Below, piece after piece: positions 1 to 64,000 of a DNA stretch of 64,000 nucleotides. Numbering within the stretch: position 1 is the first letter of the stretch; each line of letters starts with the position of its first letter. Made by a program: the position numbers and the translations under genes. Source of the stretch: Utricularia gibba (taxonomy: Eukaryota > Plantae > Magnoliophyta); contig NEEC01000007.1 in NCBI GenBank assembly GCA_002189035.1, forward strand, positions 3,100,001-3,164,000, written 5' to 3'. Below the pieces are notes generated by a model, which did no database searches, was not told the DNA's origin, and worked only from the letters and a program-made list of their open reading frames with translations.

Positions 1-2579
1 CCTTTATGATAGCTCATTGAGTTATTAAGATATTTTAAGACATGTCTACCACAATTTAGATGTCCAATGTTAGGACTTTTAAATCCAATTCACACCAATC
101 ACCTTTATGTCCTCTAGTTTTTCTACTAGAGTCCAAGTTTTATTTTTGTAGATTGTGCTAAGCTCCTCCTCCATTGCCTTTCTCTAGTCCGAATGAGCAT
201 ATGTCGAGCTCATTGAGTTTGGCTCATATATCATTGAACGTGTTTTATAATAATCTTGTAAATTTCTCCTTTTTCTGGTTGAAGTATAACTATAGGTTTC
301 CCCTAAACTTGAGCTTATATTTTCATTTTCATTCTTTTCTTGGTTTGTAGAAGACAATAGATCATGAGTGTTATTATTTTCTTGAGTATTCTTGAACCTT
401 CCACAATTTTTAGATCTCGCACAAACTGCTCATCTACAATTCTAAAAATTCTCCATAGGTTGATCCAAAGGTGTATGCTGGATTGTGGAGTGACATAGGT
501 GCTCATAGAGGAGGATAAAATCATATTTTGGCTTTGATCTGGTTGAGGGAACAATGCATCCAGAGGTACTGATTTGCTTTGAGAAATTAATTCTCGGTCT
601 ATGTCCCAATTCTAGTGTAGAATGTCATCCACAAGAACATCCCTTGAGAGTTGTATTATACTAGTTTTTAGATTCCATACTCGATATGCCTTTGACTTGT
701 CAGTGTATCCCATTATCACCCGTGTTTTTGCCTCTTTTTGCAATTTATTTTACTGTTCAACAGGAACGTGGAAATAGAAGACACTGCCAAATATCTGAAG
801 ATGATTAAAGGATGGCTCACACCCAAACCATTTTGTGAAATGTATCTCTTGCTTCTCATTACACATGTAAGTGCTCTGTTGAACAGGTAGATTGAAGTGT
901 TTACTGCTTTTGCCCAAAAACAAGGTGGAACATCCATTTCAAATAGTAGACAGCGAGCCATCTCCATAATTATCCGATTTCTTTTTTCATATATCCTTTT
1001 TTGCTCTGGCATATACGAGATAATGAACTAATGAACAATGCCAGCTTCCTCACATGTAGGTTCCAGCTCATGTGGGGTACATTCTCCCCCATTATCCATT
1101 CTTAGGTATTTAATCTTCAATTGGCTCTGATTTTCCACTTGATTTTTCTAGCTCTGGAAGATCCAGGTTATTGGGGATCTATTGCTCATGAAGAATACCC
1201 AAGCATACTTTGTGAAGTCATCGACAAGGAGCATAGAATATTTATTTCCTGCTAGAGTAAGCACGGGTAGAGGTCCATAAACGTCTCAAAGAATTAGTTC
1301 AAGCTTCTAAGTGACATTCTAGGAGGCTAAGTCAAGCGGCAACTGATGTATTTTGATCTACTAACAAACCCCACACATGGTGGATGTTCTGGAGATGGGC
1401 AATTTTAGCTTGAGAGCTTTAGCCAAAGATTGTAGGTCTAGATGGCCAAATTTCTTATGCCAGAATGACATTTCAGTATCGATAGCAAATAGATAGTGCC
1501 CTTTAGGTGATAGATTTTCTTCTTTCTTTTCTTTTTTCCACCTATTGGGTCACTTGAATTTTTTGAACAACAATGGAAACACATGGTTAGTCATAGGAAT
1601 GTGTAAAATGTTTTTACTAAATGGTGTTGAAATGATGCAGGCTTCATGATCAAACAACATTGTATAATGCTTCTCCAGCAACACTTGAGGTACATAGTAG
1701 GCTTCTTTTATGGTAAACATAGTTGAGGCTGTTGATATGCACATATATCTAACACCTTGTATTTGAATTTCTTTGCCATCTACAATAATTAGCTCTTTAT
1801 TCTTTAATGACCTATAATAGAAGAATAATGTTAGATTGTTGTATATATGATTGTTGCAACCATTTTCAATGAGCCAAAGATCTTGTGAGTTGATTGCAGT
1901 AAACATTATAGTTATGTGATTTTTCTTCAAGAGATAAAGATCAATTTTTGATTTATTTATTTCAGTTTTTAGAGATTGTTTCACAATAGCCACAAATTGA
2001 GGAACATTTATGTTTACTATAACTTTTCCTTGGATTTTCTTTTGTGGATAGATTCATTCTACATGTCCTCTTTCATAGCAGGAGGAACATATAGCATTAG
2101 GATTCCAAAAGCAGTCCTTAAGGAGGTGGCTTGCAATTGGTGCATGCTTTGGTTTGTTTCTTTTTTCCCATATTAGGATAGATGCCTTCCTCTTTGTTGG
2201 TTCTTATTCTCTTATTGGACTCTTTTGAAACTAATGTGAATGCCCCTTCTCTATTGGGAATATCTTGATCTATGTTGGATAGAGCCTCTAGAAGCTGTAG
2301 GAATATGGTTTTAATTAGGCCAGATACTTGCATGTTTCTTACCATGGAGGTAAGCCTAATTGGAGTAGTACTTAGGAGTTTACTTTTGAGCCTGTACTCA
2401 TTAGGAAGACAACCAAGAGAGGTTAGCTAATCAATAAAAGCAATAAGCTTATCTAAGAAAGTTTTTGAATGACTCTCTACTTTTCAGTGTAAGAGAGTCA
2501 ATGTTAAACCATATCTGATTTATTTTTTTCCCTCTTTGCCTCAGAGGTTGTACCATAGCATTTTTGAAGCACTTACCAT

Positions 2580-4301
2580 TAGGGATGTTATTGATGGTGA
2601 TTCTGCAAGTGCATAGAAACCGTCAATGTAATAAAATAAGATCGTATCCACAGGAAATTGTTATCGGAATTTTCTTTTCAAATAAAAACTCAAAAAGACT
2701 GAAAAGAAAAGGAAGATTTGGGTTTAAAAACAAGAAGAAAAGTGGCATTGGACCTGGGATCCATCTTGCTAAAAACTCGCCCAAACTTGTGTGTGTAAAA
2801 CCTTGAAGACTGATGTGTTTGCACAAGTTCTGGGGTATTATTCTAAAATAGTGCTACTCGGTGATCGTTATAGCACCGTCCCTCGTTTAGTGGGATTATG
2901 GAATCAACCACGCCACCAGAGCCATTTCACCTCTTGTGATAACTCATGTTTTCCCCACACCCAAATCTAACCCCTACACCTCACACCTCGCAGACAGATT
3001 AGACATAATGTGTCTTACCAACGATGTCCGATTGAGCCCTTCTCCTTAGGTGCTTGAGGCCAACCTTTGATTCTCCCACACTCCCTTAGGGATATATGGT
3101 ACTAAAGATCATGTTGTTAAAGAAAACGTTGCGAAAAACAGAATCAAACCTCAATTTAAATATCGAAAAACATAGTAAAACAGTCACACGCACAGGACTT
3201 GTGCAAGCAAGGCTTCACCGCAGATCCTCAGCCGCAAGCGCCTACACGCGCAGACTTGAATCTAACATGAAAATAGACACGAAAATAGGAAAAGTACAAA
3301 GGAAAAGTGGTCAAAGATGTTTCTAATGGTTGAAAGGGTGGGGTATTTATAGGAGAGTAAATCCAAGTCTTCGTATTGAGCTTATTCGATGGGCTTAGAT
3401 AAGATCTTCTATCTAAATCTTCTATCCAAATCTTTGAAGATCTTCTTCACATCTCTATCTTATCCACGAATCTTAGACCAAATCTTCATCGTTTGACCGA
3501 GTCTTGGGTTGGGATTCGTGACCCATTAAGTCCATAATTTGGTGGATCTTTTTTATTCTCAAATTGATCCAAAAGTACCCTAAAAATCCACAAAATACAC
3601 TCTCTCCATAAAGATCAAAGTAGTGTGAAAGATGCAAAATCAATTGAGAATAATGTTTTGGAACAACACTCAAGAGTAGTGAAAGAACATGTTTTGGAAC
3701 GACACAAAATCACTTATCATTATATCGAACGAATGAACATGAACAACTATGTTTGTGTTCGTTTGTTTAATTTTATCAAACAAAAATTTTTTTCATATTC
3801 GTTTAATTAAAGTTCACGATCGTTCATTGACTAATATAATATATTTATATTTTAACATAAAAATAAATAAATTAATATTTTAACATAAATATAAATATAA
3901 TATTTTTAATGCAAATTAGTATTTAATATATTTTAATTGAGAAAATTGATAAAAAAAAATCATTAACAACTTAACTACTAACACAAAAAATAATTTTGAA
4001 CATTATATATATTGTAGAATAATTATAGTATGTTTATATATTGATTAATATAATATATTTCATATCAAAATATATACTTTTAATATGATATTATATATTA
4101 TAATTGAACAAAGTCGAACATAATCGAATATTGATGTTATTTGTGTTCGTTCAATAAAGTAATTGAATATAGATTTTGTCTGTATTCGTTTGTTTATATT
4201 ATTCAAAAAAAATTGTTTATATTATTCAAACAAAAATGAATGATCTTAATTGAGTCGAACACAATTCAAACACGAGTTGTTCGTTCGTTATAACATCTCT
4301 A
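2580..4301. mobile_element. Non-autonomous hAT-type MITE inserted in copia gag
   Basis: TIRs TAGGGATGTTA (2580) / TAACATCTCTA (4301); flanks CTTACCAT vs TTTATCAT (6/8, decayed 8-bp TSD); subterminal AACGAAC/GTTCGTT repeats; AT-rich core. Confidence 0.75.
2592..3719 (-). mobile_element. Solo LTR (gypsy, Athila-like termini) inserted in the hAT MITE
   Basis: TGAT...ATCA termini with TTAT on both flanks; removing it restores the MITE end TAGGGATGTTATATCGAACGAA; homologous (inverted) to 31201-32280, e.g. shared terminal TGATAAGTGATTTTGTGTC. Confidence 0.8.
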
Positions 4302-4626
4302 TTTATCATGTTTTGAAAGTGGTGCCAGTATTGAGAATGAGTCTGTAGGGATCCGGTGCAAGCCCCATTCTCAGAAATGCTCTGTCTCTAATGTTCTTAG
4401 ATTTTAGTTTGCAGAGAGCTCGAGCCAAGAGAGCATCAGAGGTTGCTGAGGTAACCTTAGCATCCGAAAGCTTGTGAGCTTGAAGGAAGATCTTGATTCT
4501 AGATTCCCACACATCAAAGTCGGTTCCATCAAAGATAGGTGGATCCTTTGGTTTGTGCTTACTTGTCATTTGTATACTGGTAGTACAATGGAAGCTTGTT
4601 GTTGTTGTTGTCGAGTAACCGAAATA

Positions 4627-4638
4627 GCTCTGATATCA
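4627..4638 (-). promoter_or_regulatory. Primer-binding site (tRNA-iMet type) of copia A
   Basis: Reverse complement TGATATCAGAGC resembles canonical TGGTATCAGAGC and lies just 5' of gag. Confidence 0.7.
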
Positions 4639-5299
4639 TATAAGTAAAAGGGAGATTTTTTTATTGAAGGCTTTCCAAAGAGCATATATAGAAACATAGT
4701 CACTATTTATAGATAAGATGTAACCGTTACTTCTTATTTTAAACCTATAAATGACCTTTGCCTACTCTAATAGTCTAGGCAACTTGAAGTGAGCCTTGGT
4801 TCTTATCAACCTTGCTAGACTTGTTATCTTGGGTCTTTATTTATTGATCTTACTATCTAAGGGCTATGCAACAAGGCCCAATTCTACTTCAAAGTTCATC
4901 AATTAGTTTCTGAGTTGGAGGAGATGGCAAACATCAATATTAAACAAGGAGATAGGTTGTTATCTTGGTTTATGTGTATTTTGGGATGAAGGGGTAAAGC
5001 TTATATGATTTATCATCAAATTTGAATTGCGAAAGAGCTGATGCCACTGACATCCCCAAGTATGAGGAGGGATGTGTCATGAGAGAGTTCAACTGCTTCG
5101 AGGTCTAAGTGGGTGATCTCAAGAGTCAGAGGAATGAATGCAATCTACACAAAATCAAGGTTGTTGGGCTTGAGAGCTAGTAGCTTCTCATCTACGATAG
5201 TGTACTCTGTAAAGATCTATACTGTCTGTGTTTATAAATTGGATTCTCGGTGATCTCATCATACACTTTGATGAAAATCAAACAAAATCTCAAGCACGT

Positions 5300-8200
5300 A
5301 TACACACTGTTCTAAAGGATCTCAGTCTACAAAAATCAGTCGAACACATTGAATATATAGACATCTAGCCCTAATTGGCTTCAGATAAAACATAGGATCG
5401 ACCCAACCTCATGCGATTGCTAGAGGCTTTTGGAATCGGGTTTGCACACCACTCCCTATGTGTATAGCCTTTTGAGATTCTAGGGCCTTCGTGAAACATA
5501 ACCCGATCTAACAAATTAGACCATGTGCACATGTGAGGCTCAATTTATCCCGTAGTCCATTAAGGCCAATGATGTGTCATCCCATATAAGCTAATTGAAA
5601 TAAATGAAGTACTTTAGGGCTTACATATATTTTTTAGGAGTGGCTAATCCATAGTTATATAGATGTCTCTATGTAACACATCCTCTTATCTGTGTTATTG
5701 ATTTTTATCAACTACAGAGATATTAAAAATAAATACTCATATCTCATTTTACAGGTAGAACGCATACTCCATAAGAATGACCATTTTCCTAGAGTTGTAT
5801 TTTCCAAACTAGCAATGACTTGTTATTACCCATATGAACTTGATCAATGTGTTTCTCTTCTCACAAGTTAGGTTACCATCATTATTGTTTGCTTATCGCC
5901 ATTAGTAACATTCCCTTCATAAGCTCCCAAATCTTCTCTCAATTGAGAGGTTTGTTGAGTGGATTGACCATATTTACTGACGTTCTCACATATTCAATGG
6001 ATACCACACTAGTTTTTAATAGTTGTTTCAATGTTCCATACCTCAATCGTATGTGTATACTTCTTTCATTATTGGATCGATTGTTGGCAGTGGCAATTGC
6101 TACTTGATAGTCACAGTGCAACACCACTGAGAATGATCTGTTTTGCCTAAGTGGGATTCCTATTGTATAGTTTCTCAACTATTTGACCTTAATTCCTGCA
6201 AGATCTAATATAATGAGCCATGTTTCCATTGCTGATCTAGTTATCTAGGTCTGTTTAGTGGATTTCTAAGACACAACTCCTTTTCTCAATATGAAAATCA
6301 TTCTACTTGTGCCCTTTGGCTCTTCTGTGCTAGATACACAACTAACACCTCTGTATCCCTCCAATATAGTAGGTTTTCTATGGTATTTAGATTTGGTTCA
6401 AAGATCATCATATCATCCACATAAAGGGTTATGATCATTCATTGAACATTAATACTCTTAGAATAAATACATCTCTCTAAACTAAATTTGAGTCAAAGCA
6501 TGACGATGTTATGACCCTCGAGTTGAAGCATGTAGATTTCTTCTTGTGATTCACCATTCAAGAATGTCGTTTTGACATCCATTTTCTGAACTATCCAATT
6601 GTGCATTATGCCATTGTTAAGAGTATCTGTATGATAGAGAAGTAATTGAATGAGGCAAATATTTCAAAGTAGTCAACACTCATTTTTTGAGTGAAACTCT
6701 TTATTAATATACCAGCTTTGTGTTTATCTACTTTATCATTTGCAAGGAGTTTTTTTCTTAAAGATTCATTTGCTCCTAATTGGCTTTGTACTAAGGAGTA
6801 GGTCCACTAATTTCCATACATTGATCTTATAGATTAAATCCATCTCACTCTCAATGACCTCCATCCACAATGAAGCATCTAGAGAAGTAATGTAATTATG
6901 ATAAGTTAGAGGATCTCCATTTGTGAGATACACATAAAAGTCATCACCGACGCTAGATTCTATCATTGACCTTTTGCTTCGTCTCAAAGGTAATTCCCTG
7001 AAGGGTTTAATAGCTTTAGCAGTTTCATTGATAGGTGTTTCATCATCACCATCTAATTGAATTTTCAATACATGAAAGATGTATTCAAACAATTTTGCAC
7101 TCTTTGTTTCTAATATTGTTTGATAATCAACATCACTCTTGAGTGCAAGAAATCAATATGCACTCTCTTGTACATATTGTATAAATAGATAATCAGATAT
7201 TTGACTCAATCTTCCTTTTCTTATGATCAGATAACATCACTTGTCATAAGTAATAAGCATTTCATATTTAAGATTTGGTGAGTAGTTTTTTCATATGTCA
7301 TATGGAGTTTTGTCTGTTTTCTTGTGTGGGATTTTGTTGTGAATATGACAAGTTGTATGAATCGCTTCTCCCCACATTTCATTTGAAGTGTCATAAGTAA
7401 TAAGCATTGAATTCATCACTTCCTTCAATGCATATTCTTTCTCCCAGCCGCTCCATTCGATACAGGAGAATAAGGAGAAATTGTCTCATGTATTATTTCA
7501 TACTTTTTGTAAAATTCTTTGAATAACATATACTTATTTCCTCTATCATATCTAACTCTTTTTATTTTCTTATCAAGTTGATTTTTTGCCTCAGTTTTAA
7601 ATAGTAGAAACTTATCAAATGTTTTAGATTCATGTTTTAAAAAATACACACGAGTATATCTAAGGCAATCACCAATAAAAATAACTATGAACTTATTTCC
7701 ACCTTTCGATATGCACATCCTATTATCACATACAACTGAATGAACCAATGCAAGCAATTCTGATTCTCTATTCGCAAGAGAACACGATTTCTTTGTTATT
7801 TTGGCCTCTACACAAGTCTCACACTTATCAAGTAAATTATGTCATTTCAAAATTGAATCTAATTGTTGCATCATTTTCATGTAGGCAAAATTAACATAAC
7901 CTAGTCTAGCATGCTAGATATAGAATGAATACATCATGTAAGTAGAATAAAAACTAAATAGACATTACAAGCATGAACAAACACTAAGGCTATAGCTCAG
8001 TAGGCAAAGCACCTCGTTTACATGCACACCGATGTTTTCAGGAGAATCCATTATCCACTCTTACAAGCAAGAGTACTTGGCCCATTATTGGTCGGCTTCG
8101 GAGTTGTGACGATGACGTTTCTATGTGGGGCTGGATAGGTTGAAATGATGAAGGGGCCACTAACTGAAATGGACAGGGAAGGAACAAAGTGCTCAACCGA

Positions 8201-8723
8201 AAGAGGGAGCACATCACTTGCAATATACTATTTCAAAACTCGTTCCAAGCCGATCATGTTGATAACTTATATAGTTGAGCTTCATAGGAGAGAGATGAAG
8301 AATGGTTTGAACTTCTATACTAAGACGAAGGAGCAAGATTGGTTGCGGAGGGCAAACATGATGTAATCGTCACATGCAACTTCTGACTATAAATGTATCA
8401 TTTCCCAACAAAGAAATTGTTTTTCATCACCACAGAAACCTCATTGCTTAAATTAATATTTAGGTCACATTTATCCATTTGGATGATCAAGATGACATTA
8501 GTTTTGGGAGGCTCGTTTCGAGGTTTGCTAATCTTTTTGTACTTGCATTGTGCTGCAAAGTGCTATACACGTTATGCATATTCATCAACTCAAAGATTAT
8601 TAGACCAACTTGATCTAATAAATTAGACCCTATGTGCACACAAGGTCTAGCTTATCCTCAAATACATCAAGTTTAATGAAGTGTCATTCCATATAAGCTA
8701 GTTAAAATGAATTTCAACTATCA
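5300..8723 (-). mobile_element. Decayed Ty1/copia retrotransposon B (Angela/Tork-like)
   Basis: Integrase (7425-7757, YTRVYFLKHESKTFDKF...SPVSNGAAGRKN), RT (6766-7092 and 6300-6760), RNase H (5939-6178, LHCDYQVAIA...HIRLRY); homologous LTR-like segments at about 5519-5610 and 8626-8715. Boundaries approximate. Confidence 0.8.
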
Positions 8724-8739
8724 ATGTAGGATTCCACAC

Positions 8740-9097
8740 CTCTTCTCCAACACACCTTGTCTCCTTCCTTGAATTTTGTGACCCCAACCCTTGCTTTGAC
8801 CACCACTCGCATGACGTCGTGCCCTGGAACAATCGTCTAAGAAAATGCTTTCCTATTCAGTTAGGCGTAGTCATAAGCGGGAACAATTGCTCGAGTGGAA
8901 GTGGTTACGGTAGGGATGGGGAGTTTGGGATCATTGGTCTTGAACCACCCGAGGACCCCCTTGTGATCGTAGTGATCAATAGCGGTGGTGACGACCTTGA
9001 TGAGCACCTCCTTCTCCTTGACTTTCGCCACCAAAAAACCCGACCCGAGCTTCAACACGTTGGTGTTGTCGTACTCGTGAGACACCCATGCCTTCAT
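8740..9097 (-). pseudogene. Enone/quinone oxidoreductase (2-methylene-furan-3-one reductase / AOR-like, MDR family) 5' fragment
   Basis: MKAWVSHEYDNTNVLKL...EVLIKVVTTA, intron about 8837-8908, then TIVPGHDVMRVVVK...KFKEGDKV; truncated next to copia B; TATAAATAG on minus strand near 9220. Confidence 0.8.
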
Positions 9098-10646
9098 TTT
9101 CCTTACATAAACACATTCACTAGTAACAAAAAAAAGAAGCAAAATGTGTCTCAGGCCTCTTCTCTGTGTTTCCTGGTTCAGTGGAAGATGAAGTGATTGG
9201 AAGTGTCCTTGGCATGACTATTTATAGTGCTACCGAGTGACATGATGTAGTGCAGGACGTAATACTTAGGGTTGGTGATCGGTCTTGGGTATGCTTTTAT
9301 TCCATTTTAATGATTGAAAATTTGAAATCCAAGTACTTAAGCTAAAGTTGCTAAATTATATCTTAAATATTAGATGCGTATTCAAAAACAAAATTCTAAG
9401 CAAGCAAAATTGGCTATGTACCTATTTTCTATTAATTAACTATGCCATTAATGATTAAAATAAAAATATTGTATGAGGATATAAATTATCTTCTACATTC
9501 ATACTAGAATTATTGTTGAATCAATAAAAGTAATTTTATTGGGAAAAATGAATGATTGCACAAATTCAGTCCCTTGAGAGGAATAAATATTATATCCTTT
9601 ACTACGTAATTTGAGGTAAAATTTGGTAAATGCATGTGTTAGAGTACATATATTTGTAAAATATTGAAAGTTTTTTATTATAAAATTATATGTAATCTCA
9701 GTTTTAAATCGCAAACTACCGGATTTCTTATTTTTGAAATAAAAAATAGCCCATGGGGGCATATCCATATTGGTTGATGTAGTTGAACGTTGAATAAAAT
9801 GATCTTTGCATGAAAAAAAAAGAATTTGAAGTATAATGTTTTTAAAAATTATACTAAATAATACAATTCATTATTAATAATGATATTAAGAAAACTACAC
9901 TAGTAAGCTAATTAAAAATTTTTACAAAAATACAATATAATAAATGATATAAGTTATTTATGAAATCAAAAATTAATAATTAATTTTTATATTATTATAA
10001 TTTATTTATAATTATAAAATATTTTTACATAAAAGTAACTATTTGTTTACTCGAAATTGTAATAAAAAATAGTTTTATTGTATTTCAAAATGGTTCTGAA
10101 AGTAATTAAATCAAGTATCATATTGAAATTAATATTATTTTTTATTTTATATTAATTATTACAATTATTCCATTTTTTTGTAATTTTTACTTATTAATTA
10201 TTTTCCATACATGTTCAATATCACTTTGAATTAACTGGAAATATTTAAATTTTTTTGTAATTCAATTTTTAATTTATAGGCAACCATAATTATATTCATT
10301 AAAATATCATTTATTTATTTAGAAATTATGAATTAAAAAATGATAACAATAATTATGATATCTCTAAGTATTTTACAGAATTTTGAATATGTTATATGTG
10401 ATTTTAAAATTGAAATACCATTATTTTGCAAAGAAATTTATAAATCTAATGTATTTTACAAAAAAAAATAAAAGAGTAAAGCAATTTACAAATTAAAACA
10501 AAAATTTCGATAAAATACCCATAAAAAGCATAGACACATACAAAACACTAATTACCCCCTCCCCGTCATTTCATGGATTATAAATAGATAACGTATCCAT
10601 CCGACAATCGCCGTTCGCCAAACTCCAAACAGGTCAGTGAAACTAG

Positions 10647-10748
10647 GAACACTTTTTGTATTATTTTCATAATGAAAAATTATAGAAATTCAACTTAGAA
10701 CACTTTTTGTATTATTGCCATAATGAAAAATTATAGAAATTCAACTTA
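10647..10748. repeat. 51-bp tandem duplication (x2)
   Basis: GAACACTTTTTGTATTATT...GAAATTCAACTTA at 10647 and 10698, inside a probable 5'UTR intron (donor about 10633, acceptor about 10856). Confidence 0.9.
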
Positions 10749-10893
10749 TCTTTTATTAGAAATAATAAATAGTACTATTTAATATCGATACTAACTCCTT
10801 ATTAGTGAATTTGAAAGTCTTCATAATGTTGCTTGTCTATTATTATAATTTTCAGAGAAAAAATAATCTTTTGAAAGGGCAGGCCGCAGGAGA

Positions 10894-11950
<1,057 letters not shown>

Positions 11951-12439
11951 GGGAGAAGTTCGATTCCATGACCAGACGGCTCGGGGGGAACAGCCTCCTA
12001 ACTCACCACATGCCTGCTTGCCTGTCCGTCCGTCTGTGTATAACAAGCAATGGAATGGAATGGAATGATGGTTGTGGTTGGTGTTGTCGGCAGTGAGTCT
12101 CCTTCCAAGAAGATTGTGGTTCTTGTTGTTGTTACGTGTTGATGCTACTCCATATGTGTAGGAGGTGCAGCTTCTGGTTCACGTTTGGGAAGAAGGGTTG
12201 TGTTGAGATGGGTTGCCATGTGGCATCCCCCACCAAATTTGGGTGCACAGTAAATGCCCTCTTCATGACTCCAGAGTCCAGATGGTGGACGTGTGTTGGG
12301 CCGCTTGGGCCCATAAAGGGTTCATATCTTATCTCCTCACCCGGCTACCCCTTTTGCCCTTTCCTCTCCCTCACCACACGTACATCAGCGACAAAGAGAG
12401 GTCTAGAAACATCTCAAATCAAGAAAATAGATAAACTTT

Positions 12440-12960
12440 AAATAAAAACATCTAGAGTTTAGATCAGTATAAAAAAACTTAACTCTCAAGTTTTAAAATT
12501 ATATAAAAAAAAAAACACTTCAAGTTGTCAAAACTGTAAATGAATATTTAAACAGATTTTTCAATTTTTAAAGATTAAATAGGTTCATGATGTTGTGAAC
12601 TAATTCTTATTTCAAATTCAACAAAATTTTATGTTAAAGGTTTTTGAATTCACATCTAAAGTTCGATGAATAAAATGATATTTCATATTAGAGTTATATT
12701 GTGTCTACATTTCATATGATTCAAAGCAACAATAGTTATTTCGTATTCACGATTTAAAGTGAGATAGTTATGTCATATCTTATATGATATATCGTTATAA
12801 CGATGTTAGGATTGAAATAAATTAGATTTGACAACATAAGAGGTTAAATATGTAATTTAATTAATTCGGAGACAAACTATTTACAAAAATAGCAAGTTGA
12901 GTAACTTATAATATAATTTTGAAACTTGAAGTTTAAAATTGTAATTTAAATTGCCGCCAA
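12440..12960. mobile_element. Mutator-like MITE (long imperfect TIRs)
   Basis: ACTTCAAGTTGTCAAAACTGTAAA (about 12517) is an inverted counterpart of TTTTGAAACTTGAAGTTTAAAATTGTAA (about 12917-12945); AT-rich core; TSD not resolved. Confidence 0.45.
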
Positions 12961-13319
12961 CAAACTACACTAGGAAGAAACTATATGCTAGATTAAATTT
13001 TCAAGTACGATTGGTCTATCATTCATCATTGAGATTATTAATGGAATCGTAGTCTGGTAGCATACCATGTTTAGCTGAAGAAGGATTAGAATACAAATAG
13101 TTTAACTTATTTGAATATATATAAATTAATTACTAGTTTTTTTATATGCAAAAAGGGAAGAGTGATGAGCGTGTGTTTGAATAAAATCGGGTTTATAAAA
13201 AAGCAGATTTATTGATATTTGTAGTAGAAAAGGGCTTCTCCCGACCCGACATTTGAGACTGTGGGTAGGGCACACCCTACATTCAATTCTGCAGGCCTGG
13301 TCTACTGTGTCAACGCTAT

Positions 13320-14010
13320 TGCTGTCTCTGTGATAAGTGGGCCCACACAATTATCCTCTACGTCGCACCTCTCTGTTCCATATGTTGCCGCATCTTGGCA
13401 CGCCCAGCGTGTGCCTTGCCTTGCTCGTCTTTCCTCCGTTCTCGGGTTCTCTGGGCATCTTGTGCATAACTGCATCTGTAACTGCACTGCACTACCACCC
13501 CAAGTGGGAATCTCATGGGATGATGATGCGCGCGACATCCATCCATCCATCCTGATCCATCCATCCATGCATTCACGTTCTGTGGGGCCCACTAAGTCGG
13601 GAAAAAAAATGGCACGCAAGGCCCATGATAAATTAATTATTTAACTATTGAGGGTGTTTTGGCTAATGGCGGCAACAGTATCAGAATTGTACCATCTCAA
13701 AGTTGGTTGATTTAGAAATCTTGCCATGTGTAAGAAAATTGATCATATATACTAAATTTTTTAATTAAGTATATGAAAGAAAATGCACGAATGACTATGT
13801 AGCATTATTTCTTCATGTGGTGTCCATTATTTTATACTATTCTTTTTTTTTAAAAAAAAAGAATATAGAGTTTTCACCACTGGTAAATTTTTTATTGAGA
13901 GATTTAACGAAGGAACATGACATTAATTTGAGGTGGACCGATCGAGGAAGCTATTGTTCCAGAAAATAATAAAAAATAAAAATAAGAATGGGTGCACTTT
14001 AGTATATATA
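13320..14010 (+). promoter_or_regulatory. SAUR promoter with auxin- and TCP-type motifs
   Basis: TGTCTC AuxRE 13323-13328, GTGGGCCCAC about 13338 and GTGGGGCCCAC about 13582, CATATG about 13379, GGCCCAT about 13620, TATATATA about 14003. Confidence 0.6.
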
Positions 14011-14057
14011 CGACCGCTCCCCCCCAACCCTGTTTTCCATTCCATACATCCAATCCA

Positions 14058-14378
14058 ATGGCGATGAGGAGCAGGAAGCAGATGAGGGCGGCGCAGAGGG
14101 CGGTCGTCGGGGAGATCCTGCGGTGGTGCTCCGGCCTCGGGAGGAGGCAGATTTACGAGGAGCTGGATCGGGGGCTCCCAACGGACGTCCCGAAGCAGCA
14201 CTTCGTGGTGTACGTGGGGTCCAGCCGCAGCAGATACATCGTCCCCATCTCCCTCCTGTCCCGCCCGGAGTTCCAGGAGCTGCTCCGGCTGGCGGAGGAG
14301 GAGTTCGGGTTCGATCACCACTCCGGTCTGACCATTCCCTGCGACCAGCATGTGTTCGAGTCACTGATTCAGCTTTAG
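14058..14378 (+). CDS. SAUR: Small auxin-up RNA (SAUR) protein, 106 aa, intronless
   Basis: LPTDVPKQHFVVYVGSSRSRYIVPISLLSRPEFQELLRLAEEEFGFDHHSGLTIPCD is the auxin-inducible SAUR domain; ATG in CCAATGGCG context downstream of a TATA box. Confidence 0.95.
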   Translation: MAMRSRKQMRAAQRAVVGEILRWCSGLGRRQIYEELDRGLPTDVPKQHFVVYVGSSRSRYIVPISLLSRPEFQELLRLAEEEFGFDHHSGLTIPCDQHVFESLIQL

Positions 14379-14739
14379 CTTTAGCCCGCTCTTAATGGCG
14401 TTGACAGGGACTACGTGAAGGTGAAGGTTACCGACAGAGATTCTGGGATAAGACGGGTGGCTGCCGGCACACACAAAATGTAAGACAACTACATGTATGA
14501 GAAATAATTATCACGTCATCAACACTGCTAGACCTTGGGATCAATCAAAAACACCCATCACCATCAAACTATATCTAACAACCTCTCTTTCTCATTTAAA
14601 AATAATTTTATTATTAAATATAAATTGTAATGATCCATTTTATTAGTTTTGAATATTTAATTTTCAAGATTTTATGTTTTTTATTTTTTTTAAAAAAATC
14701 TCATGTAAAATTAAGAAAATATTTCCATTTAAATATATT

Positions 14740-15041
14740 TTCTCCGTCATACTCAATGTGAAATACTTTACAAAGTCATTAACCTTACATTCTACTTCTT
14801 TTAAATAGTACCTCGTCTTCCCACCATTGGACAATCCCGGGTTTCACTATGATACCAAATTTTACGATTTATTTTTTAATTGCATAATATTGTTCTCTTT
14901 GAGCATCAAACCCATATAGTTTTATCTTTTCTCATTTCATGAAAAAGATCTTATAAAAAATTAGGAAGTTCTCTATATTTAATCATGTATTTTTCTTCAT
15001 CTTAACCAATATGGGATATTTTCAAAGACCCCAGGTCTTAC
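14740..15041 (-). mobile_element. TRIM (terminal-repeat retrotransposon in miniature) remnant
   Basis: Minus strand: short repeat TGTAAGACC...AAGAGAACAATATTATGC (15041-14853), PBS TGGTATCATAGT (14852-14841), short internal part, purine tract AAAAGAAGTAGAA, second TGTAAGG start (about 14790). Confidence 0.55.
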
Positions 15042-16990
15042 ACAAATGATTTATATTTTCATAAATTTAAAAAAGATTAGAATTGCATCTTATTTCTTAA
15101 AAGCCGAAAATTGCAGTTTATAATTTTGGGAAAACACTTTTCAAAAAGGGATTAAATACTAAGAAGAAGTTGAATATGAAGAATTGTCAAATAAAAAGAA
15201 GGTCTAACATTTTTTGAACTATTTTAAAAAATTATTAATCATTTAAATTATTTTTCTTACTAGATCCAAGTAAAGCATGAGCCTAATAATATATATAATA
15301 ATCTTGTTGGATTTTTCCTAGTCGTGTCATTTCTGAAAAAATCATATCAACAGTTTAGAATTTGTGTTTTAATTTTTTAATGATATCATATTATTCATTA
15401 TTTTAATAATATGCATATATAGATCATTCTTTTAAGAGGTGCCAATATATTTTGGGAAGCCATTCATGATTCACATCTCTCGATTTTTTTTCATGGTATC
15501 ATATTATTATAATTTTAATAATATCATGTTCACACTTTTGACAAGACTTCTGCGATCGTAAAAATAATTGAAATTGAAAAAGAAAATAAACAAGTAAATT
15601 GTTTACGTAAAAAGAAAAGAAAAGAAAAGGGTAAGGGGTATCCAATGACCAAATTGAAATGAGATGACTACCACGTGATTTCGGATGAATCAATACTACA
15701 ATTTTCAACCACAAGGTTGAGTGAGATCTTTAAACCAAGGTTTTAAATTCAAAAAAAATTCTGAATGACGAATTCCGACCAAACGCTCGTTTTGTAATTT
15801 GAATGCGCGAGTCAAATTATGTTGAATACAATTAATTTTGAATTTATATTAATAAAATCAATTTAACAATATAAAACTGTTTTAGTGTAATGTACTGTTA
15901 TATTATTAAATTTAATAAAAAATATACAATAAAAAGTTTAACATATTAAACTATAGTTATATAATTTAATATTATAATATAAATATAATTTTTATGATAG
16001 ATAAAAACCGAATAGTATAATTTTCACATTTTTAAACCAAAGTTTTAAATTCAAAAAAATTTTGGATGATGGATTTCGACCAAAATATGGAATTGTGAAA
16101 AAATCTTGAGAGAATTTCGATCACTATTTTTAATTATAAATATGTGATTGTGTCCTATTTAGATGTTATATTAACACATTTATTGATTATTTATATGTAC
16201 TAATTAGTATCAAAAGATGATTTAAGAGAAACCTTAATACACTCAGTTTATATACAGTCCGTTTCGTAACTTGAGTTAAATATATTTTCTTGATCAATAC
16301 GAATGTTGAAAATAGAACCTAAATTTCAGATGAAATATTTTTTTTCGATCTTGATGAATACCACCGGTAAAACTGGGAGTTCCATCTGAATTTTCGCTTT
16401 AAACCTGTGGTAGGTCCAGACCGTGAAACGCCAATTTGGGGGTATTTTCTGGGCCTGAATGTGGGCTATTGTTCCAAACTTGGACCGAGCTGACTGAAGA
16501 TAGTCATATTGGGCCTGAGACAGCAGGCCCATTTGTGCAGTTCTGTCGGTTGTGTGATGATAACTGAAGTGATACCGGCGACAAAAGCAACGCTGGTCAA
16601 GAAGAGTCACCGTGAGGGTAGTGAGTGGGACTTGGCGATTGGAGCGGGCTGAGTTACGTGTGGCCGCCGGGGATTGGGTAGTGGGCAGTGGGGTATTTCC
16701 GCCGACTTACTTACGCAAAAAAGCGTCTTCAAAACCGCGTTGCTTTAGAAATGAAAAGAGAGAAGATAATCATTCGGGGGATTCTTCTTTTATGTGCTCG
16801 CTTGGAGCGAATGCAGCTGCTTTACTTTTCCTTTTCTCGAGGGCAGTACGGTTCGCTGAGAATACGGAACGTTTCTTGTGGGAAGGGGAATACGGAAGGT
16901 TGATATCTTGATCGGAGGTTTCTATAAATGGTACTCTGTGCACGGAAACAACACTCGTCTGACTGAGTTGTGATACCTTTTCAGGTGAGA

Positions 16991-22062
<5,072 letters not shown>

Positions 22063-22249
22063 ATACAAAATATTATTTATAAATCTTCTATACACTTTAT
22101 ATATTTTTTTCATTTCACTATCAAATTTCTCTTACTTCCTTGATATATTGTCTTATGCTGGACGTAATATTTATCTTCATTATTAAGTTTAACATACTTA
22201 CATTTACATTATTATTCCAAATTTTAATTTCCACTTCAACTTGCTCTTG

Positions 22250-22420
22250 CAAATTGATAGAGAAATTTGTAATTGCACTACTCATGGTATTTTCCAAATT
22301 GAAGTATTATTTCCAAGACCACACCATTATTATATTCACAAACATGCCATTGGAGCAAGTTCTCAAACAGTCAGAGTCCTTTGGATATTTGGAAACTTCG
22401 CAATGGAACTTAATATGACA
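22250..22420 (+). mobile_element. Ty3/gypsy (Tat-type) RNase H fragment
   Basis: IEKFVIALLMVFSKLKYYFQDHTIIIFTNMPLEQVL matches the RNase H segment at 50371-50574 (EKFILALKMTATKLKSCFQD). Confidence 0.65.
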
Positions 22421-24168
22421 TTTCATTTCAACACTAAATTAAATTATACAGTTGTGCAGATTGTTCATTCAATTTCTTGTCAGTATTACCTATTTTTCTT
22501 CTCCTAAGTTTGTGTTGCCCTCAAAATGCACGTATCTAAACCATATTTAATAACATTGTAAAGCCTAATTGTTTATTACCTTTACTACTGATCATTATCT
22601 AAGTGCTCAAAATAAGGCATTTCACATCAATAATAATTTTTTGGATATGGGTATCTTGAAAAATCTATTTACAAGTAAGATAATCATTAAAATATGGGAT
22701 GAGTGACAAAAACTTGAATATGAGTATTCTCTAGAGGAAGCTCATTTATATGAATATATTGAGTAGATGGTTAGGATGATGATATTGTTATAAAAAATGT
22801 TGATATAGATTTTAATTATGTTATCAGTTTGCTTTAGATATTAAGTAATCAAAGGAATAAAGTCCTTCATGTTGATCATATCATTCTTCTTTTATGATAA
22901 CATTGTTGTTGTGTTACCATTTCATTGTTGGACAATAGTTTTTTTAAAACAATATGATTAGATCCTCTAATTTTTACTATCCAACTTTTCTCTCTTTTTT
23001 TTACAAATTTGATGGACAAAAAACAATTAAACCTAATGATTTGACCAAACCAATTTGATAAGAAACAGTTAATTAAAAACACTTATGAATAGCAAATACA
23101 AGTTAAAATCAACTAATAGAAATAATATTTGCTCGTTACATTTTGATATTTAATACATCTTTTTATTAATTAAAATATTCTAATTTTCAATCAGGATTTC
23201 ACAAGTCATACCCCATGATTTGAATGAACCGATTGGATCATAGAACATCCATTAAAAACATAATTTTTTGTAGCTAGTAGGCTAGTATGAACAAAGAGAA
23301 TTTTTTAAAGTATAATCTAATTAAATCAAATGTATAATTTGAAATAAAATAATATTCCTCTTTACATTTACTTTTGATGTGAAGCTCATGGCCCTTTGAA
23401 ATTGTTTCTAAAATACCAAATTAATAGAAGACAAATGAAACAGAAAGTGGAGTAACGGTGAAATGTGATTGCTTATCTCACGAATCCGGTGGCCCCCTCA
23501 AATAAATACACTCTGCTCCAGTCTTAATCCGCGTAGCCTCTGGAGTTACGTTATCTTCTTTCTTAATGGGTTTCTTTAAACCTGAACTTTGACTTTCTTT
23601 TGCGGGTGATTGCAATGTTTTGAAACCCAAGCCATGCGGCTGTTTTCCTGTTGCTTCATGAAACTCTACGGTCCACCCGTCGTGGACGATTAACTGTCTT
23701 ACGGCTGCGGCGGCGGCGGCGATTGACGGCGTCTCGCTCCTACGGCTGCTACCGCAGTTAAATCTCTACTACGACTTCGGGATTGGTTTCGGTTGCGTGA
23801 GGCGTTTGTTTGTCTTGGAGACGAGCGAGCGCTTACTTCATTTTCTCCTTCTCTGATTTTTTTTTTTTTCCGGTCGCAACTCACGGTGTGGAGTTTGGAA
23901 GTGCGGTTCTATCGTCTCTTCGTTTTGTTTGTATGCTCGGTGGTTTCAGTTGCGAAAATTCGGGCTTTGGTGTTGTTGTGGTTGTGTACTCGGTGGATAT
24001 TGCTCGTGTTGCTTATTTCGCTTATTTCGCTTACATTTTGCTCTCAAATATATGTTTTTATGTGATCGAAATGTGTTTTCGTTGTGATGTTATTTCTTTT
24101 TTGGTACATTTCGTGATTGAGTAGCCTCCTGGCCTTAATTGCTGCATGTTTTTTTTTTTATAGGGTTC

Positions 24169-25621
24169 ATGATGATTGGATCTTTCATCGCAAAGGGGCT
24201 TCTGTATGTGCCATGCTTTCAGATATTGATTATTTTGACTGGCTAAGTTGCACAAAGAATTTTGATGTTGGAATAGAAGATCAGATTTCGCTGAATTACA
24301 TATTAAAACCGGATTGATGTTCCTTTTTTTGAAAATAGAAAATAAAAGTTGTGTTGATGCTGTCTTTGTATTTACGTGACTGATGAGCTCTCTTTTGTCT
24401 CTATCTTTTTACAGGCTCATCTTTGGCTATGCTTATCCAGCTTATCAGTGTTACAAGACAGTTGAATTGAATAGACCTGATGTCAATGAACTTCGTTTTT
24501 GGTGTCAATACTGGTGATCATTATATCCCCTGTAGATTTCATTGAATGCTAGATCTAACTTGGGTTGCCGGGGTGAGCTTGTTGCTACAATTCTCACAAA
24601 AAAGATGTCTTTGACAAATCAGAGAATTGATGGTGGATTCTTGCTCAAAATATAGAAGAAAACACTTGGAGCTAACCATTTATTCAACTTTCAGGATCCT
24701 TGTGGTTGGGCTGACGGTTCTTGAGAGAATAGTTGATGCTTTCATTAGCTGGTAAATGTGATTCTCTTTCATAGAGAGTACTCCTCTCTTTTGAGCATGT
24801 TCAATTTGACTCCCACCTTCTATAACATTTCTGTACAGGGTTCCCATGTATGGTGAAGCCAAATTGGCCTTCTTCATATACTTGTGGTTTCCAAAAACTA
24901 AGGTCTGTCATGACCTCGCTTTGGAACTGTTCCTAAAATGTTTGCTCTGCCTTCGCTGACCATTATATGACTCTAGGGAACGTCGTATATCTATGATTCA
25001 TTCGTCAGACCTTACCTTGCAAGGCATGAGGCAGAAATTGATCGGCATTTGTTAGAACTGCAAACGAGAGTGGGAGATTTGGTCATTGGTAACTATCTGA
25101 AGGTTGCTGTTTATGGTCAAACTAGAGTGTCCGACATTTTAAAGTACATCGTCTCACAATCAACCCAGGTATGTTCTTCTGTTGTGTTTGCAAAACACCC
25201 TAACTTGTTGATCGATGATTTTTAGCATCGAGTAACCTTGCTCCACTATTTCGCATTTATTCTGCAAATGCATCAGATGACTCGATTAGGAAATGAAGAT
25301 TGACACAAACTTCCTTAGCTCATTACTTTTGAAATGCAGCCACTGAATCAAGGAACAAGAGCCAAAACACCAGCGGTATCAGAATCAGAATCCTCAGCCC
25401 ATACTTCTAACTCTTCTAGGGAACAACCAGAGAGGACTGCAGAACAACAAGAACTCGTTGCAAATTCCAAACCAGAAGTTTCAGAGAGTAGTAGAGTTTC
25501 GGGTTCTAGTGGTGAACAAGCCTCCCCTGTAGATTTAGAAAAACCATCATCTCATTTTATCGTCCAGGAGGAAGCTTTACAGGCAAAGCTTAGGCAAAGA
25601 AGGGTAAACTCTGGTCGTTGA
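24169..25621 (+). CDS. HVA22: HVA22-like protein (TB2/DP1/HVA22, g/h/i/j-type), 6 coding exons, intact
   Basis: MMIGSFIAKGLL / LIFGYAYPAYQCYKTVE...LRFWCQYW / ILVVGLTVLERIVDAFISW / VPMYGEAKLAFFIYLWFPKTK / GTSYIYDSF...EIDRHL / low-complexity Ser/Glu tail; splice phases consistent throughout. Confidence 0.93.
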
Positions 25622-25769
25622 ATAAGCAAAACTGGATATGCATAGATTATTGTCACAAAACGCACATCCAAGACAAAGATGGAACAAAGACAACAGCTGC
25701 ACATGGGTGAGGTGAAGAAAAGACAGCCGATCAAATGCTGAAAAGTACTTCAGCACATGGGGACATTGT

Positions 25770-26960
25770 GTACGCAAGAAGGTCAAGACAACCATCAAAG
25801 ACTTCATACATTAAAGACTTTTCTTTGTATTATAGTTTAGTTTTTCAGAACCTTTTAGTTTCTATGTTTTCTCTTGGAGTTAGTAAACTCCAAAGAGATG
25901 AAGTCAGTGACACATCAACTCCAAGGGGAGCTTCATGACTGCTCTTGAAAGTTTTCCAGCTATTTCTACTTCTATCTAACTTTCAAATTCTGTGTTTTAT
26001 ATCTTAGTATTAGAGCTAATGGACGAAATCAAGAAATACTGGTCAATATGATGACTGACTTCAAAAAGGATGTTCTTGCGGATCTCAAAAACTAATTGAA
26101 TGCTAGGCTATCAGAACTAGAAATCCGAGTGGAAAAGGTAGAATCGATGGCTGAGAGTTCAAGAAAAACACCAAAACAAGGAAAGAGAAGCAAGTTTGCA
26201 TGACAAACTTGGTATGGGAAATCTCAAATTCGAAGTTCCAAGATACGATGGGGCCTCAACCAATTACGTTGGCTCAATCAATGTGATCATGCCTTCGAAT
26301 ATCACAACACCAGAGAAGAAAATAAATTCCAAGTCATTGCAACTCAACTGAAAGGTGTAGCACAAGACTGGTTCATTTGGTTGAAGCAGAATTACCCAAA
26401 TATTATTTGGTCAGACTTTAAGACCTAATACAATCTGCAATTTGGACCACGGAACTGTCTCTCTAAAATGGCAAGATTGGCGAAATTACAGATGGGAAGT
26501 GACTTGGAAGACTACCATACTCAATTTTTAGTAGTGGCCATCACGGTGAAGGATCTTATATTTGAAAATGAAATGCAGATTTATTAAAGTGGGTTACTAG
26601 AAGAATTGACTAATCACGTTTCCTTACAACACCCAATTAGCATGATGGATGCCATGAGCTTGGGATTGATGCTTCATAAGGAGGGAAGGGGAGGCCCTAG
26701 ATTGAAGAACTCCATATCACTAAATCAGGATGCATGAAGAGTCTATTATTAAAATAGTCTTCGAAACAACTAACTGCATTATGAGTTCTAAGTTATGCCT
26801 TTTGGCTTAACTAACCCACTAATTATGTTTCAGAGCTTGATGAACTCGGTCTTTCAACCCTACTTGCGAAAATTTGTGTTTGTGTTTTTTGATGACACCT
26901 TAATCTATAGCATAATAATGGAAGATCATATGAGACATTTGCAACTCATTTTTCAATTCC
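25770..26960 (+). mobile_element. Decayed Ty3/gypsy (chromovirus-like) element: LTR, PBS, gag, RT fragment
   Basis: LTR-like 25770-26005 (homologous to 55750-56040), PBS-like TAGTATTAGAGC about 26004, gag KFEVPRYDG...HAFEYHNT...AQDWFIWL, RT MPFGLTNP...FVFVFFDDTLIYS; abuts the CKI1-like stop codon. Confidence 0.8.
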
Positions 26961-26964
26961 TGTT

Positions 26965-29452
26965 TTACTTCCTTTTTTTTTCATCTAGCATAGAGAGAAG
27001 GGCCTCCTTTGTCAATGGTTTAGTGAGATAGCCATCGGCTCCAGCTTGAATCATCTTATCTATTGCACTCCCTGCATGATGAGCAGTCAATGCCAAAATT
27101 GGTGTATGAGCACCATAGGTTTCTTCTAATTTTCTTATCCTCTTTGTTGTTTCAATCCCATTCATTCCTTCCATCTGCATTTCATTATATTGAATCACCG
27201 ATCAGTAGCACACCAGGTAAAATATTATAAATAAAATAGTGATGGTTTCGTGTTATGTGTAGGTACCTCACAGTCCATTAGGATGCAGCTGAAAGGGACA
27301 TAAGTACACAATCCACCTTTGAGCATTGAAGAAACAAGTGCACAAGCCATTTCCCCACTTTCACATACAATTGTGCTGCCACCAAGCTTTTCAACAGTTG
27401 ATTTGGCTAACATTCTCCCAACGGCATTGTCATCAGCAACCAAGAATTTCTTCCCCTTCAGTGGGTTCATGTCATTAGCAACCTCAACTTCTTGTGTATC
27501 AACATTTTTGCTGCGTATTGTTTGAGAGGATTTGCCAACGTCTAACCTCTCACCCCTTCCCGTTGGAATCCCTCCAAATTCCTGCAAAAGACCAATTGCT
27601 TGATACAAGCGGGATCCATGAAGTGGTTTGGATATGACCAAATCAGACGGAGGCAATTTACCATCATTGATGCTGGGAAAAACATTGTCACTATTGCCTG
27701 TTATGTCACACCAGATGACTCTGCTGCACCAATCTTCAGGCAATCTTCAGGTAAGTCTCTTCTGAAATCAGCTAGAGTCATGTTTATGTCATGGAATTGC
27801 CCCATCCGTTTATCAATCACAATTAATATGAATTTTATCTTCCTCCAAGGTGAAGAATCAACGAATGCTCTGTCAGCAGCACCCAAGGGAGCTTCTACTG
27901 ACCTTTTCCATGAGGTAGCAAACACATCGCTCCTTGATTTGCTTGAACTGCCACTACTGGAAAGAGCAATTCCTTGCTTGATATTTTTCAGTATTTCAAA
28001 GAACTGATCACAGTTCACTGCATCTTGGACATTTATTTCTAGTCTCCGCATGAAGTTTACCAGCAGTGCGCTCCTTTTTTTTGTTCTGGATGAAGAGTAT
28101 TACTCGAGACCTTTCTCCTTTGCTATAATAGTTTTGAATGAGACATCTCCTGCTCCAGAAATAGGTAGAGTTGTATCCTCTATCTAATGTTGCTATTGAG
28201 CTGTGTGCTACTTCTGCCTCCATGAGTACACTAAATCTAATGCAGGTGCCATTTCCTCCACCTTCTATGTCAACGACCTCTATCTCTCCTCCCATTAAAC
28301 GAACCTGAATTCAAATCATACAGGGTTAGTGAGGCTTTTTATTAGTAGAAATTCTTGGTGTGCACCGATATGGCTAATTTGAAAGTGCATTTTAAATGCA
28401 GCATACCAGGGACTGAACGATTCCCAACCCAAGACCGGTGCCTTCTTGGCCTGTTTCTGACTCCTCGACTTGCACATAGTTTTCAAACACCATCTGTCTT
28501 CTCTCTTTGGGTATTCCGGTTCCTGTGTCGCTCACTTCAAACCAATACTCCAGCAAATTCGGATGTCTTTGAACCACCTTTGGATCATTATGCTGGTTTC
28601 TATCTCTCTGGGTTTGAACAGAGGGAGTGAGCTGGTTCTTGATTCTGTTTCATCTACTGCATTTATCCCGTAGTCAATCCTTGGTTTTCTAGCCCATCCT
28701 CTAACTGTGACATGCCCCTCTAAAGTGAATTTCACAGCATTGCTCAGTAAGTTTCCCAGGATTTGCTTTAGTTTGCGGCTATCTCCTTTGACGTGAGAGA
28801 GTTTGAGAAGAGAACCATCACCAGGATCTAGAATCACATCAATTCCTTCATGCCCATGGGGTGATAAAAATCAACCACGTCTTCTAGTAGTTCTTCCAAG
28901 GAAAACCTCTCCTCCACTAGCTGCATTTTCCCAGCTTCGATCCTACTGCTATCAAGAACAGATTTCAGTATTCCTGCATAATGAGCCACAATCACTTAAA
29001 CCGAAAATATGAGTTGAGATAAAGCAATCAACAACAGATGATAGACAGATAGTTAACCTGAAAGATCGCTGATGCAAGCTTCCATCAACTTGAGGTTGGC
29101 ATCTGTATCTGACCTGGAATAGGTACTCTGATACAATTGATGACGACAGAGCTCTGTTATACCATTCAGCGCTGTCAAGGAGGCGTGGATGTCATGGCTT
29201 GCTCTAGCAAAAGCAAGGCTCTTGTTCATGCTCTTCTTCTCGGATTGTTGAGTAGCTTCCATTTGTTTTATCAGAGCACTGCACAAAAGCTTCTCCCTTT
29301 TGGAAGCCCGAATTATGAAATGAAGTAATGTGCATAGAATCAGCACCACGAAGCCTGTGCCCAAGACCAGCAGCACGAGTCCCAGTTTGATGCCGCCGAA
29401 CAGCTTGGATAAAGATCTTCTTCTGTTTGGAACACCTGCTGCAAGTACCTGC
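26965..29452 (-). pseudogene. CKI1: CKI1-like hybrid histidine kinase (TM2-HisKA-HATPase-receiver), 5'-truncated and frameshifted
   Basis: LIKQMEATQQSEKKSMNKSLAFARASHDIH; RIEAGKMQL; GDSRKLKQILGNLLSNAVKFT; FEVSDTGTGIP...FENYVQV...GTGLGLGIVQSLV; receiver LVADDNAV...ILMDCE|MEGMNG...YLTKPL. Frame changes at about 28845, about 28600-28680 and about 28056; no N-terminal sensor exons found. Confidence 0.88.
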
Positions 29453-31200
29453 ATGGCATGGTGTTCTTCTTAGATACACGACTAGTAATTGTAATCGCCA
29501 TGCTCGGTGATAACCTTTGGGTTGTGGGCGGGCAATAGAAAAACCATGAACGCTCAGAAGCTTTAAGAAATAAATTTGACGAAAGCAGTATCTAACTTAC
29601 AGTATGCAAAACCCATGAACGCCCAGAAGCAATGCTCTGTAATCGCCGCATCTTATTCATCATTCAATGCCTAAAATCATAACATGGAATCAAACCCAGA
29701 GCTTCCTTCTCAGCCAAAATGAATGACGGAAACTAGAAAAATAAAGCAGGGATCAAACGGGAGGATTAACAAGTCTCTTTCTTCCTGTCAACGAGAAAGA
29801 TAAAATATAACTAGGAGAAGAGAAAATCCCAACTGCAGCCTGTTGCCATAATAGATTCATAGCAAATATGGAACAATTTCCAAAATCAACTCATAGCAAA
29901 TTATGGAAGTATTATCAAAATAAATTAACACAAAATTATAAAATATGCATTTAGCGAGATATTTTCAGCTTAATCGAGATTTAATTACAAAAATATGTTG
30001 CATATGATATGCATTCCACAACCAACAGATTTTGGTTTTTTATCCCATTTCTTTGGAGAGCGATCAACAAGATAAAAATTCAGGTAGACAATCAAGCAGT
30101 TAAATAATTAAGGTAAATTGATAATAAGAAAAGTGTAGGGTAAGAATGCAGCGAAGATGATATCATTGTCCTTGGGTAAAAATGAATTTACTTGATTGAT
30201 TTATTAGGAAAAAGTTTCATATAATTCTTACATAATCACTCTACCTACTTAATCCTGTTCGTAACTGGATTCGAATAAGATTGCTCTGCCACTCTTCGTT
30301 GGACGTTATGTAATCATTGATAACTCATAATATTAAGATGTAAAAAAGAGTCCTCAAGGACATTTTTATAACTTGCTCCCCATTGTTTTATTGTTATTTC
30401 TAATGTCTAAAAATTTGTTATAATTAATCCTCACTGTTTCAAAATAATGATAAAATTAGTTCGTACGAATTTAGAAAATCGGGAGATTAATTATGTCTGG
30501 TATTCAAACAATGAAAAACATAAACGTTTAAAATATAAAAATATAGTCACTAATTGTAAAGATTAATTATTCTCGATTTAATTATTTCTGCGTCTTGTTA
30601 TTCATTATTAATAGTTTTCACTGTTTTTATTTTTTCAACTTGTTTGTAAGGAATTCAACAATTTGTTTATTCAACACTTTATTTGGAATGGTTTATGATT
30701 AAATTCTGACAGTTAGGGATATTTTATTCGTCTGAATTAGGGGAGGTTTTCCATGTTTCCCATAAATGCTCCTGGTAATTTTTTAAGTTTGGAACACCAA
30801 GCATGACTACATAGTTTGGAATTTTGAAAAATGTTTTTTATATTTGAAATTATATAACACTCCATATTCTATATGTCAGATATTATGGATAAAAGTAAGA
30901 GTTTGAATGCTTTCATTTGAAAACGCATTCTTTTATTTTTATTTTTATTCTATACAGTAATATTTTAAAATTAAGTATTCAATTTCTTTTTAATTGATGG
31001 ATTGCTGCATTTTATCATATAAACTAGTTACTTAGTGAATTGGGTTGTAAAGTTTATTTATTGACCATTCTTGCGATTGTAATTTTGTGCATGGGATTGG
31101 CTGGTGAAGTATGATGTTTTACAGATTATGATTGAGGGATGGAAATATTGCATTTTTTGAAAAAAGGAATTAGTTGCCGTAAACTACCTCAACGGATCAC

Positions 31201-32280
31201 TGATAAGTGATTTTGTGTCACTTATATTTGTGTGTTTTGTGATTTTTCAGAACGAATTTGGAATAATTTGAAGGATTTTCGAGCTACTTTGATGGAGGCT
31301 AAGATTTGGTCTGTCCAGATAAAGACTCGGTCGAAGATTCTCGGATAAGATAAGATTTGTATCTTATCTTGGAGAAATTGGATCTCATCCTAGAAGATTT
31401 GTATCAAATCTTCAAAGATTCGGATAGAAGATATGATGCGAGCCCATCAAAAAAGCTTAATAAATCCCCACCATTATATAAAGATCCAAACGCGAAGAAC
31501 TAAGGGAGTCAAGGGTGGACGACCAGAGAGTCAATCTAGGGTTTAGAGTCGAGTCTAGTATGTTTTGGATTCCTTTCTCTTCGTTTTTCATCAACTTTTG
31601 TTGTTTAGAGTCAAGCATGCGCGTTTGAGCGCTTGCGGTTGAGGATTTGCTGTGAAGCCTTGCTTGCGCAAGTTATGTGCGTGTGATTGTCTTACCATGT
31701 TTTTCAGCATTTAATTTGAGGTCTGATTCTGTTTTTCGCAACGTTTTCTTTACCAACGTGATATTTAGTACCATATAGCTCTAAGAGAGTGTGGGAGAAT
31801 CAAAGGTTGGCCTCAAGCACCTAAAAAGAAGGGCTCAATTAGACATCGTTGGTAAGGTATATTCTGTCTAATCTGTCTGCGAGGTGAGAGGTGTAGGGGT
31901 TAGATTTGGGTGTGGGTAAAACATGGGTTATCACAAGATGTGAAATGGCTCTGGTGGCATGGTTGATTCCATAATCCCATAAAACAAGGGACAATGCTAT
32001 AATGGTCACCGAGTAGCACTATTTTAGCATAACACCCCAAAAGCTTGCGCAAGCAGGTCAATTCTCAAGGTTTGCACACACGCAAAGGCAAGTTTCAAGT
32101 AAGGTAGATCTTAGATCCAAGGCCACTTTTCTTATTCTCTTCAAAACTAAATCTTTCTTTTGTTTTCGGTCTTTTTGAATCTTTATTTGAAAAAAATATT
32201 CCAATAACAATTCCCTGTGGATAGGATCTTATTTTATTATTTCGACGATTTCTGTGCATTTGCAGAATTACCCTAAATCA
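31201..32280 (+). mobile_element. Solo LTR (same family as 2592-3719), no TSD
   Basis: TGATAAGTG...TAAATCA termini; extended homology to the reverse complement of 2592-3719; flanks ATCAC / CCTAG do not match. Confidence 0.8.
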
Positions 32281-32328
32281 CCTAGTGGGTGTATTGGGTA
32301 TTTGGCTGTTTTTAAAGTTGTACCTAAA

Positions 32329-33089
32329 TGATGCGTTTGGTTGATGGGTAATGTTTAAACCCAAGTTTAATTTATTTGAATTTAGATAAATGGATTATTT
32401 AGAAGATTATTTGTGTTTAGTTGATAGATTTATTTTATTTGGATTTAAAATGAAAACATGTTTAGTACGTATATATAAAATTAGATATATGATGAATATA
32501 TATTTAAAATTATGAATATACCCCTTTTAAAAAAACTGAGAATAGCGATGTTCAAATGAACACATGGTACTTTTAAGTTCGACCAAGCACTGGATACGTA
32601 TGTATGCAGTGCTTTTTCATGCCTTCATGGTAAAATTTGTCAATCCAATAAGCTCATATGACAAATCTTGTCAATATCCCTGTGAGCAGCTTTGGCAGCT
32701 TAAATCCATAGTAGTATGCCCAAATCCAGCAACCATGTGCATCACGTCATCAAAAATTCCCACCTAGAAAAAAGATTGTGAAATTGGCATAAAACTCAAG
32801 TCACCTAATAGAAGCTAATCTACTTAGCCAAATGAGTATACAATAGTGCATAAATCTGGAAACTTGACAACCAACAATAATGTAAGGGCAAAATTGGAAG
32901 GCATAACATGTGTTTATTTAAACTGACCACCACCCATCAGTTTAAGTAAACCAGGCTCAATGGGTTTGTATCAGGTATATAGGCAGTAGGCAGGTATATT
33001 TTTACCTACCTACAACCCACGTATCAAACTTGGGGTTTAATACTAAACCCACCTTGAAACCCACTTAATCAGTCTAACCAAATGCACCC
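32329..33089. mobile_element. PIF/Harbinger (Tourist)-like element containing a gene-like fragment
   Basis: Ends TGATGCGTTTGGTT / AACCAAATGCACCC, AAA on both flanks, shared subterminal AAACC(C)CAAGTTT in inverted orientation; interior 32540-32900 has exon/intron-like composition. Confidence 0.5.
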
Positions 33090-33470
33090 AAAGAGAATAG
33101 TATTGAATATACTCCTATTACAAATGAGGTGAGTAACATGTCTTCTCTATTGAGTTATGAGGTTATCCGTCAACTAGGGAAATAGATCTATCCCTTGAAA
33201 AGCTACCAATAACTAATTAGTATCCAAGACTCCATATCGCATGGCACCTCGAAAACTGATTGAGCCAAGGAAGCAACTCTATGAACTATTAGATAAGCGG
33301 CACATAAGGTATAGTACATCATTCTGAGGGGCCCCCATCTTATTTCTCTAGTGAGTAAGATGGTAGCTTAAAATTATACTCTTGTAGAGAGCTCAACAAC
33401 GTAATTACAAATAAGTGTCCTTTGATAGATGAGGGTTTATTAGATCAATTGTAAGGAGCTATAGTGTTAT

Positions 33471-34557
33471 TGATGAACGTTTAGAATGAGGTTGCTAAAT
33501 GTCACGGTCTAGCACATTCAACGTATCAAAAGAAATTTATAAACCTAGCTATTCAACTACACAAATCATAGGAATTAATGTAGTGTGAAAAACAAGGGTC
33601 GAATCCACAGGGAATGGTTGCAATTTTTTGAAGTTTATCACATTTACTGAAAACAGGAGGTTTTTTTTTACATCAGGGTCTAGCTCTTGTGTCACTCAAG
33701 AGAGCCCATAGGTTTAAACCTAGCTTTGAAACACTTAAAAACAGAGTAAGAGTTTGCAGAAACAGAGTATGGGTTCATAGGAACAGTAAAAAGCGTGTTA
33801 AACTTAGAACCAAGCATGAAAAGGGTAAACACCAACATGTTCATAAACCGAAATGAGGTCTACAAAGGCTTAATCGTTCACAACAAGGTTCAAGAACATA
33901 ACAGAAAGCGTGAAAATGCATAAAGTAACAATAGTGAGTTCGTCAACGAAATGGAAGTGTTGAAAATGGAAAATAAAGTGTTCAGCAGTTGCTCTCGATC
34001 GTAGATCTGCTGAAAATAGAGTGTCTGGGCGGAAAGACAGTGTAGAAGTGTAGATCTAGAGGTTGCCGGAGACGTTCACCGGAGAAACAAAGTTCTCCTT
34101 GCTCCCGCTCCTCCTACTGTTCGCTGTCTGTGCACTCTACATGCATAGTGTGTCTTCTTTTTTCTCTCTCCCTTTTGCCGCTCAAAAGTAAAGGTAGCTT
34201 CGTCTTTTCCCCAAGCTTCTAGAAGGGAGATCTTTGCTCAAAATCTTATCTTCTCAGAAGGGCGGCTACTTTCGGCGAAAAGTGACTTTTGCACAGCTTT
34301 TCTGCCTCCTTTGACTTGTCAACGCGAAAAATGCACTGCTATAGTACTAGTCTTACCCTGATAAGACTTAAAACACAGACTAGACAAAATATTAGAGTTT
34401 TCGGCTCAATTGTTGCCAATTGAGCCTATTTTCACAATAAACATATTTTGACAGTCTAAATATGCAAAAAAAGACAATTTAGCACATTAAACAACATTTA
34501 ACCTTACAAAACACACTTAAAAACATATATAAAATCACAATAAAAACGGTGTTATCA
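33471..34557 (-). mobile_element. Solo LTR (gypsy, Athila-like termini)
   Basis: TGATGAACG...GTTATCA termini; flanks GTTAT / ATTAT (4/5 TSD); contains GGGTCGAATCCACAGGGA, similar to ATCGTATCCACAGGAAA in the 2592 LTR; flanked on the left by LTR-retroelement-like sequence (33090-33470). Confidence 0.75.
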
Positions 34558-36848
34558 ATTATCTGCATTAGATTTACCCTCATGAAACAAGCTACAATCA
34601 GTTGTATGTAAAATAAAACAACATACAGAAAACCAGTTTTACAAGATGTTATGGACATTATTGGTGCATAGTAATCCCTTTGTATTATTAGTGTAAAGTC
34701 TTTTCTTACTTGTTTAGTAACTTTCTATCAACTTAGTCCAAGTCACCCTAGCTCCAATGAACCTGGTCACCTTTTTTGCCAAACGTGGACAATTTCGTAA
34801 ATGTGTAATATAACCTACTCAAGGGATAAGCATCATCATGATCAGCACCTTAGTATTGTGCTACAACACAAAAGAGAAACAAGTAGATGCACAAATCAAT
34901 AAATGTGATTTTTGGATGACCAGTATTGCATTCCTTTGTAACATAATATTGGCAAATGGATTTGGGTTGGTGCTCAGAAGTCGGGGTAGTTTGAATCTTG
35001 TCCTCTCATTGAGTTGAAGAAAGGGGGTAAAATATAAGTAGTATGAATATTGTGAGTAGAGTTTTCAGTTTTTTAAGGTGAAGTTGGACAACGAACCTAT
35101 TCTAAAATTACTTTGGATGGATGCCTCTATAGAGGTTATTGGTTGTGCCCTAAAACTGTGAGAAAAACTCATACCATATGCATTTTAAAAGTTGGAAACC
35201 AATGAAACAAAATGTGCAACAAACAACCTAAAACTATCTCTTTGTCATAATTCATACCCAAGACCCAAGAGACATGAATCACGATTGAAAAATCCCAACC
35301 AATACCAAAAATTAGGGCTAAGTAAAGTTTTCACACACACCATAAGATAGTTTTCCTAGATATGCATAAGTACACAGCATCCAGATTATATATGAAAATG
35401 ATATATAATATGTGATATGTGGATTTTGGAATACAATGTGGTTTAACCTATTGTTATCTACTAGTAGAATGAGTTTGGAGTCTATAATATTCTTGCAACT
35501 CATCTTTAAATGATTTTTATCAAAAGTAGTTGACGTGTCGGTTGTTTTTAGAATGAGTTTTGCCTCTTTGTTACATGGTCAATGTGGATTCTGGAAGACA
35601 AGTCTCAAAACTATGTTAGTTTGGTTGTTTTTTGTGATATGTGCCATTGGCTTTTAAAAAATGATAAGAGTTGTGTACTATACTTCTAGCACCATGATAT
35701 GATTATGATATTTAATGCTAATAATATCAGACATCTTTGAGATATCCCTATTGATGAGAGCATGTGTGAGGATTAAACTTTTAAAGGCTTTGACTTCTAA
35801 TTTTTTATTTGCTTTCTTTTTACAAACGTCATATTAGGATATCAATTGGTAAACTGGAGGAATTTGAAGTAATTTGAGAGTACGTAACTTTGTGTGCTCG
35901 AGTTTGGGATGCTAGCGGCCATAATTTGAAGTAAATAAGGAGAAATTTGAAATATTTAAGTCTTCAAAACGATCCAATCAGGAGAATGTAAATGTAAGTA
36001 TGTAGCATATGACATATGGCTAGTTTGCATGCAAAAGTTAACTTGAGATATATGGAGATATATATGCTGAGTTTTAGAAGATTTAGAACTCCACAACATT
36101 TTGAAGGGGTAACACCATCAAGAAAACCAAGGAAAGAATTTAAGAGATTTAGAGGTGTTTTAAAATGGGCTAGGAGTTGTAGACGTTTAGGTGATGAATC
36201 TCAAGAAGATGATAAAGAGCATTTAAAAAATAATGAGAATGTTAAACAAATAAATATTTTGGATATCAAGATTATTCTACTTAGACCAATCATAAGGAGT
36301 AAGAAACAATAAGATTAAATTTCACTTGAATCCCTACTCAATAATATTAGGTTAGAAGTTGCATTTAAAACCTTGCCACCAAAGCAACTACTTGAAAATA
36401 TATCTACCTTAGAGATCAAAATTTGTCTTCATCTTTGATGTGTGCTATTGAACATGATAACCTTTACTTTTATTTCATTTGGGCTTAATAATATTAGAGC
36501 TCAAACGTAAAGTATAAATATTTTATAGATGTACTCTTTGTGGGAACTTGTTGGCTTGTTTTAGGAATTTCTTAAAGAATTCTCTATTTTCTCAGTGTTT
36601 GAACACTCTTAACATATCAAGCTCTTTAGCTTGTAGTGCCCAAAGATTATTACTTCTAATTTTTTTTTTCATTTTGAAGTGTGGATCCTAATTTTATCCT
36701 TTCTTTTATAGTGTAGTTGCAAAAGATTCAATTTCTTGAGGATAGATTTAGGTGGATTTCATTCCAAGTGCTAATTTTCCTCATGTTTCGGGGTTACTAA
36801 TGTCTTTAGATTAGAGGGTCACATCACAGAATAGAAGCCCAACCTGTA

Positions 36849-37088
36849 TCAGTCTCTTACGTCTTGGAAAGGGATATCAATGAATTTAATGTGCTCATTT
36901 GAAATTGGATTCGCCAAAATATAATTTGCAGATTGATAGGTACAATGCAAATTTGTGGGCGTGTGAACCGGCTGCTTCAAAGCGTATGATATCCATCGAA
37001 GCTCAATCATTGTAGTTTCCACATTTCTATACTCAGTTTCAATGGTGAAATGAGACATCGTATTTGGCCTCTTAGTCTTCCATGACAC
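36849..37088 (-). mobile_element. Ty1/copia RNase H fragment
   Basis: SWKTKRPNTMSHFTIETEYRNV...LHCTYQSA...ANPISNEHIKFIDI resembles the copia RNase H motifs SWKSKKQ...AEYR...LYCDNQSA...NPVFHERTKHIEI. Confidence 0.8.
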
Positions 37089-37439
37089 TTAGGAACCACC
37101 AATGAAAATGTGATAAACTGTAACACAACATCTAACATCATGTGAGGTGCCCCAATTTGCCTATTTGAAGGCCCTACATTCAGTTTTCACGACCATGAGG
37201 GTAAAGCAGTCCAAAGTTTGACATAGCGAGAAGATGATGAACTAAGAGATTCCAAGCCCTCCATTGCTCGATCTCAGGACATTGCACACACTTGGAAGGT
37301 TGTTGAAATAAAAGAGAGATATGTAGAAGTGCGAATGTCAAGCAGAGTAATTTCCTTTCAAGGCATATTTTTTCAGATCAACAATTGTATACCAAAGCTT
37401 CCAAATATTTTTCTATAAACTGTAGATTAAGTACCTATG

Positions 37440-40133
37440 ATAGGAGTCAACAGGATTCAGGTAGATGAAGAAAAGGTGGAAGCAAACCTCAATTGACCAA
37501 AACCAAAGAACATTAGAGAGTTGTGTGGGTTCCTTGGACTAATACGTTATTATAGACACTTCATTGCCTCATTCAACACCATTGCACCCCCCCCCCCCTC
37601 ATTGCCATGATAAGGAAGGATGATTTCCAATGGACGTAAACAAGAGAGAAAGCTTTAATCAACTTAAAGGAACCCTTATAGTAACACTGATTCTTGCTAC
37701 TTCAAATTTTGATGATTTATTCATATTAGAATGTGATACTTCAAATGGAGGAATGAGAACAATTTTACATCAAGATGGCCAACCCATCACATATTTTAGC
37801 AAAGGATTGATGGGTAGGCACAAAAATCTTGCATCGTATTAGAATGAGCTAGTTGCTATGGTTTATGTGATAAAACATTCGAGACAATACCTATGGGGAA
37901 GACATTTTACGATGAGAATGAATCATAAAAATTTACATTATTTGGGATAGTGATAAACAAAAATTTTGCAACATTGTTAAAATGCGAATTCTTCTATCAA
38001 ATAAATTTATAAACCTAATTCATAACCAATCATATAACAAATATGAGTAGAGTGGATTATGATCAAACACAAGGAGTTATATACTTGCTATATGAAAGCT
38101 AATTCATTCTATTTTTGTTATATTTGAAAACTAAGTCTAACCTAAGAACAATTCAGGTCTACAATAGAATAAAGCAAAGCAATAATAGGTAAATTATGCT
38201 ACTAATTAGAATGAGATAATACAATGTCTTAAAGCTTCCAAGAGTGATATGATCATTACTACAGTTATCTCACTCAATCTGAAAATCAATCATCTAACAA
38301 ATTAAGAGTTCAAGTCTACCTAAACTCTTGTTTTTCATAATTTTTTGTCTTCCTCTAATTAGATTTATTTATGATGAATATTACTATTTCCCTCTCCTAG
38401 TCTATCCTGGTTTATAAGGAATTAGTGTAATTACTAATCTAAGGTGGTCTAATAAGTAATAATCATGCATACTTTCTTCTATCTCAAGACATCAAGTATA
38501 TTTAGCCGCTCATGCTAAAGGAAAATAAAACATGCTCATAATATAACATTAGCAATATCTTCATTTCACAGTTCAACAAGAAGAAAAGAAACATAAACAG
38601 TGATTTGAAATGTAAATAGTTCACGTGAAATGCTGAAACCTTAAAATCTACTCTCGACTAAAATAAGTGTTACTGAATAGAAGAAGTTTTCTAAAATCAA
38701 CTAGGTTCTTCCAATAAAAATTAGTTCTTATTCTCTATAATGTTATGATCTCTGTCCATAGCACATTTCATGAGTTGAGCCCTCAAAACATTACAGAGAA
38801 TAAGAATAGATTTTTATTGGAAGAACATAGCCCAACAAATACAATCCTTTACAAATGAATGAATTATTTCCAATGGAGTAAGTCAAAGCAGCTTCATTCT
38901 AGTGGATTACTCCAATCTTTAAAAATTCCAAAAAGAATCCAAGTGGAAATATCACTTGATTTTAGTGAAGAATTATCACTCTCCAAGGGAAGAATGTCAT
39001 CTTAGTGTTTGTAGACCAATTGAGTAAGTACATATTTCGTACCGCTAACTTATTCTTATAATATTATTTTAGTTGCTAAGTCCTTATTTGAGGAGGAAAT
39101 AGGTTAAATACTCTATTTTTTTAAAAAAATTCATATTAACCTAGTTTTCAAATTTGTTATTATTTTAGCTGAATTGTTGAATATAATTGGTAATATAGAA
39201 TATTACGTAATTATTTTTATATTACCTTAATTAGAGGAGTAAATGGATAAATAAGTCAACTTTTTTATTTACTTTTTATAATATGTACTTTTTGATACAT
39301 AAATATTATTAAAAATGTAATTTATTTTCAGACTTTATGGTTTGAGTTGAAGGTTTAAATTCAGTATTTATACTTTAGGTATAATATAATATTTGGTTTT
39401 TCAAAATCTTAGATATTAAAATAAAGGTTATAATATTAGACGTTAAGGTTTCAATTGAAGATTATGATTTAGATTATTTAACTTTTTAATTTTAGTGTTT
39501 GATTTTGTGATTTAAAGTTTAGAGATGAAAATAAAAGTAGATTTCTTATATAAATGAGTACTACAATAAATTATTAATAAAAATGTAAACAAAGGTAAAA
39601 TACAAAGAAAAAGAATAACTAAGGTAAAATGCCAATAAAAATTGTTAAAAAAGGTAAATAATATATATATATATATATATTAAAAAGTAAGAGATAAATG
39701 AGTGATAAATTTTTTCTGACAAGGGTAATTTACAAAATCACTCCTTATTTGAGAATATCTTTAAACTCCACAAGTTACAAGAGACCATTATAAGTGATAG
39801 AGATGTTACCTTTAGTAGTCTATTTTGGAAAAAAATTGTTTCAACTTTCAAGGACTAAATTGTGCTTCACCATATCATATTATCCTCAAGCCGATAGTCA
39901 AGTTGAAGTAGTTAATAAAATTTTAGAGACATATTTATAGTATTTCACCAATGATAGACCGAGCCACTGGTTCAAGTGGTTATCTTGGGTGCAATATGTA
40001 TATAATACAAGTTATCAGAGCTCCATTGGTATGACACCATTTGAATTAGTTTATAGACGTCTTCCTCCCTTGTTATGTTGCTATGAAGGAGGTGCAAAGG
40101 TGGCACTTGTGGAATTACAGTTAATGGATCGAA
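37440..40133 (+). mobile_element. Decayed Ty3/gypsy pol (RT-RNase H-integrase) with nested insertions
   Basis: GIQVDEEKV...GFLGLIRYYRHFI, FILECDTSNGGM...QPITYFSK (37440-37950); integrase ISLDF...VFVDQLSKY (38900-39050) and VISDRDVTF...YHPQADSQVEVVNK...IGMTPFELVY (39760-40130); LTR-like insert at about 37950-38760. Confidence 0.8.
39093..39743. mobile_element. Mutator-like MITE (651 bp) with perfect 10-bp TSD
   Basis: CTTATTTGAG at 39083-39092 and 39744-39753; ends GAG.../...CTC; AT-rich core; splits the gypsy integrase. Confidence 0.85.
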
Positions 40134-40397
40134 TGATATATCATTTTTATTGTATTTTTTATGTGTTTTTATGAGTCTTTTGTATAATTAAATTTTGGTT
40201 TGAATGCATAATTGTTACATGTTATATATTTATTCAATAAGAATGTGTTTATTGTGAAAATAGACTCAATTTTTATCAATGAGCCAAACTCTCACGTTTT
40301 ATATTGTTGTATTTAAATCTTAAAAAGGTAAGAATTTAATATTGGAAACGTATTTTATGGGTTGAAAAGTCACAAATACAGAAAATCAAGAGAAATG

Positions 40398-40902
40398 TGT
40401 TATGGGTGAAAATCAGCAATGGGATTAGAACCGATCTTTACTTCGTGAAAATGGCTGGATGTTCGATTTCGGGTACGGTTTGAATGTTCGATCTTTATCG
40501 AAATAAAGAGAGGTGAAGACTTTTTATGTAGAAACCGCCAAAGGACGAGAAAACCACGGAGCTACCGGAGCTTGCCGAAGAAAATCTTCACTAGACGGAG
40601 ATGAGGGGAGAAAATACAAGTTGGAAAGTTAAGGATCGAACCCCATTCTCTTCAAGATTTATTCTCTTTATAGAAGAGGTCGATATGACCGAATCCTGGA
40701 ATCTGTAGACACTGGTTGCTTTCTGCACCTATTGTACGCACTGCGACTCTACTCCTGGATAACCGCCGCCTGCTCTTCTATTGCCATAATTCGACTACTT
40801 TTCAGTCTATCCGAAACGGCCACTTCTGACATACCCTGATAGTTATCGGTTTGTCAGCCTGCGACAGGGACCGATTACCTATATCCGATTTATACCCCAT
40901 CA
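40398..40902 (-). repeat. 3' LTR of the Tat element
   Basis: Direct repeat of 53745-54290 with many substitutions and an about 35-bp indel. Confidence 0.93.
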
Positions 40903-41399
40903 TTCATAGAGATTTCATGGGTTGGTTCTGGGTCGGTTCTATGCCAACCCAGAACCGACCCAACTACAAAGACAAAGACCCAGAACCGACCCAGACCCAA
41001 TTAAGAACCGATAGACCCAGAACAACGGTTCTTTATCGGTTCTCGGTCGGTTCTGGGTCCTTACTGGTTCCGGCTTTTACTAAAAACATTGAATTTGAAA
41101 GCTTTCAAACAATATAAGAATAATGTATTTAAAGGCACATAAAGCTTAGAAACACTAGGAAAAATGTTCATACAAATTAAAAGGGCTACGTTTAGTTTTG
41201 ATACAAAAGTAGGGCTATTTCACACATTTGAACACACATGTTTGTAAAAATCACATTGAAAACAAACGTTTCCTGGTATTTAATTGATTTGATGCAAATA
41301 TTTTCATAAATATAATTTTGAAACAAACGTTTGTCAAAACACATTGTTTTCAACACAAATGTTTACAAATAAATCTTCTCAAACACCCCCTTCTCAGAC

Positions 41400-41810
41400 A
41401 CACTCACGATAGATATGGGTGCTTGGAAAATGGTTTCAGGTATCCTCACAACATACTCTCTTAAACTGTCTCAAATACTCTTTCCCAGACACTCGTATAA
41501 GAGAAGTGGGTGCCTACAAATGGTCTTACCCATTTTTTTCAGACACCCACACAATGCATTGTTTTGTAGGTGCAGTCCAACTCTCTTTACAAACACCCTC
41601 TCGAGACACCCACATGAGGGAAGTGGGTGCCTAGAAAACTGTCTCAAATACTCTTTCCCAAACACCCATATAAGAGAAGTGAGTGCCTAGAAATGGTCTT
41701 ACCCACTCTTTCTAGACACCCAGACAAGGCATTGTTTTGTAGGTATCGTCCAACTCTCTTTCCAGACACCCACACGAGACAATGTGGGTGTCTGAAAAAT
41801 GGTCTAAGCA
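41400..41810. repeat. About 173-bp tandem repeat (about 2.4 copies) with GGGTG/CACCC sub-repeats inside the hAT
   Basis: CTGTCTCAAATACTC at 41466 and 41639; GCATTGTTTTGTAGG at 41556 and 41729 (period 173). Confidence 0.85.
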
Positions 41811-42091
41811 TCACACAGAGATAATATGTTATTTATTATATGGTTTAATAAATAACATATTTACATTATTTATATTTTAATAAACATAACCAAGGATCGA
41901 ATTCTTTTGATTTTTTCTCCAAATTAAAACATGATCCGAGTTCAAAAAACCGAACTTCACACTTCAGTGGTAGATAAGCTATCATTAATGTTCTCATCTT
42001 CAATCAGTTCATCTTCAAGCAATGAGATTTGTTCCATATCTGGATCACAAAAAAATAAAATAAGATCAAATTAGGCAATCAGAAAATATTA

Positions 42092-44236
42092 TCAAATAGT
42101 GATAATAAATAATGCTTCAAGCTTACCCTTGATCTCATTCCGTAGCCAATATCTAGTGCACATTAGTGCTTCTAGAATATCTTCCTTCAACCTACTACGA
42201 AGAGTGGTAACAATTTTTCCACCAATACTAAAAGCAGATTCTGATGCTACCGTAGAAATAGGAATAGCTAGAATATCACTTGCCATTTTCCTTAATGTAG
42301 AATAAGTCACATTGCCACTTATCGACCACCAATTAAGCACATTGAAATTTTCCATTCCTTGCATGATCGGCTCTTTGAGATAGTAGTCTAACTCTGATTC
42401 AAGGGGATTTGAAACAATTCTGAATTCTTTAGCAATGAACCGATCATACTTCGACAAAGTGGATGATCCAGATCTACTCATAGTAACCGAACTAGATGCA
42501 AAAACATGGTCAGCCGCCTTCAAAGATGATAAACTCGAAGTAGAAGTATCTAGAGACTTTTATTGTTTTAAAAGATCTCTCACACTCTTCAACACTTCTT
42601 CAATATGAATACTAGCATCTTTGCCATAAATAAAAGGGAAATAGAATTCAATGAGTTTCATCTTGTACCTTGGATCCAAAACCGCAGCAACTCCAAGGAT
42701 TAAATGACAAGTGTCCCAATATTTGGAGAACTTGGCCATCATCTCTTCTGCCATTCAAGAAATGGTCTCATCTGCACTCTTAACCCATTCATTTGGTTGA
42801 ATCTTGATTTCACAAATTGTAGGAAAAAATAAGTTGGTAGTGGGGTGAAGAGTTTGTGAAAACAAGAGAGTAGCCTTATAAAAAATCTCTAATTTGTCAC
42901 AAATCTTACTAGCTTTGAGCCAATCATCTTCAATAGGAAGATCTTTGTATTGCCTTTCTATAAGTGCTACTCGTGGAAACACATCTTTATAAAAAAATAG
43001 CAGTTCGCAGCATCAAATATATCGAATTCCAGCGAGTCTTGCAATCAAGTGCTAGCTTCTTGTCACCATCAATAGCACATTGGTTTGCAGCATGATCAAA
43101 TGTTTCAACTCTCTTTTGTGAAGCCGTCCAAAACACAATACTCCGACAAATTTTTTCAATTGCTCTCTCAATCTTAGACAACCCAACTTCAACAATTAAA
43201 TTCAAAATATGTGCATTACAACGCATGTGAAGTACCTGACCACCAAGAAGCAAATCTTTTGTTGAAAGCTTTAGGAGAATCAATTCCATCATAAGATCAT
43301 TTGTTGAATAATTGTCAACAATAATTGTAGACAACTTCCAATTAATATTCCACTCAATAAGTGATTGAAGCAACACATCTGAAATTACTCCAGCAGTATG
43401 TGGTGAAGGGACAAACAAATATGAAAAGACAACAAGTAAATTGAGAGAAAAATCATAAACAAATCATAATGAAAATACTGCTAAATACATTCACTTATTT
43501 AAATGATATTAAAGGAACCTCAAGATACAACTCTGTAGCTTCCAATCTTCATCAATAAAATGTGCCGTAATTGCCATGCATCCTTTCATATTATGATTGG
43601 CTGTCCACATATCTGTCGTAATTGCCACTCGGTTTTTTGTTTTTTGTAACAATGAATAGCACTTGGATCTGTAACTCAAATACATTTGAGTAGTATCCCT
43701 TCTGAGAGAATGCCGAGAAATCATAGAGAATCCAGGATTCAGGCTTGCACAAATCCGATATGCTCAACCATGACCAATGGATAATTATGTAAAACAACAG
43801 CTTTTGTGAGTTCCTCTCGTGCCACTTTGGGATCAAAGTCAAACTTTTCAATTGCACCTTTTCTTCCAATCTGAAGAATAGATTTTCTAATGTCCACTTT
43901 GACTTTTTTCTTGATACAAGTATTATTGTAATGCTTCCAGAGACTTGAGGTGCCATTGGCTGTTTCTGTAGAAATGGTTCTCTTACAATAATTGCATTCT
44001 GCCAACCATTTTTTTTTCTTGTCATCAAAGAATCTCCTAAAATGATTCCAAATATCTGAACTTCGTTTCCTTGTATTATTGCTTTCAGTCTCCTCTTCAT
44101 TCCCGGCTGAGTCTGCTCCTAATCCAGAAGTATAGTCTTTGTCATTAATATCCGTTCCCAACCCTCTTATATTCTGCTCGTCTTCCATAATTTGTGGTGG
44201 TGTGGAAGATACAATATAATCATAATTTGATGCCAT
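42092..44236 (-). pseudogene. hAT transposase (BED zinc finger, DDE core, dimerisation domain), frameshifted
   Basis: BED: IWNHF...AECNYCKR...GTSSLWKHYNNTC; AITTDMWT; IIVDNYSTN; LHMRCNAHILNL; CKTRWNS; SELDYYL...NWW...STVASESAFS; split over several frames. Confidence 0.9.
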
Positions 44237-45296
44237 CTCCTGAAATCTTACAATCAGAATACACAAAATGAAGCTAAACAACACAAATCTAATACACAAT
44301 TAATAATAAACCCTAAATAGAGCAGATAGAAATCGAATCAGTCAAATCTCAACGACCTATCTCAATGCCTAAACCATAACATGCACGACACCAAGTCAGC
44401 AACATGGAAAATCAAAAGACTTCTCAAATCCACAAACCCAAATCTACATGGCTATCTTCGTCGTTGCAAAGCCCCTACTTCTTTCCACAAATATGGGCCC
44501 CATTGTCATTTAATTATGTAAGTAATAATAATAATAAGTGTTAATAAATAATATGATGAAAACATGCTGAGTAAATAAATAATTATTTACATCCCACAAC
44601 CCAACATTCTTAGTGAAAAAATACTATCGGTTCTGGTCGGGTCTGGATATTTTCCCGTAGACCCAGAACCGACCGGTTCTTCATTTAATGGACCCAAAAC
44701 CGACCCAAACCTAGAACTGGTCAGAACCGACCTGAAAAACTGGGTCGGTTCCGATCGGTTCTAGGTCTGGGTGGGTCTTTTGAACATCTCTAATCATTCA
44801 GCCCCTCTGATTTGCCGATATTGGCCTCTTCAGGGTAAGTCGGTGAATTAGAATCACTGCTATACCGATTTTGGGCATGCCGCTTTCCAATGGGTGAGTC
44901 TAAAGCCAATTTATATCGACTTCCATGCCACGCGTCACCTCCAAGGCGCTCCACATTTTTTCCCGCTCGTTTTGGGCACCTCAAGCGACGCACCATTTCA
45001 TCTTCTGAATTCCCCTCTTATAAATATGTGCTTCTCCAGCCATTTCTTCCTTTTGCTTCTTTTCCTGCTCGCGATATTTCTGTGCTACTCGTTCGCCGCC
45101 GCGTGAACCACTGAAAACTGCAAATTCTTCAGGTATCCGCACCTTCTCCATATCTTTTCTTTGATTCCTGGGTTAGTTCGGCGTTCCGTTAGGTTTTTGA
45201 GATCCTCCTCTCCTCATTTCCGCTCCCCCCTGCAGGTTTTTGTTTTTCCTTTGCCCTCTTTGCAACTTCCTCTCCTCTTCGATTCTCGAAAACAAG

Positions 45297-47492
45297 ATGG
45301 ACAGAAAATCTAGCGCACTGAACACCTCTGTAGTTCGTTCCAAGTACTCGATTCCGGAGGAATATATCATTTCTTAGGCCAAGGACGCCCAGATTCCCTG
45401 GGGGTCTGGGGAAAGGCCTCTTCCCCGTTCAGTCTCCCCATCCCCATTGCCTATTTGGAAAACGGCCTCCGATTTCCGCTCCATCCCCTACTCGTTCAGT
45501 TTCTTCACATGTTTGCCATCCCCCTCTATTGCCTGGCCCCGAATTCGATTTTGTGTTTTACTACCTTCTTGTTCTACTTGGCGGGTATGGATCCGGCAAT
45601 GACCCTAGTGGACTTTTTCCAGCTCTTTAAAGTTGCAGTCTGGAAAGCTAAGCCCCCCGACACCCACCACGACTGGTGGTCTTCCTTCATTTGGGTTGCT
45701 CCTCCCATAGGAGCTAGATGGAACTTCCCGATTAAGCCTCCCAATCCCTTTGAGATTAAACCATTCAGCCGCTTTCGTCCTTCTAACGATTCTCGAAGAG
45801 ATGTGTATCAGAGGCTCAACAAATGCTTTGAGAAATACGAGTCCTAGTCCCAAATGCTCTCGCGAGATACATTGACTGCTTGTGAGATCCTTGGCCACAC
45901 TCAGGGCGGGCCATGGTTTGATTTAATCATTCCCCCGGGTTTTGAGTTAAAGTTTCTTCATCTCTTTCATTCTCCACCCGATATCCTTGTCATTTCTAGT
46001 ACACCTCCCACTTCCGATCAAACAATCCCATTTCCATCCGACCCAGTTCCTAAATCTTCTGCTCACCCTTCACCTCAAAAGAAAAGAAAAAGGTTTAAGG
46101 TTCGCATGCAGGAACCTTCTAAAAGGCACAGAGGAATTCAGGTTCTGCCTCCCCGAATTGTAGTATTTTTTATGGCATTTCACCATCCTTTCAATTTTCA
46201 AATGCAGTTGAGGAATGGCACGGAGAACCGCCTTAGAGGATTCGGTGATGGCCCGTTTCATTGCCGAGATGCAAAGGGTGCAAGAGTCTGATACCGCCCC
46301 TTCCCTTCAGGTTTGTTTTATATGAACCATTATGATGGGTTCCCGATTTTTACCTCGTTAACTTTCTTTCTAGGCTGGATCCCTCGAGGCTCATTTAGAT
46401 GCTGGTGATCACGTCTCCGAGGGGGATCAGGTGATCGAGGTCTCCGAGGTTCGGGAGTCCACTCCTCTTCCTCCAATGGGGAAGGGAAAAGAGAAACTCT
46501 TTCTTTCTCCTGATCCTGCTGACCTCCTATTTCTTGGTACGGAACCCTTCTCGGCTGGTGCCTCTACATCGGCTCCCCGAATGAAAGTAGAGGGGATTCT
46601 CCCCCTGCTAATGAGATAAGAGAAGATCCTGCTCTTCCGTCATCTTTGTTTCCCCCTGAGCTGCGAAGGGCCCTGGAAGAAGTGACCCCAAGTCTCTTAG
46701 GGGTCCAGCCAGAGGTCATGCTCAAGGGGATTTGGCAGGTTTTCCTCTTCTGTTTTGGAGTTGTGCGCAGTGCGTTTCTAACTCGACGGTCTTTTTAGGC
46801 TCTGACTTTTGGATGGGGCATGGCCAAGGAGATGGGGTCTCATTCGGAGGAAGTTTCTTGGCTTCAAGCTCATGTGGTGGCTCAGGAAGCCAAGATTAAG
46901 CTGCTGGGAGAGGAAGAAAGTTCGCTGAGAATGATTCTCGGAAAACGTTTCCATCAGGAGGAGGAGTTGCAAAATATAGTAGATGAAATGGGGAAGGCAA
47001 TTGATGATGCCAACTCTGAAAAAGGAAAGCTTCAAAATGCGTTTTGAGGAGGTGGAGGCAGAGCTGAAGCAAACCAAGGATCGTGTTTTGACCTTGGAGG
47101 CCGAGTTGCTTGACCAAGAGGTGTCTCGAGGGAGGCTTTTAGAAGATTTTGTCAACTCGGCTTGCTTCTCCGAGTTATCAGACATCTACACCGGGGAGTT
47201 TGGACTATATCGGCAAAGGCATCAAATTAGCCGGGAGTTTGGACTATCAATCATGGATCCACGCTTCGAAAGGGTCAACCCCTTGACGAAGGATGAGAAC
47301 ATGCTTGATGTCATCGTGGACGTTCATCCTGCTCCTGAATTTGGATTCGAAGCTGATCGGGAACACCTAATTGCACTCATTCGGGGGAGGATCGGGCGGG
47401 AGAATGAGGTCAAGCTGCGGGCGAGGCTACAGGGTCACGTTGGCCTCTTAGTTGGTCCTCCTACTGATCTCTCTCCTTCTCCTGAACTTTAG
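45297..47492 (+). pseudogene. Antisense additional gene of the Tat element (Transposase_28/TRP28-like N-term, basic NLS-like motif, coiled-coil C-term), spliced, decayed
   Basis: AYLENGLRFPLHPLLVQFL...LAPNS; QKKRKR; GT-AG introns 46311-46373 and 46739-46798 whose acceptors open directly into downstream ORFs; coiled-coil FEEVEAELKQTKDRVLTLEAELL; TATAAATA 45019-45026; premature stops and frameshifts. Confidence 0.7.
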
Positions 47493-47689
47493 TTTCTTTT
47501 TCTTTTCCATCACTCTCTTGGAGCTAACATTTTTGTCCCTGATTTGGGGTTTAAACGGCTTGAAATTCCCCAGGTTTGGGGACGTGACTTTGTTCGTTTT
47601 TGGGAGAATTTTCCCCCTCTCGTGTTGACTTGATTACTTTTCCTAATTTGAAGGTTTTTTTTTTTCGCCAACCGTTGGGCTGGGCTTTT

Positions 47690-48560
47690 CGCTTAAGTAT
47701 ACTCGCGCGATTGTTGCTAAGGATGTAACTCGGAACCCGTCTTAGGTTGAGTTACTTCCCTAATTCGAATAGGTCCTCTTCTGGTCAGATCCATGCTTTG
47801 GAGGTATAGTCGGATCTACTTTGGGTGCATTTGCCGTTTCGAGATTCGACAGCACGAACTTTACTTAGAGCTTTTTCGGGGCTTACGTGAATGGTTAGGG
47901 GGAACCAGTGTGCGAGTTGTACCAGGGCTTACCCCTTCTACTAGTGGCTGGGTTTTTGAGATCACGTATTTCGGGGAGAGCCCCTTTTAGTGTATGTGTT
48001 CTAGACACAATCAACTCATTGGCAAACCCAACAGCCCCGATTCAATTTGTTGTGCTCATCGCGAGGCTTAGATTGAGAGGGTTTGCATGGGCTCACTTTA
48101 CTCAGAGGTTATGTATCCTTTACCAACCATTTGGTTGGGCTTTTTTATTTGCCTTAGTCGCTCCTTACGCGAGCGGGACCACTGCTAGGGAAGTGGATCA
48201 GAACCCCTCGCGGGTTGAACGACTTCCCCAATCCGAATGGGCCCTCTTCTGGCCTAAATTCTATTGTTTTAACATGGACGGATTTGCTTTGGGTGCTCTA
48301 GCCGTCTCGAGATTCGGTAGTAAGGTTTGTACCTAATGGCTTTTTCGGGGTTTATATGATCGGTTTGGAGAAACCGGTGCCCGAGTTGTACCAGGGCTTA
48401 CCCTTATCATTGGGGCCTGGGTTTGGAGGAGCACATAATTCGGGGGGAGCCTCGATTTGGTTTGCTATGCCCATCGGGGGGCGCAGACTTAGAGGATTTG
48501 CCTGGGCTTATGTGACACTGTTAGGGCTTATGAATTTGTTAACTCATCTCCGCTTTGGAG
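47690..48560. repeat. About 469-bp tandem duplication in the Tat 3' internal region
   Basis: CGAGTTGTACCAGGGCTTACCC at 47913 and 48382; CCTCTTCTGG, CTTTGGGTGC and GGCTTTTTCGGGG-like blocks recur at the same spacing. Confidence 0.8.
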
Positions 48561-48849
48561 GAATATATAGCTCAAGTGTTTTGGTGAAGAAAATATCGAA
48601 ACCTGTGAGAATTCGTGACGGAGATTGATATTGGGTAGGTTAGGCGTAGAATTCCTTCAGATGTGATGCATTCCATGACCTTGGAAACTCCACGCCATCT
48701 AGCTATTTTAGATGATAAGCCCCTCTTCCGATTGCTCTCGAAATCTGATAAGGGCCTTCCCAATTGCGATCTAATTTTCCCACATGTCTCTGTGGTTGGA
48801 TGCTTTGGAGCACCAAGTCTCCTTCCGAGAATTCTCTTGAGGATACAGA

Positions 48850-51800
48850 TTTGTTGTAATTCTTTTCCATTCTTCTCTGGTAAGCCTCTAATCAGCTGTA
48901 AATACTCTGTCTTTTTTCCTTCAACAACTCTAACTCCAGTCTTCGTAGATCGGCATTTTCCTCTTCGTCATAGTGTTCCACCCTATAGCTCTTCAGTGTT
49001 AATTCGATTGGGCATACTGCTTTCGATCCGTAGACCAATAAGAAAGGGGATTCTTCTGTAGTAGTTCGGGGGGTGGTGCTGTATGACCATAACACCTCAT
49101 CCAGCCGGACTGCTCATGACCCTCCGAAATCCTCAAGTTTGGTTTTCATACCTTGTCTGAGCGTTCGGTTTGTTGCCTCTATGAGGCCATTGCTTTGAGG
49201 ATGATAGATCGAAGTGAAGTTGTGCTTGACGGAATACCTATCTAGGAATGCGTCCATCTCCCCCCCCCCCCCACAACAAACTGGGTTCCATTATCGGTCA
49301 CGAGTTCCCGAGGTACCCCGAATCGGATGAAGATGTTTCTCCACAGGAATCAGATGACGGTTTCTTCTGATATTTTTGCCACGGCTTCTGCTTCTACCCA
49401 TTTGGAGAAATATTCAATCTCTACGATGACAAACTTCCTTTGGCCAGAGGTTTGAGGGAAAGGTCTCACGATATCCAACACCTAGCGATCAAACGGGCAT
49501 GAGTGCGATAGAGTGGTCAGGTTGCTTATCGGTTTTCTCGGTATGTTTGCATGATATTGGAATATCTTGCATTTCTTCACTGCTTCAGTAATGTCTTGTT
49601 TCATAGTTGGCCAATAGTACCCGCTTCTCATTGCCTTTCTACATAATGATCATATTCCGACATGACTGCCGCACTCCCTCTCGTGCAAATTGGTAATAAG
49701 CTCTTGAGAATGTTCTTTCCCGATACTAGCATCCATCAAGGATCTTTGATAGAGAATTCCGTTTACTAGCGTATATCTCTTTGCCCTAATCTCCAACTGT
49801 CGGGCTTCCGATTTATTAGATGGTGTTTCTCCGTTTTGTAAGTATCAGATGTAAGGCGATATCCAATCTTCGAGAAGACTTAGCTGCGAAGAGATGTCAT
49901 TTCCTAGTTGTTGGGTAATATGGTTCATTGTTCGCAAGGCTACTGAAGGTTGATCCCGCAATCGGATCGTCACACTCCCTTCTTTTAACTCTAGAAAACC
50001 TGCGGCAAATCAGGCGAGGCTGTTCGCAGATCCGTTTTCCTCGCGTGCCACATGCGACAAGGTGAACTCCTTGAAATTCTTTGCCATCTCCTTCACCTTA
50101 ACACAATACAAAGCCATTAGGGGGTCATGGGTTTCATACTCACCCGAAAACTGTCCTTGCACTAGCCGTGAATCGGTATAAACGTCGAGCTCTGCAACTC
50201 CAAGTTCCTTGGCCATTTTCATTCCTTCAATCAGAGCTTCGTACTCGGCGACATTATTGGAGGCTGGGCTTTGATCGAGGTTCTCAACCCGAATTCGATA
50301 TCCATTGTGCTTAACTCAACTGCCCATTTCGCTACTCTTCCAGAAATTTCAGGTCAAGATAGAATATTCTTCAACGGCTGATTTGTGAATACATGATATA
50401 CCGATCTTGGAAACACGATTTCAGCTTAGTGGCCGTCATCTTCAGAGCCAAGATGAATTTCTCTGTCACTGCGTACCGGGTTTCGGCCGGTAGCAGAACC
50501 TTGCTCACATAATATATTGGTAGGTGTTTTTCTCTCAAAATGGTTGTCAAGACAGTGTTAACCACAATGGACAATATTGATAGGTAGAGCCACTAGAAGT
50601 GGGGGCGATGAGAGATATTCCTTAAGTTTTTTGAAAGCAGCTTGACAATCCTCATTCCATTCTACCGTGTTCCCCTTTCGCAGAGCTCTGAAGAAAGATG
50701 CCGACTTATCGGCCGACCGAGAAATGAACCGCTGAGGGAAGCCAATTTACTTGCGAGACTTTGATATTCTTTGATCGTTCTTGGGGGTCGCATTTCGCAG
50801 ATAGCCTTAATCTTTGCGGGATCGGCTTCGCTCCCTCTCTCCGATACGTAATGTCCAAGGAATTTCCCACTCTGCACCCCGAAGCAGCATTTCAATGGGT
50901 TGAGTTTTAATCCATATGACCGACATAAAGAGAAACAGGAATCCAGATACGCCAAATGATCTTCTTCATTCACTGACTTTACGATCATATCGTCCACATA
51001 CACCTCCATAGAAGTACCGATTTCGGAAGAAAAGATTTGTTCACCAATCTCTGATAAGTAGCCCCAGCATTCTTCAAGCCGAAGGGCATCGCAACATAGT
51101 AGTAGACCCCATCCTTGGTGTAGAAGGTTGTTTTTGGTTGGTCCTTCTCTGTGACGAAAATTTGATGATATCCATAATACGCATCCACGGTGCTCAGAAA
51201 TCGGGATCCGGAAATGGCATCCACCAGTTTATCAATTTTTTGCAAGGGGTAAGGATCCCTCTTACAACAGACGTTGAGATCGGTGAAGTCGACGCACATT
51301 CTCCACTTTCCTCCGGGTTTCGGGACAACAACTCGGTTGGCCACCCTTTCGGAGTACTGAATCTCCTTCACGTAACTAGCTTCCAGTAGCTCTTTTGTCT
51401 TCTCTTTTATAATCCGGTACTTTTCTTCAAAGAAGTGCCGTTGCTTTTGCCGAACCGGTTTCGCACTCGGGTAGGTATCAATACGATGTTCAGCGATAGA
51501 TCGATCAATGCTTACAAAATTTACAACAGTCCAGGCAAAAATATCAACATTCTCCCTCAAATATTCGGCTAACCTTTTCTCAAACCCGGCGTTTAAGTTG
51601 GTGTCAATGCGCCACCTTTTGTGTATCTCCTAGTACTAATTGCAATGGCTTGTACCCCACCAATTCCATTGCTTGTCTAGGAGGTTCCCGAGGTTCCTTT
51701 TCCACCATCATTATTCTCGGCTTCTTTGTGCAGGGATCTCGACAAGAAGACACATAACAGGATCAGGCGGCTGGTTGGTCGATATCCAACGTACAGATAC

Positions 51801-53716
51801 CCCTTGGTGTTGGAAATTTAACTTTTAGATGCACAGTTGAGGGCAACATACCGAATTGGTTGATGACGGGTCGGCTGAGGATGATGTTATACGAGACCTC
51901 CGAATCCAGAATCAAGAATTCTAATCTTTCGATCCGGTTTCGCCCCGCAGCACTGAATGTCATGGGCAAGGTTATCTTCCCGGCAATTTGTACGTCCCGT
52001 TGATCGAATGCGTATAACTCCATGCGGATAGGATGGATATCTCCTTCTTTAGACGATGCAAGTAACTCGGCGACTTCCTTTTTCATAATGTTGCAGGAAG
52101 ATCCCTGATCGATGAGGATCCTTCTTACCTTGGTGCTTCTGCATATCCCTGTTACCACCAAAGGTTCATTTCGTGTGACTAGGCCGATCGGAATGTCTCT
52201 ACAAGAGAAATTGATCTCTTCCTTTTCCCAAGCAGCTTTCTCAATCTGACCTTTCCCAATTTCGAAGATTTCTCCTCTTCTAGCCTTGTCCACATATCTC
52301 TTCCATGCTTTTTTTGGTTTAATCAATTTTGGTCCCCTCGGATACCATATGGATTTCCCGGACATAGGGGGGCTACCTTGTGTCTGGTTGGCGTTTTTTC
52401 AACTTTCTGGTACATCTTGTTCTCTTTCGAGGTTCAAGCCCCTGCTGGCACGCGGGGTTCCCCTTGCTGGTCTTGGGGGGAACTTCGGATATCGGTTACG
52501 TTCATTCCTCGGATGCTCGTCACGTACCCTCTTTCGTTCCGTTATTGGTACGGGGTTCCGTGTCGTGCTGTTTGCCCCGCCGCCAGCATGATATTGTTCA
52601 ACCATCCTTCTCATTATCCGACAGTCGACAGTATTGTGCCTTGTTGTTTTGTGTATCTCACAATAGGTGTCTGTTCTGGTCGGTTCCACCTGATATACTT
52701 CATGGCGCTTATTCGGCCGGGGGCCTTGTTGGGCTGCACTTCTTGCTGCTAAATCGGACGGATTTCTACATGGCTCTTCATCTCAGCCCTGAGGTCTTCA
52801 TCAACTCAGATGTACTTCATGATTTTCCTTAGCAATTCTCCGAGATTTTTCGGTGGGGACTTAGACAAACTCTGCCCCAGTTTCGATGTTCCTAGAGCCC
52901 GCTTCATTATTTCCACCCTCTCCTTCAAATCCAACTGAACATCCTGCGCTAGGCAGTTGAATCGGTCGATGTATCTTCTCAAGCTCTCTTTTCGGTGGTC
53001 ATACTGAATAGAATACAATGCTGCCTTTGAAGGCAGAGCTTCGATGTTGACAGCGTATCGGGTACTGAAGAGCAACACCAACTCCCGATAAGATCCCGCA
53101 CTACACGGTTCTTATTGCTTGAACCAAGTCTTTGCTCCCTTTTGGAGCGAGCAAGCAAACATCTTACATTTCATGGCTTCCGAATGCCGAACCGTGGCCA
53201 TCCTCATGTCAAAGTGGGTCACATGGGATATGGGATCTCCTTTTCCATCGTACGTGGGTAGTCCGTCGGGGACTCTGAATCCCCTCTCTAGTTCTTCCCC
53301 GATTAATTCATCCGAGAAAGGGTCAAAATGCAGTGCTGGGGTTACCGCTGCTCCTTCAACGCTGCTCTTCAGAGCTAGGTCAATATCGGCCAGAATGTCC
53401 CCTCTCCCAGTGCATACGTTCTAATCGAAGGCATCCCTAAAGCCCCTACTCTCTCTTCTCCTTGGTTACGCCTCTTTCTTCGCAACATCTCCTCCTCGGT
53501 CTCAGATTCGGTCTTAGTGTCCAGGGAATATTCCAGAATCAGGGATTGCTTTTCTACCCGTTGTGCGGTTTCAGGTGTCCTCTCCTGTGCGTTGGAGTTC
53601 AACCTCGAAGGTGCCCTAAAGTCGGAGGAGATTTTCGTCAAAAGGGCCTTCAATTGTTCCCTACTGATGACCATAAGGCCGGGGTCTGGCCTCTGTGGAT
53701 TTCTTGAGTGGAACAA
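48850..53716 (-). pseudogene. Tat gag-pol (gag, protease, RT, RNase H, additional archaeal-type RNase H, integrase), disrupted
   Basis: gag LYSIQY...ESLRRYIDRFN (52806-53081); PR RRILIDQGSSCNIM (51763-52365); RT KWRMCVDFTDLN...MPFGLKNAGATYQRLV, EVYVDDMIVKS; RH EKFILAL; aRH EYEALIEG...YTDSRLV...HVAREEN..AN.LA (50010-50290); INT TTPRTTTEESPFLLVYG. Confidence 0.92.
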
Positions 53717-53744
53717 TAGATCTGCCCCACGGTGGGTGCCAAAA

Positions 53745-54290
53745 TGTTATGGGTGAAAATCAACATTGGGATTAGAACCAATCTTTACTTCGTGAAAATG
53801 GCCGGATGTGTCGATTTCGGGTACGGTTTGAATGCGTGGTTTGATGCGGTTTACCGAAATAAAGAGAGGTGAGGACTTTTTACGTGGAAACTGCCGAAGG
53901 ATGGAAAAACCACGAAGCTATCGGAGCTCACCGTAGAAAATCTTCACTAGATGGAGATGAGGGGAGAAAATACGAGTTGGAAAGTTAGGGATCGAACCCC
54001 ATTCTCTTTAGGATTTATTCTCTTTATAGAAGAGGTCGATCTGATCGAATCCTGGAATCTGTAGATGCCGGTTGCTTTTTGCACCTGTTGTACGCACTAC
54101 GACTCTACTCCTAGATAACCGCCGCCTACTCTGCTATTACCGTAATTCGGTCACTTTTTAATCTATCTGAAACGGCCGCTTCTGACATACCCTGACAGTT
54201 ATCGGTCTGTAGGCCTGCGATAGGGTGTCAGAATACCTTTTTGGCTACTTTTCAGGGACTGATTACCTATATTCAATTTATACCCCATCA
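53745..54290 (-). repeat. 5' LTR of the Tat element
   Basis: Direct repeat of 40398-40902; adjacent PBS at about 53723-53741. Confidence 0.93.
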
Positions 54291-55749
54291 AAATGAGAAG
54301 CAAGATATTTCTCTTCTAGAACCACATGAAGATGTCGAAGATATCTCTCTCTTGGAGAGAAATAGAGAAGGAAGAAAGGCAGGAAAAACAAGAGAGAGAA
54401 GTTAGAGAATGGAGTCTCTCCTTCTCCGATGACCTCTCCCTCACTCTCATGTCTCACTCATAGAGACCAGATATTCCAACCTCACTCTTCAATCCAAGAG
54501 ATCTCTAACCTATTACAATTGTACTAGATTTTGATGTAGTTTTCAGCTTTCTCATTTAGCTTTATGCATGTTCTTTGTATTTATGTGTCTTTTTATTTTA
54601 TGTACTTCGTTGTGAACTAAAAAATGTTCTCTAGTCATTATCTTAGTCAATGCACTTTGTTTATGCTTTAGCTCTGTGACTCTTAGCTCTTAAGTTTAGT
54701 ATGGCAAATGTTTTAGCACCTCTTTTCCTAATATTTTAGGCACTTTTTCGACCCTACAACTCACTAGCATTGTTTATTTTTGCTTTAATTATTGGTCATA
54801 CTTGTAAGTTGGATTTAACAAGGAGTTTCAAATAGTAGTTTATACGTTAATCACAATTGATAAAAGACTTCTACTAACCTCAAAATTAAAAGCAGAAAAT
54901 AGAGTATACAAATTGTCATTTCAAGCAACAAATAGTGGCCATTTTACTTAATTTTAAATCAAACAGTACAGGCACATATTACAAGTCATCTTCATCTTTA
55001 TGGTTTCTAAGTTTGCATACAAAAATAGTAACAAAAGTAATTTGGCTAAAAAATTCAGATGATAAAATCATTTGAAAAAGTTAAACATTAAAAACAGAAA
55101 ACGAAAAAGGGGTGCACAAGTCATAAAAAAACATAGAGACTAAATTTTCGAAAAATAAAAGGAAGTTTTGCACAGTGCTCCAATTCATCTATCTCTCTTG
55201 CATGTTCTTCTCAATATGCTATTCTTAAGCTTCCTTGATATCAATTTGGGTTTTAGTTACACTTTTGAACGTCAGAGATTAGTTCCAATATTGTGCTAGA
55301 ACTTCTCTTCCTTCATCTTCTTCCACAAAATTTTTCAAAAAACTCTCTTTGAATCCTCATTGGAAAATATCTCTAGGATGAGATATTCTTCCTTCTCTCT
55401 CTATTCACTCCACCCGACATGCCAATGGCTCCTTTCATAATTGTATATGTTTTGCTTTCTTCATTCTTTTACAATGACCTTACTTAACTTTCATCTCAAG
55501 GCAAACCTTGAATTCCTGTTTTGCCACTATACTAAAAACAACTTCATAAATTGGACAAAACACATAGCCCAGCCCAAATGGGCCGAACGCATATAGACTT
55601 GGACGAACACTAAAGCTACCTTGCTATTGGACTAAAGAAAAACAATGGATTAAAACACATTTTTATTGAAAATACTTTAACATGCATGTATTTTGACATT
55701 TTTCCTATTCTAACTCACATAATCCTAACATTAAATTGACTTAAAAGTG

Positions 55750-56040
55750 ATGAAATCTAATATAACATCAACAACCACACACAAGACTGATATAAAGGAT
55801 TTTTTTTGTATTATAAATTAGTTTTTAAGAACCTTCTGGCTTTTATATTTTCTCTAGCTTTTAAAACACCTTTTTATTGAAAATACTATAACATGCACGT
55901 ATTTTGGTATTTTTCTTATTCTAATTCACATAATCTTAGAGTCAGTATAGCTCCAAAGAGATGAATTCAGCTTGGTGATTACTCTTATAAATTTACCAGC
56001 TATTTCTACTTCTAACTTCCAAATTCTGTATTTAACATTT
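55750..56040 (+). mobile_element. Solo LTR-like copy of the 25770-26005 repeat, with an about 80-bp local insertion
   Basis: Shared CTCCAAAGAGATGAA.TCAG, CCAGCTATTTCTACTTCTA and AACTT.CAAATTCTGT; insert about 55858-55937 copies about 55651-55727. Confidence 0.7.
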
Positions 56041-56169
56041 ATTGATGTCTTTTCTTGTTCATCCATATAGTTTTTGGGCTGACTCAGTATTGTGTTCTTA
56101 GAGATAACGTTCATTCCAAAACGATCTTGCAATCAGCATCTCTAATTCAACCAGAATTCCAGTAGTTCC

Positions 56170-57563
56170 TTAGAAAACATAGGAGCAAGCAATAGAAGTT
56201 AACACGGTCATCAACACAATAGAAACGAGGTTCACAGAATTGTTGTCTAGTATGCTGATTCCAGAGATCCTCTTCACCGTCGGCCCCGGTTTTCCAACAA
56301 CCTGCAGAGGTTGAGGTACAGAGATCACATCTTAAGAATTTGGAGGAACCTTACCTCACATTCCTCCCTTCACTGATATGATTTGATTACCTTGTTTCTT
56401 ACGCTGCAGTATCCGCTGTATTGGAGCGTTGCCCCGAGCAGAGAATCTAATACGCTTCCGCAAAGCCCGGCTAAACTCGAAATGGGAATCAGCAGCAGCT
56501 GTTTAAGAGCTACATCTAGGTTGCAGCTGGTGGTGATGAATCCTAGAACAACGTATGTAAGTCCAATCACACCTCCACCAGCTGCAGCTGCTAGAATTCC
56601 TGCTCTTGTTACACCTCCATTTGTGCCCCTTCGAACGGGCTACTAAAAAAGATGGCATACAAAGCATGAGCAATAAGAAGAGAGACAACAGAAAGGTATT
56701 CATCTACAAAATAATGATAAAGCAGAGGATACACTACCTTGAGGGTTGTGATAAGGACTGGCTGCTCGTTGCTGAGAACCCCGAGCTCAGACGACCATGT
56801 GTCCCTGTTGCAACAGCAGTAGTGGCCAATGATACCGCCGGCTAGTGAGGTCAAAAGGCTTGATTCTTTTGAATTTAGACAATAGTCCTGAGTTCCCATC
56901 AACTTCCTGGCGATTGCGGCCAAAATTGTTGCTATCCCACTGTTGGACAGAACTTGTTTCCTGGAAATAACCTCACCATATTTCCAGAAACCGAAGAGAA
57001 AAAAAAGAACTAGAACGTGTAAACAACCATACGAGTCGCATGTGCTTTCAATGCTAACACTTTTTCTAGTTCGTTCCACTTCAGTTATGCAAGAACCTAA
57101 GGAACTATAATCAAAATCCCAGATGTGGATCACTGAATGAACTCTTCTCAGAAGGTAAGCATCACATTGAAACTCATAGAGGCACTTTTTGCTCTCCTAC
57201 AGGGAAAGAGTGTTACCAATTCCGTTGACCACCTTCCTTAAAATCAGCATCAACCTTCTGCTTCTTTTCCTCTCCATACTTTGTGAGGAATGAAGAAGTG
57301 AAAAAAAAGACAAGCAACACTGCTCCAAATCTGACAGTTTATTTCAATGATCTAAGAGAAGAAAGCAGCAGCTCAAGAATTCACTGCACACACCAGTATT
57401 CAATATAAAAAGAAGACCTGTAATTAACTGCTAAATGAGTGGCCATCACGATGACTCCAGAAACAGCCCCGCTAAGATCAAGAGACTTCCTTTTGTATGC
57501 TCTTGCAGCTATGGCAGCTGAAATCACCACAGCAACCACCGGCTGAAAAAAGTTGGATTCCAT
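56170..57563 (-). CDS. PGR: Protein PGR (DUF92/TMEM19 family membrane protein), 5 coding exons, intact
   Basis: MESNFFQPVVAVVISAAIAARAYKRKSLDLSGA / FGAVLLVFFFTSSFLTK...DADFKEGGQRNW / QVLSNSGIAT...HYCCCNRDTWSSELG / PVRRGTNGGVT...GLCGSVLDSLLGATLQYSG / VVGKPGPTVKRISG...LDNNSVN; 5'UTR introns near 57716 and 57883. Confidence 0.92.
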
Positions 57564-57949
57564 CCTAAAATACAAATTGCTTGTTCAGATATCCCCTTTT
57601 ACACCCATTGAGAGTTGTCAGATTTTGAGGAAATGGCAAACAAATCAAAATCGTTCCATGATTAACAAGAGACAGACCAACAATAAATGAAAGCAATGGC
57701 AAACAGATTTCAGATTACCTAACAAGATAGCAAACAAAATTTCAAGTACCATCTTCGCAACAGCACCACACTTAAATAAAAGCTTATTATACTCGAATTT
57801 AGCATTAAAACCAACCAACATGAACTCAAAACACCTTTAATGGTTTCAGCGAAACCAGAACGGATGCCACTGATCACGTTTACCTGAAACGAATCAGAAA
57901 ACAATCCAGCGAAACACCCACTCGTGCTCCGACTCCCTCCACTGGTACA

Positions 57950-58270
57950 GAAATGCATATCGTGATCACATTCCGATCAGCCCACATTTTCGATGGGCCT
58001 GAATGATATGGATCATCCTTGGGCCATAACAAGTTTTTAATTACATTATTTTTATTTGCATATTTGAAAAAAATTAATATATGAGAAATTCAAAGTTTTT
58101 TTTTTTTTCAGCCATTGGTTTAGCCATAAAATACAATGGACGAAATCTTATTATTATAATTAAATTGTCGTATTTATTTATATTTGGTTTTATTGGAGGA
58201 ACAAAAAAAATGGCAAATATTTGCTGGCGGGCACGTGGGTTCTGCGCTGGACTTCACCTATAAGAAATCG
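57950..58270. promoter_or_regulatory. Short shared (divergent) promoter region of PGR and HMGR
   Basis: Site-II motifs AGCCCA/TGGGCC at 57979-58025 on the PGR side; G-box CACGTG 58232-58237 and TATAAG 58259-58264 on the HMGR side. Confidence 0.6.
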
Positions 58271-58352
58271 GCAGCCGGAAGAGCGCATACCTCCCCTCGC
58301 CATTTTTGGATCCTCGATTTACTGCCTCTTTTCCGCCGCAGTCGACGCGACT

Positions 58353-60794
58353 ATGGACGTCCGCCGGAGGCCCACCGTCACCGCCAGAGCTGCAGATCAT
58401 CACCAGAAACCCGAGCCTAGAGCCTCCGACGCGCTCCCGCTCCCCTTGTATTTGACCAACGGCTTTTTCCTGGGTGTATTCTGCGCCTCCACGTACTTTC
58501 TGTACCGTCGCTGGACATACAAGACGCAGAACTCAATCCCTCTTCATTCTCTCACATTCTACGAGCTCTCCGGCGTCATAGGTCTCGTCGCCTCGATCAT
58601 CTACCTCCTCGGCTTCTTTGGGATCGATTTTGTGCAGTCTTTTATTAACAAGCACGAGAATTACGATGACAACCAACGATTTATTCTTGACGAGAACCGT
58701 AACATTCATTGTCCTCTGCCGCCGAAGCCCATTTCCCGGCCGAAAATCGACATGGATCTCCCTGTGGAGGATGAGGAGATCGTGAATCGTGTTGTTTCTG
58801 GTGAAATTCCGTCTTATTCATTGGAATCAAAGCTTGGGGACTGTTTTAGGGCGGCGAAGATTCGTCGTGAGGCAATCCAGAGGCAGACTGGGAGATCCCT
58901 GGAGGGGCTGCCTCTAGAAGGGTTTGATTATGATTCAATTTTAGGGCAATGCTGCGAATTGCCGGTAGGATACGTACAGATTCCGGTGGGGGTAGTGGGG
59001 CCCTTGTTATTGAACGGATGCGAGTACTTGTTGCCCATGGCGACTACCGAAGGCTGCTTGGTAGCAAGCACGAACAGAGGTTGCAAGGCAATTTACGCCT
59101 CAGGCGGTGCAGATTGCGTTCTTTTTCGTGATGGAATGACAAGGGCTCCGGTGGTAAGGTTCCCAACAGCAAAGAGAGCCACGGAACTGAAATTCTTTCT
59201 GGAAGATCCACTCAATTTCGACACGCTATCCGTCATTTTCAACAAGTAAGCAAATCATGCGTTTTGGTTGCCTCCCATTATCTACTGTTTCCATGAGATA
59301 GTTTACAGTTTTCGCCATTTGTAAGTTCAATCCCAGAATTCTTTCCTGTCATATTCAGCATATGCAAAACCAGGGGTTCCCTTTCCGTCTCCATAATTGA
59401 TGTTCTTTATCCATGCATGATGCTTCTTCTGAGTTGCTGAGTGCCCTTCTGCCTTCTGAAATGCTTGAGCACTATTTGTGCAGGTCAAGTAGATTCGCAA
59501 GACTTCAGAGTGTGAATTGTGCCATTGCGGGGAAGAACCTGTACATTAGATTTTGCTCCAGCACAGGTGACGCCATGGGTATGAACATGATCTCGAAATG
59601 TGTTCAGAATGTTCTTGATTTCCTCCGGAATGACTTCCCAGATATGGATGTTATCGGCATCTCCGGTTAGTCCTCCCTTTATGTCTGTTTCTTCCACTAC
59701 TCCCTACAGCTTGGCGCGCACACATACCACCACCCATATGGCTTTACTTTTTTAGTATCTATTTTTCTCCATTTTTTTGCCTCATAGTTTTGAGAATAAT
59801 CAAAATAATAACGATATTTTCACCATAATGTTTCGAAATAAGATTTGTGGTGATCTTTTGGTGGTAGAAGATGTTGAAATTTAGATAATGAACTTGTTTT
59901 TTTATTGAAACTTTAGTTGATGTTTTAGTTAAATGATTTGGATTCTATTTTTTAATTTTCATTCTCGTCTTTCGGAAAATTCATTTTGACAATGTGTATC
60001 TACTATAACCGCAGTCCTTTTGTTGTTTGAGGAGTTGGCTGCGTCATACTTTTACCTTTGCATTCTTCTCTGGGAATCTTGACTGGGCATTGGTATCCTA
60101 ACGCAAACGTTTCTCTTGTGTGTGTATATGCAGGAAATTTCTGCTCAGACAAGAAACCAGCAGCGATCAACTGGATTGAAGGTCGTGGAAAATCAGTGGT
60201 CTGTGAATCTACAATATCCGGAGATGTGGTATCCAAGGTGCTAAAAACAACAGTCGCTGCCCTCATCGAACTCAACATGCTCAAGAACCTGGCTGGCTCG
60301 GCTGTGGCTGGTTCTCTCGGTGGGTTCAACGCGCATGCTGCCAACATAGTCTCCGCAATCTTCATTGCTACTGGCCAGGATCCAGCCCAAAATATCGAGA
60401 GCTCCCATTGCATTACCATGGTCGAAGGCGTCAACGGTGGGAAGGATCTTCACGTATCAGTCACCATGCCCTGCATCGAGGTACATACCTACACCTACCC
60501 ACCTCACTCAAAATATCGGAAGCATGATGATGCAACAATGGCTTTCCGCAGGTTGGCACCATCGGCGGAGGAACGCAGTTGGCATCACAATCCGCCTGCC
60601 TCGACCTACTGGGTGTCAGGGGCGCCAACAAGGAGTCACCAGGTTCCAACTCCCAGCTCCTTGCCAGAATCATCGCCGGCGCCGTGTTGGCAGGAGAACT
60701 CTCCCTGCTGTCCGCCCTCTCCGCCGGCCACCTGGTGAAGAGCCACATGAAATACAATCGGTCCAGCCGGGATGTCACCAAGCTTGGCTCTTAG
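58353..60794 (+). CDS. HMGR: 3-hydroxy-3-methylglutaryl-CoA reductase, 4 exons (58353-59245, 59484-59665, 60134-60480, 60552-60794), intact
   Basis: MDVRRRP N-terminus, [88 protein letters not shown]; internal exons of 182 and 347 nt as in the conserved plant gene structure. Confidence 0.97.
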
Positions 60795-63639
60795 CAGAAG
60801 ATATATCTCATCACAGCTCCGATGTGTGTTGGTTCATTCCTCATCTGTTGCTCTCTGGGAGCTGCTGCTGCTGCTGCTGGTTTGTGGGTCCGGTCCATGT
60901 GAGTCTGGCACCGTTGCCATCAGCTGGCGCCGGGACCGGCCCCAGCAATCACGTGAAGTGCTTGGCCTCTTGAAGATTTAGATGCTCCCCATGTGAATCT
61001 GCCCTACCACTCTATTTTTTTTTTAGGTTTTGTTGTGTTTTTATGCCCATTTAAATCTCTTTCATTCTTGTAACTCGTTTCATTCCCAAAATGCAGTGTT
61101 TTAAAATGCTTACTGAGTAAATTAAGGACCGCTTGATAGGGTGAAAATGTATCTACATTTTTTTATTTTTAATAAATACAAATGTTTGGTAAAACACATG
61201 TTTGATAATTTTCATTATTTCAAAAATACCTTTCAAATATTTCAACAAAGAAAATTGAAAATTCATTCTCTAGTGCAGTCTTGCATATCCTTATTGTGAT
61301 TGTTTTTTCTTTGTTTTGTATCTTTCTCATCCAATAAAAACAGCAATCATTACTTTTTTGAGTGCATATAGGCGGGTATCTTTCAATCGTTTTCCTGGTT
61401 TCTTACCATTTTTATGAATCCCTTGAATGGTAATATCATGAAAAACACAGTGATTGGAAATCTCTAATGTTGATTTTTTTTTCTTACTATGCATTTTCAA
61501 AAATTTAATTGTGCTTTATATGACTAATTCACAGCTGCCTCTAAAAATTGATTTTAATTAAAAAGATGTTGATTAAAGTTTTTTTATAATTTCTTCTTAA
61601 TTGAAAAATGAGGCTTGTAGTATTTGGGGTTGCACAATGGGAAAACACATGTTTCTGTTGATAGTAATTATATTTCATCTTAAAACGTTATATTTGATTT
61701 CATTTGAAAGAAACTTGGCTACTCATATGTTGCCAAAATGCCCCAGTAAATTTAATATTTAAATGATCTAATTTCTAATGATAATGATGTATGTTTTTTG
61801 ACATTGAAAATATGTAAATACATGTTTATAAAATTTCGCCCATATTAAAAGACCAAGGCCGCTTGAAATATGGAAAATATGTGAACGTAACTGAAACATT
61901 AGTCATTTTCCAAGGAATTTTAGTCCATGATAAAGAAAAATCTGGGGCTCATTTGTTAACATATTTTAGTTATATCCTACTCAATGTGAGTGATATTAAT
62001 TTATACCAAAATATGTAATTTAAAAAATAAGCATGTTTTGAATAAAGTTTTATTTAATATATGATTATTTATAGTGTATTTTATAAGAATTTTTATAATT
62101 TGATTTATATTTAATTTTACTAAAATACTCTGTCATTTTTAGTTAATTATTAGATATTATTATATATTAATCTAATGTTAAGTTATCCAATTTAGGATTT
62201 ATATTAATAAATATTGTATTTCCTTAGAAAAATATTATTTTCCTATTTTGTATATATTTTCTGTCTTTTTTTCGTGCACTTTGACTAAGACATATCAGGA
62301 GATTGTCGTGGGTCAGACTCTGACTTTTCGTGTCTTGTACATGATTTGGAACGATTGCGAATGGAAGATTGACACCAGTCAAGGCCTCTAATTTAGGGCA
62401 TGTCAGAGTTTGCAGAAATGATTGAGTGCTCACTTATACGCAAAGGAAAGTTACTAGCACACGCAAGACCGAAGTAATGATGGAAAAGGGATTCAAAGGA
62501 GTTAATGCATGTTGAGAGTGATATAAAAGCAATTTGAAGCAATCTATTTCGAACCTTTGCCATTTTCTTTCTAAACTTAAAACTTTTGAGTTCTTTCTTC
62601 CCTCCAAGGAAGAAGAACACTTAGCTTTCATTTTCATTATGTTTTTACGACCCTTTGTAGCTAAAACCCTTAAGTTTCTGGGAGAAGATGAAGTTTCCTT
62701 CCAAGTCTTGAGCAATACACTCGGTTCTTCGCTAAATTCATTTCGGATTCTGCATACACTCAGTTCCTCCCCTCCAATGCGTCTTATTACAGTCTTTCTG
62801 TAATGACTCCAAGTCAAGGTCCATGAGCAGCAGGCTACTCCTCGTGGATTTTGGTGAAGATCAAGGTGAAGATCACCAACTCCAACCCTGCCGGTTTGAG
62901 GGAAGTAGTGTATTGTTTGCGACCTAGGTACAGCGACAGTGGACAGGTTGTGATCTCAAACCTACCACTGGCCATTGGCAACAGATGGGTATACGTGCAC
63001 AATTCGGTTTTGAAGGCAATCGACGGCAATCTTCTTGTCTTCTTAATCATCCAAGGGGGAATCACGTGAGGCTATTCTTGTGCCTCCTTGTCAATCAAAG
63101 TGTAAGGGAGAGTAGGTTATTCCTTGCTCCTATAACCAGCTATTCGGAAGAAATAAGTAAAAATCAAGGTAAAGAAAGACAAAGGAAGGAAACGAAAAAA
63201 AATTTTACTTGGTGCCCATCACTTAGGTTATATATTTTATTTATGCATTTCACAAACACCCTTTTATAAAACCGTGACATTTTGTAGAAGTTTCTTACAA
63301 AACACTTTTCATGAAAAACAACTCTCTGAGATTAATACTTGTACTACGCTTTTTGGTGTTATACGTTTTAAATATTTAAAATTTGTTGAGTAAACGACAT
63401 GCAACACTCACATTTGAATATATTTTTATATAAATAGTGTGCTTCCAATTAACGAGAAAGATAGGTCTAAATATTGAATTTTTACAACCTTTCTACCATT
63501 TAAAAATTTTGATGGATACATTCAAATTAAGTTTATATATATATTTTTTTTCATTATGTTGTGGTTTAAAATCGGTTTAAGGGTAGTATCGCTGATGTTT
63601 AAGGGTAAATCAATAATTGGATGATTTACCAAGTGGCAT

Positions 63640-64000
63640 TCCTATTTTGATATTTTGAAAGCGGTAAAGGTGGGGGTGAAGACTTTTTATATGAAAATCA
63701 TCATAATGAAAAACCATGAAGTTGAGGGAACTTACCGAAAGAAATTGGTTTTATTATGGAAAAAGGGAGAAAATTATAAGGGGCGACATGACTGCAGAAT
63801 ATGGAATCCTCGTCTCTTGAAGTGGAACTCGTATTTATAGGGGAGCCCACCTGACTGACTTTGAAAGAATCAGTAGCTTTCTACACATGACAGGATATGC
63901 TGGTCTGATTTGTGGTTCTACTTATAGATAACCAATGTCTGCTTGGAATTCCCGTAGGTCGGTGGCCGTTCATGCTATTATGAATTCCTACAACCATTGT
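63640..64000. mobile_element. Tat-family LTR fragment (runs off window end)
   Basis: GGTGAAGACTTTTTAT...GAAAAACCATGAAG...GGGAGAAAAT resembles the same block in the 40398 and 53745 LTRs. Confidence 0.55.

Follow-up and report, generated by a model that had tools for sequence, protein, structure and literature searches.

The window analyzed here, a 64,000-nucleotide stretch of Utricularia gibba DNA, very probably contains a pseudogenised antisense accessory gene of a Retand element, whose active form would be split by introns, transcribed from an internal promoter and would encode a nuclear regulator. The broken gene (45297-47492, plus strand) sits between pol and the 3' LTR, opposite to gag-pol. 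The order of its product is an N-terminal Transposase_28 (TRP28) domain, a QKKRKR basic motif, an acidic, Pro- and Ser-containing linker, and a helical C-terminus that resembles a coiled coil.

The host element and its antisense gene

The gene lies in a 10-kb LTR retrotransposon on the minus strand, which is flanked on both sides by the 5-bp target site duplication (TSD) CATTT. The 3' LTR (40398-40902, minus strand) has TG..CA ends and is 88% identical to the 5' LTR (53745-54290, minus strand). The latter was delimited by LTR alignment, and a primer-binding-site-like sequence (TGG...) lies inward of it. A decayed gag-pol with many stops and frameshifts occupies 48575-53744 on the minus strand. 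Pfam searches recovered Retrotrans_gag (52809-53111), RVT_1 (50665-51629), RT_RNaseH (50374-50592) and a second RNase H, RVT_3 (50013-50315), and integrase motifs occur in fragments between 48706 and 49650. The domains follow the gypsy-type gag-RT-RNaseH-INT order, with an additional RNase H of archaeal type located downstream of RT-RNaseH, and a dual RNase H is likewise found in Tat elements (PMC4408406). Based on this domain architecture only, the element is assigned to the Tat/Retand lineage of Ty3/gypsy. The region between pol and the 3' LTR that carries the antisense gene measures ~3.9 kb (from the integrase end at ~48700 to 44797, with a nested hAT transposon subtracted); in Retand elements this region ranges from 2.9 to 6.6 kb (Vicient 2025, PMC11963269). 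The original prediction had described it as an additional gene that a Tat/Retand element carries in antisense, and this description holds: the gene is placed and oriented as is usual in Retand (PMC11963269), and the LTRs, the TSD and the dual RNase H are all in place.

This copy is dead, given the 12% divergence between its LTRs, the shattered gag-pol, the hAT insertion and the breaks within the antisense gene itself. The first coding part (45297-46141, plus strand), which may comprise more than one exon, was delimited by translation, Pfam PF04195, phmmer and alignments. It starts with an ATG, contains the TRP28 domain (GLRFPLHP at ~45464) and, in translation, the QKKRKR motif (~46075-46095), and is interrupted by stops at 45375 and 45845 and by a frameshift near 45400. 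The remaining candidate exons follow on the same strand. A short one of 103 nt (46208-46310) has an internal frameshift, entering in frame 0 and leaving in frame 1. The next one (46374-46738) encodes the low-complexity linker in two frames, with a frameshift near 46560-46616; its 365 nt are not divisible by 3 although it is bounded by two phase-0 junctions. The last one (46799-47492) encodes the helical region and the C-terminal tail, with a frameshift near 47040 and a TAG stop at 47490-47492. The exon model of the original prediction thus contains at least two stop codons and four frameshifts. The prediction had already called the copy decayed, and these breaks, which it had not listed, bear it out.

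We take the N-terminal TRP28 match to be genuine, judging from the sequence comparisons, although it falls below the Pfam cut-off. The piece scores 24.5 bits against PF04195 (E 3.2e-5; gathering cut-off 26.2) with a decayed pseudogene fragment as the query, whereas intact relatives score 44-60 bits. A phmmer search of 1.84 billion representatives with the 177-aa TRP28 piece returned six matches, none of them closer than 42% identity over ~70 residues; P0001 (the best, E 3.4e-9), P0003, P0005 and P0006 are all PF04195 proteins. The conserved TRP28 positions G..P (within GLRFPLHP), L, PN and F are present and spaced as described by Vicient (PMC11963269), and the alignment places a gap of ~22 residues in the region relative to all relatives. 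For this part of the protein, Pfam and phmmer showed no similarity to proteins other than TRP28. At the other end of the product, AF2 predicts a helix over residues 14-58 of the piece translated from 46983-47489 (pLDDT up to 89), and there are weak matches to coiled-coil families (E 0.02-0.14); the continuity of this region with the TRP28 exon hinges on the splicing model. The domain matches, the basic motif and the long predicted helix agree with the composite product that had been proposed, with TRP28, basic motif, linker and coiled coil.

Close relatives of the antisense gene were absent from the searched protein library, the viral contigs and the metagenome contigs. Word-index protein searches with N-terminal and C-terminal pieces gave no match among candidates of 0.55-1.75 times the query length, nor did the viral contigs, and the metagenome contigs yielded one distant 1250-bp locus (L001). 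When the phmmer relatives were aligned to the antisense locus by tblastn, the TRP28 domain alone aligned, with E-values that relate to a 4-kb database. The same program found no second copy of the gene pieces in the whole window. A structural model of the TRP28 domain (built for P0003 from an 8-sequence alignment, pLDDT 60.5) had no Foldseek match, and a wide VIA-align comparison reached a best Z of 3.9. No known DNA-binding fold among solved structures matched this model, so DNA binding is without support from structure.

The interval from the antisense gene's 3' end to the end of pol holds two diverged copies of a unit of ~469 bp (47660-48560, unstranded). They match at 73% identity by blastn (47715-47982 versus 48183-48451) and at 74% by alignment. 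A tandem array had been predicted at 47690-48560. The repeat does exist, but it comprises only two copies at this low identity and was not called by TRF. No enriched or repeated short motif was found in 47493-48575.

Candidate introns and the upstream region

Judged from intrinsic signals, splicing of the antisense gene via short GT-AG introns is plausible. Both GT-AG segments that had been proposed as introns exist, and the translations across their junctions (...DTAPSLQ/AGSLEAH... and ...KGIWQ/ALTFGWG..., the slash marking the junction) were confirmed. Candidate intron 1 (46311-46373, plus strand, 63 nt, CAG/GTTTGT...TTTCTAG/G) is the T-richest window of the gene. It has a GC content of 0.33 versus 0.57 in its flanks, a pyrimidine tract and a TTAAC branch-like motif, and where an in-frame stop had been noted we found two (TGA at 46323 and TAG at 46371). 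Candidate intron 2 (46739-46798, plus strand, 60 nt, CAG/GTTTTC...TTTTTAG/G) also has a pyrimidine tract, with CTAAC 17 nt from the acceptor, a GC content of 0.45 versus 0.55 in its flanks and a T content of 0.45 versus 0.24; its sole in-frame stop is the TAG of the acceptor itself.

Two further plus-strand segments, unlisted in the original prediction, resemble introns. Candidate intron A (46142-46207, 66 nt, CAG/GTTCTG...TGCAG/T), from a relaxed screen, is the third most T-rich and GC-poor 60-nt window of the gene and lacks a YTRAY branch motif. It is open in frame 0, so that stops do not demand its removal. The other segment (45916-45999) lies within the first coding part. Overall, the intrinsic signals are strong for candidates 1 and 2 and moderate for the other two.

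The T-richest windows of the gene coincide with segments bounded by GT and AG. CAGGT occurs six times on the plus strand and never on the minus strand, versus a mean of 2.2 in shuffled sequences. A strict screen recovered exactly the two introns originally proposed (shuffle P of two or more = 0.018) and the relaxed screen recovered four candidates, a number reached in 0 of 500 shuffles; these P-values are optimistic, because the criteria were chosen after the candidates had been seen. Neither the opposite strand nor 10 kb of gag-pol yielded a candidate in the strict screen. Also in favour of introns, the active Retand clusters in Vicient's supplement always have two reverse ORFs (PMC11963269).

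The main competing explanation, which we consider unlikely but by some distance the strongest of the alternatives, is that there are no introns. The locus would then be a set of two or more separate antisense ORFs, or a single decayed ORF, and the T-rich segments would be spacers or degenerate coding sequence. Published descriptions speak of separate antisense ORFs and never mention introns. The lengths of all four candidates are divisible by 3, and candidates A, 45916-45999 and 2 contain no internal in-frame stop besides that of the acceptor. They would fit read-through coding, or a pair of distinct ORFs, as well. This copy is also decayed enough for spurious stops. Against this reading, the segments are sharply T-rich and GC-poor relative to their flanks, with CAG/GT and YAG/ boundaries, pyrimidine tracts and branch-like motifs. 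They are confined to the strand of the gene and exceed the local-shuffle controls, and candidate 1 holds two stops within 63 nt. In addition, the distant TRP28 gene of L001 has an 85-nt GT-AG segment, at about the same place as 45916-45999, that is required to join two frames.

Upstream of the coding region, the segment 44801-45296 (plus strand) contains the internal end on the polypurine-tract (PPT) side, followed by a putative promoter and 5' UTR with a CT-rich leader. By analogy with maize Grande gene23, as that gene is described in PMC7264820, we infer a promoter function for it. A promoter of the gene's own had been predicted from a CCAAT and a TATA box, and both are present: CCAAT (44887-44891) is 132 nt upstream of TATAAATA (45019-45026). 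They are weak evidence, since both motifs are common: over the two strands of the window there are 23 copies of TATAAATA and 164 of CCAAT. Similarly, the predicted 5' intron donor is there as CAG/GTATCC (45130-45138, with CAG/GT at 45133), but the intron itself (45133-45235 or 45133-45192) is not supported, as neither version shows a compositional contrast with its flanks.

Possible roles of the product and the neighbouring hAT transposon

In an active element, the accessory gene would be antisense to gag-pol, placed past pol and before the 3' LTR, and Pol II would probably transcribe it from a promoter in the internal region, a short way in from this LTR. The coding region in this Retand family would most likely be split by short GT-AG introns. 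Relative to the genomic RNA these are in antisense, so that splicing of this RNA cannot remove them and each new copy would inherit them. The product would be a nuclear protein comprising, from N- to C-terminus, a TRP28 domain, a basic motif resembling a nuclear localisation signal, a disordered linker and a coiled coil that would permit oligomerisation. Its most likely role would be that of a nuclear regulator of the element's own DNA, chromatin or transcripts.

One may instead propose that the functional product is the antisense RNA, which would pair with the genomic RNA and give rise to siRNA, or would hinder transcription or reverse transcription. The antisense gene and pol run towards each other and meet at the repeat region (47493-48575), and such a role was raised by Vicient and Casacuberta themselves. 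We nevertheless regard this as improbable as the main function, since both monocots and eudicots have kept the TRP28 domain, invariant residues included, which argues for selection on the protein. An RNA role and a protein role are compatible with each other.

A more specific version of the protein role was also considered, in which the TRP28-coiled-coil protein of a multi-intron antisense gene would be sequence-specific, bind the non-coding repeats of its own family and shield them from epigenetic silencing or free them from it, as a retrotransposon counterpart of the VANDAL VANC system. We give this VANC-like reading little credence, as its sole basis is that the layouts loosely resemble each other.

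A 3.9-kb hAT DNA transposon (40907-44792, minus strand) is nested in the element immediately upstream of the antisense gene, and was absent from the original account. It was delimited by terminal inverted repeats (TIRs; TAGAGAT/ATCTCTA), a perfect 8-bp TSD (ATCATTCA at 40899-40906 and 44793-44800) and Pfam matches to Dimer_Tnp_hAT (E 1.9e-26, 42095-42559) and hAT-like_RNase-H, and it carries subterminal repeats of the GAACCGACCC type. It is inserted where the internal region meets the 3' LTR, and parts this LTR from the upstream region of the antisense gene. The TIRs and TSD rule out that the antisense gene is part of the hAT transposon. The least probable reading of all, that the TRP28 gene is foreign to the retrotransposon and belongs to another nested mobile element such as the adjacent hAT, would draw on this proximity and on the proposal of Kejnovsky et al., as relayed in PMC4408406, that Tr28 is what is left of a mobile element that had inserted, but the gene (45297 onward) is outside the hAT bounds, its position and orientation are the Retand norm, and taking out the hAT with one TSD copy gives a continuous LTR/PPT junction again.

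The antisense TRP28-coiled-coil architecture is itself already published, and the present copy contributes nothing on the function of TRP28. Its sole added value is as a poorly preserved example suggesting, for this plant, a spliced multi-exon gene rather than several separate ORFs. Many flowering-plant genomes are rich in active Retand elements, and nearly all of these elements carry the TRP28 accessory protein. If splicing were confirmed on intact copies and transcripts, spliced gene models would replace ORF-based Retand annotations and would yield full-length TRP28-coiled-coil proteins for functional work.

Comparison with known systems

The anti-silencing protein VANC of VANDAL21 has tandemly arranged short motifs as its binding sites (Hosaka et al. 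2017, PMC5735166), and shares with the present locus the layout of a transposon-encoded accessory protein beside non-coding repeats of the element. This is an analogy only: VANDAL21 is a MULE DNA transposon, its protein family is unrelated, and the present repeat has no short-motif enrichment. Vicient drew a comparison with HBZ of the deltaretrovirus HTLV-1, an antisense gene close to the 3' LTR whose protein product is nuclear and has a dimerising helical region. There is no sequence relationship, and the HBZ promoter is within the 3' LTR, unlike the TATA box here, which lies ~220 nt into the internal region.

According to Gomez-Orte et al. 2013, cited in PMC7264820, maize Grande gene23 is driven by a promoter of its own, upstream of the gene, and its protein is nuclear. 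As described there, it is likewise an accessory gene in a long 3' internal region, antisense to gag-pol. The likeness is one of architecture, taken from the published description. Promoter and nuclear localisation are cited as experimental results for Grande, whereas here they are suggested by the TATA box, the CT-rich leader and the KKRKR motif only.

Among the closest known systems are the antisense TRP28 ORFs of the Retand lineage, including Silene Retand and rice RIRE2 (PMC11963269). Of the active Retand clusters, 97% have such ORFs and about half have tandem arrays (Vicient 2025, PMC11963269). These ORFs come from active clusters, whereas the present copy is dead. The repeats reported by Vicient have units of 8-100 bp in three or more copies, in contrast to the two-copy 469-bp unit found here. 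The present coding region is apparently split by introns, which Vicient 2025 (PMC11963269) does not mention. Ustyantsev et al. 2015 (PMC4408406) describe a fusion of Tr28 with a coiled coil in Tat lineage VI. The extra ORF of that lineage has an arrangement like that of the gene described here, with Tr28 followed by a coiled coil (a putative one in our case), antisense orientation and a location at the 3' end of an element with a dual RNase H.

The enclosing retrotransposon and its nested transposon

The antisense gene lies within a minus-strand LTR retrotransposon that is complete but dead. Its LTRs (40398-40902 and 53745-54290, minus strand) are 88% identical and have TG..CA ends, and the 5-bp target duplication CATTT is found on both flanks. 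Just inside the 5' LTR, 4 nt past it, is a primer-binding-site-like TGGCACCCACCGTGGGGC (53723-53744, minus strand) that, apart from one CpG-type change, resembles the sequence complementary to the 3' end of a plant tRNA-Lys. Minus-strand gag-pol, read inward from that LTR, comprises Retrotrans_gag, RVT_1 (reverse transcriptase, RT), RT_RNaseH, RVT_3 (a second RNase H) and integrase motifs, all split into many fragments by stops and frameshifts. The element shares its gypsy gene order and dual RNase H with the Tat clade as described by Ustyantsev et al. (PMC4408406). Without a nested hAT insertion the element is about 10 kb long, and its pol-3' LTR region, at about 3.9 kb, falls within the 2.9-6.6 kb reported for Retand elements (Vicient 2025, PMC11963269). 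The putative placement in Retand is based on this architecture.

The nested insertion, absent from the original prediction, is a hAT DNA transposon of 3886 bp (3.9 kb) that occupies 40907-44792. Its ends read TAGAGAT/ATCTCTA, a perfect 8-bp TSD (ATCATTCA) flanks it, and it carries subterminal repeats of the GAACCGACCC type together with a decayed minus-strand transposase (Dimer_Tnp_hAT match, E 1.9e-26). The insertion point is the exact PPT/3' LTR junction, where the internal region meets the 3' LTR, and the hAT boundaries place the antisense gene outside it. Within the hAT, a 173-bp unit is present in 1.8 tandem copies that are 87% identical (41463-41781). Elsewhere in the window, a pair of 670-bp inverted repeats with 85% identity lies 28 kb apart (2596-3265 and 31605-32272) and may represent either a pair of members of some other repeat family or the termini of one large element. 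Host genes adjoin the retrotransposon at 56170-60794, among them a long ORF (58221-59249) that resembles HMG-CoA reductase.

Identity and decay of the antisense gene

The antisense gene can be translated on the plus strand from an ATG at 45297 to a TAG at 47490-47492. From N to C terminus, the translation contains a GLRFPLHP domain, a QKKRKR basic stretch, an acidic, proline- and serine-rich linker and a helical C-terminal part, so the basic motif and low-complexity linker originally described are both present. The proposed TRP28-like N-terminus is borne out by three lines of evidence: a Pfam Transposase_28 match (24.5 bits, E 3.2e-5) slightly under the gathering score of 26.2; an exhaustive HMMER search of 1.84 billion representatives, whose meaningful matches were Transposase_28 proteins (P0001 at 3.4e-9, then P0003, P0005 and P0006) confirmed as such by Pfam; and the presence, with the published spacing, of all six positions that Vicient lists as conserved (G, P, L, P-N, F). 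In a single-sequence AlphaFold model, the last 169 residues include a long helix (residues 14-58 of the modelled piece, pLDDT up to 89), the remainder being of low confidence.

Neither that search nor protein word searches found a close relative, and none was found in viral contigs; the 64-kb window holds no second copy. A scan of metagenome contigs yielded one short, distant TRP28 locus, L001 (Ga0134127_10480048).

This copy is a pseudogene, as had been proposed. Even with the most favourable exon model, two stops (45375 and 45845) remain, as do frameshifts near 45400, 46210-46250, 46560-46616 and 47040, in agreement with the 12% divergence and indels between the LTRs. About 22 residues kept in all seven aligned TRP28 relatives are missing from the TRP28 domain (window 45560-45640), between the ...FQLFKVA and VWKAKPP... 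segments, probably through an internal deletion. The locus is very probably a dead copy of a known Retand accessory gene.

Candidate introns

The two predicted introns correspond to T-rich GT-AG segments at exactly the positions claimed. The first (46311-46373, plus strand, 63 nt) has a CAG|GTTTGT donor, a pyrimidine tract, TTAAC and a TAG|G acceptor; it is the top T-rich, GC-poor 60-nt window in the gene (GC 0.33 versus 0.57 in the flanks) and contains two in-frame stops. In the second (46739-46798, plus strand, 60 nt), a distance of 17 nt separates CTAAC from the TTTTTAG|G acceptor, with GC of 0.45 versus 0.55 and T of 0.45 versus 0.24 in the flanks. CAGGT occurs six times on the gene's strand and never on the opposite strand (shuffle mean 2.2, P 0.02).

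The screen figures are optimistic, since the criteria were set once the candidates had been seen: a strict intron-likeness screen recovered these two segments and no others from the gene's plus strand, with no match on its minus strand or on either strand of 5.2 kb of gag-pol, and two matches were reached in 1.8% of shuffles that kept composition within 30-nt blocks; dropping the branch-site requirement added 46142-46207 (66 nt) and 45939/45916-45999, for a total of four, a number reached in 0 of 500 shuffles, against a single match in 10.3 kb of control sequence. Against introns, each of the four candidates is a multiple of 3 nt long, and only the first predicted intron is forced by internal stops. 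Overall, intrinsic sequence analysis agrees with a multi-intron layout. Splicing of the two predicted introns appears likely in this gene family, and the two additional candidates may tentatively be spliced as well. The predicted 5' UTR intron (donor 45133, acceptor 45192 or 45235) is regarded as unsupported because its composition is the same as that of its flanks, and it is unlikely to be real.

Comparative data point the same way indirectly. In L001, the TRP28 ORF continues from frame 3 to frame 1 only without an 85-nt T-rich GT-AG segment (982-1066) that follows an ...ACGLSSEMPR motif; a further GT donor lies at 1205. The candidate at 45916-45999 follows ...ACEILGHTQGGPW, at about the equivalent place. 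L001 thus suggests that short introns may be common among TRP28 genes. In the recently active Ballota nigra 2a and Camellia oleifera 1 clusters, every copy has one direct and two reverse ORFs (Vicient supplement, PMC11963269), the pattern that a split antisense gene would yield. The L001 segment and these clusters lend indirect backing to a split gene.

Expression, function and known systems

The gene may plausibly have an internal promoter, chiefly because Grande gene23 offers an analogy: a review describes a promoter of its own and a nuclear product for it (PMC7264820). The CCAAT at 44887 and TATAAATA at 45019 cited for it are present, 132 nt apart, but both motifs are common in the window (164 and 23 occurrences, both strands). 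The 469-bp unit of the proposed tandem array is indeed repeated, but in just two copies with 73-74% identity; TRF makes no call, and no short motif is enriched in the repeat region.

The structure model of a TRP28 relative was mediocre (pLDDT 60.5; residues 1-104 near 80) and matched no fold among solved structures, so that DNA binding and activity like that of VANC, the anti-silencing protein of VANDAL transposons to which the product had been likened, stay speculation. In active elements, the product would most likely work in the nucleus, influencing expression of the element itself.

Antisense ORFs of Grande, RIRE2 and Retand have been reviewed (PMC7264820), and Tat lineage VI carries a Tr28-coiled-coil fusion (PMC4408406). 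Among active Retand clusters, 97% have antisense TRP28 ORFs and about half have tandem arrays; DNA binding was predicted for the product and a regulatory role proposed (Vicient 2025, PMC11963269). Plant LTR retrotransposons generally lack introns, with Ogre and EVADE as exceptions (2025 review). Because the published descriptions examined do not mention introns in a Retand-type antisense gene, the intron-split layout would be a modest possible addition to a known gene rather than a new kind of system.
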